A stretch of DNA of 64,000 nt from the NCBI GenBank assembly GCA_000004695.1, contig CM000155.2:768001-832000 (forward strand). The letters are read 5' to 3'. Shown one piece after another: positions 1 to 64,000 of the stretch; positions within the stretch are counted from its first letter, which is position 1, and each line of letters begins with the position of its first letter. This DNA comes from Dictyostelium discoideum. Lineage: Eukaryota. The translations under genes were made by a program, and so were the position numbers. The notes under the pieces are model-generated. The model did no database searches. It saw only the letters and a list, made by a program, of their open reading frames with translations, and was not told where the DNA came from.

Positions 1-92
1 ATTGGTTGCTTTAATTCATATAATGCTTCTGTATAAAATTTACTAAGTTGTGATACTAAAATTATGTTTAAATGAAAAGAATTAATTAATTA

Positions 93-96
<4 letters not shown>

Positions 97-185
<89 letters not shown>
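97..185. repeat. (ATT)n microsatellite, ~29 units, then a (T)17 run.
   Basis: Direct reading of the sequence. Confidence 0.95.
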
Positions 186-186
<1 letters not shown>

Positions 187-204
187 TTTTTTTTTTTTTT
201 TAAT

Positions 205-622
205 TTACATACATTGAGCTGGTGCTAATCTAACTTGTTCAACATTACAATTTCTAAAGAAATTATTACATTGATCAATAAAAACAGAACGATTTTTACC
301 TTGATCACTGCCTTTGGCTTTTCTATTTTAAGTGGCAATAATATGTGTGTGATTATTGGTTGTTAATATGGTGATGATAGTTGTATATTTTTATATTTGT
401 ATATTTTATGATTTAATGATAGTTTGATTAGAATATTAATAATAATAAAAATAAAAATACAAACAATACTAAAAGTTGACCTAATGAATGATTTCTGACA
501 TCAAGGGCGCCTAAAATATTATCTAATGAGACATGTTGTCTTTCGAGTTGTTCTTCATATTTTAATAAATTTTTTAAATTTTTTGGGTTTGGGTTTTGTG
601 CATCTAATACAAATGAATCCAT
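205..622 (-). CDS. Small (~82 aa) coiled-coil protein, uncharacterised. Tentative 2-exon model: join(481..622,205..311) on the minus strand.
   Basis: ORF 428..622 opens MDSFVLDAQNPNPKNLKNLLKYEEQLERQHVSLDNILGALDVRNHS. A GTCAAC donor at 475-480 (phase 1) pairs with an AG acceptor at 312-313. The continuation ...GSDQGKNRSVFIDQCNNFFRNCNVEQVRLAPAQCM* stops at 205-207. I recognise no family; the splice is inferred. Confidence 0.25.
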
Positions 623-767
623 TTTATGTGTATTAAAAACAAATACAAAATAGTTGAAATATTTGAAATTTTGGTTATTAATAAATTAAAAAATAAAAAA
701 ATTAAAAAAAATTAAAAATAAAAAAAAAAAAAAATTAATTTCACAAAGCACAATTAAAAAAAAAAAT

Positions 768-800
<33 letters not shown>

Positions 801-934
801 ATTGATTTGGAGGAAAAAAAAAAGAAAAAAAAAAAAAAAGATATTTTTGTATTTATTTTAAAAAAATAAATCCAAAAAAAAAAAAAAAAAAAAAGTAATA
901 ATGAATAATATATAATTTTAATTATTTTATTTTT

Positions 935-1522
935 TTAATTTTGAATTTTATGTACTTGATCTTCCCAATTTCTACCATCAAAATTTGAAATTTTAATTTT
1001 GGTAATATCAAAATTATCCAAACAACGATAATTTACATCGATATCATTTGGATGACTTCTTGCGATATAATATGGGCAAATACCACAGGTAGAACTGAGA
1101 TATAGAAAAAAAAAAAAAAAAAAAAAAAATTAATTAGCAACTTTTTTTTTTTTTTTTTTTTTTTTTCTCACTTTTTATTGTCAACTTACCAAAAATAATG
1201 TTTTGCAATATGTGTATTAAAAGTATATAATGATAAATTATCTTCACCTTGCAATAATTTAAATTTATCTTTTGTAACAATTAAATGGATGATACCTTTT
1301 TTGGTACACATTGAACAATTACAATAAATTCCTTCACAATCTTTTGGTGCTACTGCTTCAAATCTAACTTTTCCACAATGACATCTATTTTTAAATAAAT
1401 TATCTAATTTTAGTTTGATTTTTTTTTTTTTTTTTTTATTTTAAAATTTGATTTTTATTTTTATTCTTCTTGAATTAATTAATTTACCCTCCAGTATGTG
1501 TAACTTCTTGTTGCTCTGACAT
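935..1522 (-). CDS. GFA/CENP-V-family (Mss4-like fold) zinc-binding protein, ~130 aa. Three exons: join(1489..1522,1190..1384,935..1095) on the minus strand.
   Basis: Hand-spliced product: MSEQQEVTHTGG|CHCGKVRFEAVAPKDCEGIYCNCSMCTKKGIIHLIVTKDKFKLLQGEDNLSLYTFNTHIAKHYF|CSTCGICPYYIARSHPNDIDVNYRCLDNFD...KIQN*. It carries the CxC...CxxC...CxxC cysteine pattern of glutathione-dependent formaldehyde-activating-enzyme / CENP-V domains. Donors are GTAAAT and GTAAGT, acceptors (A/T)nAG, and phases are consistent. It is absent from the ORF track because every exon is under 60 aa. Confidence 0.65.
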
Positions 1523-1717
1523 TTTTATTTGTTTTTTTTTTTGTTTTTTTTTTTTTTTTGGTATTGGAGAATTGATCAAAAAAATTAAAATGAAAATGAA
1601 AATGAAAATGAAAATTCGCAACTAAAAAAAAAAAAAAAAAAAAAATAAAAAATAAAATAAAATAAAATAAAAAAAAAAATAGAGAGAAGTTTCAGGGCAA
1701 ACTGAAATATCCTTTCT

Positions 1718-1756
<39 letters not shown>

Positions 1757-1783
1757 GGGGGGGTTTAACTTTAGTTAAATATT

Positions 1784-2335
1784 TTATTTTGATAAATATT
1801 CAGTTGAAGTAATAACTTTAGCAAAAGCAAATTGTAATGCAGCCATATAAGCAGTGTGAACTAATTTTGCGGGAGTAGTATTACCATTGAAAGTTAAATC
1901 ACGAGTGGCACAACAATCTTCTAAAACGGTGATATCAGACCAACCTAAATCTTTGGCACCTCTAGTTGCAGAATCAATACACATATGGGACATCATACCG
2001 GTGATAACCAATTCAGTGATATTATGTTTCTTTAAATGTGCTTCTAAACCAGTACCAATGAACGAATTGATAGCGGTTTTAACAAAGATTTCTTCACCTT
2101 CAATTGGTTTAACACCTTCATGAATTTCACAACCAACTGAACCATCTTCAAAGAATGGGCCACCTTTTGGGAAAACATGTTGAACATGACAAACTAATTG
2201 TTTCTTATTTCTAAAATCTTGTAAAACTAATTTAGTTCTTTCCATAGCTTCTTCAGATCCAACTAATTCAAATTTACCATTTTTAGTTTTAAAATAATCA
2301 TTTTGTTCATCAACAATAATTAAAGCTCTTGTCAT
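1784..2335 (-). CDS. Isochorismatase-family cysteine hydrolase (YcaC/PncA-like), ~183 aa.
   Basis: Within ORF 1784..2434 the true start is the internal MTRALIIVDEQNDYF; the upstream poly-F part of the ORF is poly-T read-through. MTRALIIVDEQNDYF is the isochorismatase N-terminal signature, and the catalytic Cys context ITGMMSHMCIDSATRGAKDLG is present. Single exon. Confidence 0.8.
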   Translation of the reverse strand: MTRALIIVDEQNDYFKTKNGKFELVGSEEAMERTKLVLQDFRNKKQLVCHVQHVFPKGGPFFEDGSVGCEIHEGVKPIEGEEIFVKTAINSFIGTGLEAHLKKHNITELVITGMMSHMCIDSATRGAKDLGWSDITVLEDCCATRDLTFNGNTTPAKLVHTAYMAALQFAFAKVITSTEYLSK

Positions 2336-2746
2336 TCTTTTTATTTTTTTTATATATATATATATATATTTATTTATTTTTAAAAATTTAAAAATAAAAA
2401 AAAAAAAAAATAAAAAAAAAAAAAAAATAACCACTTCACTCGATGTTGCGGTGGTAAAAAAAAAAAAATTAAAAAATTAAAAAATAAAAATAAATTTAAA
2501 TTTAAATATCCGTAAGGTGAAAATAAGTTCGACATTGTTTTTTATTTGAAATTTTTAAAAATAAACCCCACCCTCGCCACAAATAATTTTTTTTTGGTTT
2601 TTTTCGATGTCACTGAAAAAAAAAAAAAAATAAAAAAAAAAAAAAAATGATCGCGTAAATTCCCAAACCCTTTTTTTTTTAAAAGACTCAGATATTTTCT
2701 AAATTTTTTTTTATTTTTATTTTTTTTTTTATTTTTTTTTTTATTT

Positions 2747-4090
2747 TTATATTATGATATTAACTTCTTTTAAAGCATCTAATGCCCATTGTGGACAATC
2801 ATTATTTGGATATTGTTTATTAATAAAAGATTTTACAAAATTTGGGAAAGTTTGATCAATGATTGATTGACGAATTTGAGACATTAAAGACATTTGGTAA
2901 TGAATATTATGAAAAGTGAGTAATTGACCACCAATTGCTTCTTTACCAGCTACAATATGTAAATAAGCTTTGGTGTAATTCTTACAAACCATACAAGTAC
3001 ATTCTGAATCGATTGGAGTGAAATCAAATGCATATTCTGATGATTTTAAATTTAAAGATCCAGAAGCGACCAAAGCAGTTCCAAATCTGGCAGTACGCGA
3101 TGGGAATACACAATCAAACATATCGACACCCAATGCTGAGCAAACCACCAAATCCAATGCGTAGCCGACACCCATGAGATAACGTGGTTTGTTCTCTGGT
3201 AGTTTTGAAGTGCATTGATGGACCACACGCCAAAACATGTCTTTTGATTCGCCGCCACTCAAGCCGCCAATGGCATAGCCAGGGAACTCTCTTGCCATCA
3301 ACCCCTCCATGCAGATATCACGCAATCTCGAGTCGAGGCCGCCCTGAACGATGGCGAAAATATTTTGAGTGTCTGGCTTCTTATGAGCTTTAATGCAACG
3401 ATCGATCCAACGCAATGTTCTATACATCGCTTGTTCCACTCTTGGTCCGACAGTAGTACTACTAACGACGTCGTCCAATGCCATCATAATATCAGCACCA
3501 ATTGAATTTTGGATACCCATTGACAGTTCGGGTGTGAGTACCATGGTCGAACCATCGTGTGGTGACTGGAATTGCACACCCTGCTCAGTGATTTCTGCAA
3601 GTTGTAATAATGATACCATTTGAAAACCACCTGAATCTGTTAACATTGCACGTGGGTAATTCATAAACTTGTGCAAGCCGCCCACCGAGTCCATAACCTC
3701 TGGTCCTGGACGATGTCCCAAATGATATGTGTTTCCCAAAACCACCCCACAATTCAAATCAACCAATTGCTGTGATGTCAATCCCTTCACTGTGCCTTGT
3801 GTACCCACTGGCATAAACATTGGTGTTGAACATTGGTGATGTGGTAATGTTAATTTAGCAGCTCTTGCTTTTCCCCATTTACCAACGATTTCAAATTGTA
3901 ATGGTGGTATGACTCCCTCGCCTGTTGGTGTTGGATATTTCACTCCTGATATAACAATATCCTCTTCAGTTTTAACATAAACATCATTTATATCTGTACT
4001 ATTATTTTTACTATATTTATTTTGATCATCATTATTATTATTATTTATATTTGTTGTTTTTATATTTTGTTCATCAATTGTGGTTGTCAT
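2747..4090 (-). CDS. qtrt1: Queuine tRNA-ribosyltransferase catalytic subunit (TGT/QTRT1), 447 aa, single exon.
   Basis: TGT signatures present: VLGNTYHLGHRPGPEVMDSVGGLHKFMNYPRAMLTDSGGFQMVSL, and the zinc-site block CTCMVCKNYTKAYLHIV. The N-terminus carries a poly-Asn insertion, common in Dictyostelium. Confidence 0.9.
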   Translation of the reverse strand: MTTTIDEQNIKTTNINNNNNDDQNKYSKNNSTDINDVYVKTEEDIVISGVKYPTPTGEGVIPPLQFEIVGKWGKARAAKLTLPHHQCSTPMFMPVGTQGTVKGLTSQQLVDLNCGVVLGNTYHLGHRPGPEVMDSVGGLHKFMNYPRAMLTDSGGFQMVSLLQLAEITEQGVQFQSPHDGSTMVLTPELSMGIQNSIGADIMMALDDVVSSTTVGPRVEQAMYRTLRWIDRCIKAHKKPDTQNIFAIVQGGLDSRLRDICMEGLMAREFPGYAIGGLSGGESKDMFWRVVHQCTSKLPENKPRYLMGVGYALDLVVCSALGVDMFDCVFPSRTARFGTALVASGSLNLKSSEYAFDFTPIDSECTCMVCKNYTKAYLHIVAGKEAIGGQLLTFHNIHYQMSLMSQIRQSIIDQTFPNFVKSFINKQYPNNDCPQWALDALKEVNIII

Positions 4091-4280
4091 ATTTTTTTTT
4101 TTTTTTTTAGTTTTTTTTAGTTTTTTTAAATTATTTTTTTTTTTTTTTATTTTTAAATATCGTTTTTTCTGCCAATTGAAAAAATTAGTTTTTTATTTTT
4201 TTTTTTTTTTTTTTTTTTTTTTTGAATTTTTTTTTTTTTTTTTGAATTTTTTTTTTTTTTATTTTTTTTTTTTTTTTTTT

Positions 4281-4323
<43 letters not shown>

Positions 4324-4985
4324 CTCTTTGTTGTTCACCTCATAATAAAAATAATAATAATTTAAAACATCACAATATATATACCCGTATATATTTACAA
4401 AAGGTTTGTTTTTCTTTTATTTCACTTTATGTCACTTTTTTTTTTGTTTTATATTTTTATTTAATTTTTTTTTTTTTTTTCAGGGAAAAAAAAAAATAAA
4501 ATAAAAATTAAATAAAATAAATAAAAATAATATACTGCCTTTAAATTATTCATTTGCTCGCCTATATAATCATTTTTCACTTTTTTTTTTTTTTTTATAT
4601 TTTTATTTTATTTTATTTTTTTGTTTTAAACTTCATTTCTTTCATTATTTTATTTTATTTATTTTTATTTTTTTTTTTTTTTTTCTGATCACACAAAATT
4701 TCCTTATAAAATCCCATTTTTATTTTTATTTTTTTTTTTAATTATTATTTTTAAAAATTTCAGTGTGATCATCATTTTTTTTTTTTTTTAAAAAAAAATA
4801 AAATAAAAAAAAAAATAAATAAAAATGAAAAAAAAAAAAAAAATTAAAAATTTATTAAAAAAGATAACAACCACAAACTTTTCTTTTTTTTTTTTCTTCA
4901 CTTTTTTTTTTTTTTTTTCTCTTCTCACATGCCATCACACCACACAAATTTATTTTATTAAAACTAAACTTAAACTAGTAACTAA

Positions 4986-5025
<40 letters not shown>

Positions 5026-5119
5026 CCTATAAAAAATAAAATTTTCATTGAACAAAAAAAGCCATTTTTATTTTTCAAAAATCTTTTAAAAATAGAATTA
5101 AATTTTAAAAAATAAAATC

Positions 5120-5150
<31 letters not shown>

Positions 5151-5357
5151 ATTTAGTAAATATACAACAAACCTTTGTAAAGAAATATAAAAAAACCCTT
5201 GTAGATAGTAATAATAAACCCCCAAAAATAATAATAATAAAAAAAACCAAATTCATTCATTTTTCAATTTTATAAAATTAAAAATCAAAATATATAATAA
5301 TTATAAACCAAAGAATAAAATAAAAAAAAACATATAATACAAAAAAAAAACATAGTA

Positions 5358-6746
5358 ATGAATAGTCAACAAAATAAATTACCACAACAACCACAACAAC
5401 CACCAAGGTAAATAATTGAAAAACATCCCCTCTCTCTCCCCTCTTTCATATATTAATATATATATATATATATTAATAACAAATTCATTTAAATTTTTTA
5501 TTTTTTTTATTATTATTTTTATAGTTCAATTGTTGACGACGATAATTGGAAATCACAATTAAAATTACCACCAAGAGATGAAAGAAGACAAACAGAAGAT
5601 GTTACAGCAACAGAAGGTAATGATTTTGATGATTTACATTTGAAGAGAGATTTACTTAGAGGTATTTTTGAGAAAGGATATGTAAAGCCATCACCAATTC
5701 AAGAGAAGGCAATTCCAATTGCATTAGCAGGTAGAGATATTATGGCACGTGCAAAGAATGGTACAGGTAAGACAGCATCATTTTTAATTCCAGCATTAGA
5801 GAAAACAGATCCAACCAAGGATGTCATTCAAGTATTGATATTGGTACCAACCAGAGAGTTGGCCTTACAAACCAGTCAAGTATGTAAGGAGTTGGGTAAA
5901 TATATGAACGTTCAAGTTATGGCATCCACTGGTGGTACATCTCTCAAGGATGATATTATGCGTTTGTATAATCCAGTACATATTTTAGTGGCCACTCCAG
6001 GAAGAGTTCTTGATTTGGCTCAAAAGAATGTTGCAAATCTCTCCAATTGTCACACAATGATCATGGATGAAGCCGATAAACTATTGTCACAAGAATTCCA
6101 ACCATTGGTAGAACAATTGATCAATTTCCTCCCACAACAACGTCAAATCCTCTTGTTTTCTGCCACTTTTCCCGTCACTGTAAAGAGTTTCAAAGAACAC
6201 TACCTTCAACAAGCCTTTGAAATCAATCTTATGGAAGAGTTGACCTTGAAAGGTGTCACCCAATATTACGCCTTTGTCGAGGAACGTCAAAAGATTCATT
6301 GTCTCAATACTCTCTTCTCAAAGTTACAAATCAATCAATCCATCATCTTTTGTAACTCTGTCAATCGTGTAGAGTTATTGGCAAAGAAAATCACTGAACT
6401 CGGTTACAGTTGTTTCTTTATTCATGCTAAAATGGTTCAAGCTCATCGTAATCGTGTTTTCCATGACTTTAGAAATGGCGCTTGTCGTAATCTCGTCTCC
6501 TCTGATCTCTTCACTCGTGGTATCGATATTCAAGACGTTAATGTTGTCATCAATTTCGATTTCCCAAAACATTCTGAAACTTATCTCCATCGTATTGGTC
6601 GTTCAGGTCGTTTCGGTCATCTCGGTTTAGCCATTAATCTCATCACCTATGAAGATCGTTTCTCACTCTACAAAATTGAACAAGAATTAGGTACTGAAAT
6701 TAAACCAATTCCACCAGTTATTGATAAATCTTTATATGCTGCTTAA
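5358..6746 (+). CDS. ddx6: DEAD-box RNA helicase DDX6/Dhh1/Me31B (P-body helicase), ~423 aa. Two exons: join(5358..5407,5525..6746).
   Basis: Exon 1 ([16 protein letters not shown]) ends in phase 2 at a GTAAAT donor; the acceptor is TATAG at 5520-5524. The product ...[79 protein letters not shown]... aligns essentially residue for residue with human DDX6. The DEAD, SAT and HRIGRSGR motifs are all present. Confidence 0.9.
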
Positions 6747-6768
6747 AAAAAAAAAAAAAAAACTAAAA

Positions 6769-6769
<1 letters not shown>

Positions 6770-6828
<59 letters not shown>
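6770..6828. repeat. (AAT)n microsatellite in the ddx6 3' flank.
   Basis: Direct reading; about 19 units directly after the ddx6 stop codon and an A16 run. Confidence 0.95.
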
Positions 6829-6829
<1 letters not shown>

Positions 6830-7773
6830 CACAATCAAAAAAAAAAAAAAAAAAAAATACAAAAAAAAAAAAAAAATTCACATGACAAAACAAATAATAA
6901 TAACTTACTAAAATTACTATAAAATAATCATATACAATCAAAATGATAAAATTAAAATCAAAAAAAAAAAAAGAAAAAGAAAAAAAAAACTAGAAAAAAA
7001 AAAAAAAAAAAAAAAAAAAAGGAAAAAAAAAAAAAAAAAAAAAAAAAACCTATAATCACTTTCCATATCAATACCTCAAATTATTCAACAACCAATTTTA
7101 AAAAAAAAAAATTCGAGACTTCTTGCTTACTTTTTTTTATCGATTAAAACGCAACAAACACCAATCAACCCCACACCTTTAACTATTACCTTATCAATAA
7201 TATGATAAACCCACATATGACAATAACTTAAATCCACCATAACAGAACCAAAAATGAAAAGTCTTATTCAAAATTGAATCAAAAAGAGGTACATTAATCC
7301 CCCACAATCATATAATCAATCAATCAACCAACACCCAAAAAAAAAAAAAAAAAAAAAACCTAATCACAAAAAAAAAAAAAAAAAAATTATTTATATAATT
7401 TGTTCTTTTTTAAGATATTTATTTTATTTTGTATAAACAGCACACAATAATTAAAACCAACAATGTTATAAAAAGTATTATAATTTTTAATCAAATTATA
7501 ATCATTTCCTTTTAATCTAATTATAACATTTGCATGCGCATAATCATACAAATAATATAAAAAAAAATAATAATAAAATAATAAAAAAAAAAAAACAAAA
7601 AAAAGACAAAACACCAAACAATAAATAAATTCAAAAAAACAAAACAAAAAAACATATCTTAAGAAATAAGATTAAGAATTTCTTTATTTTTTTTATTTTT
7701 ATTTTTCTTCTTTTAATATCTATATTTTATATTTATTTTTATTTCTTTAATAATAATTATTCTTTGTCAGATT

Positions 7774-9073
7774 TTAAAATTGTTTAAAGAATTTATTTTT
7801 ATAAAGTTTGATTAATAAAAGTGGGTGTTGTTGAGTATTTGGAAATTCGAAAATATTGAAATCAGCCTTTCTTAAACGTTCTAAAAAGTCTTCAACAACA
7901 GAGACTGATAAGAAAGCTTCAGTTGCAGGGTGTGGTATTTTACCTCTAAATTGTTTAGCTTTATCTAAATGTAATTTTGCACAACTTGCCATTTCATAGA
8001 TTGCATTTTGTAATTTTTCAATTTGAGGATCACCACGATATAATGATTCAACATTTATACCATACTTTGTGGTTAATGAAACTGGTATATAAGTTTTTCT
8101 TGAAGCAAGATGATAAACTGTACCACGAATTAATACCATTATACCAATTGCTTTACCTAAATGAGATGCACAATGTTCAACATCATGATTACCTTTTACA
8201 CCTAATCCTTCCAATGTCAATAACATTAATGATGAATGAATATCATCTGCATATTGCTCCAATTCTTCCATATCTTTAATTTGAACTTGTTGATTATCTT
8301 TTTCTCTTCTATTTAATATCTTTATAAACCATGTTTTTGTTAATTTCTTTTCTTTAATAACTTGTGCTAATACTCTTGTTAATGGTTGATCATAAACTTT
8401 ACCCTATTTTAATTATTATTAATATTATTAATATTATTTATATTTTTAATTATATATATTTATATAATCATTTAATAATTACATTATAGATATTGTTAAT
8501 TGCGTCTTTCCAAAATGATAATCTTAATCTTGATATTTTTTCAGATTTTGGTGAATGATCATTTGCAACAGTTTCAATATTGAATGCTCTAATTGCATAT
8601 GCTACTCTTCTTGCAATTGGATCACTAATTAATAAACTATTAATATAATTCTCTTTATCACAGGTTCTATTTATTTAATAATATAAAATGAGAATCGTTA
8701 GTATTTGGAAATTGAGAGAAAGAATAAAAAAAAAAAAAAAAAAACAGAAAACGAAAAAAAAAAAAAAATAAAATATAAAAAACCCCCTGTCTCCCACCCC
8801 TTTTTTTTCAACATACTTTATTCTTTCAAAAACAAAATTATAATCGGCATTACCAGCCAAATCTGAAACATCGATAGATTTTGATGATGGTGATGCTATA
8901 TTATCTTTATTTGAAATAGTTTCTGCTTTTTTTTCTACAGATTCTTTTATTGTATTATTTGTTGATGTTGAAAATAATCTAATATTACTATTAATTATAA
9001 CATTTCTATTTATTAATTTAACATTTGAATTTTTTAATGAATTAAATAAGATTCTACCACTATTTCTAATCAT
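7774..9073 (-). CDS. ndufaf6: NADH dehydrogenase (complex I) assembly factor 6 (NDUFAF6; squalene/phytoene-synthase fold), mitochondrial. Three exons: join(8817..9073,8483..8666,7774..8403) on the minus strand.
   Basis: N-terminus MIRNSGRILFNS...RLFSTS looks like a presequence. Exon junctions are GTATGT / GTAATT donors and AATAG acceptors with matching phases. The spliced protein ...TCDKENYINSLLISDPIARRVAYAIRAFNIETVANDHSPKSEKISRLRLSFWKDAINNIYN|GKVYDQPLTRVLAQVIKEKKLTKTWFIKILNRREKDNQQVQIKDMEELEQYADDIHSSLMLLTLEGLGVKGNHDVEHCASHLGKAIGIMVLIRGT... is collinear with human NDUFAF6 (RAFNVELAQV...RMQFWKKTVEDIY...RWLMKIVDERE...ELENYAE...LLYLTLE...HIGKAQGIVTCLRAT). Confidence 0.75.
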
Positions 9074-9240
9074 TTTAATATCTCTTTTATTTTGAAAATG
9101 ACTAAAAATAAAAAAAAAATAAAAAAAAAAAAAAAAAATAAAAAATTTGGCTTTATAAAAAAAAAAAAAACAAAAAGAAATGAAAATATTTTCATTGTTT
9201 TTAATTTTATTTTTTATTTTTTTTATTTTTTTTTTTTTTA

Positions 9241-9309
9241 AAACAATGATTTAAATATTGATTTGGTTTATTTATTATGTATACCAAATCAATATTTAAA
9301 TCATTGTTT
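9241..9309. repeat. Perfect 27-bp inverted repeat (palindrome) with a 15-nt loop, extended by flanking T-run/A-run complementarity.
   Basis: The left arm aaacaatgatttaaatattgatttggt (9241-9267) has a reverse complement identical to the right arm accaaatcaatatttaaatcattgttt (9283-9309). The loop is ttatttattatgtat. It lies ~170 bp upstream of the ndufaf6 start codon. Confidence 0.9.
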
Positions 9310-9728
9310 TAAAAAAAAAAAAAAAAAAAAAATATGTATATTTATAATAAATAGAATACTCAAAAAAATACACAAAACAATAAAAAATATAAAAAAAATG
9401 AATGTAATAATTTTTTATTTTTTTTATTTATTTTTATTTTTGAATGCGTCTGGCACCAACCAAATGATAGAGAAAGAAAAGATTTTTCAATATCATTATT
9501 GTTAATGCCAATTATTGGAGATTTTAATTAATTTTTATTTTTTTAAAAAGCAACAAACAATAAATAACAATAGAAATTTTGTCAAAAGTTCATAAAAATT
9601 TAAAATCAAAGTCAAAAAACAAAAAAAAAATTATTTAATTAATAAACCCTAAAATTTTTTATTTATTTATTGTTTATTTATTTACATTATTTACAAATTT
9701 ATTATTATGATTTTTATTTTATATTTTT

Positions 9729-11364
9729 TTATTCACCAAATACCAATTTTGAAATTTTTTGGCTGGAATCAATTCTTTCGTAATTTCCATAATTTTTGGA
9801 AGCCGATAAAGGATAACTTTTTCTCTTTTTTGATTGTTTTGTTGGTGTTTCAACAATTGGTTCAATGATTACACTAATTTCTATATCTTCAAGTTTGATT
9901 TCACCATTTTCAGATTCTCTCTGTTTATATTCTGGACTGCAATTATATTTTGAAGGAGTATAATTACTATTATTCTTGTTATTACTTATATTTATAAAAT
10001 TGTTAATATCAATACTTAATAACTTGTTTGGTGTTATATTTTTTAATGGCGTTTGAGTTTGCTGCTGTTGTTGTGGTGATAATCTTAGTCTATGTGGTGT
10101 TTGTCTTAGTAATGGTAATTGAGGTGTCTTTTGGATTGGTGATTGGTTTGGTGTTTTTGGTTGTGTTTGTTTTGGTGTCTTTTGGATTGGTGATTGATTT
10201 GGTGTTTTTGGTTGTTGTTCTTTTGGTGTTTGTTTTGGTGTCTTTTGAATTGGTGATTGGATTGGTGTTTTTGGTTGTTGTTGTTGTTCTTCTTCTGGTG
10301 TTTGTTTTGGTGTCTTTTGAGTTGGTGATTGATTTGGTGTTTTTGGTTGTTGTTCTTCTGGTGTTTGTTTTGGTGTCTTTTGAATTGGTGATTGATTTGG
10401 TGTTTTTGGTTGTTGTTCTGGTGTTTGTTTTGGTGTCTTTTGGATTGGTGATTGAATTGATGTTTTTGGTGGTTGTTGTTGTTGTTGTTCTGGTGTTTGT
10501 TTTGGTGCCTTTTGAATTGGTGATTGAATTGGTGTTTTTGGTTGTTGTTCAAGTGTTTTTGGTTGTTCAGATATTTGTGGTTGAGGTTGTTTTGGTGTTT
10601 GTGGTTGTTGATGATTTGAAAGAGGTAAAATAATTGGTGATAGGGATTGGTTTAATTTTGGTAGTTTTAAAGGTTGCGATAGTGATTGTTGTTTTTGTTG
10701 TTGCTGTTTTTTAATCTTTTGTTTTTTTGGAGTATTATAGATTTCTTTTTCTTGATCACTAAATTCATCGTCATCATCGTCATCATCATTACAGTCGTAA
10801 ACACTAAAATCATATTTACGAGAAGGTTTTGGAGAGATTAATGGTGTTTGACTTGTTCTGAAGCCACCAGATTTCTTTATTGAAGAGTTTACTTTTAATG
10901 GTGAGAAAGCGAATTGTTGATTTAATGAAGTTGGTGATTGAGTTTGTGTTGTAGTTGTTGTTGTTGTTGTTGTTATTTTACTTGAGAATCTATTATAAAT
11001 ATTTAAATGTGAAGGTGATGAATGTACCTTTGAAATTGTTCTTTTAGTTGGTGATCTTGAGAATGGATCTTTAATTAATGGTAATTTAATACCACTACCA
11101 CTACCACCATCACCACCACCACCACCAATAAAATCATTTTCATCAAATAAATTTAATAATGGTGATTTAAATAATGGTGTTGCAGAGTTATTACCACTAC
11201 TACTATTTGTAGAAGACAATAGAGGTCTTTTAATTGGTGTTTTAAATACTTGATTATCATCAATATCATCATTGCTTATATTACTAAGATTTAATGATGA
11301 TGAAGATGATGTTTCACTATCAAAACTTGTATTTAAACTTGTATTGGTACTGTTGTTGTTATTT

Positions 11365-11412
<48 letters not shown>

Positions 11413-11520
11413 GTCAATATGACCTTAATGATTTGATCAACTGGCCAAACCTTATTATTTAATTTTAATGATTTATTGGTATCATTTTTATTATTATTAT
11501 TATCTATATCTTTTTCATTA

Positions 11521-11603
<83 letters not shown>

Positions 11604-12234
11604 GTTATTATTAATTAATTGAATAGTCATAAAATTTTGAATTATATTAATTTTACAAGTTGAAGTAGTATTTGAGGAAGCAAATTGATTTAATGCAATT
11701 TGTGTACATTTTGTATTTGATAAATAAATGGTTGATAAAGAAGGGAATTGAAGAAATATTGGTAATGATTGATTTGAAATAAAAGAATTTGATAGATTAA
11801 TTATTGATAAACTTTGAAATGGTTGAATTGAAATTGAACCACCATGATTGTAATTGTTTAATTGATTTTGAAATTGTGTACAAATGGAATGATCTGTGAA
11901 TGGAACGTTTCTAGCTACCAATTCTTTTAGTCTACTTAGTACCATTAGATATTTAAATGCTTGGTCATTTAAATTCAAATTATTCGATATATCCAATTGT
12001 TCAAGTCTTGTCATAAAACCAATATACTTTAATGATCTATTGGTAATTCTACAACAATTTGATATATCCAATTCTGTTAACTTTGGTAACCCTTTTAAAT
12101 ATTTTATACCTTTATCTTCTAATTTATTTGAATTTGATAAATTTAAAAATCTAATTGTTTTAATTCCTTTTAAAAATAAAAATAAAAATAAAAATAAAAA
12201 TAAAATATATTAATATATAAAGTAAAAGTGAATG

Positions 12235-12324
<90 letters not shown>

Positions 12325-12773
12325 TTAGGTATAAACTTACTTGAAATGTTTAAACAATGATTATTTGAAACAAAATTTGATTTTAAATCTAAAAATGTTA
12401 TAAAATGAAGAGGTATTGATAATGAAAGTTGATAAAGTATATCAACACTTAATTTATTTCTTTCAATTAATGCTTTAATTAATGTGTTATAAAATTTAAT
12501 TTTATTATTATTATTATTTTTATTATTTTTATTTTTAGTTATTGTAGAGATTTCATATAATTTTGAAAGTGGTGCATCTTCACTTCTATTAATACTTTCA
12601 AAACTATTGTCATTATAATATTCTTCATCATCATCATCTTCACCATTTTCATTATCATTTAAATTATTATTATTATTATTATTATAATCTGTGATATTTT
12701 CTAAAAAATATTCATCATTAGTTTTTACAAATGAATTGATTCTATCTAAACAGAGATTAAATAATGAATTCAT
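9729..12773 (-). CDS. Leucine-rich-repeat (F-box/LRR-like) protein with poly-Asn, Ser-rich and C-terminal Pro/Gln-rich tandem-repeat regions, ~960 aa. Two exons: join(12331..12773,9729..12166) on the minus strand.
   Basis: Exon 1 (MNSLFNLCLDRINSFV...LDLKSNFVSNNHCLNIS) ends in phase 1 at a GTAAGT donor. The intron 12167..12330 holds the (TA)n tract. The acceptor ...AAAAG joins in frame to RIKTIRFLNLSNSNKLEDKGIKYLKGLPKLTELDISNCCRITNRSLKYIGFMTRLEQLDISNN, which reads as LRR units. The C-terminal half has about eight 21-aa repeats, TPKQTPEEQQPKTPNQSPIQK. Confidence 0.6.
10100..10560 (-). repeat. 63-nt (21-codon) coding tandem repeat, ~8 copies, inside the LRR-protein CDS.
   Basis: The translated minus strand gives ...QQPKTPIQSPIQKTPKQTPEQ / QPKTPNQSPIQKTPKQTPEEQ... 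The plus strand shows the matching periodic ggtgtttttggttgtt... pattern. The antisense ORFs 10028..10633(+) and 10106..10552(-) are artefacts of this repeat. Confidence 0.85.
12239..12309. repeat. (TA)n dinucleotide repeat, ~35 units, inside the intron of the LRR-protein gene.
   Basis: Direct reading; the tract lies within the proposed intron 12167..12330. Confidence 0.95.
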
Positions 12774-12897
12774 TATTGCTTTATGAACTTTTTTTTTAAT
12801 TAAAATTAAAATAAAAAAATAAAAAAAAAAAATTATTTTTATTTTTTTGTGAAAAAATAAGAAAAAAGAAAAAAAAAAAAAAAAAAAAAGAAAAAAA

Positions 12898-12952
12898 GTG
12901 GCGCCAATTAAAAAAGTTGTTTATAATAATTTTAAAATATTTGGCGCCAAAG
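12898..12952. promoter_or_regulatory. Pair of E2F-type GC-core motifs (GTGGCGCCAATT and the palindromic TTTGGCGCCAAA) 125-180 bp upstream of the LRR-protein gene start.
   Basis: TTTGGCGCCAAA at 12940-12951 is a perfect palindromic TTTSGCGCSAAA E2F consensus. GGCGCCAA recurs at 12900-12907. These GC hexamers are very rare in this ~78% AT window. Confidence 0.45.
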
Positions 12953-13004
12953 TAAGATTTTTAAAATGTTAAAAAATAAAATTAAAATATATTTTTTTAT
13001 TTTT

Positions 13005-13050
13005 GTTGTTTTTGTTTTTGTTTTTGTTTTTGTTTTTGTTTTTGTTTTTT
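13005..13050. repeat. (TTTTTG)n hexanucleotide repeat (~7 units). A second copy of the same motif (~11 units) is at 56314..56378.
   Basis: Direct reading; both are intergenic. Confidence 0.9.
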
Positions 13051-13061
13051 TTTATAATATA

Positions 13062-15638
13062 TTATTTAATAAAATCAATTAAAAAATTAATTTTAAATTC
13101 TTTTAATAAAAATGAATTATTATAAACAACATTATTTTTAATATAAACATTATTTGGAATTGTAAAACCATTTTTAATTGCATTACAAATTAAATCTTTA
13201 AATTGATTTAACATAAAATCAACGATTTCCAAATTTGTATTATCAATAGCTATAACAAATAATTGGAATAATTCTTTTTCACAATCAGTATAAACCCAAA
13301 TGAAATTTTTAGTTAAATATTTTAAAATTTCTAAATTTCCATTATAAACTGAAACTAAAAAGAATTTTCTAATCTCTGATATAATACCTTGAGAGATTGA
13401 AGTCATTCTCGAACCTGGTATAAACAAGTGTGATAATAAATGTGAAACAATTTCAATTTCACCTCTTTTAATAATATAATCTAGTAAGGAATAAACCACT
13501 AAATTTAATCCATGTTTTTTAATTAATTGATCAATTATTAATTTCTTATTCAAAATATATTCAACAACATTGCAATCACCATTACCATATTGATAAATAC
13601 AAATTAAGACATCAACAATCTCGGATTTATATCTATTATTATTAATATAATCAGGTCTATTATTTAATAAATAATGAATTTGTTTCAATTGATTTATTTT
13701 TAAAATATTTGATGGTGTGGAATATGAAAATTTAAAAGAATTTCTTGAATTTTTATGAGTATTTTCAACCAACCATATGAAATCATCAATTGATAAATCC
13801 ACTGGTAAATTATTCCAAATGTCTTGTATTATCGTATCGGTTTGTCTATCGGTATGATAATCTGTGAAATCATTCCAATTTGAAAAAATGAATTTTGAAG
13901 AATTTAATAATTTCACGGTATCAATACCATAGATAATAAAAGATAAATTAACCAATGATGTACTAATACACATTTGATATTCCTTTGGATAACTATTTTT
14001 AAAATGAAATGCTAAATGTGGTTGATATTTTAAAAATTTATGAAACAATTGTTGAATTTGTAAATCCACTGTAATGATTTCATTTTTATCATTTATCCTT
14101 TGTTTTATTGGGAATTTCTTAAACAATAAATCAAATACTTTTGGTGACTGGATTTTAATTGAAATTTTATTAACATCAAATACATTGAAAAATTTATATA
14201 GGTTACCACAACTACCTTTACCAATTAATAAATCAACAACTAATTGTAAATAATTGAAATTATCAATATTTATACAATAAAGTATAGTTTGAGTATTTAT
14301 TAAATATTTTTGATATTTATCAGTTATTTCATTTTTTGAATATTCACAAACTGCTTTCAAGAAATCTAATTGTTTTTCTTCTTCTTGTGGACAATATTCA
14401 AATATTTTAAATTGGACATTCTTTGAACATTTATGATTGAAACATGATACTTCACCATTTTTTAATATTAAATCTTCCTTTTTAAAAATACCAAATCTAT
14501 AAGATTTAAATAATAATGGTGATAAATTTGGTGAAATAAAAGATAGTCCTGTTGATGACAAGGATTGATGATGAAAGTATTTAGATTTATAAAATAAAAA
14601 ACTTTCAAACATACATTTTTCACCTTTTTTTCTATTAAAAATAATTAACATATTATATAATTTTCTAATCATATCATTTGATGATGGGAATTTATAAATT
14701 TCTAATTTTAAATTATTTTCATCATCATCATTAAAACAAAGTTTACATTTAATTTCATCCAATTCTTCAACTGATAATAATATATATTTTTCATTTAATA
14801 ATTGTTCAACCATAATTGAATTTTCACCTTTTAATTCATTTCTAATTAATGTTACATTTTCAATATTTGTTTGAAAATCATTAATATATTCTTGAATATA
14901 TGATTTTAAATAAATTATTGAATAACAACAATCCAATATTAATTTTAAAGGTTGTCTATAAATTTGAAAACTAAATAATCTACCACATGATAATAAAAGT
15001 GGATTGTTTTGTTGAATTTTTAATTTATTAATAAAGAAATCCAATGATTTACTTAAATCTTCATCTAACGGATTTAAAATTATTTTTGTAAATAAATTAC
15101 TAAGTTTATATGACCGGATTTCATTCTCTTTTAATGATAATAAATAAGCTGCAACTTGATATGACCCAATTTCAATTGAACTTTCAATTATACTATAATT
15201 AAATTGATGATTATACTCTTCAACCAATACTTGTATCAATGCAACATTATCAAATTCAATTGCAATCTTTTCCAAAAATGATGAATTCTTTTCAGTTGGT
15301 TTAAAATAATTTGGATAATTTAATAATAATTTTGAATAAAATATTTTATCATTTTTAAAATAATCAAATAAACATTTTTTTTTAATTTCTTTTAAAATTG
15401 ATCCTTTAAATACTAAATAACTACCTTCAATCACTTTCCACCATAAAAGGTATTGATAATTAAAATTTAATAACCATTCAACTTCAATAATTTGATTATA
15501 TTGAAAAACTCCAAATTTCATTGGTTCAATTATTTTAATATTTTTAAATATTAAATTTCTAATAAAACAATTTCTAAAAATAGACCAAAAATTATTTTCA
15601 TTTTCTCCATTATCTTTATAATTTTTTTTATTATTCAT
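13062..15638 (-). CDS. Hypothetical Asn/Ile/Lys-rich protein, 858 aa, single exon; no domain recognised.
   Basis: Long uninterrupted ORF with amoeba-typical composition and no internal low-complexity frame artefacts. The N-terminal motif FWSIFRNCFIRNLIFKNI may be an F-box-like or lineage-specific N-box. I cannot assign a family by eye. Confidence 0.5.
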   Translation of the reverse strand: MNNKKNYKDNGENENNFWSIFRNCFIRNLIFKNIKIIEPMKFGVFQYNQIIEVEWLLNFNYQYLLWWKVIEGSYLVFKGSILKEIKKKCLFDYFKNDKIFYSKLLLNYPNYFKPTEKNSSFLEKIAIEFDNVALIQVLVEEYNHQFNYSIIESSIEIGSYQVAAYLLSLKENEIRSYKLSNLFTKIILNPLDEDLSKSLDFFINKLKIQQNNPLLLSCGRLFSFQIYRQPLKLILDCCYSIIYLKSYIQEYINDFQTNIENVTLIRNELKGENSIMVEQLLNEKYILLSVEELDEIKCKLCFNDDDENNLKLEIYKFPSSNDMIRKLYNMLIIFNRKKGEKCMFESFLFYKSKYFHHQSLSSTGLSFISPNLSPLLFKSYRFGIFKKEDLILKNGEVSCFNHKCSKNVQFKIFEYCPQEEEKQLDFLKAVCEYSKNEITDKYQKYLINTQTILYCINIDNFNYLQLVVDLLIGKGSCGNLYKFFNVFDVNKISIKIQSPKVFDLLFKKFPIKQRINDKNEIITVDLQIQQLFHKFLKYQPHLAFHFKNSYPKEYQMCISTSLVNLSFIIYGIDTVKLLNSSKFIFSNWNDFTDYHTDRQTDTIIQDIWNNLPVDLSIDDFIWLVENTHKNSRNSFKFSYSTPSNILKINQLKQIHYLLNNRPDYINNNRYKSEIVDVLICIYQYGNGDCNVVEYILNKKLIIDQLIKKHGLNLVVYSLLDYIIKRGEIEIVSHLLSHLFIPGSRMTSISQGIISEIRKFFLVSVYNGNLEILKYLTKNFIWVYTDCEKELFQLFVIAIDNTNLEIVDFMLNQFKDLICNAIKNGFTIPNNVYIKNNVVYNNSFLLKEFKINFLIDFIK

Positions 15639-16432
15639 TTTTTTTTTTTTTTTTTTTAATTATTTATTATTTTAAAAATAATAATAATATAAATAATAAA
15701 GATATATATATATGAAAGTTGAGAGTTTTGTTTTTACCCTTTATAATAATAATTATTTTTTTTTTTTGGTGTTTTTTTTTGGGGGCCAAGAATAAAAAAT
15801 TAAAAAAAAAAAATTAACTTGCTATTATTATTATTATTATTAAAAAACAAAAATAAAAATTAAAAAATAAAAATAATAATGATGGATGTGTGTGGTATTA
15901 TTACAATTTTTCTCAATAAATCAAAAAAATGCTTGTGGTGTGTTTTTTTTTTTTTTTTTTTCTAATTTGAGATATATGGGTTTTTTATTTTTTTTTTTTA
16001 TTCAAAAATGTAAAATCAAACACAACCACCTTTTTTTTTTTTTTTAATTATTTTTATTATTTTTTTTTTTTATTTATTTGGGAGTTAAAAAAATAAGAAT
16101 AGTAATTAGAAAATTATAAATCATTAGATCCGGATAAGACCTATTTTTTATTTTTTATTTTTTATTTTTTTTTTTTCAATATATTTTAAACTGAAGGTAA
16201 TGGGAAAAATAATCTTTTTTTTATTTTAATTTTATTAAATTCCAAAAAAAAAAAAAAAATTAAAAATCAAGATACTTTTTTATTTGATTTTTTTTTTTAT
16301 TTTTTTATTTTTTTATTTTTAATTTTTTTAATTAATTGTTGGTTTAACAACATTCTTTAAAACTCTTCTAATATCACGAACTAGGATTAAATTATTATTA
16401 TTTTTTTTTTTTTTTAAAAAAAAGATTAGAAA

Positions 16433-16445
16433 TTAGATCTTTGGA

Positions 16446-16478
<33 letters not shown>

Positions 16479-18499
16479 ACAAAAATATACTTACTTTTAT
16501 GAGCAAAATGTTGAATATTAGTTTGTTTATTTTGTTTAAAATCAATTTGATAAGCCCAAGCACCAGATTTAACAGAACGAACATCAGTATATGGATTAGT
16601 TAACCATTCTTGATAAGCTTCTTCTACTACTTTACTAGCATCATTATCATAGTCATTCCAAGTTCCATGTAAATATTGCCATACTGGGACTTCCTTTGGT
16701 TTTTCAATTTCACCAGAAACTTCAACACCTAAACGGAAACGATGATCTAAAGCCAATAACCAAACGCAACAATTCTTTACATAACGACCAGTACCAGCGG
16801 AAAAGAATTGAGCAAACAATTTAGTGAAACCACTATCAATGACAACACGACCACAATTTGCGTCGACTTTAGTTGGATCGGTTGAACTGACCAACATGAT
16901 TTTATTACCTTGGGAAGAGGAGGCTAAAACCTCCAATTTTCCATTGGCAGGGGTGATATCAGCGAATGAGGAGATGGTGACACCTTCGTAGAGATTAACG
17001 ATACCACTGGTAACCAAATGGCTTGAGAAATGTTGTTTATCCAAACCATTACCAAGTGTAAGGTCTTGTTTACCTGGTTCGTTACCATCGGCAACTACAC
17101 CATATAATCTCTTTGTCACCCAATTACCTTGTAAAATATATGGTGCATTGTCATTCCAAATGAATAAACCTTTACCAACCTTATGATATTCTTCAACTTT
17201 ATCAGCAAACTCTTGTTCAGTTGTACTATTATCATTGACATAACCAGAGATAATCAATGCAATATCAGATTGTGGTAACTTGTTAATGAAATCCTTTTGA
17301 GTGAGTGCTTCAACGATTTGGAAACCTTTGGATTTCAAATCTTTAATACATTCAAGGTCTGATGCACTGTAGAATCTACCAATGAGGATTGTAAATTGTG
17401 TGAATGCACCTTCAACACCTAAATCATGTTCAACACCTTTTGGATTTGAATATTGATCAAGTTCAACATTGGTATTAATATGTGTACCTGCATTCTCTGT
17501 ATAATAATGAACAATACTTGATCCTTTTTTAATTGGTTGAAAGAATGATGGTTGTTTCATTACTGATTTTGGTGGTGCAGTAGTGGCAGTGGTGGTAGTG
17601 GCGGTGGCAGTGGTAGCAGCAGCAGTGGTGGTGGTTGCAGCAGCAGTGGTGGTGGCTTTTTTAGTTGATTTCTTTGATTTTGGTTTAGCATTTGCTGCTC
17701 TTTTCTTTGGAGTACCATCTTCTTTTTCTTCATCAGTATCACCACCTTCATTTTCTTCTTCATCATCATCTGATTCACCTAATAAACCCAATGTCTTTGC
17801 TTTTTCCATTGCTTTCTTTTGCATGTATCTAACAAATTCATCCATTTCAATTGTACCATTACCATTTTCATCACATTCATTTAAAATTTTATCAATTCTT
17901 CTTGTTAATGGTCTTTTACCCATAGCACGAATAACAGCTAAAAATAAAAAAATACACATACACATATATTAGTATTTTTTTAAAAAAAAATAATAAATAA
18001 ATAAAAAAATAAATAAATAATTACATTTTAATTCATCAGCACCAATAGTTTTACCATTTCTAGAGAATAATCTAAAAATCATTTCTAATTGTTGTTCAGT
18101 TGGACCAGTGTAATCATTACCAAGTAAATTAAATAAAGAAGCTTGTCTTTGTTTAGTATTTGAAATTAAATCTAAAGCTTCTCTAGCCTTCTTTCTAATT
18201 CTAGTTTCAATATATTTTGGTGGTTGAGTAGTATCAACTTCTTTTCTTTTATTGTTTGGTGGTGAGTTGGTTGAAACTGTTGTTGATGTAGTTGTGTTAG
18301 CAGCTGCAGTTGTAGTTTGACCATTTGATGATGTACTTTCAGTGGATGAAGTAGTTGGTGCAGTGGTTGTTGATGTTGAAGCTGAAGTATTATCAGTTGA
18401 TGTTGATGTTGATGTTGATGTAGTATTAGTAGCAGTGTTAGTGGCTTCAGTTGCTACATCTGTGTTTGTGATTGATTCAATATTTTGTTGTTCTGTTGA

Positions 18500-18502
<3 letters not shown>
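16433..18502 (-). CDS. EF-hand-pair + central domain of unknown function + C-terminal WWE-domain protein, ~660 aa. Two exons: join(18025..18502,16433..17937) on the minus strand.
   Basis: Exon 1 (MSTEQQN... Thr/Ser-rich ... EQQLEMIFRLFSRNGKTIGADELK) ends in phase 1 at a GTAATT donor. The TTTTTAG acceptor gives ...S VIRAMGKRPLTRRIDKILNECDENGNGTIEMDEFVRYMQKK. DENGNGTIEMDE is a canonical 12-residue EF loop, paired with a degenerate first loop. An acidic DDDEEENE linker and a Thr/Ala-rich linker follow. The C-terminus VWQYLHGTWNDYDNDASKVVEEAYQEWLTNPYTDVRSVKSGAWAYQIDFKQNKQTNIQHFAHK fits the WWE (poly-ADP-ribose/iso-ADP-ribose-binding) consensus W..W...Y......E.A.......Y.IDF..Q.N. Confidence 0.7.
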
Positions 18503-18530
<28 letters not shown>

Positions 18531-18700
18531 CAAAAATAAATTACTATTATCTGTTTATTTAAAAAAAAAAAATAACCGTTATGAAATTATATAATATATT
18601 TTTAGAATAAAGAGAAAAAAAAATAATGAAAATAAAAAAAAAAAAAATTATGAAAATAAAAAACAGTTAAGATATTTTTTTTTATGATTATAATAATATT

Positions 18701-18742
<42 letters not shown>

Positions 18743-18834
18743 TTTCAAAAAAATCATATTTTCCCAGAAACCAAGGGTTTTGTTTAAAATTTCAATAAAA
18801 TAATTTTGGTTGGGGCTCAAAAATAATATTCTGG

Positions 18835-18915
<81 letters not shown>

Positions 18916-19014
18916 CAATAGTTTATTGTTTACTTTATTTTTTTGCTTTTTTTTTATTTTTTTTATTTTTTTTTTATTTTTTTTCCAGGATTTTATATTA
19001 TTTTCTTTTCTTTT

Positions 19015-19415
19015 TTATAGTTGATGAACAGTCGAAGATTTTTCTTCCTTTTTAGCGATAATTACAACTACACCATCCCTTTTACCAACGGTTGAAGCAG
19101 CTATTGGAGAGGATAATCTAATAACCTTTGAAAAATGACCTTCTTGAATATCAGTTTGTCTACAATTTACTTGAGTATTTGGTACAGAGATTTCTGAACC
19201 GTTTGGAATTTGAATAGTATCTGGTAATGAGATAATACCTTCTAAAATGATATCCATTTGATTGACAGTGATTTTTAAAGCATTTGGTTTATAGAATGGT
19301 ATAAAAGCATAGATTATAAATGATTCACTAGTTTCAGTTACATTAACAGGAATACTATTCTGTTTAAAAAAGTTTACACAACTATTACCACCAATAGTAT
19401 TATTTTGTTTGTTTA

Positions 19416-19452
<37 letters not shown>

Positions 19453-21107
19453 ACCATTTTTCATATTATTATTATTATTATTGTCACATGTTGTTGTAGT
19501 TGTAGTATTTTTATTACCACCACCACCTATAATTGAATTTGAAAATACACTGCCACCACCACTATTTACACCAATACCATCTAATCCATTACCATCGGAA
19601 AACATTGAACCATTATTATTATTATTACTATTATTACTACTATTTGCTAATAAACTTAAAGCTGGTGATGGTGATGCTAAAGTACCCCCACCAATTGGGA
19701 TCACTGTACCAGTTCCTCCAATGGTATAACTATTGTTCACTGCAAATTCACTATCATCAATAGTTGTGTAAGTTCTCTTATTTATTGATTTAATATCACG
19801 TAATTCACTTTCCCATCTTGCCAACTCATCATGAGTGAAAGCCCAATCTGGATGACTATTTTTAAAATCTACACCATAGTTTTTCTGTTGTAACTCACTA
19901 CTATGAATAAATTCAATAAATGGTAACAATGATGCATACTTTATACATGTTAAAAATGCATCATGATTATTAAGTAAACCATTTGAAACATCATGATTCT
20001 TTCTCTTTTTTCTCTTTTTAACATCATTTTTTGATGTTGATCTTTCATTTTCTGCTGATGCAATATAATCTTTAATTGAACCCTATTATTATTTGAGTTT
20101 TTATTAATATATACATTACATTATTATTATTATTTTATAAAAAATATACATACTTCATCTAAATTTTGAAATATAAAAGTATAAACAGCACCACATAAAT
20201 TTGCCATATCATTTGGTTGTTTATATCTTTTATCTAATGAAATTTTATTTGTATATAAAGAGAGTACAGTACTTCTTGGTACACTTGGATTCTTTTTACC
20301 TGGTACAACTCTAAAGTAGAAAGCGAGGAATGTCAATGCTTCCTTTTTCTTATCATCACCATTACCAATTTTAATATCTTGTGAAACTGGTCTAAGATTT
20401 CTTTGTTGAATTAATAATTGTGCTGTAAATACTGGTTGTTCCATTTGTAAATGATTATTTGAATATAGTGGTAAAACTACTGGTGGTGGTGGTGGTGGTT
20501 GTGGTGGTGTTGAATAATGATATTCAATAATTTCTTGTTGTTGTTGTTGTTGTTGAGTCGTATCAGTCGTAAATTGAGCTTGTAATGTTTCTTGTTGCTG
20601 TTGTTGTTGTTGTTGTGGTTGTTGTTCTTCTTCTTGATTTTCTTTTAATTCCTGCTGTTGCTGTTGTGGTTGTAGTTGTTGTTGATGTTGTGGTTGTTGT
20701 GAATTTTGTGAATGTTGTGATAATAAATCAGAGAAAGATGGTAGTGGTGATTCTACTGTTAGTTTAACAGATTGATCAACAACTTGGTATTGGTGATCAT
20801 GATCTGAGAGTTTTTGTTTTTTTAATCTTTGTTCGTCATCATCATTATCATTATCTCCATTGGATTGTGCATCAATGCTATTTATTGTATCTTTTACTTC
20901 TTTGGCTTGTTGTTGTTGTAGTTGTTGTTGTAGTTGTAGTTGTTGTTGCTGTTGTTGGAGGAGGATATTTGAAATACTACCACTACTGCTAATACTGTTG
21001 GTATCTTTATCTTTACCATCTTTACTCATAAATAAATAAAGTGGAGAATTTTGTTCGAGTAAATTTGGTGTTTCGATAGCATCCATTAAAAATGCACTTT
21101 CTTCCAT
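19015..21107 (-). CDS. Poly-Gln/Pro-rich protein with a C-terminal HSP20/p23(CS)-like beta-sandwich candidate, ~673 aa. Two exons: join(20154..21107,19015..20082) on the minus strand.
   Basis: Exon 1 (MEESAFLMDAIETPNLLEQ... polyQ ... ANLCGAVYTFIFQNLDE) ends in phase 0 at a GTATGT donor. The AATAG acceptor continues GSIKDYIASAENERSTSKNDVKKRKKRKNHD... (basic NLS-like) ...LLPFIEFIHSSELQQ. The C-terminal block ETSESFIIYAFIPFYKPNALKITVNQMDIILEGIIS...HFSKVIRLSSPIAASTVGKRDGVVVI resembles alpha-crystallin/CS-domain strands. The family call is weak. Confidence 0.5.
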
Positions 21108-21138
21108 TGTGTTATTTATTTGAGTTTTATTTTATTTT

Positions 21139-21174
<36 letters not shown>

Positions 21175-21228
21175 CAAATTTTGTGGCGGTAAATACTGAT
21201 TTTGAAAAAAAAATAAAAAAATCTTGAA

Positions 21229-21264
<36 letters not shown>

Positions 21265-21404
21265 CCTAATTTCTCCCAAATCTATCTAAAAACTTATTGA
21301 TTATCTTGTTATATTTTATTTTTTTATTTGTTGTTTATAGTTTTCTAGTTTTCTCTTTTTGGGGGGGGGGGTTGGGTTTAACCCCACCCCATTAAAAACA
21401 AAGG

Positions 21405-21451
<47 letters not shown>

Positions 21452-21942
21452 AGGTACAAAAAATAATTTTTTTTTTTTTTTTAATTTTCCACCAATCCGG
21501 TTTTTTATTTTTTTTTTTTTTATTTTTTTAATTAATTTTTTTTTTTTTTTGATTTATTTTTAAAAAAAAACAGAAATTATTTTTTTTTTTTTTATTTTTT
21601 TTTAATTTTTTTTATTTTTTTTTAATTTTTTTTAATTTTTTTTTTTTGGTTTTTTTTTTTTATTTTATTGAATATTTATTATAATTTTCAAATAAAGTTA
21701 TATTAAAGTTATTTTAAAATTATATATATATATACCCTTTTCCATCGATTTGTGGACTTATATATTTTTAATTAATTAAATATTTATTTTATTTATTTAA
21801 ATAATTAATTTGGTTATTAATTAAATAATTATTTTATTTATTTATTTATTTATTTATCCATTATTAATAAGGCTTATGTGTTAAAAATAAAAAAATTAAA
21901 TTAAATAAAAAAAAAACCCCGGTTTTGGGGGGTAAAAAATTT

Positions 21943-21976
<34 letters not shown>

Positions 21977-22186
21977 ATATTATTTCTTAAATTGGCAATT
22001 TTTGGTAATGAATTTTATAATCAAATTGATTATATGTTAATATTACAATAATAATGGTAAAGTGGTGGTAATAATTTAATTAATTATTCAGGCAATTCAA
22101 ATAGAATAGATGAAAATAATAAATCAAATAAAAATACAATTGATGATAAACAAACCACTAATAAAATCAAAAATGAATCAATTGAT

Positions 22187-22252
22187 AAAATCGTTGAGAA
22201 TAAAATTATAAATAAAATAAAATTTATATTTCTTTTTATTCTCAACGATTTT
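22187..22252. repeat. 19-bp perfect inverted repeat with 28-nt AT loop (hairpin-forming) in the 2.1-kb divergent intergenic region.
   Basis: aaaatcgttgagaataaaa (22187-22205) and ttttattctcaacgatttt (22234-22252) are exact reverse complements. Confidence 0.85.
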
Positions 22253-22874
22253 AATAATTATTTAGTTTAATTTATTACTTAAAAAAAAAAAAATAATTAA
22301 AATTAAATTCTCACCAAAAACAATCATTGAGTATATAAAATGATTATTTTTAGTGGGTTTGGGTTTAAAAAAATAATACAATACAAATTTACTTTTTTGG
22401 TAATTTTAAAAATGAAATTTTAATATTATCTGATGATTGTTTTTATCAACTTTGTTATAATTTTTTTTTTTTTTTTTCATTCGATATACATATCAACAAT
22501 ATGAGCTTTGCCAAAAAATTAACAAAAAAAAAAAATTTGGAAATAGAGAAAAGTGGGATTTAAAAAAAAAAAAAAAAAAAAAAGGAATTCATGGCCCTCT
22601 TTAAAAACAAATCATCTTCTTTTTTGAACTTTATTAAAATCTTAAAAGGGGATTTTTTTTATTTTTATTTTATTTTAAAAAAAGGAAAAAAAAAAACCAA
22701 ATTTTCTTTTGATTTTCCAAAAAAAATAATTAATTTAAAAAAATAAAAAAAGGGGAAAATAAAATAAATTTTAAAAAAAAAATTTAAAATTTTAAAAAAA
22801 AAAAAAATTAAAATTCATTTATCCTAAAAAAAAAAAAACAAAAAAAAAAGTTTTTTTTTTTTTTTTTTTAATTA

Positions 22875-22911
<37 letters not shown>

Positions 22912-23269
22912 TAAAATTAAAATTTTTTAAGAAAGGATCTATTGGATAAAAAATAATTATTTATTTTTTTTTTTCATTTTTTTTTTTTTTTTTTTTTTTT
23001 TTTTCGTATGTAAAGACCCTTTAGTAATAAAATAAATACCCTTTTTTTTTTTCTATTGGTACCAATATTAATAATAGCAACAATATTAATAATAACAATA
23101 AATATAAATAATAATAAAAAAGAAGAAAATAATTTATTTTTAAAATTTTTTTTTTTATTAAAAAAAAAAAAAAAAAAAATATATATATAATTACATATTT
23201 TATTAAATTTTATTTTTATTTTCATTATCATTTCATTTTTATACAATTTAATTTATAATAGTACTAAAA

Positions 23270-25075
23270 ATGTATTCCCATTTTAAAATTCATATTGGCA
23301 ATGAATTACCAAATACCATTAATAATTATAATAATAATAATAATAGCCAACATAATGATAAAATGAACCTCAGTAAAATAAAAAATAATCAAGATATTCC
23401 CACATCCAATACAAATATCTCACCAAAACCAATTTCACAACAAAAAAGAAGAAAAGTTGAAAAAGGTGGGGTTGAGTGTAAACCAATAGTTCCATCAACT
23501 AGTTCAACTTCCACTTTAATTCCAACACCCCCACCAAAACTACCACAACAACAACAAGAACTACAACACCACTCAAAACCATCATCATCATCATCTTCTT
23601 CTTCTTCGTCTTTATCATCTTCATCCACCTCAATACCAAATTCTCCAACACCAATATTTCCTGTTTTTTTAATTCCAACTCAAAACATGGACCTAACATG
23701 TTCTTATTCAAATTCTCAAAATTATGTGGAGTCAAACATAAATAATAATATCAACAATAATATTAACAATAATAATAATAATAATGCCAATAACATTCAG
23801 TATATTAACAGTAATACGTATAGTGGTGGTTGTATTAGTAGAAGTAGTAGTAGCAGCAGTAGTAGTAGCAGTAGTAGTAGTGGCAAAAGTAATGAGAATT
23901 CTATTCATTTAAATAGTATCAATAATGACAATAATAATTATTACAATAAAGTATTGTGTTATTTAAATCAACTTGAGGACGATCAAAGAAAACAATATCT
24001 ATTCCAACAAACTCAACCACCACAACCATACCCACAACAAATTCAACCACCACAAGAACAACTTCAACAACATCAATCTCAAGCACCTCATTCACCACTA
24101 CCTCAACCACAACCACCATCACAATTACAAACTCAATCAATATTTCAAATCTCTCCTATTCCACAAAATAACTCTACCCAACAAATTTTAATTCAACAAA
24201 CTCAAATCCATATCACATCGACTCCAAATCAAACCCCTATCTCAACTCCTCAACAACTAGGAAATCAACAATTTCAATTCTATCAAGCTTCTAAATCCAC
24301 AATAATAGAGAAAAATAATATTAATATTCAAATAAATAAAAATAACAATAGTGGTGAATTTAGTACCAATAGTGAAACTAATATTAGTAGTAGTAATGAA
24401 AATATTAATAGCAATAATAATACCAAAATAGATAATAATAGTAATACTAGTAATGGTTTTAATAGTAATAGTAATAATAATAATAATAATAATAACAATA
24501 ATAATAGTAATAGTGTTCAATTAAATTATATTGAGTATGATGGAATTAATTTAAATAATCAAATTTTTATGAACTCTGATTTTAATAATGAATTCTTTCC
24601 AAATAATACCGATGAAAATTATCCAAGTGATCATAATAGTAATGATAATAACAACGATAAAAATAATAATACCAATAATAATATTATTATTAATGATGAT
24701 AATAATAATAATCCAAATAATAATAATATTAACAATAACAATTCAATTGAAATAATTGATGAACAAAAACATCAATTACAATTACAAGAGCTTCAACTTC
24801 AACAAGAACAACAACAAGAACAACAACAAGAACAACTTCAACAATGTCATATAGAAATTATAAAAAATAATAGTCAATTTCCATTTACTCCAAATACAAC
24901 AGAGTCTGGATTTTCTTCAACCTCAACAACTCCATCCTCTACTTCAGTTCCCTCATCATTATCAAATTCTTCTTCAGCAATACCACCACCTTCTTCAAAT
25001 TATTTAGACTGTTCAGAACCAATTAACAATTTAGAATCTTTTAATTATAATAATTCCAATACCAATACCAACAAT

Positions 25076-25163
<88 letters not shown>

Positions 25164-26523
25164 TTGAAAATATAAATATTAAAAATAGTAATAGCAATAT
25201 CAATAGTGGTTATAAATCTAATATAAATTGTTCATCACCAAATAGAACCGTACCTAATTCACCAATTTCAAACTATTCATCAATGTCATCATCATCTTCT
25301 CCAAATTCATTTACATCTTCAACATCATCATTAAATATATCTTGTTCTCCAAACAGTGATCCCTTAACACCTATTGTACCAACAACTCCAACCTTAATAG
25401 AACAAACATTCCAAATTCAACAACCATCTTTTGAAAATATAAAAAATAATACTCAAATTTCACCTTCATCACATGATGGCGATACTATTTCAGAAGTTAT
25501 TATCAATCATATAAATAATAATAGTATTAATAATAATAATAACAATGATAAAAATAATGATATTGATAACTCAAACGAAAATTTAACGACTACAACTACC
25601 ACCACCACTACTACAACAACAACAACAACAACAAATAATAATAAAAAGAAAATTAATAATTATAAAATTAATAATTATAATAATAATATTGATAATAATA
25701 ATCATGAATTAAATGATGATGATAATGATGATGATGATGATGATGATGTTGATGATAATGATGATAATAATAATAATAATAAATCAATTTATAAAAAAAA
25801 AGAAATTAAAAAAAGAGAGATCAGAGATGAATTGGAAAGAAAGAATGAACCAAAGAGAAGGGAATTAATAAAGAAGTTTATAGAGAGTAAAGATTCAAAG
25901 TTTAAAAAGTTAACAACTGATGAACTGTTAATAATGTCACCTAAAGTATTTGGAAAGATAAGTCGTTACAATATGTTTGAGGTATTTTTTGGTAATGAAG
26001 AAGTTTGTGGTGGAAATATTAAAGTATCTGATACAATTAAATATCGGGACCAATTGGAACAAATCCTAAAGAAAGTTTGGTCAACCAATGAATATTGGAG
26101 ATGCCCACTCTGTGAAGATATAATCATCTCTCAGAAATCGTTCTCTCAACCCCATGAAAACAGGTTCAGTAATAAATCTTGTTTGAAATATCATTTACTT
26201 CGATTACATTTTGCAGATGTAAAATCAACCATTGTAAAGAAAAGAAAAATCGAATCAAGGGATATGTCAAGTGACCCACGTTATCGTAAATGTAAACATG
26301 ATGATTGTCATTCTTGGATCACTTCAAAACATATGTGTGATCATATCATCATCGATCATCATATCGATGATCCTCAAAAATCAAAAACTTGTGGAAAATG
26401 TAATGAATTAAAAAAGAAATTAAAAAAAGATTTCTTTAATAATATTAATCATTATTATGAATCAAATAAATTAAGTGATTTAAAAATTGAATATAATAAC
26501 AATCATAATAATAATATTAATAC

Positions 26524-26616
<93 letters not shown>

Positions 26617-26727
26617 TAATAATAATAATAATAATATTAATAATAATAATACTAATAATAATTTTAAAACAATTATTACAACAACTACAACTTCCACAAC
26701 AACACCATCAAATAATATTGATGATGA

Positions 26728-26787
<60 letters not shown>

Positions 26788-26833
26788 AAACCCAATTCCA
26801 AATTTACCAATGCCAAAAAATTTACAAAAATAG
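23270..26833 (+). CDS. Very low-complexity (poly-Asn/Gln/Ser/Thr) protein with C-terminal atypical C2H2-type zinc-finger cluster, 1187 aa, single exon.
   Basis: Continuous 3.5-kb ORF. The C-terminus reads YWRCPLCEDIIISQKSFSQPHENRFSNKSCLKYHLLRLHFADVKST...YRKCKHDDCHSWITSKHMCDHIIIDHH...KTCGKCNELKKKL, which gives Cys/His spacing of C2H2-like fingers, with a basic KKKEIKKREIRDELERK stretch before it. Long (AAT)n tracts are inside the CDS. Confidence 0.55.
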
Positions 26834-27336
26834 TTATAGAAAATAATAATAATAGTTTTTTTTTTTTTTTTTTTGGTTAAAAAAAAAATATTTTATTAAT
26901 GAAAAATAATAAAAAAATCTGAAAAAAAAAAAAATTTTAGATATTTCACAAAAACGGAGATTTTTTCATTTTTTTCCAATTTTCTTATAAAAACAATTTT
27001 ATTTTTTTTTAATTTTTTTTTTTTTTTTGCTTTTTTTTTTTAATTTTTGATTTTTTTTTGTATTTTTTGAAAAAAAAAAATAATTTTTAGCAGTTACACT
27101 ACTCAAGTTCAACACATTAATTAAAAAAAATAAAAAAAATAAAAAATATATAACTTTGTTTTAAAAATCTTATTATATATATATATATTTTTTTTTTTTT
27201 GTTTTAATTGATTGTTTTTTTTATTTTATTTTTTATTTTATTTTTTTTTTTTTTGCCCAATTAGATTGCCCCCTGTATATTTAAAAAAAAAAAAAAAAAA
27301 AAAAGAAAAACAAAAATAAAAAATTTTTAAATTGCA

Positions 27337-27547
27337 ATGGCCACTTCAATAAAAAGAGGTGATCCTCAATCCGAAAAGGTCAAATTTTCATTTTTTTTAT
27401 TTTTTTATTTTTATTTATTTTTTATTTTTTTTTTTATTAATCAAAACAAAATTAAACTTTATTTAAATAATTAATAATTAATTATTAATAACTAACAAAA
27501 TTTTATTTATATTTATTTATTTATTTATTTATTTAAATATTTATTTT

Positions 27548-27614
<67 letters not shown>

Positions 27615-30600
27615 TTATTTATTATTTATTTATTATTTATTTATTATTTTTTAGATAAAATATATTAAAGGTACATTTTTTGTAATTAGACCAGATGAAA
27701 CATCAAAAGAACCATTTTGGATAGCATATGCATTAGAAGATGTACCAGCAAAGAATAAAGAAGTTTATGTTCGTTGGTTAACAGTATCAGATGAAGATGA
27801 GACTGAATATAAGGTTGGACCAGAGTCGTCATCATCAAATATTCCAATTGAATCAATTATAGTTACAACAACATTAAAAGCCAATTCTAAACAAGAAAGT
27901 TCATATAGAATTTCAAAAATTGAACTTAGAAGAGTCAATACAATTGTTGAAAATGAATCATCATCAGAAGAAGAAGAGGAAGAGGAAAGTAATGGTGAAG
28001 AAGAGAAAGAAGGTAATGCTCAAGAATCAGGATCAGAATCTGAAGAATCAGAATCTGAATCTGAAGTTCCAGTAAAGAAAACCAAAAAACAATTGGTAGA
28101 AGAACAAAAGAAATCAGCTGCTGCAGCTAAAAAATTACAAAAAGAAAAAGAGAAAGAGAAAGAGAAAGAGAAAGCAAAGAAATTAAAAGAAAAAGAAAAA
28201 GAAAAAGAAAAAGCAAAGAAACAAAAAGAGAAAGAGAAAGAAAAAGCAAAGAAATTAAAAGAAAAGGAAAAAGAAAAGAAAAAAAAAAATTCTGAATCTG
28301 AAAAACCAAAGAAATCAAATAAATCAAAGAAACAAGAAGATACTGAAAATGAATCGGAATCGGAATCAGAATCAGAATCAGAATCTTCTTCTAGTGAGTC
28401 TGAAAAAGAAGAATCATCAAAGAAATCATCCTCCAAAAAGAAAACCACCACCAAAGAAAAATCAAAACCAACCAAAAAATCAAAGAAACAAGAAACTGAA
28501 GATGAAGAAGAGAGTGGTAGTGATGAATCATCAGGTGATGACGATGAAAAATCATCAAGTGATGAGGATGAAAGAGAGAAGAAATCATCAAAGAAATCGT
28601 CAACTGCTGCTAATGGTAAACCACAAGAAATTAAACCAATAGTTAAGAAATCAACTGGTAAAAGAAAAAAGAATGAGGATTCAGATGCATCATCAGGTGA
28701 TGAGGAAGAGGAGGAGGAAGATAAAACTACAACCAAGAAATCAAAGGGAAAAGGTGGGGAATCTAAAAAAGTTGTTAAAGAAAAAGTGACAAAAGTTGCA
28801 AAGCCAACCAAAGCATCAATTAAAGCACAAACCAAGAAAGGTAATCCAAATCCAGCAATCCCAGTTTTAGAGGTTGATCCAGGTTTTGAGTGGGCAAAGA
28901 CAGCCACCACTTTATCAGATTTCTGTTGTTCAATTTGTAGAAGTAGAGAAGCTAGCAAAGCTATCATTGAAAACAATATTCCATTATTAAAAGAGATCAT
29001 CAAAGAGAATCGTTACAATTCTCTTCTCTCCAATTGGTCAAGTGGTTTGGAGAAATCACCATTACACTATGCTATCATCAACAATAACATTGAAGCAATT
29101 GAACTCGTCTATAAAGATGCAAAGGATGAAGCTAAACTAAGACCATCATTACCAAATTTTGATAAAGCTTCAACTGGTACTTACTCAAAATATACTTATG
29201 GTCATAATGTTAGAGCTTTAACTCAATCAAGAGGTGGTAAAGAAGGCGATGAAGCTTTCTTACACGATTCAAATAATTATCAAGAACATGAAGTAAGTTT
29301 TATAGTTATTATTAGAAAAAAAAAAAAAAAAAAAAAACTAATTTTTATTATTTTATTTTTTAAAGTTAACTTTAGAAGTTCAACAAACAAATATTATACA
29401 ATTAATATTTTCAAATAGTTGTGTAAAAATGACAACTATTCAAGAATTATTTAGATTAGATCCAACATTGAATGATAATGTTTCATATAATATTTATTAT
29501 GCTGTTAGAGCAGGTAATTTAGAGGTTAGTGAACATTTTGTAAAGGATTTATTTAAGAGGGGTGGATTTGGTTTTAATAATTTACATTCACAAGCATTAA
29601 GTGTTGATGGTAATGAAGAGTTTCTACCATTTAAATCGGTATCGGTTACAAAGAAACCAAACTTTGGTAATGTTACACCAATTCATTTCGCAGCAATCAA
29701 TCCAAAAGGAAAATATTTGAAACAATTGTTGGATGTTTTATCAGAACCTTCAAGACCAGATCATAACTCATTCAGACCACTTCATTATGCTGCCGCTTGT
29801 ACAGCACCTGTCAATATTCAATTGTTAACCAGTAAAGGTGTTGAATTAAATGATTTAAATTCATTGGGTATGACACCATTGATGATCGCATCTCAATTGG
29901 GCAGAGTTCAAAATATTAAAGCATTGGTAAAAGCTTCAAAAGAAAGACAAATTGTAAACTTTGTTAAATTTAAAAATAAGAAATTACAAGATGCTCTTCA
30001 TTTCGCCGCTGAGGCAGGTCAATTGGGTTCAATTCGTACTCTTTTAGAGGAGGGTGCTGATATTGATGTCTTTGAAAAAGGTACCAAATACACCGCATTA
30101 ATGAAAGCTTCAATTATGGGTCATTTCGATGCAGTAAAGATTTTGGTTGAAGAAGGTAAAGCTGATGTTGAAAAGAAGGATAAATTCAAGAGAACCGCTT
30201 TAGTATTGGCTGCCATCAATGGTCATATTAAGATTGTTTCTTTCCTTTTACATTATAATGCCTCCTTTAAGGTTATTGATAGTTCAAAGAATTCCATTTT
30301 ACATTTCACAGCTGCCTATGGTTGGATTGATATCATTCGTTATTTGGTTGAACAATTTCAAGCTCCAATCAATGAATTCAATGATTGGAAAACCACTCCA
30401 TTATCGGTTGCAATTCGTAAAGGTCATTTCCAATGTACAAAATACCTTTTGGATAAAGATGCCGATGCAAATGTTACAGATGAAAACAATAGAAGTATCT
30501 TGCTACAATCATTGGTTAATTCATCATTGTCAATGGCTCTCATGGAGAATATTAAATATTTGATCGTTCAAGGTAAAGCCAATGTAAATCATCAAGATAA

Positions 30601-33600
30601 AGATTTAAATGGTGTTTTACATGTTTTATCATTGGCCGAGATTGAACTTCCAGGTGAAGTAAAAGAAAAACAACCAAACTATTATTGGGGTAGACAAGCA
30701 AAACCAGCTGAAGATCCAGTTAAAGCTGAAAAACGTTTACAAGATCAATTAAAGATTGTCGAGGAGATTGCAAACTATCTCATCTCTAAAGGTGCCAGTG
30801 TCAATAGTAAGAATAAAGATGGTTGCACACCATTGATGTTGGCATTCCAAGAAAAGAACATTCCAATCATTATCTATCTCTTGGGTAGAAGTGATGTTTC
30901 ATTGGTTGGTACCTATAGCTCAACTAAATCAAATATCTTACATGACATTATGAAACTTGATGATAGTTTACACTTTTCAAAGATTACAGATTTATTATTA
31001 AAATCAAAGGATTTGAAAACTATTATCAATCAATACAATAAAGAACATCTTACACCATTAATGTCAATCATTAAAAACTTTAAATCTGATACCACTGAAA
31101 AGAATGAAAAATTCTTCAAATTCTTACGTTCACTCATTTCAAATGCTAAGCCTGATCTATCTTTAGTTGAAGAGAAATTAGTCATTGATGCTGATTCAAT
31201 GGATGAATCTGATGATCATCATAATACAAGTAATATTAGTCATAATAGTAGTGATGATGATAATTCAGATAATGGTTCAGATGATGATGATAATTTAGAT
31301 GATGATGATGATAATTCAGATGGTAATTCAGATAACGATGATGATAACAATAGTGATAATGAAGAACATGGTAAAAATAAGGATGATAAAGAATTAATAC
31401 TTAAACGTTCAGTTTTACACTTTGCAGTTCAAACTGGTTCATTAAATATTGTTCAAATTTTATTAGAATTTAAACCAAAAGATATTGATCAATTAAATGT
31501 TTATAGTGAAACAGCACTTCATAATGCAATCGATGGTAATCATTTCCAAATTGCTTTCCTTTTAGTAGATAGTGGTGCCAATGTAAAGATTTCAAATTCA
31601 TTCGAACGTTCACCATTACATTTGGCTTGTGCTAAAATGAATTTCCCATTGATTAAGAAATTAGCATCAAAAGGATCACCAATCAATAAACAAGATTTCA
31701 AAGGTTTAACACCATTGATGATTGCATGTCAAAACAAGGGTAACATTTCCGATGAAGCTTTAGAGGGTGAGGATAATCCAATCTCAATCCTCTTACAAAA
31801 TGGTGCAGATCCAAAGATTGTTGATTCAAAGAAAAGAAATGCTTTACATTATAGTATCAATGCTAGTGGTGCCGATACAAATTCATCCTTTGAAATTGAA
31901 GATCTCTTAATTAAACATAAAGCACCTTTGAATGAAGTCGATTATTTAGGAAGAACTCCACTACATTATGCTTTCATCAAGATTGGTTCACGTTTCATCG
32001 ATAATGGTACCTCTTATGATCCAGTTCAAGTGGTAAGTTCATTATGTTCCTTTGAATCCATTCAAATCGATAAACCTGATAAATTTGGTAGATCACCTTT
32101 ATTCTATGCTTGTCAACATGGTAGTACCGTTTCTGCTCTCCTCTTAATTCAAAGAAAAGCTGATATTAATCGTGTTGATGAAGATGGTAATACACCTTTG
32201 GCTATCACTCTCTTATTTAAACACCCAGATTGTGCTATCAATGTAATTCAAAAAGGTGCAAATGTTAAAGGTACTTTAACTAAATTCAATTATAAAATTA
32301 CTAAAACTGAAACTCCATGGAAAACTGAAACAACAACAACAACAACAACTCCAAATGGTGCCACCACCACCACCACTACTACTACCACTACCACTACCAC
32401 TGCTAGTACTTCAACAACAGCATCAGCAAATATACTTCCTCAAGTTGCAGCTCCATTAAATAGAGGTAGAATTAGTAGAGCTCAACATTCAAATGCTGCC
32501 ATTCAAGAACCTAAAATTCCACATTATAAACAACCAATGAAAGTCGAATATAAAGTTGAAAAGATTAATGTTTGTAAGGTTGGTTTATTCTATCATGTTG
32601 TATCAAATAATTGGCAAGGTGTTGCCTATATTATGTTGGACTCTGGTTTAGATAATTTCAGTGCACTTCATGATGCATTCAAAGCTGATAAATATCAATT
32701 GGCTCTAACTTTATTATCAAAATGTCGTTCAGCTGCTGAATTATCACCATTATCACCAGAATCAAAACAAAACCTTTTCCATTTCATTGGTATGTACCCA
32801 TCATCTGTTGCCAATTGGAGTGCTCGTGTTCAACAAAAATTATTATCATCTGGTGTTTCACCAAATCTCACTGATTCCACTGGTAGAACTCCACTTCACT
32901 ATGCAGCTGTCTCTGAAAATGTTCCATTCACTCAATTCTTATTGACTCAAAAATTAAACATTAATCAACAAGATAAGGAAGGTAATACACCATTATCATT
33001 GGCATTGATAAAGATTAAAACTCCAACTCCAATAACTAGTGATACTCAACAACAACAAAGCACTGAAGATATTATCAAGAATTTCGTTTTACCAGCAGAG
33101 TTCAAATTATTATTAACCAATTTACCAAATTTAGAATTGAAATTCAAATATGAAGAGAATGAAATCACTCCATTAATTTATGCTATCAATATTAAAAACA
33201 TTGGTTTAATTGGTACTTTATTGAATTCAAAAGCAAACATCAATACAGTCGATGCACTTGGTCAACCACCACTTTTCCATGCAGTTAAAACAAATAAAAT
33301 GGATATTGTCAACTTGATACTCTCAAAGAAACCAAATATGAATATTCAAGATACCGATAAGAAATCTGTTATTCATTATGTAGTTAATCCAACTGAATAT
33401 GGTTCATTTGAAAATGTTACCCTTTTGAATCTATTGGCTAAACAAGGTTCTAAAATCGATTTAGCAGATATCGCTGGTAAAACACCATTATACTATGCAT
33501 CATTACAAGATTCTGGTAAGATGAAAGACGCTTTAATTAAATTGGGTGCAAAGAAGATTCCTCAAGAAACTTTACCAACTAGAGAAGTTTCAACCATTTC

Positions 33601-35296
33601 CAATTGGTCAGAGCTTAATACAGTCAATTATGAACAAGATTATAATAAATACATTGAAACCAAGAAAGAATTAATGGCTGCAAGCAATAAACAATTGAAA
33701 CCACTCGTTGATCCAATCTCAAGAATGCAAGAGAATTCTGAAGTATATGTCGATTCAAATGGTTTAATCTTTGACATTCTTATGACTAAAGTCGATGCTA
33801 AACGTGGTAATTGGGGTGAGAATAATTTCTACAAAATGCAAATCATTTACAATCCTGGCTTGGATAGATATTTCTTATGGAATCGTTGGGGTAGAATTGG
33901 TGATGTTGGTCAATATCAAAAGACACCATTCAGTAAGGATGAAGCAGTCACTGAATTTTGTAAAGTTTTCAAAACCAAGAGTGGCAATGCTTTCAATCTC
34001 GATTCAATGTCCAATTTCCAAAAGATTGAAGGGCGTTATCATTTGGTACACATCGATAGAACTGATAAGACAAAGAAAGAGATCCTCCACCCATTCGTTC
34101 TCTCTCAATATCCAAAATCACAATTACCAAAAGAACTCTATGATGTTATGGCTCAATTCTGTAATGTTGAATCAATCTCTCATCAATTGAAAAATCTTAA
34201 AATCGATACTGATATTATGCCATTGGGTCGTATTAGTAAAGATCTCATTCAAAAAGCCATTACAGTATTGGGTAAACTTAGTGAAGCAGTTGAACAAATT
34301 CGTTTGATCGAAGAGCACGAAGCCAATAAAAGAGCATCCTCTTTTACTAATGCTACAACTGTTGGTAGTGGTGTTAGTGGTAGTGGTGGTGATTCAACTT
34401 CTACCACTGATAAACCAGAGGAACCAAATTTCCCACCACTCAATGATGTCAAAGAATCCTTAATTAAACTTAGTAATGAATTCTATGAATTAATTCCTCA
34501 TTCAAACTTTTCCACCGAAAGAATGGTCATTTTGAAGAGTGCCAAAGAGATAACCGCCAAAACAACCCTCTTACAAAACTTGGATGAACTTGAGACCGTT
34601 TCAAAGATTTTGATTGCCGCTCACCAAAATACCACAATGCATCCATACGATTATTGTTTCAAAGCTCTTGGTGCCTCTTTGGAGAAATTGGATGCCAACT
34701 CTCCAGAATTTGGTATCCTTAAAAAGTACTCCGAGAATACCGGTTGCACAAAGAAGATTGTAAATATTTTCAAACTCCAAAGAAAAGGAGAGGTTGAAAG
34801 ATTCCAAGCTCATAAAAATCTCAAGAATCATTTCCTACTATGGCATGGTAGTTTAACAACAAACTATCTCTCCATTTTATCTCAAGGCTTAAAGATTGCT
34901 CCACCAGAGGCTCCAGTCACTGGTTATATGTTTGGTAAAGGTATTTATTTCTCTGATATGTTTAGAAAATCTATAAACTATTGCGGTAGTTGGGATAGTT
35001 CTTCAGCAAATAGTTTCCTCTTACTCTCAGAGGTAGCTTTGGGTACAATGAAAGAATTTAAAAGCGCTCACTATATGGAATCCCCTGAAACTGGTACAAA
35101 TAGTACTAAAGGTGTAGGTAAAACTGGTCCAAACTTTGACGATAGTATCATTTTAAATAATGGTGTTGCAATTCCTCTCTCTCCTCCAGAACAAGTTAAA
35201 GGTGATACTTCCGATTATCACTTGGAAATGAATGAATATATTGTTTATGACGTTTCTCAAATTAGAATGAGATATTTAGTTGAAGTTTCAAATTAA
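27337..35296 (+). CDS. Ankyrin-repeat / WGR / PARP-regulatory / PARP-catalytic poly(ADP-ribose) polymerase (PARP1-clade catalytic domain). Proposed 3-exon model: join(27337..27378,27655..29292,29366..35296), ~2500 aa. Minimal certain part is 29429..35296 (1955 aa).
   Basis: ORF 29429..35296 has about 20 ANK repeats, then a WGR domain (NFYKMQIIYNPGLDRYFLWNRWGRIGDVGQ), the helical regulatory domain, and the catalytic H-Y-E triad (LLWHGSLTTNYLSILSQGLKIAPPEAPVTGYMFGKGIYFSDMF ... LLLSEVALG ... NEYIVYDVSQIRMRYLVE), nearly identical to the PARP1 active site. The reading frame stays open upstream of its first ATG (LTLEVQQTNIIQLIFSNSCVK-MTT...). A phase-0 AG acceptor at 29364-65 matches a phase-0 GTAAGT donor at 29293, right after ...SNWSSGLEKSPLHYAIINNNIEAIELVYKDAKDEAKL, which is an ANK repeat in ORF 28093..29418. 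That ORF continues upstream in frame to a TTTTTTAG acceptor at 27654 (IKYIKGTFFVIRPDETSKEPFWIAYALEDV...VYVRWLTVSDEDETEYKVG, BAH-like), then KEKEKEK / SESESE charged low-complexity. The first micro-exon (MATSIKRGDPQSEK) uses a weak GTCAAA donor, so the 5' end is tentative. Confidence 0.7.
27490..27650. repeat. (TTTA)n / (ATTT)n tetranucleotide array within the proposed first intron of the PARP gene.
   Basis: Direct reading: tatttatttatttattt... with a few phase slips. A similar array is at 55651..55715. Confidence 0.85.
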
Positions 35297-36509
35297 AAAA
35301 ATAATTAAATAATTAAAAAATTTAAAAAAAAAAAAATAAAAAAAATAAAAAATAAAAAAAAAAAAAAGTAATAAATAATTTTAAAATAAAATAAAGATTT
35401 AAAGTTGATATAAACAAATTTTTTTCTTTATTACTTACAACATCATTTATTTTTTAAAAAAAAAAGAAATTAAAAATTAATCTTTTAATTAATTCCCACA
35501 CAAATTATTTATTATCAGTTAATATCTTATGATTAAATATCTTCAAATATTACTGTAACGGAAGTGGTATAATCAAGAAGATTATATTTTAATTTTTTAA
35601 TTATTTATTTAATTTAAATTAAAATAATATTTCTTTATTTATAATTAATTTATATTTTATTTTATTTATTTATATTTAATACTTATTTATTTTTTATTTA
35701 AGTTATTTATTTAATTTTTTAATTTAATTTAATTATAACATATTTATTTTGGGAGTAATAAGATTATAAAACCGATTAAATTATAATTTTCATTTTATAC
35801 TATATAAAATGACTTTATATTTATAAATGATTATAATAATAAAATGAAAAATACTAAATAATAATTATTGTAACTATTGGTTTCATTATATTGCCAAAAA
35901 TTTATTGAATAAGATAAAGTTATATCTATATTGGATAATAATAAAAAATATTTTAATTTTTTTTATTTTCCAATTTTAAAATTTTATTAAACAATAATAA
36001 ATTTCTAGACAAATTAAATGTATAATCCAATTTTAAAATTTTTTTATTTTATTATCAATTTAATTTAACTATAGTTATTTTTTTCATTTTTTTTTTTTAA
36101 TTTAAAATATTTAAAAACAACAATCATAATCTAAAAATAATTATTATTTATTTATCAAATCTAAATTAACCTTTTTTTTTTTTTATTTTTAATTTTTTTT
36201 TTTTATTTTTTTTTTTATTTTTTATTTTTTTTTTTGAAAAGTTTAATTTTATTTGTTTTATATTTGTTGTGTTATTTTAATTGTTTTTTTTTTTTCAATT
36301 GGTATTCTGATTTTTCCCATCCACATTTTATTTTTTTTTTAAAATTTTATTTTTTTTATTTTAATTTTTTATTTTTTTTTTCTTTTTTATTTTTTTTTTC
36401 ATTTCATTTTTTTCATTTCCTTCGAAAATATCTTTGCAATTAGGAGATAGATAATAATAAAATTATTTTATAAAAATTTTTTTTAAAAAAAAAAAAATAA
36501 AAAAAAAAC

Positions 36510-37745
36510 ATGGAAAATCAATTTAAAAATAATAATAATAGTAGTAGTATTGAAACATCAAATCAATTTTCAAATAAAAAAACAAATAGATTAGATAGTT
36601 TTGTATCAGTATCAGAATTACATGAAGAAGCTAAAAGATTATTACCAAAGATGGCATACGATTATTATGCATCAGGATCCAATGATCAAATTACATTAGC
36701 AGAGAATGAGAATGCATTCAGTCGTATTAAATTAGTACCAAGATCATTAGTTGATGTATCAAAAGTTAATACTAAAACTAGAATATTCGGAAGAGATATC
36801 TCAACACCCATACTAATTGCACCATGGGCAATGCAAAGAATGGCATCTCAAAGAGGTGAACTCGACACAGTTGAAGCTTCAAAAGAGTTCAATACAATCA
36901 TGACACTATCCTCATTATCCACTACATCAGTCGAAGATCTCTCAAGTGCAACAAATGGTAACCCAGGGTGGTTCCAATTATACGTTTTTAAAGATAGAAA
37001 AGTCTCTGAAGAATTAGTGAAAAGGGCTGAATCAATTGGTTATTCCGCTTTAGTGTTAACTGTTGATACACCATTTCTTGGTAAGAGAACTGCTGATTTT
37101 AAAAATTCGTAAGTATAATATTTTATAAACATTTAACAGTGTTTGTGGTGTTGGTTATTTACTATGTACTACTATTTTATAGATTTAAATTACCAAATGG
37201 ATTATCATTAAAAATATTTGAGAAATTAATGTTATCAAATTTAGATGGTGGATTAAATCAATATATTGCAACAATGATTGACCCATCATTGACATGGAAT
37301 GATTTGAAATGGTTGAAATCAATTACAAAGTTACCAATTTTAGTAAAAGGTATAATGTGTCCAAAGGATGCTGAATTGGCATTACAATATGGTGCTGATG
37401 GTATTATAGTATCGAATCATGGTGGTAGACAATTGGATACATGTCCTTCGACAATCGAAGTTTTACCATACATTAGTAAAGTTGTGAGAGGTAGAGTACC
37501 TTTGATTTTAGATGGCGGTATTCGTCGTGGTACTGATGTTTTAAAAGCATTGGCATTTGGTGCAAATGCAGTTTGTATTGGTAGACCTATCATTTGGGGT
37601 TTAAGTACTGGTGGTAAAGATGGAGTTTTAAAAGTTTTAAATTTATTAAATTCTGAATTACAATTAGCAATGGCTTTAACTGGTATTACTAATATTTCTG
37701 ATATTAATAATTCAATAATTTGGGATCAAAATAAATATATTAAAT

Positions 37746-37750
<5 letters not shown>
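36510..37750 (+). CDS. hao: FMN-dependent (S)-2-hydroxy-acid oxidase / glycolate oxidase (HAO family). Two exons: join(36510..37108,37183..37750), ~389 aa.
   Basis: [48 protein letters not shown] and TVDTPFLGKRTADFKNS|FKLPNGL match the glycolate oxidase 'RNRFKLPP' region. GIIVSNHGGRQLD and LDGGIRRGTDVLKALAFGA are the FMN/alpha-hydroxy-acid dehydrogenase active-site blocks. The donor is GTAAGT in phase 2 and the acceptor is TTTTATAG. Confidence 0.85.
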
Positions 37751-37782
<32 letters not shown>

Positions 37783-37832
37783 TAAAAAATTATAAATTAT
37801 AAATTTGTTTATTTTATTTATTTTATTTTGTT

Positions 37833-38834
37833 TTAATTATTTGAACATGAAGTTGGTAATTTATTTACAGGTAAACCCCATTCTGACCAAGAACCATCAT
37901 AAATTGGTGCTAATGGATAACCTAATTTATATAAACCTAAAGATAATACAGCGGCAGTTGTACCAGAACCACAAGTTGTAGCGATTTTAGAGGAAAGATC
38001 AACACCTTTTTCTTTGAATGTTGTTAAAACCTTATCATTTGGAATGAAACCACCATGACCACCATTTGCTACTGGTTCAATTAAATCTGTCCATGGAATA
38101 TTTAAAGAGTTTGGAATATGACCTCTAAGAAGACCTGGTCTTGGTTCATCAACTCTACCCCAGAATCTATCGGCTGAACGTGCATCAATGAGTTGATATT
38201 CTTTGCTTTGCAAATTGCTTAAAATATCTTGTTTATTCTTTACTAAATCATTATTGAATGTTGATTTATATGTTTTTGATTCATCGTTGTTTGAATTTTC
38301 GATTGGACCTGATTGAACTGGATAACCTTCTCTTTCCCATGCTGGTAGACCACCTTCCAATAAACTAACTTTTGATGCAGAATGACCAAATATTAAAAAT
38401 GTCCACCAAACACGTGCTGATGCAACATATTGAGCACGCGTATCATAGATGATAATATGATCATCGTTGGTGATTCCTAAACGTTTCATCTCTTTTTCAA
38501 ATACTTGTTCACTTGGTAAATTGTGTGGTAATGATACAGTTTTGTCACAAATTTCATCGATATCGAATAATTTGGCTGATTTTATATGTTTATCTACAAA
38601 TTCTTTTCTTGGATCTCTCTTTTCATGTGCCATAAACCAACTTGCATCTACAATCTTTACATTGTTTTGGTTCTCTTTTAACCATTTTGGTGAAACAAAT
38701 AATTTTGATCTATCACCAACATTTGTCATTTTACTACTGAAATATCTATTGATTTGATTAACTTTTGAAAATTTTGAAATATTATTTGATGTTACTGAAG
38801 ATTTATTAATATTAATAATTAAACTCTTTAACAT
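37833..38834 (-). CDS. mpst: 3-mercaptopyruvate sulfurtransferase / rhodanese (two rhodanese domains), mitochondrial presequence, 333 aa, single exon.
   Basis: Tandem rhodanese domains. The active-site loop TCGSGTTAAVL is the MPST-type CG[ST]G motif rather than the TST-type CRKG. The N-terminus MLKSLIININKSS...RYFSS looks like a targeting sequence. Confidence 0.8.
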   Translation of the reverse strand: MLKSLIININKSSVTSNNISKFSKVNQINRYFSSKMTNVGDRSKLFVSPKWLKENQNNVKIVDASWFMAHEKRDPRKEFVDKHIKSAKLFDIDEICDKTVSLPHNLPSEQVFEKEMKRLGITNDDHIIIYDTRAQYVASARVWWTFLIFGHSASKVSLLEGGLPAWEREGYPVQSGPIENSNNDESKTYKSTFNNDLVKNKQDILSNLQSKEYQLIDARSADRFWGRVDEPRPGLLRGHIPNSLNIPWTDLIEPVANGGHGGFIPNDKVLTTFKEKGVDLSSKIATTCGSGTTAAVLSLGLYKLGYPLAPIYDGSWSEWGLPVNKLPTSCSNN

Positions 38835-39117
38835 TGTGTGATGGATTATAGAAAAAAAAAAAAATAAAAAATAAAAATTAAAAAAAAATAAAAAAATAAA
38901 AAAATAAAAAAATTAATTAAAAAAAGTGATTTTCAGCGATTTTTTATTTTTTTTATATTTTAAATTTAAATAAACCAATTTAATTCCAAAACATTTTTAT
39001 ATTTTTATTAAGTTATTTTATTTTCCAAATATGTGGATTTAAATTTATTTCCTATAGCAATTTTTTATTTCAAACATTTTTTTTTATTAGTTTGAAAAAA
39101 AAAAAAGTATAAAAACG

Positions 39118-39163
<46 letters not shown>

Positions 39164-40064
39164 TATTATTTTTTTTTGCTTTTCAAATTTTTAAAAGTCG
39201 ATTTATCAGCTGTTCGATTCAATCCAACCAAGTTTCAAATTCACATCCATTCCTAAATGAGATATTTATCTCAATAATGAATGAATTATGTAAAATGACC
39301 AACTTTACAATCTTCAAATAATAAATAATCAATTTTTAAAAAATAACTTCTAATAATTAGAAGATTTTTTATTATCAAAGAATTATTTTCTTCAATTTTT
39401 AAATTAAAAAACTTTTTAAAATAATAAATATAAATAGATGAAATTAGTATTATTATACTTTTTTTTTTTTTTTGGATATTCTGCTCAATTTTTTAGCTCT
39501 TTATATCATATCAAATTCAAAAATTAATTATAATAATAAAAAAAAAAAAAAATTAAATAAAAATGGAAAGTTAATTAGAAAGAATATTTGTAATACCATT
39601 ACCACTCCAAAATATTATAACTTATTTTATTTTTATTTTTATTTTTAATTTTTATTTTTTATTTTTTTTTTTGGATAGTAAAAATATTTATTGCTACGAG
39701 TGGGTGAGACTATGGTGGGTGTTTTTATTCATATCAATTTTATTTTTTATTTATAGTGTCGCGGTACCACCTTTTTTAATAACTACCCCCTATTAAGTTT
39801 TTTATTTTTTAAAAAAAAAAAATTGTATTCTCAAAGAATATTATTCAATTAAAAAAAAAAAATATTTAATACATTTTTTAATTCATTTTTGGTGATCGTT
39901 TACCCCAACATCATACCAATATTGTAAAAATACAATTAATAATTTAATTTATTATTTTTTTAATTTAAAAATATTTTTTTTATTTTTTTTATTTAATATT
40001 GATTGTAAAAAAAAAAAAATTTTTTAATTTGGCTATTTTATTAAAATTTACTAATCATATAAAT

Positions 40065-40329
40065 ATGAAAACTAGAATATTATTATTGTTTTTATTGCTT
40101 TCCATTTTATTAAATGTATCATTTTCTTTGGTAAATATTGAATTTAATTTTTTTTCTGAAAAAAAAAAAAAAAAAAAAAATATTCACAATTATTATATTT
40201 ATAAATTTAGGATGAAACCAAGAATATAGAAAATAATCTTGCTGCTGAATTAATACCAGATATTGTAAATTTTAATTAGATTTGATAAATTGGTTTTTAA
40301 ATAAAAAAAAAACTAATATCTAATAATTT

Positions 40330-40367
<38 letters not shown>

Positions 40368-42230
40368 TATTAGGGAGAAAAAAATAATAATAATAATTTA
40401 GAATTAGTAGGGTTAAATGAAAATGAAAAACAAAAAACTGAAAATGTTGAAGAAATTTCAAATGTTGTCAGAGAGAAACAAGTTGAAAATAAACCAGATG
40501 TTGAATATGAATTCCATCAAATTTCATTAGAAGATAATTTAAAGAAAATTATTAATGATATTGTCTCAATTTCCAATAGAAATAGAGAACAAGATATTAC
40601 AAGCTTATTAAACTATATATTTAATGTTAAACCAAAATCTGAAGATTTTAAAGAATATAATGGAAAACAAAGTAAATTCCAACAAATGGTAAACTACTTC
40701 CAATCATTCGATGAAATTATCAAGCAACATCAATTTGAAATTGACCAAGACCAAGTACGTCTTTTAGCTCATGATTTCACCAAAGCCTACTCTAGTGTAT
40801 TTGAATTGGATAATGATGAAAATCTTCAATTTGAAGACAACCTCACCAATTTCCTTTATTTATCAGTTCAAAAATTCTTATCAAGTTTTGGTCTCCCAGA
40901 ATATAAACCACATTTTGAAAGATCAAATCTACTTGAAAGAGATGTCCATAGATATGTCTCACACCCAGATGTCTCCTACTGGTCAAATGATAATGTTGAA
41001 AAGATTGCCAAGGCTTCTACCCTAACTGAAAACAATATTCAAGATATTTCAAAAGCAATCGTTCAATTATCAGAAGGTGAATCAAAATACTTTAAAAATG
41101 TAATGGAAATATTAGATATCCAAAACGCACCAAATCGTCAAAAAGTTGCCAATATCTCTTCAATTCTTAAAACCGCTTTACGTATTATGTATTCAATGAT
41201 TTCAAAACTCCAAACCAATGTTGATAATATTGATAATAATGAAAATATTGATAATACTGATAATATTAATAATGATAATGTAGTTGCAAAATATCCAACA
41301 TGGATTAATGAAGAATATATTAAAGATGTTGATAGTGTTTCTAAAGCTAGTGAATTGTTTAATCCAAGAACCATTGTCGCATTTAATAAATTATTTATTA
41401 GAAATAATGATCCAATTTCAAAATATGATCAAGAGTCATTAACTCATCAATTTGTTGATTTGGCTTATTCAATACTCTATGGTAGACAACAAAAATATGA
41501 AGAATTTGCTGAAAAAGGTAAAACAGCTTCAGATACAAACATTGATCCAATAATACTTAATCGTATCATTTCAATGGTTGATAACGTTCAAGAAGTTTCT
41601 CAACAAGAAAATAGTCAAGGTTACTTATTACGTGCTGCTCGTGCATTCTTTAATTTATTCCATATTCGTGAAAATTATGATGCATTAATGAATGCTTTTG
41701 AACAAGAACAAGAAGAACAAATAAATAACATTAATAATAATAATAATGAAAATACCCAACAACAAGAAGAACAACAAAATGATGAAAATAATCAACAAAC
41801 AAAACAACAAAAACAAGCATCATCAAATATTCAATATATTGCTCATAGAGTAAATAAAATAATTCAAGAGAATACAAATATTGATCAAGGTGATGAAACT
41901 AAAAGAAATGAAAATGTTTTTAGAATTCTTTACAACATTTATCTTCACTATTATGGTTTGGAAGATGAAAACCAATTAGAATCAAATAGAAAAGTTTCAA
42001 ATAAAAAAATTGAAAATGAAAATCCAGAAGTTTCATTCATTAGAGAAATCGTTCCATCCTTATCTGAAAATGATGTTGTTGATATTCTTGAAGAAATTGA
42101 TAGAGTAGCTGATCAATTAGGTTACAAAAGTACAAAAATTGATGATATTGATGAAAATGATGAACTAAATAATAATGCTGGGGAAACTAGAGATTTAGGT
42201 GATTTCCAATATCAAGAAAATGAAATTTAA
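40065..42230 (+). CDS. Predicted secreted Asn/Glu/Gln-rich protein of unknown function, ~659 aa. Three exons: join(40065..40130,40211..40264,40374..42230).
   Basis: Exon 1 encodes a textbook signal peptide, MKTRILLLFLLLSILLNVSFSL, with a GTAAAT donor. An 18-codon micro-exon DETKNIENNLAAELIPDI follows. The ATTAG acceptor at 40372-73 continues in frame (GEKNNNNNLELVGLNENEKQ...) into ORF 40686..42230. All junctions are phase 0. No domain recognised. Confidence 0.55.
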
Positions 42231-42430
42231 TCAATCATCTCTTCTAAAATAAAAAAATAAAACAAAATAAAATAAAATTTATAAAATATATATAAATATA
42301 TGAATGGACTGGTTATTTATAGATTTTTTTTTTTTTTTTTTATAAATTATTTTTTTTATTTTTTTTTTTTATTTGTTTTTTTTTATTTGTTTTTTTTTTA
42401 TTTTTTTTATTTTAAAATTAAATTAATTGG

Positions 42431-43244
42431 TTAATTGGCTTTTGAAGTGTTTTCATTTACTGAAACATTTTCATTACTTGAAGTTAAACTATTTGAACCA
42501 CTATTATTTAAATTATCAGATTTTGATGTTGAATTTGGTAAAGATTGTTGTTGTTGTTGTTGTTGTTGGGTTTGATTTGTATTTACATTATTACCACTAT
42601 TAGCTAAAAGGTTTAAATTATTACTTGAACTATTCGAATTTGATTTATAGAAAGGGGTGGTGGTTGCGGTGGCGGTGGTTGAATTGGTTGAACCTGCTAA
42701 AGATGATAAAGAAGTTGAAGAAGAGGATGGAGTGATGGTTGGAGTTGTGTTATGGGAAGAGAAAGTGCTGTGAGATTGGTAACGAATATTTAATTTATTT
42801 AAATCTGCACCTTGACAACCTTGAGCGATTGTATTCATAATGTTGATTTTCAATTGTTCTATATTCTTTTCGTTTGAACAATCTTTATTCCAAATTGCTA
42901 TTCTCTCTGCTTGATCACGTTTACTTAAAACAACACCACAAATATCTCTATCGATATCGATGGTTTCACCAACGACACCCAATACAATATCCTCCCAAAT
43001 TAAATCGACATTAAATATGAATCTAGTACTCTTTTGAAAATTAATTACCCATTTTCCACCTTTAATATTCTCTGGATCTTCCCATGTTGGACTAATTCCA
43101 CTCTTAAATAAATGATAGGTTGTATCTGCTTGCATTTTTGATGGTCTTTGTAATTGATGATAATATCCCCAAAAATCTTCAACCTAAAAAAAAAAAAAAA
43201 AAAATTCATTTTATTTTTAATTATTATTATTATTATTATTATTA

Positions 43245-43317
<73 letters not shown>

Positions 43318-43761
43318 AAAAAAAAAAAAAAAAAAATTGTTAATACCAAATTTTTATTATAATAAAATTTTTTGGACAATCGGTAGTTGATCTTTGATCC
43401 AGATATTTTTTTTTTTTTTTTTTTTTTTTTCAATTTTTCTGAATTTTTTTCAAATTTTTCAAATTTTTTTATTTTTATACACATGATCGTTTTTTTTTTT
43501 TTTTTTATAATAAAATGTTAAAGCCAAAAAAAAATTTTCAGCGATAATATTTTATTTTGAATTAATACATACTGATGAGAATGAACCTATATTTGTTAAA
43601 GTTGATAAATAATCTTGATGTGATGTTGCTGTATTTGATTGATATTGTTTTTTATCTGTGAAAAGTGTCCATGTTGCATCTAATTGATGAACAGGAGGAG
43701 TTTGATTACTCTTTGCTTGAATTTCCATTTGATCGGTATATGATAATCCTTGTTGATTCAT
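42431..43761 (-). CDS. Translation initiation factor eIF4E-family cap-binding protein, class II (4EHP/eIF4E2-like), ~314 aa. Two exons: join(43573..43761,42431..43183) on the minus strand.
   Basis: Exon 1: MNQQGLSYTDQMEIQAKSNQTPPVHQLDATWTLFTDKKQYQSNTATSHQDYLSTLTNIGSFSS, with a phase-0 GTATGT donor. A ~390-nt intron holds an (ATT)n tract. Exon 2: VEDFWGYYHQLQRPSKMQADTTYHLFKSGISPTWEDPENIKGGKWVINF...RIAIWNKD..., collinear with eIF4E (RWALWF...ISKFDTVEDFW...DYSLFKDGIEPMWED..GGRW). The Trp43/46/56 equivalents are W/F/Y, and GGKW replaces GGRW, as in 4EHP. A ~100-aa Ser/Thr/Asn/Gln-rich C-terminal tail follows. Confidence 0.75.
43221..43318. repeat. (ATT)n microsatellite inside the intron of the eIF4E-like gene.
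   Basis: Direct reading. The tract lies between the exons at 43573..43761 and 42431..43183. ORFs 43120..43362(+) and 43242..43484(-) are poly-Ile artefacts of it. Confidence 0.9.
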
Positions 43762-44097
43762 TTTTGTTTTTGTTGTTTTTGTTTTTTATTTATAAGTGTA
43801 TGGGTTTGGTATGTATGTGGTATGAGAGGGAGAGGAGAAGTAGAAGAAGAGAAGAGAAAGAAAAAAAAAAGCGATTGGTTATATAATATATATATATAGT
43901 GAGTGTGAAATTTGATAAATATAAATAATTGATTATTTATTTTTCGAAATTATTTTATAATATACAAAATAATATATATAAGTTTATTTTATTATGCGCT
44001 TAATAAATTATTGTTTTTTTTTTTTTTTTATGTATAAATATATTTATATGCGAATGCGTGCTCGCTAATTTTGAAATATTTTAAAAACCAAACAGTT

Positions 44098-44134
<37 letters not shown>

Positions 44135-44337
44135 TTTTTTTTTTTTTGTTTTTTTTTTTATTTTTTTTTTTTTTTTAAATTTTTTTTTTTTTTTTTTTTT
44201 TCACTTGAACTTCTTTTTTCAAAAATTAAAAAAAAAAAAAAAAAAAAATTTAAGTGCAAGCTTCTATTTTTTTATTTTTTTATCTTGATTGCAAACACCA
44301 ACCAAAATCATAAATTCTATTATAGAACTCAATAATT

Positions 44338-47402
<3,065 letters not shown>

Positions 47403-47671
47403 ATAATAGTAGTAATAATAATAATTTATTTAATTAAAAACACCACAATTAGAAATGTTTGATTTTTTTATTTTTTATTTTTTTTTTTATTATTTTATAA
47501 TTTTTACTAAAATCATTGATCATTTTAAAATCAAGATTTAGTAAATTTTTTTTGTTATTAATATTATTCTATTAATTATTTCGATCTAAAATATAAATAT
47601 ATACATAAATATATTTTTTTTTTTTTTGTTTTGTTTTTTTTTTGTTTTTTTTTTGTTTTTTTTTGTTTTTT

Positions 47672-51063
<3,392 letters not shown>

Positions 51064-51261
51064 CTCTTTTTTTTTTTTTTATTTATTAATTTATTTATTT
51101 ATTAATTTATTTATTTATTTATTTATTTATTTGTTTATATATATATAAAAAAAAAAAAAAACGAGGGTGGATGAAGATGATAAAAAAAAAAAAAAAAAAA
51201 TAAAAAAAAATTTTGAATTTATAAAAAAAAAAATTTCATTTGTAAAATTTTTTTCTGTGGG

Positions 51262-51274
51262 ATTGGCGCCAAAT
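51262..51274. promoter_or_regulatory. E2F-type motif ATTGGCGCCAAAT ~200 bp upstream of the exportin-2 (cse1) start, next to a TATAAATA element.
   Basis: It has the same GGCGCCAA core as at 12900/12943. The TATA-like ctataaataaaaat follows at 51276-51289. Confidence 0.4.
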
Positions 51275-51812
51275 GACTATAAATAAAAATAAAAATTAAA
51301 AAAAGGAGAAAGAAGAAAAAACTAACCTAAAAAATAACAATTTTGGATAAAAAAAAAAAAATAAATAAAAAATAAAAAATATAAATAGAGATATTATTTA
51401 TTTATTTATTAATTTTTTTTTGTTTACTATTATTTTTTTTTGGTAACAATTAGATCCACATTTTCAATGGTTTTTTTTTTTTTTTTTTTTTTTTTTTTGT
51501 TTAGGGTCTAAATTTCAAGTTGTTAATTTGTATTATATTTTGAGTCCACTCTCCAATCATTTTCAAATAAAAACATTGGTGAATTTTTTTTTAATTTTTT
51601 TTTTTTTTTTTTTTTTTCTCCTAACTGAAAAAAAAAAAAAAAACACAAAATATCTTTTTATTTTTTTATTTTTTTTTTATTTTTTTTTTTGTTAAAAATA
51701 AAGTAATTTTGGTTGTATTTTTAAAAGTGACTTGTAAAATTAAAAAAATAAAATAAAATAAAATAATATAGTAATAATAATAAAATAAAGAATAAAAAAA
51801 AAAATAAAAAAA

Positions 51813-54073
<2,261 letters not shown>

Positions 54074-54399
54074 ATTAATTTTAAAATTATAATAATTTAA
54101 TTATTTTAAAAAAAAAAAAAAAATCTATATTTATATATAAACAATAAACCTCTTTTGTAAAAACATCCAAAAAAAAAAAAAAAAAAAAAAAAAAATAAAA
54201 ATAAAAATAAAATAATATAAATATATATTTTTTTTTTTAATATAAAAGAACATTTTATTTAAAGGAAATTAATTTTTAAATATTTATAATTGGAGAATGT
54301 ATAGTTATTATTAATTATTATTATTATTATTATTATTTTTTTACTTTTGAAGATAGAAAGAGAGAGAATTTACAATAATTTTAAAAAATAAAAAAAAAA

Positions 54400-54434
<35 letters not shown>

Positions 54435-54586
54435 CCAAGGAAAGGGTATTAATTACAATATGGACATTTTTTTTTTTTTTTTTCTTTGTTTTTTTTTTTT
54501 TTTAGAATAATTTTCTTTGAAGTCTATATAATGTAGATGTTGAACGCTAAATTAAATTATTAAAGTGATTAGTATAAGTAATATTT

Positions 54587-55633
54587 TTATTTTAAAAAAA
54601 AAAAAAAAAAAAAACTTACTTTTAAAGTTATAACAGATTGTAATTTATCATATTTTAAAAGTGATTGAATTGTAATTCTTTTTGTATGATCAGGATTCAT
54701 CATTAAAATGATTAAATCTTTTAGATCTTGAGAGATTGAATCATCATTTTCGGGAAAAGGTATCTTACCTTCACGTAAATTTCTCCACCATTGACCTTTT
54801 TGAGGAAGGTTATAATTGGTTGCCATTTCATAAAGTGTTATACCTAAACTAAAGATATCAGCAGATGGTGTATGAATATCATTTAATAATTCAGGAGCCA
54901 TATAGATTTGGTCACCTTCAGAATCATCACCACCCGTTGTTGTACTGCAAACGCCGAAATCACCAATTTTTAAAACTCCATCATTTGAAAAAAGTAAATT
55001 CTCAGGCTTGATATCTAAATGCATTATACCCTTTTCATGCACATGTGATAGACCATTGGCGATATCGCAAAGGTATTGCCAAATCATGTATTCGGGTAGC
55101 TTGCCAAGACCACCCTCCTCCTGAACTGCTAAATTCAGGGCATCCTTTAGGTTGCCACGCTCGCATAGCTCCATTTGTATGAAAATGTGTCCGCCCTCTT
55201 CCCATGCACACATCACCTGTGCTATATTATTGTGGTGGCCTAGTTTCATGCCGTTTTCAATCTCTTGAATGTGTTGATTTCTTTCAGAGGTTTCCCAAAT
55301 TGGTTTCTTTGATTTCTTGACTGCATACAAACGACCATCCACAAAACTACGTGCTTTATAAACTTTTGCAAAACTTCCCTCTCCAATTTGATTGATATAT
55401 TCGAAATGGGAACTACAAGATTTGGTTCTCTTCTTTTGTGTTAAAAATTGTACACCTGCTTGATTCTTTGTTGGTGTACGTAGTGGAGTTTTCGTTGGTG
55501 TCTTTGGACAAACTTTTGGTGTTCTTGGTGTTTCTGGTGATCTATTCTCATTATTTTCATCTTCATTCTTTTGTTTCTTTGATACTAATTCACTTTTATC
55601 TTCAAATGCACTTTGATCTGGTAGAGGTCTCAT
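54587..55633 (-). CDS. Wee1-family protein kinase with a Myt1 (PKMYT1)-type signature, at least 348 aa. A possible extra 3' micro-exon lies at about 54497..54541.
   Basis: The kinase domain matches human Myt1 block for block. [35 protein letters not shown] corresponds to Myt1 [44 protein letters not shown] corresponds to QAWEEGGILYLQTELC. The other blocks are [30 protein letters not shown] (Myt1 EGDPRYMAPELL), [12 protein letters not shown] and NPDHTKRIT. The ORF ends at a GTAAGT donor right after ...SVITLK. A phase-0 TTTAG acceptor about 50 nt downstream would add RSTSTLYRLQRKLF*, but that is unproven. Confidence 0.8.
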   Translation of the reverse strand: [348 protein letters not shown]

Positions 55634-55660
55634 TTTATTTATTTTGATTTATTTATATAT

Positions 55661-55715
<55 letters not shown>

Positions 55716-55856
55716 TTATTATTTACCCTAAATTTAAAATAACTATTTTTAGAAAAAAAAAAATAAAAAATAAAAAAGATTGGTATTGATATTAATATTA
55801 ATTTATTTGGAAAAATAAAATAAAATTAAAAAATTGTTGATTAGAGGAGAAAAGAG

Positions 55857-55915
<59 letters not shown>

Positions 55916-57224
55916 GAAAGGTTTATTACTAACCTATTTATTTAATATAAAATTTATAATAAAAAAAAAAAATTTAAAATAAAAAAAAAAAAAATAAAAA
56001 AAAAAATTTGCAAATTAAAAATAAATTAAAATTTTTGATTGGTAAATTATGTTTATTTTTATATTTTTTCTAATTTTTTTTCTAATTTTTTTTTAATTTC
56101 CTGGAAGTGAATCTCAAATATGTGGTGGTACTTTTTTTTTTTTTTATTTATGAGAAAAAAACATTTAAGTACATACACAATATCTTTTTGGATATTTTTT
56201 AAAAGTTAATTAAAAAAAAAAGAAGGAAATAGGGAAAAAAAAAAAATAATAAATGTTTTATAGCTATTTCTTTTTTATTTGTTTTAAATTTTTATTTATT
56301 TTTATTTATTTATTTTTGTTTTTGTTTTTGTTTTTGTTTTTGTTTTTGTTTTTGTTTTTGTTTTTGTTTTTGTTTTTGATAAAAAAAAAAAAAAAAAATC
56401 TTTTTGGGTTATTGTAATGAAATTTAAAAATAAAAACCCCTTTTATTGCGATTATTTAATAATAATAAAAAAAAAAAAAAAAAAAAATTAAATTATTGAA
56501 CAATTGTTGAATTGTTTTTTTTTTTGTTTTTTTTTTTTTTAAAAAATAATTAAAAAAAAAAAAGAAAAAAAAAAAAAAAAAAAAAAAAAACACTGTTTAA
56601 TCTGGTGGCCAAAAGAAAATATAACTAAAAAAAAAAAAAAAAAGGCGGGAACTTGTGAATTGAGGAGTGATGGTGATATGATATGATATGATATGTCATG
56701 ATTTTATTTTTTGGATTGGGTGTATGTAGTTTTTGAATTTTAATTTTATTATCTTTTTTTTTATTTTTTTTTTTTTTTTTGTGTTTGCATATATGAAACT
56801 ATTATTTTTTATTATTTTACTTATTATTAATTTATTATCATTATTTTTTTTTTATTTTTTTTTTTTTTTTATTATTTTATTTATTATTAAAGAAAAAGAA
56901 AAAATAATAATAATAATAATAAAAAAAAAAAGATTTATTTATTTTTACTTTACCTAAAATGTTTAAATTATTTTTAACTTGATAGTGAATGTGTGTGTGT
57001 ATGTGTGTATGTGTGTATGAGATTAATTAAAATGAAATTTTATTGAATATATATATAAAATAAAGTAATAAAGTTGTGAATATTTATTTGATTTTTGTAA
57101 CCGTTATAATTGTTGTTGAAAAAATAAAATTAAAAAAAAAAAAAAAAAAAAAAATAAAAAAAATGTGGAAGGATTTTTTTTTTGAATTTGAAAATAAAAT
57201 ATTTTTTTAATTTTTTTAACAGCT

Positions 57225-57246
57225 TTTGGCGGGAATTTTCGCGAAT
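57225..57246. promoter_or_regulatory. Tandem E2F-type motifs TTTTGGCGGGAA + TTTTCGCGAA in the intergenic region between the Myt1-like kinase gene and wdr92 (~700 bp upstream of wdr92).
   Basis: TTTGGCGGGAA is the classical E2F site sequence and TTTCGCG is the E2F half-site core. A further GGCGGGAAC lies at 56642-56650. Confidence 0.4.
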
Positions 57247-57419
57247 GGGAAAATGATTTGTTTTTTTTTAATTTTTTCAAAAAAAAAAAAATTAATAAAA
57301 AAAAGGAATGAATCTATGTGCCAAAAATATTTGGAAAAATAGAATCTAGATTAAATATTATTATAAAAAATTGAAAATTTGAATGAATTTAAAACTGATT
57401 AAAGGCGATAAAAATAGTT

Positions 57420-57462
<43 letters not shown>

Positions 57463-57605
57463 AATTTGAGGAGTTTTCCTATTAATTTTAAAAACTCTTA
57501 TCAACAAACAATTAGGAATTTTTTTTCTTTTTTTCCTTTTTATTTTTTTATTTAATGACTAAATTCAAAAATTGCAGGGTCATGTTTATATTATATATTA
57601 TTTTT

Positions 57606-57636
<31 letters not shown>

Positions 57637-57935
57637 CGTTGATAAAAACATATACTTGATATATCTCACATTAAAAATAAAATATTTTTATTAAAAAAAA
57701 CACTGAATGGTTAAATTAATTTTTTTTATATTTTATATAATTTTGTGTATTTTTGAGTGTTCCATTTGTAGTATATACTAAATTCATAAAAAAATAAAAT
57801 TAAATCATTGTTAAAAAAAATAGAAAATGAATGAAAATATTTTTTTTTTTTTTTTTTTTTTGCAAAACTAAAATTTATTTTTGTGCTCAATAAATTTTTT
57901 TTTTTTTATTTTCATTTTTTTTATTTTTAGAAAAA

Positions 57936-59155
57936 ATGAGCGCACTTGGTGAATCAAATAACAAACAAAATGGCAAAGAGATATTACATAATTATGTAAC
58001 TAAGAAATTAACAAGTCAACCATACAGTTGTCAATGGATACCAACTTCATGTTCAGTGGTTACAGTTGGTAAAAAGACATCAGGTGGTATCTCAAAAGGT
58101 GATATTAAAATTCATCAATTAGAATTTGATGATACCTCTGGTGACCCAAAATTAAATTTAGTCTATGAAGTATGAGCCGTCATTATTATAATTATAAATT
58201 CAATCTTTTTAATATTCTAACATATATTATAATAAATAATTAAGAATGAATTTACAAATCCATTTAGATGTCTATCATTTTTTAAACAAGCAAATCAATT
58301 ACAACAACAAGATAATAGAAAATTTATAACAGGTGATTTTAATGGACAAATTTCAGAATGGGATTCAGATATATGTGATATACCAATATGGGGTGTTAAA
58401 GGTGCTCATCAAGGTTCAATATCAGCAATTGATGCATATGCTGATAATTTAGTAGTTTGTGGTGGTAAAGATGGTACAATTAAAGTATATGATACAAGAA
58501 TAAAGCCGAATAGTGCTAATGATAATAATGGTAATAATTCATCACCAATATCAACATTTGAACAAACCAATAAAAGTAATTGTTGGTCAATTTGTACAAA
58601 TGATAATAATATTATAGCAGGCTTTGAAAATGGTGATTTAAATATATACAATTTAAAAACCAATTCAATTCAATCAACAACTAAATTAAATGGTGGAATT
58701 TGTTCAATAGATTCAAATGATAGATCAAATATTTTAAATCAATTTTTAATTACAACAAATAAATCTTTTATTTCAATTGCTTCATTTAATAATAATAATA
58801 ATAATAATATTGAATTTAAAGATTATGATATTAATAAAGTATGTGTAAATAAAATAAAATTTTTAATTTTAATATTAATATTAACATTTTAATTTTTAAA
58901 AAATTTTAGGAACCTAATCAAACTATATGGTCAGGAATTTATTCACCATGGAATAAAAAAGATAATGAAAATATATTTACAATTGCTCAAGGTGATGGTT
59001 CAGTTTCAATGTATAGGGATGATTGTAAATTAATTGATAAAGTTTTAGTTTCAGATTTACCAATACTTTCATTGGATTATAGTAAAGATAGAAAAGGTTT
59101 ATTATGTTGTATATCTTTAAAAAAACAATTATCAATTTTAATTTCACCTTGTTAA
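57936..59155 (+). CDS. wdr92: WD-repeat protein 92 (WDR92/Monad; R2TP/prefoldin-like co-chaperone component), 357 aa. Three exons: join(57936..58169,58245..58838,58910..59155).
   Basis: All junctions are phase 0 (GTATGA and GTATGT donors; TTAAG and TTTTAG acceptors). The length is 357 aa, the same as human WDR92. SCQWIPTSCSVVTVGKK..GDIKIHQLEF matches human [62 protein letters not shown]...LVVCGGKDGTIKVYDTR matches human RYLATGDFGGNLHIWN..PVYSVKGHKEIINAIDGI...IVTGSRDGTVKVWDPR. Confidence 0.75.
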
Positions 59156-59280
59156 TTAAATTTTAAGAAAAATAAATTTGGTTTTTTTTTTTTTTTTTTT
59201 TTTTTTTTCTTTATAATACATAAAAAAAAAAAAAAATAAAAAGAAGTAATATTTTATTATTATTGTTTTTTTTAAAAAAA

Positions 59281-61158
59281 TTAATTAATTAAAAATTTTT
59301 CATCATCATCATTATTATCATTATCATCAACATCAAATAATAATGGTACTTTTTGTTTTGCTTTAATTGAATCACTACTACAATTGATATATTTAATTTT
59401 GGCAATTTCAGTTGGTATCATAAATATTGAGACTATTAAGATGAATATTGAGAAAGAGAATGCAAATGCAAAGATTGGTAATTGGTCACCTTTCTTGTCG
59501 GAATATAGTGCGCTACAGAATAGTGGACCGACAACACGACCTAATGAACCTGCTGATGTGATGATACTAATTAGTAGACCTTGAGATGCGTTACCGATTG
59601 TATTTGATAAAACTTTGGAAAAAATTGAGACGATTACAGTTTGAGAAATTGGGAAACCAATACCATAGACGAATAGATAACTTAGCATATATCTAGTCCA
59701 TGTTAAATGATGTGCCATTGAAATGAAACAACCAATTGCAACACAAACATTACCAAAATTGTAAATCCAATAATCGTGAATGATTTCTTTTTTACTTGCC
59801 CAACTAATTAACAATAGGAAAAAGATACCAACGAATCCAAGTCCACCGAAAAAGTATCCACTTCCACTATCGATATTCATTCCATTGCTATCACTTGAAC
59901 CTGAACCTGAATTTGAAAATGAGTCGGAGGAAAGGTCAGTTACTGCTGAATTGGAATTCAAACTATCATATAATGGTGTACCCAATGTTTCATAAATACC
60001 AAGCACAGCTCTAATAAAGAAATTTAATAAAACGAATATTATTAAACTAATTAATGCCCGTTTATCTTTTAATATAATTTTATAAATATTTTCTTTTTTT
60101 TCTTTTTCTTTTTCTTTTTCTTCATTTAATGTCGACGATGCATCACAAATTGAACCACTATTACTAATACCAAAATTCATTTCCATAATTGTATTTTCAT
60201 CACCATTTGTAATTTCTTCAGCAACTCCAGTATTTCCTGAATTGTCATCTTCAAAATTATTTATTGCTTTAATTGAATTACTACTTGCTGATAGGTAGTA
60301 TTGTTCTTCAATATCTCTTGTCATGGATACTAAATTATTGGTACTATTATTATTTGCACCACCTTTATTTTCAAAACCATTATTTTTTCTAACTGTAGTT
60401 GGTTGGGTGGATTTTGGATTTTTAAAGAAATAAAGAATAGTTAAAAGTAATAGGAAATTTTGGAAACCTAAAAACCAACCTGGTGATGTTAAATAATCAA
60501 TATCAACTGTACCAATTTTAAAAGCAGGGAGAAATGAAAGGAATGATCCAACAATTGGTGATACTGCATAACCCAAGAATTGGACTGCTGCAGAGAGAGA
60601 AATTAATGCTGTACGCTCTGCAACCTCTGTAACATCAGTAATAAATGATCTACCAACACTTAGTGTACCTGCACCAAATCCTAATACTGCTCTTGATGCA
60701 ACCACTGATATCTCACCGAATTTGGCACTTCCATGATCCAAATATGCAAATGAATACCAAAATGAACCAATAATACAAAATATAATTGAAACTGAAAATA
60801 TCTTTTTATAATAACTATTTGATGATATAAATCCTAATCCAATGGTTGCAACTAATCTACCAAAACTAAAACTTGAAATTACCAAACCCAATAATGATGC
60901 ATCTCCAACTCCACCAATTAAATTTGAATATGCAGGTGCACTTGGTACAATAATTCCTCTAGCAAACTCTTGAAAAAAAAAAATTGCAAAAACAATTCCA
61001 ATTGATACTTTTCTATCTCTTTTATTTAAACCACCAATCTTTTTTTCTTCAATAATATTACCACCACCACTACCAGGGACACCACCATTTTTTTTAAAAT
61101 CAAATAAATCTTGTTTTTCAAAATTTAATTCAATTCCACTTTTAATATTTTCGCTCAT
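59281..61158 (-). CDS. Major facilitator superfamily (MFS) transporter with a large central hydrophilic loop, 625 aa, single exon.
   Basis: About 12 predicted TM helices. The MFS loop motif is LGLVISSFSFGRLVATIGLGFISSNSYYKKIFSVSIIFCIIG...GFGAGTLSVGRSFITDVTE, matching the G-x-x-x-D/G-R-x-G-R-R region. A ~150-aa Asn/Ser/Glu-rich loop separates the two 6-TM halves. Substrate unknown. Confidence 0.7.
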   Translation of the reverse strand: MSENIKSGIELNFEKQDLFDFKKNGGVPGSGGGNIIEEKKIGGLNKRDRKVSIGIVFAIFFFQEFARGIIVPSAPAYSNLIGGVGDASLLGLVISSFSFGRLVATIGLGFISSNSYYKKIFSVSIIFCIIGSFWYSFAYLDHGSAKFGEISVVASRAVLGFGAGTLSVGRSFITDVTEVAERTALISLSAAVQFLGYAVSPIVGSFLSFLPAFKIGTVDIDYLTSPGWFLGFQNFLLLLTILYFFKNPKSTQPTTVRKNNGFENKGGANNNSTNNLVSMTRDIEEQYYLSASSNSIKAINNFEDDNSGNTGVAEEITNGDENTIMEMNFGISNSGSICDASSTLNEEKEKEKEKKENIYKIILKDKRALISLIIFVLLNFFIRAVLGIYETLGTPLYDSLNSNSAVTDLSSDSFSNSGSGSSDSNGMNIDSGSGYFFGGLGFVGIFFLLLISWASKKEIIHDYWIYNFGNVCVAIGCFISMAHHLTWTRYMLSYLFVYGIGFPISQTVIVSIFSKVLSNTIGNASQGLLISIITSAGSLGRVVGPLFCSALYSDKKGDQLPIFAFAFSFSIFILIVSIFMIPTEIAKIKYINCSSDSIKAKQKVPLLFDVDDNDNNDDDEKFLIN

Positions 61159-61435
61159 TTTATTTATTTATTTTATTTATTTATTTATTTATTTTTATTT
61201 TATTTTATTTATTTTTATTTTATTTTATTTATTTTTATTTTATTTATTTATTTTATTTATTTATTTATTTATTATTTTTTTTGTATTTTTTTTTCGAAAC
61301 TATTAATTTTTTTTTTTTTTTTTAAAAAAATTATATTTTTATAATTTATTCAAAGGTGATTTTATAATTTTTTTATTTTTTTTTTTATTCTTTTTTTTTT
61401 CTTATTAACTTCTTTTGGCTTACACACCAACTGCA

Positions 61436-61474
<39 letters not shown>

Positions 61475-61955
61475 GTTTTTTTTTTTTTATTAAAAAAAAA
61501 CAGGTCAGAAAATAAGAAGATATTAATATTTTTCAATTTTTTTTTCATTTTTTTGAACAATTGTGTAGCCCATAAAATACTTTTTTTTATTTTTTTTCCA
61601 TATCTTTTTGCCACATCAGAATTTTATTAAAAATAAATTTTTTTTCTTTTTTTTTTTTGATCAGATTTTCAGACCTTTTTTTTTTCTTCACTTTTTCTTT
61701 TTTATTTTAATTTTTTTTATTTTTTTTTTACAATTCCACTAAATGAGTTAAAAAACCAAAAATCAAACAAAATGAAATAATTGCAGAAATAAATTTTTAT
61801 TTTCTTTGTTTTTCCAATTTTTATACCATTCTTTTATTTATAAATAATTTATTTTATTAATCTATTTATCTATTTTTTTTTTAATATTTCACCGATTATT
61901 TTTAATCTCAAATTTGATTTTTCTAAATTATTTTTACAATTGCAAAAAAAAATCT

Positions 61956-61993
<38 letters not shown>

Positions 61994-62127
61994 AATTTCC
62001 ATTTTTTTTATTATTCTGATATAATCTCTTAATTGTGAAAAATGATTCTATTGAGGGCCTCTATTTTTTTTCTTTTTCTTTTTTATTTCTTTTTATTTTC
62101 TTTTTATTACATTATTTATTTTCATTG

Positions 62128-62169
<42 letters not shown>

Positions 62170-62319
62170 GGGAGAGCAGTTCGTTATTTAATTGTTTTAG
62201 AGTAATGTAAGTTGTTTTTATATCTATCCACACTCATACAATTTAAACCTACTACTATCATTGTTTGACTGAAAAATTTTTTTAATTTTTTTTTTTAAAA
62301 TTTTTTGGGCAAACATAAA

Positions 62320-62350
<31 letters not shown>

Positions 62351-62928
62351 GAATAACTTTAAACCTTTTATTTAATAGCATAAATCAACTCAATTATTTT
62401 TCAAGAAAATCATTTTCATTGTATAATTACAAAAAATAAAATAAAATAAAATTAAATAAAATTTAATTTCAACAAAAACCATTGAAATTTCAAAAAAAAA
62501 AAATAATTTTAAAAAATATCCATCTCTATGCTTTTCTTTAAAAATTATAAAAAAAAAGATAAAAATATCATGAAACAAAAAATTAGATATTTTATTACGT
62601 GTTAAAAAAATTTTTGAAAAACTAAGTTTTATTTTTGTATCAGTCTGATACAAATTTTGATAATTTTATAAAAAAAAAAAAGGTAATGACATCATCAGCG
62701 GGCTTGCCCGTAATTTTTAAATTTCTAATAATTTTTTAAATTTAGATATTTTAATGGTAAAAACAATTTTTTATTTTTTGCTGTGAATTTTTTTAAAATT
62801 ATTAGAATTGTAAATTATTTAAGAGTTTTTTTTTTTTTTTTCATTTTTATTTTTCATTCCAAACAAACTATCTGTAATATTAATTTTTATCTTTTTTTTT
62901 AAACAACAAACAACTTTTCAAATAAAAA

Positions 62929-63277
62929 ATGTGCAAATATTCAAGTGGATGTGGAACAAGCGATTCTAAAAATTGTAAGGCATGTGGCACTGCATTATGC
63001 AAAGGTTGTTCAAGATCATTAAAGACTGGAAGTAAGTAAAACAAAACCAATTTTTAAACATTAAAAAAAAACAAAAAAAAACAAAAAAAAAAAAAAAAAA
63101 TTGAAATTTCAAAACTCCACTCAAATAAACAAATAAGAAATTATAATCAAAATTAAATTTTGAAAATTTCATGAAACTAACAACTTTAATTTCATCAAAT
63201 AACAATTTTTCATCTCAGACCCAACACCAAGTGGAAATAGCGCTGCTTGTCCAGACTGCAAGAAAAACTATAGATAA
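62929..63277 (+). CDS. Candidate tiny Cys-rich protein (53 aa, 10 Cys), 2 exons: join(62929..63031,63219..63277). Hypothetical.
   Basis: Exon 1 is MCKYSSGCGTSDSKNCKACGTALCKGCSRSLKTG, ending at a GTAAGT donor in phase 1 at 63032. A CATCTCAG acceptor at 63217-18 continues N PTPSGNSAACPDCKKNYR*. The ATG sits in an A-rich context (AAAAAATGT). It could be a metallothionein-like or small secreted peptide, but it could also be chance, because the ORF is so short. Confidence 0.3.
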
Positions 63278-63880
63278 TTCTTTTTCAAATTTGATCTACT
63301 GTCATACTATTTTTAAATAAAGAGAAAATTTTTTCATTTTCTTTAACCATAATTTTTTCTTTAATAATTATTATATTTTTTTTCTTTTAATTATAATTTT
63401 TTTAAAAAGTTATTGAAAGTAAAATGTATTTTGGATTTTGTATATTTAAAAAACTGAAAGATTATATTTTTTTTTTTTTTTTTTCAAATTTAAAATGATT
63501 TAATTTTTTTTATTTTTAATATTAGTCAAGTATAAATATATAACACACAAAAATACACCAAATGATTTAAAATTAATCTAATCATTCTGTTTTTTTTTTT
63601 TTTTCAAAAAGTTTATTTTTAAAAATTAAATTATTTATTATTAATTTTTTGGCAGGTGTTTCTTTGAAGAACAACAGATGGGGGATTTATTTTTTTTTTT
63701 AACCCTTTTTAAATGAAAAAAAAAAAATTTTGATTGGGTGGGGTTTTTTTTTTAACAAATTTTTTTTTTTTTAGGTCCAATTTTAAAGTTTTAGAAGAAA
63801 AAAAAAAAAGGAAAATTTTCCTGGGTTTTAAAAATTTTTTTTTTTATTTAAATTAAGGATTTAAATTAAAAAAGGGAATT

Positions 63881-63930
<50 letters not shown>

Positions 63931-64000
63931 ATAATGTTTCATAGGTATTTTAATTCCTTATTTTATTTATATATTTATTTTTTATTTTATTTTATTATTA

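What the first reader, a model, noticed from the sequence alone, without database searches (positions are those of the whole stretch)
12898..12952. Perfect palindromic E2F site TTTGGCGCCAAA plus a second GGCGCCAA 40 bp away
The window is ~78% AT, so GC hexamers are very rare. TTTGGCGCCAAA is the textbook palindromic E2F element (TTTSGCGCSAAA). Dictyostelium encodes E2F/DP and the Rb orthologue RblA, and TTTSSCGC-type motifs are reported as enriched in RblA-repressed cell-cycle gene promoters. The motif here sits 125-180 bp upstream of the LRR/F-box-like gene. That gene's product carries ~16 S/T-P sites in its tandem repeat, which fits a cell-cycle-regulated substrate or adaptor.
Basis: partly seen in the sequence, partly recalled or inferred. 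Interest (0 to 1): 0.55.

Follow-up and report, generated by a model that had tools for sequence, protein, structure and literature searches.

The report
Conserved paired E2F sites in promoter
Two textbook E2F transcription-factor binding sites sit just upstream of an orphan Dictyostelium gene that published data list as strongly repressed by the retinoblastoma protein RblA, and five related genomes keep them, so this is very probably a real but ordinary cell-cycle promoter element.

Summary
TTTGGCGCCAAA lies at 12940-12951 and GTGGCGCCAA at 12898-12907, at -167/-178 and -126/-134 from the ATG (12773, minus strand) of a 956-aa LRR gene. GGCGCC occurs 4 times in the window against 0.15 expected.

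Six Dictyostelium genomes (two D. discoideum strains, D. cf. discoideum, D. citrinum, D. firmibasis, D. dimigraforme) all carry two such sites 37-45 bp apart in the orthologous promoter. The variants stay within the E2F consensus: TTTCCCGCCAAA and TTTTGGCGCAAA. Substrings of TGGCGCCAAA are the only G/C-containing k-mers that all six promoters share. The D. purpureum orthologue has no consensus site.

The window is D. discoideum AX4. By elimination (about 90% sure) the gene is DDB_G0291806. Strasser et al. 2012 list it as repressed by RblA 7.5-fold in growth and 24.7-fold in development, with peak expression in late G2.

The other intergenic E2F-like sites in the window lie 5' of the other three RblA-repressed genes there (xpo2, a wee1-like kinase, wdr92). 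They are conserved too.

Verdict: a genuine E2F/DP-RblA promoter module, a new member of a known kind. E2F binding itself is untested. No F-box was found. I could not find a published report of TTTSSCGC enrichment.

The parts
12940..12951 (.). Distal E2F-type site. It is the perfect palindrome TTTGGCGCCAAA, at -167 to -178 from the ATG of the minus-strand gene.
   Evidence: It matches TTTSSCGC on both strands. It is present in all six D. discoideum-group promoters, and D. citrinum has TTTCCCGCCAAA instead.
12898..12909 (.). Proximal E2F-type site. It reads AATTGGCGCCAC on the gene strand (GTGGCGCCAATT on the + strand), at -125 to -136 from the ATG, and it abuts the oligo-dT tract.
   Evidence: The orthologous site is ATTGGCGCCAT in D. 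cf. discoideum, TTTTGGCGCCAAAC in D. citrinum, TTTTGGCGCAAAC in D. firmibasis and CTTGGCGCCAAT in D. dimigraforme.
12852..12897 (-). A 46-nt T-rich tract on the gene strand, directly downstream of the proximal site and followed by CACAAAAAA. The start of transcription is inferred to lie near its end.
   Evidence: All six orthologous promoters have a T-run after the proximal site. The transcription start is inferred from general knowledge of Dictyostelium promoters and was not measured.
12341..12773 (-). Exon 1 of the target gene (inferred to be DDB_G0291806). The ATG is at 12773.
   Evidence: My gene model is. It gives the same 956-aa product as the called gene in assembly GCA_054883475.1.
12167..12340 (-). 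Intron, with GTAAGT at the donor and AG at the acceptor. It contains a (TA)n run.
9729..12166 (-). Exon 2. It encodes the cysteine-containing LRR domain, low-complexity N/T runs, the S/T-P-rich region with the tandem repeat, and a conserved C-terminal block.
51262..51273 (.). A companion example in the same window. ATTGGCGCCAAA lies 199 bp upstream of the ATG (51063) of xpo2/Cse1 (DDB_G0291838).
   Evidence: Pfam finds Cse1, CAS_CSE1 and IBN_N domains. Table S2 gives RblA repression of 2.4-fold and 11.1-fold. TTTGGCGCC is conserved at -151 to -226 in four genomes.
56644..56651 (.). A companion example. GGCGGGAA (TTCCCGCC on the minus strand) lies in the 2.3-kb divergent region between the wee1-like kinase DDB_G0291842 and wdr92.
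   Evidence: TTCCCGCC is conserved in four genomes, 870-990 bp upstream of the kinase ATG.
57224..57245 (.). A companion example. The composite TTTTGGCGGGAATTTTCGCGAA lies about 700 bp upstream of the wdr92 ATG (57936).
   Evidence: The core CCGCCAAAA.CTGTT is conserved in four genomes. wdr92 is identified, and the kinase.

Best explanation
The two GGCGCC-centred elements form the proximal promoter module of the minus-strand gene at 9729-12773. This gene is inferred to be DDB_G0291806. It is an orphan protein of the D. discoideum/D. purpureum lineage with FBXL-type leucine-rich repeats and many S/T-P sites.

Proposed mechanism:
- Each element is a binding site for the single Dictyostelium E2F/DP heterodimer.
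- When RblA is bound to E2F, the promoter is repressed.
- When RblA is inactivated in late G2, or is absent in rblA-null cells, E2F/DP activates the promoter. This gives the published late-G2 peak and the 7.5-fold and 24.7-fold derepression.

What is shown: the motif, its statistical excess, its position, its conservation with consensus-preserving substitutions, and the fact that such sites in this window occur only 5' of RblA-repressed genes.

What comes from the literature: the RblA dependence and periodic expression of DDB_G0291806, and the presence of E2F, DP and RblA in the genome.

What is inferred: that E2F/DP is the protein that binds here, that the RblA effect is direct, that the gene is DDB_G0291806, and where transcription starts.
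For: 1. Sequence and statistics. TTTGGCGCCAAA and GGCGCCAA are at the stated places. GGCGCC occurs 4 times against 0.15 expected, and TTSSCGC 8 times against 1.45. At non-coding composition, 0.04 GGCGCC hits are expected.

2. Consensus match. The E2F family consensus is GCGSSAAA, with G required before the CG (PMC4862756). The human E2F1 motif is ATTGGCGCCAAA, with TTTGGCGCCAAA as the predicted form (PMC5449588).

3. Phylogenetic footprint.
- All six D. discoideum-group genomes have two sites 37-45 bp apart, at -79 to -170 from the ATG.
- The only k-mers with two or more G/C shared by all six 300-bp promoters are substrings of TGGCGCCAAA.
- Control promoters share no such k-mer.
- D. citrinum changes GG to CC (TTTCCCGCCAAA). 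D. firmibasis loses one half-site (TTTTGGCGCAAA). Both changes break the palindrome but keep TTTSSCGC.

4. The sites follow the LRR gene. In D. firmibasis and D. dimigraforme the upstream neighbour is an unrelated gene.

5. Expression. In Table S2 of PMC3386910, DDB_G0291806 is repressed by RblA 7.52-fold in growth and 24.67-fold in development. It is marked 'max late G2', with a read peak 1 h after cold release.

6. Specificity inside the window.
- Intergenic TTSSCGC hits fall in 3 of about 16 5' regions.
- These are exactly the regions that serve the four Table S2 genes of the window: DDB_G0291806, xpo2, DDB_G0291842 and wdr92.
- My own hand calculations: 1/C(16,3) = 0.002 by region, and a hypergeometric P of about 7e-4 by gene.
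- Those sites are conserved as well.

7. Strasser et al. state that Dictyostelium has E2F (DDB_G0284129), DP (DDB_G0276799) and RblA.
Against: - No binding or mutagenesis data exist. The assignment to E2F rests on motif identity.
- The link between the LRR gene and DDB_G0291806 is by elimination, not by direct look-up. The EAL-to-DDB numbering is linear at four verified points. 'No significant homology' excludes the DEAD helicase and the SQS_PSY gene. No other real ORF lies between TGT and DDB_G0291808. The protein itself could not be retrieved by name.
- The D. purpureum orthologue has no TTSSCGC or GGCGCC in its 463-bp promoter. It has only TTTCCCTCCAA at about -108, and the central CG is lost. 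Conservation therefore does not extend beyond the D. discoideum group.
- The proximal AX4 site matches TTTSSCGC at only 7 of 8 positions.
- Table S2 was cut when stored, so the list of RblA-repressed genes in the window may be incomplete.
- The RhoGAP gene shares the xpo2 intergenic region but is not listed as RblA-repressed.
Confidence: 0.8

Rival explanations
1. The conserved element is bound by a factor other than E2F/DP. Candidates are a CCAAT-box factor, because ATTGG/CCAAT overlaps some copies, or a factor for the undefined 'cell-cycle element' of MacWilliams and colleagues. The RblA dependence would then be indirect.
For: Table S2 says that CCAAT is enriched in RblA-repressed promoters and that a C/EBP-like gene is itself RblA-repressed. 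The AX4 proximal site (AATTGGCGCC), the xpo2 site (GATTGGCGCC) and both D. dimigraforme sites (GGCGCCAAT) contain ATTGG or CCAAT. No binding data exist for any factor.
Against: CCAAT/ATTGG is not what is conserved. The distal site lacks it in five of six genomes. The proximal site lacks it in D. citrinum and D. firmibasis. The xpo2 site loses it in D. citrinum and D. dimigraforme, while TTTGGCGCC stays. Every variant, including TTTCCCGCCAAA, TTTTGGCGCAAA and the GGCGGGAA sites of wee1/wdr92, fits the single E2F consensus.
Confidence: 0.12
2. The element belongs to the 3' end of the upstream gene DDB_G0291808, as a termination or polyadenylation region or a 3'-UTR motif, rather than to the promoter of the LRR gene.
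For: The sites lie only 110-160 bp downstream of the DDB_G0291808 stop codon at 13062.
Against: In D. firmibasis and D. dimigraforme, unrelated genes lie between the DDB_G0291808 orthologue and the LRR orthologue. The paired sites stay about 90-135 bp upstream of the LRR ATG. DDB_G0291808 is not in Table S2. The other E2F-like sites in the window lie in divergent 5' regions with no gene end nearby.
Confidence: 0.03
3. It is a chance G+C-rich palindrome with no function.
For: TTTSSCGC alone is only marginally over-represented: 3 against 0.82, with 4 of 100 shuffles reaching 3. The D. purpureum promoter lacks it.
Against: GGCGCC occurs 4 times against 0.15 expected, and 0.04 strand hits are expected at non-coding composition. 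Two sites are retained in six genomes while the flanks diverge. The sites coincide with RblA-repressed genes.
Confidence: 0.02

Closest known systems
Canonical E2F/DP binding sites of animal and plant G1/S and G2/M promoters (TTTSSCGC / GCGSSAAA; human E2F1 motif ATTGGCGCCAAA)
   Same: The core sequence is the same, down to the 12-mer. The xpo2 copy equals the quoted human E2F1 motif, and the distal copy differs at one flanking base. The sites are proximal to the promoter and often paired. The target gene is repressed by the Rb orthologue and is periodically expressed.
   Different: The organism is an amoebozoan with no G1 phase, and targets peak in late G2 (PMC3386910). The DNA context is extremely AT-rich (14.8% G+C in non-coding DNA), so the site stands out far more than it would in animal CpG-island promoters. 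Binding by Dictyostelium E2F/DP has not been shown.
RblA-repressed gene set of Dictyostelium discoideum (Strasser et al. 2012, PLoS One 7:e39914)
   Same: DDB_G0291806, xpo2 (DDB_G0291838), DDB_G0291842 and wdr92 (DDB_G0291822) are all listed there. Each has conserved E2F-type sites 5' of it in this window.
   Different: The paper reports expression only. Its main text has no promoter motif analysis: 'motif' occurs 0 times, and the promoter work is cited as 'in preparation'. The cis-elements described here are not in that paper.
F-box/LRR (FBXL) proteins such as FBXL2 and Skp2 (for the gene product, not the DNA element)
   Same: The product has cysteine-containing LRRs of the form LxxLDISNCxxITNxSLKYI. 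The best match among solved structures is FBXL2, E = 1.2e-7.
   Different: Pfam detects no F-box in the AX4 protein or its orthologues. The protein has a long disordered S/T-P-rich C-terminal half. Full-length relatives were found only in Dictyostelium.

Membership tests
E2F/DP cis-element | Sequence matches TTTSSCGC / GCGSSAAA, with G before the central CG | tested here: met
   The distal site matches 8/8 on both strands and the proximal site 7/8. The consensus is quoted from PMC4862756 and PMC5449588.
E2F/DP cis-element | Occurs more often than base composition predicts | tested here: met
   GGCGCC occurs 4 times against 0.15 expected, and TTSSCGC 8 times against 1.45. At non-coding composition, 0.04 GGCGCC hits are expected.
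E2F/DP cis-element | Located in the proximal promoter of the regulated gene | tested here: met
   The sites lie at -126 to -178 from the ATG, directly upstream of the oligo-dT tract. The transcription start itself is not mapped.
E2F/DP cis-element | Conserved in orthologous promoters, with substitutions that stay inside the consensus | tested here: met
   Six D. discoideum-group genomes each have two sites. This is not met in D. purpureum, which has only TTTCCCTCCAA.
E2F/DP cis-element | The downstream gene responds to loss of the Rb orthologue and is cell-cycle periodic | tested here: met
   The evidence is from the literature, not from a computation. DDB_G0291806 is repressed 7.52-fold and 24.67-fold and is marked 'max late G2'. 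The identity of the gene with DDB_G0291806 is inferred by elimination.
E2F/DP cis-element | The organism encodes E2F, DP and a pocket protein | not tested
   Stated in PMC3386910: E2F is DDB_G0284129, DP is DDB_G0276799, and the pocket protein is rblA. These genes lie outside the window and I did not examine them.
E2F/DP cis-element | Physical occupancy by E2F/DP (EMSA or ChIP) and loss of regulation when the site is mutated | not testable with these tools
   This needs experiments.
F-box/LRR (FBXL) protein (gene product) | Cysteine-containing leucine-rich repeats | tested here: met
   Pfam LRR_4, LRR_8 and LRR_6 give weak matches. FBXL2 (6o60_C) is the best PDB match, E = 1.2e-7.
F-box/LRR (FBXL) protein (gene product) | F-box domain N-terminal to the LRRs | tested here: not met
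   There is no PF00646 or other F-box hit in the AX4 N-terminus at E <= 0.1, or in the orthologues P0036 and P0147 at E <= 1. Only single-sequence HMM scans were run. No profile-profile or structural test was done.

The most novel reading that the evidence does not exclude
DDB_G0291806 is among the more strongly RblA-repressed genes quoted from Table S2 and was annotated 'no significant homology'. It may be a direct E2F target encoding a previously unrecognised, Dictyostelium-lineage-specific cell-cycle factor. The protein would be an FBXL-type LRR adaptor without an F-box, whose activity is set by CDK phosphorylation. The candidate sites are the four S/T-P-x-K sites conserved from D. discoideum to D. 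purpureum. On this reading, the conserved two-site E2F module is what ties its synthesis to late G2.
Probability: 0.3. Interest if true: 0.5.

Novelty: new member of a known kind. Interest (0 to 1): 0.3.

Why it matters
- It gives sequence-level, comparative evidence that the canonical E2F motif, identical to the human E2F1 consensus, is used in an amoebozoan. It marks direct-target candidates among the published RblA-repressed genes, for which I found no promoter analysis in print.
- The extreme AT-richness makes these sites almost free of background noise. A genome-wide scan would therefore be an efficient way to separate direct from indirect RblA targets.
- It flags one orphan gene, DDB_G0291806, as a well-defined reporter promoter of under 200 bp and as a candidate new cell-cycle protein.
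- None of this overturns current understanding.

Tried and rejected
1. I could not retrieve the LRR protein by name. The exact look-up failed. Two word-indexed homology searches returned only unrelated LRR proteins. Gene identity therefore had to be inferred from accession numbering and elimination.

2. Literature searches for DDB_G0291806 and neighbouring IDs found nothing. Searches for a published Dictyostelium E2F promoter motif found only Strasser 2012 and general E2F papers.

3. tRNA and Rfam scans of the whole window found nothing, so the GGCGCC sites are not parts of RNA genes.

4. I tested whether the extra upstream genes in D. firmibasis and D. dimigraforme are paralogues of DDB_G0291808. 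That would have kept the 3'-end hypothesis alive. There was no BLAST similarity.

5. I looked for the element in the D. purpureum orthologue and found no consensus site.

6. I did not finish an exact exon model of xpo2, and the RhoGAP gene gave no model with 2-3 introns. I used the kinase and wdr92 as anchors instead.

7. I did not run a structure prediction of the N-terminal domain. No usable alignment could be submitted, and the result would not bear on the DNA element.

8. GGCGCC at 506-511 is rejected as a regulatory site. It lies in the first coding exon of a COP9/PCI-subunit gene and lacks the T/A flanks.

Full report
**Observation.** The window is 23.4% G+C. TTTGGCGCCAAA is at 12940-12951, and GTGGCGCCAA is at 12898-12907. 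The two GGCGCC cores are 43 bp apart.
- GGCGCC occurs four times in 64 kb against 0.15 expected from dinucleotide-preserving shuffles. None of 100 shuffles reaches four.
- The relaxed E2F core TTSSCGC gives 8 strand hits against 1.45 expected, and 0 of 100 shuffles reach 8.
- The strict TTTSSCGC is only marginal: 3 against 0.82.
- At the composition of the non-coding fraction (14.8% G+C, 21 kb), a first-order Markov model expects 0.04 GGCGCC strand hits.
- No tRNA gene or Rfam family overlaps any site.

**Context.** ORF 13062-15638 (minus strand) is an exact match to DDB_G0291808 of Dictyostelium discoideum AX4. Other exact matches are DDB_G0291816, DDB_G0291824, DDB_G0291842, the queuine tRNA-ribosyltransferase, and WDR92/DNAAF10. 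The window is therefore from D. discoideum AX4.

The sites lie in a 288-bp intergenic region between the stop codon of DDB_G0291808 (13062) and the ATG (12773) of the next minus-strand gene. My model of that gene is exon 1 at 12773-12341, an intron at 12340-12167, and exon 2 at 12166-9729, giving 956 aa. The called 956-aa gene in another D. discoideum assembly translates to the same protein.

On the gene strand the order is:
1. The distal palindrome, at -167 to -178.
2. The proximal AATTGGCGCCAC, at -125 to -136.
3. A 46-nt T-rich tract.
4. CACAAAAAA.
5. About 75 nt of A/T.
6. The ATG.

I infer that transcription starts just after the T-tract. This rests on general knowledge of Dictyostelium promoters and was not measured.

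**Which gene is it?** The protein could not be retrieved by name, so its identity is inferred.
- GenBank EAL numbers and DDB_G numbers are linearly related at four verified points: EAL61525 is 0291808, 61529 is 0291816, 61533 is 0291824, and 61542 is 0291842. EAL61532 (wdr92) fits 0291822 as given in Table S2.
- On this rule the tRNA-ribosyltransferase (EAL61522) is 0291802. So 0291804 and 0291806 lie between it and 0291808.
- The genes in that interval are a DEAD-box helicase, an SQS_PSY-domain gene and the LRR gene. No other credible ORF exists there.
- Table S2 of Strasser et al. 2012 describes DDB_G0291806 as having 'no significant homology'. That excludes the first two.

I put the assignment at about 90%.

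**Published expression.** Table S2 (PMC3386910) gives, for DDB_G0291806:
- Fold repression by RblA of 7.52 in growth and 24.67 in development.
- p = 2.6e-6 for development.
- Maximum expression in mid development.
- 'max late G2', with reads peaking 1 h after cold release.

For comparison, cdk1 in the same table is 2.71 and 10.81.

**Comparative test.** I fetched the orthologous locus from five other genomes:
- D. discoideum ACTFIR (L007).
- D. cf. discoideum ACTFIZ (L008).
- D. citrinum (L009).
- D. firmibasis (L005).
- D. dimigraforme (L006).

Every promoter has two E2F-type sites 37-45 bp apart, between -79 and -170 from the ATG.

| Site | Variants seen |
|---|---|
| Distal | TTTGGCGCCAAA; CTTGGCGCCAAA; TTTCCCGCCAAA (D. 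citrinum); TTTGGCGCCAAT |
| Proximal | ATTGGCGCCAC; ATTGGCGCCAT; TTTTGGCGCCAAAC; TTTTGGCGCAAAC (D. firmibasis); CTTGGCGCCAAT |

The D. citrinum and D. firmibasis variants destroy the palindrome but keep TTTSSCGC. This is what an E2F site predicts. A palindrome-reading or CCAAT-reading factor would not predict it.

An unbiased comparison makes the same point. Among all k-mers (k = 6-9) shared by the six 300-bp promoters, the only ones with two or more G/C are substrings of TGGCGCCAAA. Control promoters of DDB_G0291808 and the EF-hand/WWE gene share no such k-mer.

In D. firmibasis and D. dimigraforme, unrelated genes have come to lie upstream of the LRR gene, yet the sites stay with the LRR gene. 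This rules out a 3'-end function for DDB_G0291808.

**Limit of conservation.** An exhaustive HMMER search with the LRR exon found a 651-aa orthologue in D. purpureum. Its 463-bp promoter has no TTSSCGC or GGCGCC. It has only TTTCCCTCCAA before a T-run at about -108. That looks like a site that has lost its central CG.

**Internal control from the same window.** Apart from one hit inside the PARP coding region, all TTSSCGC hits are intergenic. They fall in three 5' regions.
1. The LRR promoter.
2. 51262-51273, ATTGGCGCCAAA, 199 bp upstream of xpo2/Cse1 (Pfam domains).
3. The 2.3-kb divergent region between the Myt1/Wee1-like kinase DDB_G0291842 and wdr92. It holds GGCGGGAA at 56644-56651 and TTTTGGCGGGAATTTTCGCGAA at 57224-57245.

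Searches of the stored, truncated copy of Table S2 for the window's known and inferred ID ranges (DDB_G02917xx and DDB_G02918xx) return only DDB_G0291806, xpo2 (0291838), 0291842 and wdr92 (0291822) among this window's genes. Three of about 16 5' regions carry sites, and they are the same three that serve all four RblA-repressed genes. By hand calculation this is 1/C(16,3) = 0.002.

These sites are also conserved in D. cf. discoideum, D. citrinum and D. dimigraforme:
- TTTGGCGCC upstream of xpo2.
- TTCCCGCC and CCGCCAAAA.CTGTT in the kinase/wdr92 region.

**Match to known E2F specificity.**
- Medina et al. 2016 give GCGSSAAA as the family consensus. They also give NNSGCGSN, with an obligatory G before the CG, as the E2F-specific core.
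- Zamanighomi et al. 2017 list ATTGGCGCCAAA as the human E2F1 motif and TTTGGCGCCAAA as its predicted form.
- Strasser et al. state that Dictyostelium has one activator E2F, a DP and RblA.

**What the literature does not say.** The main text of Strasser et al. contains no promoter motif analysis; the word 'motif' occurs 0 times. It mentions only three things:
- A 'consensus E2F element' in transposon Tdd-5.
- An undefined 'cell-cycle element'.
- A CCAAT enrichment 'in preparation'.

Further searches found no published Dictyostelium E2F promoter study. The extended palindrome TTGGCGCCAAT contains CCAAT, so part of the CCAAT signal might come from E2F sites. That is speculation.

**The gene product.**
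- The N-terminal third has cysteine-containing LRRs. The best solved relative is FBXL2, E = 1.2e-7.
- Pfam finds no F-box in the protein or in its orthologues. It is not an FBXL family member on present evidence.
- The protein has 43 S/T-P dipeptides: 26 in the tandem repeat at residues 641-830, plus nine full S/T-P-x-K/R sites.
- The tandem repeat varies between strains and is absent in D. purpureum.
- Four full CDK-consensus sites (T454, S516, T623, T918) and several short blocks are conserved between the two species.

That is compatible with a CDK substrate. It proves nothing.

**Verdict.** This is a real, conserved, paired E2F-type promoter module upstream of a gene that published data show to be RblA-repressed and periodically expressed. 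It is a new member of a known kind. It is solid and useful as a reporter and for separating direct from indirect RblA targets, but it is not surprising. The remaining gaps are direct binding, the transcription start, and a database confirmation of the gene ID.

Noticed in passing
window 51262-51273: ATTGGCGCCAAA is identical to the human E2F1 motif quoted in PMC5449588. It lies 199 bp upstream of xpo2/Cse1 (DDB_G0291838, RblA-repressed). TTTGGCGCC is conserved in four genomes. The divergent RhoGAP/PH/C2 gene (ATG about 51877) shares the region but is not listed as RblA-repressed.
   Followed up: yes
window 56644-56651 and 57224-57245: There are two further E2F-type sites, GGCGGGAA and TTTTGGCGGGAATTTTCGCGAA. 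They lie in the unusually long (2.3 kb) divergent region between the wee1/Myt1-like kinase DDB_G0291842 and wdr92, both of which are RblA-repressed. Both cores are conserved in four genomes. They are 700-1600 bp from the ATGs, which is far by Dictyostelium standards.
   Followed up: yes
window 56946-56955 and 57099-57108: The same long intergenic region holds two other 10-mers conserved in four genomes. The first is TACTTTACCT, which reads AGGTAAAGTA on the minus strand and looks like a splice donor. It may mark a 5'-UTR intron of the kinase gene or an unannotated transcript. If so, the transcription start would lie near the 57224 E2F site. The second is AACCGTTATA, which resembles a Myb site.
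   Followed up: partly
window 51158-51166: AAAACGAGG (CCTCGTTTT on the xpo2 strand) is conserved in all four xpo2 promoters, about 95-103 bp upstream of the ATG. Its function is unknown. It may lie near the transcription start.
   Followed up: no
window 506-511: The fourth GGCGCC of the window (GGGCGCCTAA) lies inside the first coding exon of a minus-strand COP9/PCI-subunit gene (ATG about 624). It lacks the T/A flanks, so it is not a promoter site.
   Followed up: partly
L014 3893-3903 (D. purpureum GL871037.1): The D. purpureum orthologue of the LRR gene has no consensus E2F site. It has TTTCCCTCCAA before a T-run at about -108, which looks like a site that lost its central CG. Whether that gene is still cell-cycle regulated is unknown.
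   Followed up: partly
window 9729-12166 (protein residues 450-930): The tandem QSPIQKTPKQTPE repeat varies in copy number between strains and species and is absent in D. purpureum. Gene products range from 927 to 1009 aa in the D. discoideum group (861 aa for the orthologue representative P0036) and are 651 aa in D. purpureum. Four S/T-P-x-K sites and the blocks DPFSxSPTKR, SPSHLNIY, TPLISPK and SDQEKEIYxTPKK are conserved.
   Followed up: partly
window 9729-12773 (protein): This protein and its close orthologues were not returned by the word-indexed protein search, and the exact sequence is 'not in the collection'. Yet gene calls for it exist in the assemblies, and the exhaustive HMMER search found orthologues. 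I suspect an effect of its heavy low-complexity content.
   Followed up: no
L005 8656-12487 and L006 9180-13603: D. firmibasis and D. dimigraforme have one to three extra genes between the DDB_G0291808 orthologue and the LRR orthologue. D. discoideum and D. citrinum lack them. The three forward-strand genes tested (607, 694 and 650 aa) show no similarity to DDB_G0291808 or to the other window ORFs tested; the 172-aa reverse-strand gene in D. firmibasis was not compared.
   Followed up: partly

What the first reader, a model, noticed from the sequence alone, without database searches (positions are those of the whole stretch)
16433..18502. Unusual domain architecture: EF-hand pair + unknown ~300-aa domain + WWE (poly-ADP-ribose reader)
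WWE domains are known as iso-ADP-ribose/PAR-binding modules. They occur almost only with E3-ligase domains (RNF146, Deltex, HUWE1, TRIP12) or PARP catalytic domains. Here the C-terminal WWE (VWQYLHGTWNDYDNDASKVVEEAYQEW...AYQIDFKQNKQTNIQH) has neither. It is fused to an N-terminal Ca2+-binding EF-hand pair (canonical loop DENGNGTIEMDE) and a central ~300-residue region (HYYTENAGTHINT...CGRVVIDSGFTKLFAQFFSAGTGRYVKNCCVWLLALDHRF) that I cannot place in any family. That suggests a calcium-regulated PAR-reader with an undescribed effector or enzymatic domain. The two-exon structure is not in the ORF track and was built from a phase-1 GTAATT donor and TTTTTAG acceptor.
Basis: partly seen in the sequence, partly recalled or inferred. 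Interest (0 to 1): 0.7.

Follow-up and report, generated by a model that had tools for sequence, protein, structure and literature searches.

The report
EF-hand, amidotransferase-like, WWE domain protein
This is an uncharacterised Dictyostelium gene (DDB_G0291810) whose protein joins a calcium-binding EF-hand pair and an ADP-ribose-reading WWE domain to a conserved but uncatalogued domain with a glutamine-amidotransferase-like fold, so the unusual architecture is real but what the protein does is still unknown.

Summary
The gene has three exons, not two: 18502..18025, 17937..16495 and 16380..16328, minus strand. The 657-aa product is identical to the annotated D. discoideum AX4 hypothetical protein DDB_G0291810 (XP_629942.1, Q54E45). 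The missed exon 3 completes the WWE domain.

- **WWE:** Pfam E=3.4e-12 over the full model length. The adenine and phosphate pocket residues are conserved.
- **EF-hand pair:** real, but only loop 2 is canonical.

The central domain defines a large family of at least 688 cluster representatives. In bacteria it is mostly a stand-alone, often secreted, ~300-aa protein. In protists it is fused to EF-hands, WWE, vWA, ubiquitin, HSP70, TerD and other domains.

The EF-hand–X–WWE cassette is conserved in Amoebozoa and in Rigifila. The architecture is unusual and conserved, but not unique to this gene.

My best reading is a Ca2+-modulated reader of ADP-ribose or poly-ADP-ribose, with the GIFT/ThuA-like domain as its output. 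That function is inferred, not shown.

The parts
18025..18502 (-). Exon 1 (codons 1-159 plus 1 nt). It encodes a Thr/Ser-rich low-complexity N-terminus, basic NLS-like stretches, a conserved helix (YIETRIRKKAREALDLIS...) and the first, degenerate EF-hand loop.
   Evidence: The spliced product is an exact match to XP_629942.1.
17938..18024 (-). Intron 1, phase 1, GTAATT...TTTTTAG, 87 nt, 8% GC.
16495..17937 (-). Exon 2 (residues 160-640). It encodes the second, canonical EF-hand, an acidic/basic/poly-Thr-Ala linker, the central GATase1-like domain and most of the WWE domain.
17902..18094 (-). EF-hand pair (residues 137-200), spanning intron 1. Loop 1 (SRNGKTIGADE) is degenerate. Loop 2 (DENGNGTIEMDE, residues 182-193) is canonical.
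   Evidence: Pfam EF-hand_6 scores 29 bits and EF-hand_1 25.8 bits, both above their cutoffs. EF-hand_7 scores 29.3 bits against a cutoff of 30. Calmodulin and troponin C match with E about 2e-17 for the whole chain and about 1e-7 per stretch. The PROSITE-type EF-hand loop pattern matches only at residue 182.
16691..17569 (-). Central domain 'X' (residues 283-575). It has a class I glutamine-amidotransferase-like fold nearest to the ThuA and GIFT groups. Family-invariant residues are D320, N324, D331, K363, S390, W420, D422, N423, P425, H466, E477, T480, R523, D527, T531, R544, N548 and W552. There is no conserved cysteine.
16381..16494 (-). Intron 2, phase 1, GTAAGT...CCTAG, 114 nt, 11% GC.
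   Evidence: The homologue P0001 reads ...HTVRDIRRI across the junction.
16328..16380 (-). Exon 3 (residues 641-657, IRDIRRVLKNVVKPTIN, plus the stop codon). It forms the last strand of the WWE domain and includes Arg642.
   Evidence: With this exon the Pfam WWE match covers model positions 2-67 of 67.
16361..16684 (-). WWE domain (residues 578-646), spanning intron 2. Pocket residues are Y581, Y622, Q631, N633 and R642.
   Evidence: Pfam E=3.4e-12. A profile of this family's WWE domains matches DTX1 WWE2 (1.2e-6), ZAP WWE2, TRIP12 and PARP11.

Best explanation
DDB_G0291810 encodes a soluble, modular signalling protein. All functional roles below are inferred; only the domains and their conservation are shown.

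- **Targeting module:** the C-terminal WWE domain most likely binds an ADP-ribose-containing ligand. Candidates are the iso-ADP-ribose or ADP-ribose units of poly-ADP-ribose, or a related adenine nucleotide.
- **Modulator:** a half-calmodulin-like EF-hand pair with one canonical Ca2+ site.
- **Output module:** the central domain X. It is a new family within the class I glutamine-amidotransferase-like fold, closest to the ThuA and GIFT (IFT52, OST48) branch. It is not a glutamine amidotransferase, because the family has no conserved cysteine.
- **Likely pocket:** family-invariant polar residues fall at the topological positions that make up the active site in this fold. S390 follows strand 3, D422-N423 sit on the elbow after strand 4, and H466 and E477 follow. 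R523, D527, R544 and N548 are also invariant. This suggests a ligand-binding or hydrolytic pocket.

Shown: the gene model, the three domains, the fold, the absence of the catalytic cysteine, and conservation of the cassette and of the WWE pocket residues. Inferred: ADP-ribose binding, Ca2+ regulation, and any activity or partner of X.

The confidence of 0.45 is for the functional reading. The anatomy itself (three exons, EF-hand pair, GATase1-like domain, WWE) I hold at about 0.9.
For: - **Gene model:** exact match to XP_629942.1.
- **WWE:** E=3.4e-12. The residues aligned with the conserved adenine-binding Gln, the stacking aromatic, and the phosphate-binding Tyr and Arg described in PMC11269756 are invariant in seven family members. 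These are Y/F581, Y622, Q631-x-N633 and R642.
- **EF-hand:**
- **Fold of X:**. Faint sequence signal points the same way: ThuA (PF06283, best E=3.4e-6) in 2 of 66 relatives, though I did not check that those hits overlap X, and IFT52_GIFT (E=9e-4) in 1 of 35.
- **Invariant residues** are retained between bacteria and Dictyostelium at about 30% identity.
- **Cassette order is fixed:** EF-hand(s), then X, then WWE, with the WWE 0-20 residues after X in 19 proteins. These include dictyostelids and Rigifila ramosa.
- **Ca2+-linked partners recur:** EF-hands are fused to X in 19 of 66 relatives and TerD in 5 of 66.
Against: - No biochemical data exist, and no paper in the searched library mentions the gene.
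- The closest structural relatives (IFT52 GIFT, OST48) are non-catalytic scaffolds, so X may have no enzymatic activity.
- Most bacterial homologues carry a signal peptide or membrane anchor (74 of 104 by a crude test). The ancestral ligand of X therefore cannot be poly-ADP-ribose.
- Dictyostelid short paralogues have lost the otherwise invariant Trp of the W-D motif (F537) and G421.
- EF-hand loop 1 is degenerate, so Ca2+ affinity and any switching are uncertain.
- Some WWE domains bind ADP-ribose or ATP rather than iso-ADP-ribose, or bind only weakly (PMC11269756).
- I could not inspect the model coordinates, so the clustering of the invariant residues in 3D is unverified.
Confidence: 0.45

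Rival explanations
1. X is a non-catalytic scaffold or adaptor domain, like the GIFT domains of IFT52 and OST48. The protein would be a pure adaptor that bridges ADP-ribosylated targets to a protein partner, possibly a vWA-domain protein, under Ca2+ control.
For: - The top structural matches are scaffolding GIFT domains.
- Dictyostelid long paralogues fuse vWA, with or without ubiquitin, to the same EF-X-WWE cassette.
- The Acytostelium vWA is specifically similar (BLASTP E=2e-8) to a vWA_4 protein encoded two genes upstream of X in Mucilaginibacter.
- X is also fused to HSP70, ubiquitin and TROVE, which are protein- or RNA-handling modules.
Against: - In a systematic sample of 80 bacterial loci, a vWA gene lay near X in only 3, and no universal operon partner was found.
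- About 20 polar residues stay invariant across bacteria and eukaryotes, which is more typical of a small-ligand or catalytic site than of a protein-docking surface.
Confidence: 0.3
2. X is an active hydrolase (amidase, esterase or glycosidase type) with a non-cysteine active site. The WWE domain brings it to ADP-ribosylated substrates, making the protein a Ca2+-modulated eraser or processor rather than a reader or adaptor.
For: - The fold family is rich in hydrolases and transferases, including GATases, MetA and gamma-glutamyl hydrolase.
- Invariant Ser, Asp/Asn, His and Glu residues sit at the strand-end positions used by active sites in this fold.
- The WWE follows X directly, with no linker.
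Against: - There is no nucleophile cysteine and no conserved cysteine anywhere in the family.
- The proposed residues have not been shown to be close in space.
- The nearest relatives are either inactive or of unknown activity.
- Secreted bacterial homologues cannot act on intracellular ADP-ribosylation.
Confidence: 0.25
3. The WWE domain here does not read poly-ADP-ribose. It binds another adenine nucleotide or a protein, and the gene works in a Ca2+ or stress pathway unrelated to ADP-ribosylation.
For: - WWE domains differ in ligand preference among iso-ADP-ribose, ADP-ribose, ADP and ATP (PMC11269756).
- The loop that holds the distal phosphate of iso-ADP-ribose in RNF146 (residues 107-114) is two residues shorter here. 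This alignment rests on my recalled RNF146 sequence.
- X is also fused to TerD, which Kaur et al. (PMC7159879) propose recognises specialised nucleotide derivatives.
Against: The adenine and proximal-phosphate pocket is fully conserved. Dictyostelium has an active ADP-ribosylation system (PMC5087659, abstract only).
Confidence: 0.2

Closest known systems
RNF146/Iduna and other WWE-domain PAR readers (HUWE1, TRIP12, Deltex, PARP11-14, ZAP)
   Same: A WWE domain with the conserved adenine-binding Gln, stacking aromatic, and phosphate-binding Tyr and Arg (PMC11269756). As in RNF146, the stacking residue is Tyr (Y581).
   Different: There is no RING, HECT or PARP domain. The WWE is C-terminal to a GATase1-like domain, and an EF-hand pair sits upstream. 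The distal-phosphate loop is shorter than in RNF146.
DDHD2 and VPS13A/C (WWE domains joined to non-E3, non-PARP modules)
   Same: They set a precedent for WWE coupled to an enzyme or transfer module outside ubiquitination and PARP catalysis (PMC11269756, PMC7613979).
   Different: The partner domains are different (lipase, lipid-transfer bridge), and there is no Ca2+-binding module.
GIFT domains (IFT52 N-terminal domain, OST48/WBP1, GldG) and ThuA-like proteins (1T0B, STM3548 2GK3)
   Different: Identity is only 10-15%, and this protein has no Pfam hit. X has its own motifs: NPxGxxYDLGxDGAF, IWGDNDPY, HLITTGxxxLYEGxTI and GRxxxDxGFTKLxxxWDxAGTxRYVxN.
Calmodulin / troponin C
   Same: One EF-hand pair (a single lobe) with a canonical 12-residue loop.
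   Different: There is only one lobe. Loop 1 is shortened in D. discoideum. The pair is embedded in a 657-aa multidomain protein. UniProt's automatic name 'Calmodulin' is misleading.
HSP70- and GTPase-centred bacterial conflict systems (Kaur et al. 2020, PMC7159879)
   Same: Some bacterial X genes lie beside HSP70, GrpE, TraG-like, small vWA, DO-GTPase2 and GAP1-N2 genes (L005, L009). HSP70-X fusions also exist.
   Different: Only a minority of loci look like this (HSP70 in 4 of 80, vWA in 3 of 80). In my term search of that paper (ThuA, amidotransferase, GIFT, WWE) I found no domain corresponding to X. The Dictyostelium gene is a single eukaryotic gene with no operon context.

Membership tests
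WWE domain (PF02825) | Profile match above the curated threshold over the full domain | tested here: met
   47 bits against a cutoff of 21.1, E=3.4e-12, model positions 2-67 of 67, residues 578-646. Full coverage needs exon 3.
WWE domain (PF02825) | Conserved ADP-ribose pocket: a Gln that hydrogen-bonds adenine, a stacking aromatic, and Tyr plus Arg on the proximal phosphate (PMC11269756) | tested here: met
   Y581, Y622, Q631 (Q-x-N633) and R642 align with these positions in TRIP12, DTX1, ZAP and PARP11. They are invariant in 7 family members, with Y or F at 581.
WWE domain (PF02825) | Actual binding of PAR, iso-ADP-ribose or ADP-ribose | not testable with these tools
   Needs ITC or fluorescence polarisation with recombinant residues 569-657.
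EF-hand pair | Profile match and similarity to calmodulin or troponin C lobes | tested here: met
   EF-hand_6 scores 29 bits (cutoff 25) and EF-hand_1 25.8 (cutoff 25.4). EF-hand_7 (the pair model) scores 29.3, just under its cutoff of 30. Calmodulin and troponin C stretches match at about 1e-7.
EF-hand pair | Canonical 12-residue Ca2+ loops in both hands | tested here: not met
   Loop 2 (DENGNGTIEMDE) is canonical. Loop 1 (SRNGKTIGADE) is one residue short and lacks the Asp ligands at positions 1 and 5. The loop pattern matches only at residue 182.
Class I glutamine amidotransferase (catalytic) | The GATase1 alpha/beta fold | tested here: met
Class I glutamine amidotransferase (catalytic) | Nucleophile Cys on the elbow after strand 4, as part of a Cys-His-Glu triad | tested here: not met
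   The elbow reads IW-N-D-N-A-P here and WGDNDP in the family consensus. No cysteine is conserved anywhere in the family.
ThuA (PF06283) and IFT52_GIFT (PF23355) | Profile match to the Pfam model | tested here: not met
   This protein has no hit at E<=1. ThuA hits 2 of 66 relatives (best E=3.4e-6) and IFT52_GIFT hits 1 of 35 (E=9e-4). The resemblance is at fold level only.
PAR-dependent E3 ligase (RNF146-like) or PARP | A RING, HECT or PARP catalytic domain in the same protein | tested here: not met
   No such Pfam hit at E<=1.

The most novel reading that the evidence does not exclude
Domain X is a previously unrecognised enzyme or small-ligand-sensor family of the GATase1-like fold. It would have a non-cysteine active site (an Asp/Asn elbow plus His and Glu) and would be shared by secreted bacterial proteins and intracellular protist signalling proteins. 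In the Amoebozoan EF-X-WWE cassette it would act as a Ca2+-gated processor of ADP-ribosylated substrates. That would make it a new class of ADP-ribose-directed effector, distinct from E3 ligases, macrodomains, PARG and ARH.
Probability: 0.15. Interest if true: 0.8.

Novelty: new variant of a known kind. Interest (0 to 1): 0.55.

Why it matters
WWE domains are known mainly as the link between poly-ADP-ribosylation and ubiquitination. A conserved cassette that couples a WWE domain with an intact pocket to a Ca2+ sensor and a different, highly conserved output domain would add a second kind of downstream response to ADP-ribose signalling. It sits in Dictyostelium, a genetically tractable organism used to study ADP-ribosylation in DNA repair (PMC5087659, abstract only). 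Separately, the central domain is a large family (at least 688 clusters at 50% identity) that is absent from Pfam, NCBIfam and PADLOC. It spans Bacteroidota, Myxococcota, Cyanobacteria, Actinobacteria and protists, and it deserves a family definition and a biochemical function.

Tried and rejected
- **Single-sequence AlphaFold** of residues 283-640 failed (pLDDT 32). I redid it with a 111-sequence alignment.
- **Sequence and profile searches of X against PDB** gave only spurious hits to de novo Rossmann designs.
- **NCBIfam and PADLOC** gave nothing meaningful.
- **The AFDB Foldseek library** was unavailable.
- **The BFVD viral library** gave only generic GATase-like hits.
- **A vWA partnership** looked promising from hand-picked loci: a vWA gene within 5 kb in L001, L007, L008 and L009. 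It did not hold in a systematic sample, where only 3 of 80 loci had one. I keep it only for the dictyostelid fusions.
- **A TerY-type triad** (vWA, PP2C phosphatase, kinase; recalled from my own knowledge of the Ter-system literature) was considered for L001. The middle 346-aa protein has no PP2C or any other Pfam hit.
- **Neighbour clustering in 80 loci** returned only generic signalling genes: histidine kinases, Ser/Thr kinase-TPR proteins and ECF sigma factors. There was no conserved operon.
- **Literature searches** for the gene ID and for this domain combination found nothing. The Wang et al. 2012 RNF146 paper is not held, so the pocket residues were taken from PMC11269756.
- **A pseudogene or mis-assembled ORF** was rejected. 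The product matches the reference protein exactly, and the orthologues are conserved.
Full report
**What is there.** The window is AT-rich eukaryotic DNA with 15-33% GC. On the minus strand, an ATG at 18502 opens a gene that the mechanical ORF list splits into two pieces.

| Feature | Coordinates | Details |
|---|---|---|
| Exon 1 | 18502..18025 | |
| Intron 1 | 18024..17938 | GTAATT...TTTTTAG, 87 nt, 8% GC, phase 1 |
| Exon 2 | 17937..16495 | |
| Intron 2 | 16494..16381 | GTAAGT...CCTAG, 114 nt, 11% GC, phase 1 |
| Exon 3 | 16380..16328 | ends in stop codon TAA |

The 657-aa product is present, residue for residue, in the public protein collection. It is D. discoideum AX4 'hypothetical protein DDB_G0291810' (XP_629942.1, UniProt Q54E45, auto-named 'Calmodulin').

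Its 3' end (16433) is a read-through into intron 2. The real C-terminus is ...HFAHK-IRDIRRVLKNVVKPTIN. An independent metagenomic homologue reads ...HTVRDIRRI at the same place.

**Domains.** Pfam finds a full-length WWE domain at residues 578-646 (E=3.4e-12, 47 bits against a cutoff of 21.1, model positions 2-67 of 67). It finds EF-hand matches at 137-200 and nothing between about 283 and 575, even at E<=1. Calmodulin and troponin C lobes align to residues 128-207.

Only loop 2 (DENGNGTIEMDE, 182-193) fits the canonical 12-residue Ca2+ loop. Loop 1 (SRNGKTIGADE) is a residue short and lacks the Asp ligands.

Among dictyostelid orthologues the degenerate loop alternates. D. purpureum, Acytostelium and P0237 keep a canonical loop 1 but have Lys at position 5 of loop 2. 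Each orthologue appears to keep one good site.

**The WWE pocket.** A profile built from seven WWE domains of this family hits four solved WWE domains:
- DTX1 WWE2 (E=1.2e-6)
- ZAP WWE2
- TRIP12
- PARP11

According to PMC11269756, all solved E3-type WWE domains hold the ligand in the same way. A conserved Gln makes a double hydrogen bond to adenine. An aromatic residue stacks on adenine (Trp in most, Tyr107 in RNF146). A conserved Tyr and Arg bind the proximal phosphate.

In the alignments these positions correspond to Q631 (in a Q-x-N motif), Y581, Y622 and R642. All are invariant in the family apart from Y/F at 581. The pocket looks competent, but ligand preference among iso-ADP-ribose, ADP-ribose and ATP cannot be read from sequence.

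**The central domain (X).** X is not an orphan. A full HMMER scan of 1.84 billion cluster representatives finds 688 relatives at E<=1e-3, and 75 at E<=1e-30.

Sixty-six longer relatives carry the following additional domains:

| Domain fused to X | Relatives (of 66) |
|---|---|
| EF-hands | 19 |
| WWE | 10 |
| HSP70 | 7 |
| TerD | 5 |
| Ubiquitin | 5 |
| vWA | 4 |
| Alpha-kinase, TROVE and others | 1 each |

A profile search of the larger database shows that most members are stand-alone ~300-aa bacterial 'hypothetical proteins' with no Pfam domain. A genome scan places them in Bacteroidota, Myxococcota, Cyanobacteria, Planctomycetota and Desulfobacterales, and annotated hits also include Actinobacteria.

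X has no match in Pfam, NCBIfam or PADLOC.

Foldseek agrees. X is therefore a class I GATase-like alpha/beta domain of the ThuA/GIFT kind.

X cannot be a conventional amidotransferase. The elbow after strand 4, where those enzymes carry the nucleophile Cys, reads IW(G/N)DN(D/A)P. No cysteine is conserved anywhere in the family.

About twenty polar residues are invariant from bacteria to Dictyostelium at about 30% overall identity. They include D320, N324, D331, S390, D422, N423, H466, E477, T480, R523, D527, T531, R544 and N548. Several sit at strand ends, where this fold builds its active sites. I could not check their clustering in space because the model coordinates are not exposed.

**Is the architecture conserved?** Yes. 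D. purpureum (DICPUDRAFT_33321), Acytostelium subglobosum and further dictyostelid or metagenomic sequences have the same EF-X-WWE order, with 56-69% identity in X. Rigifila ramosa, from a distant eukaryotic lineage, has it too.

Cavenderia, Heterostelium and Acytostelium also have long paralogues built as [ubiquitin]-vWA-EF-X-WWE. In all 19 WWE-bearing sequences the WWE follows X within 0-20 residues. The three parts therefore behave as one evolutionary unit.

**Bacterial context.**
- By a crude test, 74 of 104 bacterial homologues start with a signal peptide or membrane anchor.
- Some Bacteroidota carry three tandem copies (L006, L007).
- Hand-picked loci suggested links to small vWA proteins, Ser/Thr kinases and HSP70/GrpE/TraG-like/DO-GTPase2/GAP1-N2 conflict systems. 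These systems are described in PMC7159879.
- The Mucilaginibacter vWA_4 protein is specifically similar to the vWA of the Acytostelium long paralogue (E=2e-8).
- A systematic sample of 80 genome loci did not bear the vWA link out. vWA lay near X in 3 loci, HSP70 in 4 (including HSP70-X fusions in a cyanobacterial and a planctomycete locus; a further cyanobacterial locus has HSP70 ORFs next to X), and Ser/Thr kinases in 12. No operon partner was universal.

The bacterial data say that X is an old, mobile, often extracytoplasmic module. They do not reveal its ligand.

**Interpretation.** The best-supported reading is a modular protein with three roles. The WWE reads an ADP-ribose-type mark, the EF-hand pair provides one Ca2+ site, and X is the output.

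Whether X is a docking scaffold like its GIFT relatives or an enzyme or ligand sensor with a non-cysteine site is open. I rate these at roughly 0.30 and 0.25 as specific rivals.

The claim that WWE occurs 'almost only' with E3 ligases or PARPs is too strong. DDHD2 and VPS13A/C are known exceptions (PMC11269756, PMC7613979). No paper in the searched library mentions the gene or this domain combination.

**Verdict.** This is a real, conserved and uncharacterised architecture in an already annotated gene. The 'unplaceable' domain is a new family within a well-known fold, and the functional story remains inferred. It is moderately interesting as a lead for ADP-ribose signalling in Dictyostelium, and for defining a new, widespread domain family.

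Noticed in passing
window 17902-18094 (-); orthologues P0167, P0223, P0230, P0237, P0003: The two EF-hand loops degenerate reciprocally among dictyostelid orthologues. D. discoideum, P0003 and P0223 have a shortened loop 1 and a canonical loop 2. D. purpureum, Acytostelium and P0237 have a canonical loop 1 and Lys at position 5 of loop 2. Each orthologue seems to keep exactly one good Ca2+ site.
   Followed up: partly
L019 5105-7411, L055 4243-6702, L085: HSP70-X fusion proteins occur in a Pseudanabaena locus (L019) and a Planctomycetota locus (L055), flanked by further HSP70 paralogues. A Snowella locus (L085) has HSP70 ORFs next to X. A metagenomic HSP70-X fusion (P0032) looks the same.
   Followed up: partly
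L006 3357-6203; L007 6971-10867: Bacteroidota carry tandem triplications of signal-peptide-bearing X genes. In L007 they are interleaved with SIMPL-domain genes.
   Followed up: partly
L001 7139-13795: Mucilaginibacter oryzae has an operon-like row: vWA_4, an unknown 346-aa protein, a Ser/Thr kinase, X, an unknown 508-aa protein and DUF4407. It lies between NB-ARC/TPR genes and a MobC/relaxase/zeta-toxin mobile region. The 346-aa and 508-aa proteins have no Pfam family.
   Followed up: partly
window 18503-18531 and 18690-18740: Long homopolymer A/T tracts lie directly upstream of the start codon and further upstream. Another poly(A) run sits inside intron 2 (16440-16480).
   Followed up: no
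window 13062-15638 (-) and 19015-19929 (-): Two neighbouring ORFs. One is an 858-aa protein with a weak ankyrin-repeat signal (E=3.9e-5, below the Pfam cutoff). The other is a 304-aa poly-Asn-rich ORF with no Pfam hit. Neither has an evident link to the gene studied.
   Followed up: partly
protein cluster of DDB_G0291810: Another D. discoideum strain carries a 660-aa allele (KAM9956732.1). I presume this is a length polymorphism in one of the low-complexity Thr/Ser/Ala tracts, but I did not compare the sequences.
   Followed up: no

Follow-up and report, generated by a model that had tools for sequence, protein, structure and literature searches.

The exportin-2 gene of Dictyostelium discoideum (xpo2, also termed cse1) is preceded by a short GC-rich element, and the locus raises the question of whether the expression of exportin-2 receives an E2F-type, proliferation-linked input in an amoebozoan, as had been proposed in an original prediction made on the 64,000-nucleotide stretch of DNA analysed here (hereafter the window). 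The element upstream of xpo2 is real and the main interpretation of it is correct, and two side claims made along with it are inaccurate. The proposed input is supported by the match of the element to the E2F consensus, by its conservation in sister species, by the published repression of xpo2 by RblA, the retinoblastoma orthologue, and by the co-occurrence of E2F-type cores with RblA-repressed genes in the window. On this basis we consider it probable that the palindrome upstream of xpo2 is an E2F/DP site in the proximal promoter, to which RblA would be recruited and through which xpo2 would be repressed.

The element and the candidate core promoter of exportin-2

The open reading frames of the minus-strand gene concerned carry the Pfam domains IBN_N, Cse1 and CAS_CSE1, and its best match is the Exportin-2 of D. 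discoideum AX4 (DDB_G0291838, 951 aa). The region between xpo2 and its divergent RhoGAP neighbour measures 749 bp with 13% GC, and the cse1 site is its sole GCGC/CGCG (Table 1). The string ATTGGCGCCAAAT occupies positions 51262-51274 of the window sequence. Its predicted placement, about 200 bp upstream of the cse1 ATG and on the correct side for a minus-strand gene, was borne out, the palindrome being found 200 bp from the ATG at 51063. Read on the cse1-sense (minus) strand, positions 51266-51273 give TTTGGCGC, which meets the E2F consensus TTTSSCGC (reverse complement GCGSSAAA), and TTGGCGCC fits, by inspection, the E2F-only class NNSGCGSN, in which a G is required before the central CG (consensus and class rule, PMC4862756).

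Two close relatives, D. citrinum (locus L008) and D. dimigraforme (locus L009), keep the gene order wdr92 - wee - RhoGAP - cse1, and the RhoGAP|cse1 intergenic regions of the three species were aligned (alignment A1; 76% mean column identity). On the cse1-sense strand the stretch TCATTTGGCGCC is identical in all three species, and a further conserved stretch comes after it; the aligned sequence is TCATTTGGCGCCTTCAG in D. citrinum, against TCATTTGGCGCCCACAG in D. dimigraforme. Conservation does not extend to the opposite flank of the palindrome (51263-51264, the AA of GGCGCCAA when read in the cse1 sense, on the minus strand): around the two bases that complete the palindrome in D. discoideum, the relatives read GGCGCCTT (D. 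citrinum) and GGCGCCCA (D. dimigraforme). Selection therefore appears to keep a canonical, oriented E2F half-site together with its T-run, and not the palindrome as such.

The same alignment bears on the core promoter. The E2F-type core had been described as followed by a TATA-like element, a side claim that did not hold: the octamer in question, TATAAATA, is separated from cse1 by the E2F-type site, occurs in 42 copies in the window and, though kept in D. citrinum, is lost in D. dimigraforme, and it is probably not the cse1 TATA box. A better candidate is TATAAAT, read from 51223 to 51217, which resembles a TATA box in all three respects considered: it stands on the gene side of the site, it shows conservation, and oligo-T comes after it on the sense strand; TATAAA(T/A) stands at the corresponding place in all three species of the alignment. 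A TATA box followed by oligo-T is the classical arrangement of Dictyostelium core promoters. Next to the T-run, a block resembling ATCAyCTTCATCaCCCcTCG in the three aligned species suggests that cse1 transcription may start near 51165-51181, and the E2F-type site would therefore be placed roughly 85-100 bp upstream of the start.

Table 1. Positions of the exportin-2 element, of related E2F-type sites and of the genes concerned (numbering of the window)
Feature	Position	Strand	Remark
Exportin-2 (xpo2/cse1, DDB_G0291838)	47672..51063	-	Several exons; start codon 51063-51061
Conserved block ATCATCTTCATCCACCCTCG	51162..51181	- (cse1-sense)	Alignment A1; candidate transcription start / start of 5'UTR
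Oligo-T run	51182..51210	- (cse1-sense)	Between candidate TATA box and conserved block; kept as T-run in alignment A1
TATAAAT	51217..51223	-	Candidate cse1 TATA box, ~40 bp gene-side of E2F-type site
Perfect 10-bp palindrome TTGGCGCCAA	51263..51272		Putative E2F-type site, 200 bp upstream of cse1 ATG
Conserved 12-mer TCATTTGGCGCC	51265..51276	- (cse1-sense)	Alignment A1, 3 species
TATA-like TATAAATA	51278..51285	+	Named in the original prediction; distal to E2F-type site as seen from cse1
PH-C2-RhoGAP gene, probably DDB_G0291840	start 51813	+	Divergent neighbour of cse1, common 749-bp intergenic region
DDB_G0291806	9729..12773	-	956 aa; gene 6; assigned by elimination
Sister site 1, GTGGCGCCAA	12898..12907		Promoter of gene 9729..12773 (-); also in one strain locus (L007)
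Sister site 2, TTGGCGCCAA inside TTTGGCGCCAAA (12940-12951)	12941..12950		168-177 bp upstream of ATG 12773
Wee/Myt1-like kinase DDB_G0291842	54502..55633	-	Exact AX4 match
GGCGGGAA E2F-type core	56644..56651	+	2.3-kb intergenic region, wee-like DDB_G0291842/wdr92
TTTTGGCGGGAA then TTTTCGCGAA	57224..57245	+	Tandem canonical E2F-type sites, ~700 bp upstream of wdr92 ATG (57936)
wdr92, DDB_G0291822	57936..59155	+	Exact AX4 match

Three other readings of the sequence in and around the site were considered and rejected. A CDE/CHR (DREAM/MuvB) element was discarded for want of a conserved TTYGAA in the vicinity: the closest TTTGAA (51213-51218) is 45 bp off, against the 4-nt spacer of a CDE/CHR, and is conserved neither in D. 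citrinum nor in D. dimigraforme; this hexamer is common by chance in such AT-rich DNA. The string TCCCACAG adjoining the site was considered as DUSE-like, the DUSE being the Dictyostelium upstream element of non-coding RNA genes, a reading rejected because conservation fails in D. citrinum, which reads CCTTCAG, and because the window holds no RNA gene according to Rfam or tRNA scans, so that an ncRNA or tRNA does not explain the conserved blocks. The conserved CCACCCTCG block, read as a SMYD3-type CCCTCC motif, gave a match of only 5/6.

Conservation and turnover among dictyostelids

For more distant species, the analysis covered 300 bp of sequence preceding the annotated start codon of cse1. 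Strict E2F consensus sites were found in C. fasciculata, as TTTCGCGC at -115 (0.015 expected), and in H. album as GCGCGAAA at -183 (0.0026 expected), and P. violaceum has a cluster formed by GGCGCGCC at -254 and GCGCGC at -206, with six SGCGS matches against 0.26 expected. The species with E2F sites upstream of cse1 belong, as we assume, to several major dictyostelid groups. No E2F consensus site was present within these 300 bp in T. lacteum, A. subglobosum or D. purpureum. The sole E2F-like string in 11 kb of T. lacteum sequence is a GGCGCG located in the first cse1 intron (+282). D. purpureum has only AAAAGCGCTTAAAA at -126, which is the sole GCGC in 665 bp of 12%-GC DNA and lies one flank mismatch from the E2F core, its counterpart AAAGCGCT failing at the first S position of NNSGCGSN. 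The cse1 promoter of D. firmibasis was sought via the wee-like kinase, and no such protein was returned. Overall, the putative E2F-type element upstream of cse1 recurs well beyond chance and is not universal, as expected of the turnover of transcription-factor sites.

E2F-type cores and RblA-repressed genes in the window

The window as a whole has 23% GC, and its intergenic DNA amounts to 19.2 kb with 14% GC. In the whole window GGCGCC was observed four times against 0.15 expected, and GGCGCCAA gave five strand-hits against 0.09 expected. Within the 19.2 kb of intergenic DNA, both GGCGCC (0.004 expected) and TTTSSCGC (0.025 expected) were found three times, a count reached in 0 of 3000 shuffles in either case, which agrees with the earlier view that the GC core is unlikely to be coincidental. 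The fourth GGCGCC (506-511) corresponds to Gly-Ala codons on translating the first exon of a minus-strand gene, for which syntenic loci suggest a PCI/COP9 identity. The further claim that the core is shared among three promoters did not hold as worded. Exact GGCGCCAA occurs in three places belonging to two intergenic regions, namely 12898-12907 and 12941-12950 upstream of one gene and the cse1 site, and a third promoter region contains different E2F-type cores. E2F-type cores were confined in the intergenic DNA of the window to three regions, upstream of DDB_G0291806, upstream of xpo2, and between the wee-like kinase gene and wdr92, out of about 15 intergenic regions that contain promoters.

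The genes flanking these regions could be named with the help of the AX4 proteome. Nine window proteins are residue-for-residue identical to AX4 proteins, among them DDB_G0291804, 0291808, 0291810, 0291816, 0291824, 0291842 and 0291854, the WD40 protein DNAAF10/WDR92 and queuine tRNA-ribosyltransferase; the XP accession numbers of the matched proteins climb with position, in step with the 21-gene map. For the gene at 9729..12773, three gene models gave no exact sequence match and a homology search yielded one weak match only. This gene, the sixth of the map, has no Pfam domain and no clear homologue, which fits the description of DDB_G0291806 as having 'no significant homology', and a strain annotation places a 956-aa product at its locus. 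EAL accessions run in step with DDB_G numbers, EAL61522/61523 being genes 3/4 and EAL61525/61526 genes 7/8; gene 5 is EAL61547, and therefore EAL61524 (DDB_G0291806) is gene 6 by elimination.

The promoter of DDB_G0291806 differs from that of xpo2 in having two copies of the GGCGCCAA core. Its first site is kept in D. citrinum and reads TTTGGCGCAAA in D. firmibasis. The second lies within TTTGGCGCCAAA, a full palindromic E2F consensus, which is kept as TTTGGCGCCAAA in D. firmibasis and lost in D. citrinum, where CCCTCC is found (alignment A2); the candidate sites of this promoter are thus conserved with turnover in the two species. The region between the wee-like kinase gene and wdr92 carries GGCGGGAA twice, plus TTTTCGCGAA, at 56.6-57.2 kb, and it differs from the xpo2 promoter in that its GGCGGGAA and TTCGCGAA cores lie 0.7-1.6 kb from the start codons. 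Both D. citrinum (L008:9203) and D. dimigraforme (L009:9132) retain the TCCCGCC of the core at 56644, and the tandem further on is partly conserved, D. citrinum keeping TTCGCGAA and D. dimigraforme TTTTGGCGGGA. DDB_G0291806, the wee-like DDB_G0291842 and wdr92 resemble xpo2 in that their E2F-type cores form isolated GC islands in AT-rich upstream DNA, in that these cores are conserved in sister species, and in that the genes are listed as RblA-repressed in a published table.

This table stems from an RNA-seq study of an rblA (retinoblastoma orthologue) disruptant that comprised a developmental series and cold-synchronised cells (Strasser 2012, PMC3386910), and which documents RblA along with an activator E2F (DDB_G0284129) and DP (DDB_G0276799) in Dictyostelium. 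In its Table S2, the entry 'DDB_G0291838 (xpo2) ... similar to Cse1' is accompanied by RblA repression values of 2.4 in growth (p about 1) and 11.08 in development (p = 0.0046), and by the patterns 'max mid devel' and, after cold synchronisation, 'max late G2'. The repression of xpo2 by RblA in growth is modest and not significant alone, reaching significance in development only, and the derepression of xpo2 in the mutant could follow an indirect route. The original prediction had named a lack of cell-cycle periodicity of cse1 mRNA as an outcome that would speak against it; given the 'max late G2' pattern in the published table, such an outcome is already excluded.

When Table S2 was searched for all DDB_G02918xx identifiers, at least four RblA-repressed genes of the window were among the matches listed: xpo2, DDB_G0291842 (2.7x/5.2x repression, 'max late G2'), wdr92 (10.9x, in development only) and DDB_G0291806 (7.5x/24.7x, 'max late G2') (PMC3386910). 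wdr92 departs from xpo2 in being listed there as 'flat' in the cell cycle and derepressed in development only. Among the matches listed, each intergenic region of the window that bears an E2F-type core is the promoter of one or more RblA-repressed genes, and the three core-bearing regions of the roughly 15 promoter regions are those of the four RblA-repressed window genes. By our own calculation, and again among the matches listed, an exact coincidence of three motif regions with the RblA-repressed promoters would arise by chance about once in 455 (~1/455). Our literature search found no published Dictyostelium E2F motif analysis, no binding data for Dictyostelium E2F and no description of the xpo2 site, and in the main texts searched nothing was found on the four RblA-repressed gene identifiers; the Strasser table, for its part, speaks of a 'consensus E2F element' and a 'cell-cycle element' in connection with other genes (PMC3386910).

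These counts weigh on the possibility that the motif is a chance GC-rich string without function. Such a reading can draw on the shortness of the motif, on its single copy at the xpo2 promoter and on its absence from some orthologous cse1 promoters. It is nevertheless very improbable and already strongly disfavoured, as three occurrences were observed where 0.004-0.025 were expected in the intergenic DNA of the window, two sister species carry the site unchanged amid diverging AT-rich flanks, and the motif coincides, among the matches listed, with RblA-repressed genes only.

A further possibility is that the site acts on the divergent neighbour RhoGAP, or on RhoGAP and cse1 together, and not on cse1 alone. 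The two genes share the 749-bp intergenic region, and they form the same divergent pair in D. purpureum, D. citrinum and D. dimigraforme; E2F sites can work in both directions, and in D. discoideum the site is palindromic, so that its orientation gives no clue to its target gene. Position argues for cse1, with the site 200 bp from the cse1 ATG against 541 bp from that of RhoGAP and about 40 bp upstream of a cse1-oriented TATA box and T-run. Moreover, among the RblA-repressed matches listed the prefix DDB_G029184 led to DDB_G0291842 only, and distant species in which cse1 has other neighbours still have E2F sites upstream of cse1. A role directed at RhoGAP, alone or jointly, hence appears quite unlikely, and we retain the putative E2F/DP site as an element of the xpo2 promoter.

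Exportin-2 and the Rb pathway in amoebae and animals

The xpo2 site shares several traits with the E2F/DP sites of Rb-regulated promoters in animals and plants. It conforms to the consensus including the T-run flank and lies in the proximal promoter, and xpo2 mRNA is derepressed on loss of the Rb orthologue and is periodic in the cell cycle (PMC3386910), like animal and plant Rb targets. The palindromic and tandem arrangements of animal and plant sites also have counterparts in the window, in TTTGGCGCCAAA at 12940-12951 and in the tandem pair at 57224-57245. In contrast to those systems, the Dictyostelium site is known from sequence, as a putative E2F/DP site; the xpo2 promoter is extremely AT-rich, with the site as its only GC island; and Dictyostelium is without a G1 phase, its RblA targets, both S-phase and mitotic, peaking together in late G2.

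The parallel with animals, where CAS/CSE1L had been invoked as a proliferation-associated gene, holds at the level of the Rb-family pathway. Human CSE1L/CAS and xpo2 are orthologous exportin-2 genes, whose product re-exports importin-alpha, and the human gene, like xpo2, is proliferation-associated and repressed via a complex with an Rb-family pocket protein, in this case DREAM (p130-E2F4-DP-MuvB). CSE1L appears in the high-confidence list of p53-DREAM targets, the criteria for which include ChIP binding of p130, E2F4, LIN9 and LIN54 (PMC5729532, Table 1). It is also catalogued among the late cell-cycle genes in which a CHR element is conserved, the TTYGAA to which LIN54 binds (PMC4176359, Table 1), and for this reason the parallel is one of pathway and not of an identical cis-element. 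The conserved CHR of human CSE1L contrasts with the E2F-type site of the xpo2 promoter, which has no conserved CHR; the pathway is common to both genes, and the class of cis-element may differ.

A rival reading is that the xpo2 element is selected but bound by a factor other than E2F, such as a Dictyostelium-specific 'cell-cycle element' factor or a MuvB/LIN54-type complex, with the RblA dependence of xpo2 being indirect. In its favour, human CSE1L is catalogued with a CHR, bound by LIN54, and not as a gene with a classical E2F site (PMC4176359); the Strasser table names a 'cell-cycle element' and 'smyd3 binding sites', neither of them defined there, and indicates that lin54 and other LINC genes are present in Dictyostelium and are themselves RblA-repressed (PMC3386910). 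D. purpureum, in addition, retains only AAGCGCTT at the corresponding position. Even so, the conserved part of the element is the exact E2F consensus including the T-run, TCATTTGGCGCC; the other promoters with the motif use the classical E2F variants TTTTGGCGGGAA and TTTTCGCGAA, and a single non-E2F factor is unlikely to account for all of them; and for a CHR-type factor the nearest TTTGAA is the distant, frequent and unconserved hexamer described above. Taken together, binding by a factor other than E2F seems unlikely.

We therefore return to E2F/DP as the probable binder of the element. In the mechanism that we propose, E2F/DP would occupy TTTGGCGCC in the proximal promoter of xpo2, some 40 bp ahead of the likely TATA box, and the bound complex would recruit RblA, so that xpo2 expression stays low in differentiating cells and outside the proliferative/late-G2 period. 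Where RblA is inactivated, or is missing as in the mutant, transcription would be released or activated, giving rise to the late-G2 and mid-development peaks of xpo2. The motif, its excess, its conservation and the identity of the gene are observed, and RblA-dependent repression and the periodicity of the mRNA are known from the literature; the predicted parts of this scheme are the identity of the binder, the directness of repression at the site, and where the TATA box and the start lie.

Since xpo2 was already known to be RblA-repressed, an E2F-type site in its promoter is unsurprising: the candidate site is what one would look for in the promoter of such a gene, and it leaves current understanding of E2F or of cell-cycle control in Dictyostelium unchanged. 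What the locus adds is a concrete candidate cis-element where RblA dependence of the gene had been established from RNA-seq only, and CSE1L/xpo2 offers a well-supported case of a proliferation gene under pocket-protein control both in animals and in an amoebozoan. Rb/E2F-family control of exportin-2 might even be ancestral to Amoebozoa and animals, the E2F site having been kept in dictyostelids and a CHR replacing or supplementing it in vertebrates. We put this forward tentatively, as a possibility that we do not favour at present; if true, the recycling of importin-alpha would belong to the core processes brought into step with mitosis by the ancestral Rb pathway.

Within the 64 kb, E2F-type GC islands are found at the promoters of all four RblA-repressed genes among the matches listed, and at no other promoter. 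This suggests that motif scans in the AT-rich genome of Dictyostelium could split direct from indirect RblA targets. The main value of the xpo2 site lies in providing a clean experimental handle, together with evidence that E2F-type GC islands specifically mark RblA targets.

The coding copy of the GGCGCC core

The original prediction held that the GGCGCC core was common to three promoters, and its third instance was probably the motif at 506-511, the fourth GGCGCC in the window. First-exon translation places this copy within coding sequence, outside promoter DNA, where it encodes Gly-Ala (...ILGALD...), and the claim of three promoters is not sustained. Judging by synteny with two compared loci (L010 and L011), the gene concerned appears to be of the PCI/COP9 type.

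Positions of the motifs and conserved elements
Feature	Position	Strand	Location or sequence
Coding GGCGCC	506-511		First exon of minus-strand gene, ATG 624
Repeat array and poly-N tracts	9729-12071	-	C-terminal half of DDB_G0291806 protein
Paired E2F-type cores	12898-12950		GTGGCGCCAA and TTTGGCGCCAAA, same core twice, spacing 43 bp
Conserved block 1	within 51500-51630		cse1-sense strand: TCAGTTAGGAGAAAAAAA
Conserved block 2	within 51500-51630		cse1-sense strand: CAATrTTTTTATTTGAAAATGA(T)TTGGA
Conserved block 3	within 51500-51630		cse1-sense strand: AACTTGAAATTwAkACCCwAAACA
Classical E2F-type core	56644-56651		GGCGGGAA, between DDB_G0291842 and wdr92
Classical E2F-type cores	57224-57245		TTTTGGCGGGAA and TTTTCGCGAA, between DDB_G0291842 and wdr92
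E2F-like string	L005 4281-4286		AAAAAAGGCGCGTCAAAAAAAA, T. lacteum cse1 first intron, 282 bp past ATG

E2F-type cores near RblA-repressed genes

Paired E2F-type cores, one of them (TTTGGCGCCAAA) a complete palindromic E2F consensus, lie 125-177 bp 5' of the ATG (12773) of a gene encoding a 956-aa protein, which we infer to be DDB_G0291806. Of the RblA targets whose function is unknown, this gene is among the more strongly repressed, 7.5x in growth and 24.7x in development (Strasser 2012, PMC3386910). Cross-species comparison revealed turnover of these promoter sites in D. citrinum and D. firmibasis. The protein has an LRR-like N-terminus, gave no Pfam match, and carries a long array of near-identical repeats of the form PKTP(N/I)QSPIQKTPKQTPE(E)QQ. 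Neither exact look-up nor homology search found the protein or its strain copies in a large protein collection, a sign that the collection is probably poor in low-complexity proteins of this kind.

Further cores occupy the unusually long (2.3 kb) intergenic region between the wee/Myt1-like kinase gene DDB_G0291842 and wdr92, both of which are RblA-repressed (Strasser 2012, PMC3386910). These sites are located 0.7-1.6 kb from the start codons and are kept in D. citrinum and D. dimigraforme.

The cse1 locus

On the RhoGAP side of the intergenic region shared with cse1, three non-homopolymer blocks are common to D. citrinum, D. dimigraforme and the window. They found no match in Rfam. The PH-C2-RhoGAP gene starts at 51813, and the blocks probably belong to its promoter or 5'UTR. 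Elsewhere in the window, and bearing no relation to the cse1 E2F-type site, a plus-strand ORF of 1955 aa (29429-35296) with many ankyrin repeats and WGR, PARP_reg and PARP catalytic domains encodes a tankyrase-like or PARP-type protein.

Across the 11-kb T. lacteum cse1 locus (L005), the sole E2F-like string is the intronic AAAAAAGGCGCGTCAAAAAAAA, which may represent the counterpart of the upstream cse1 site.
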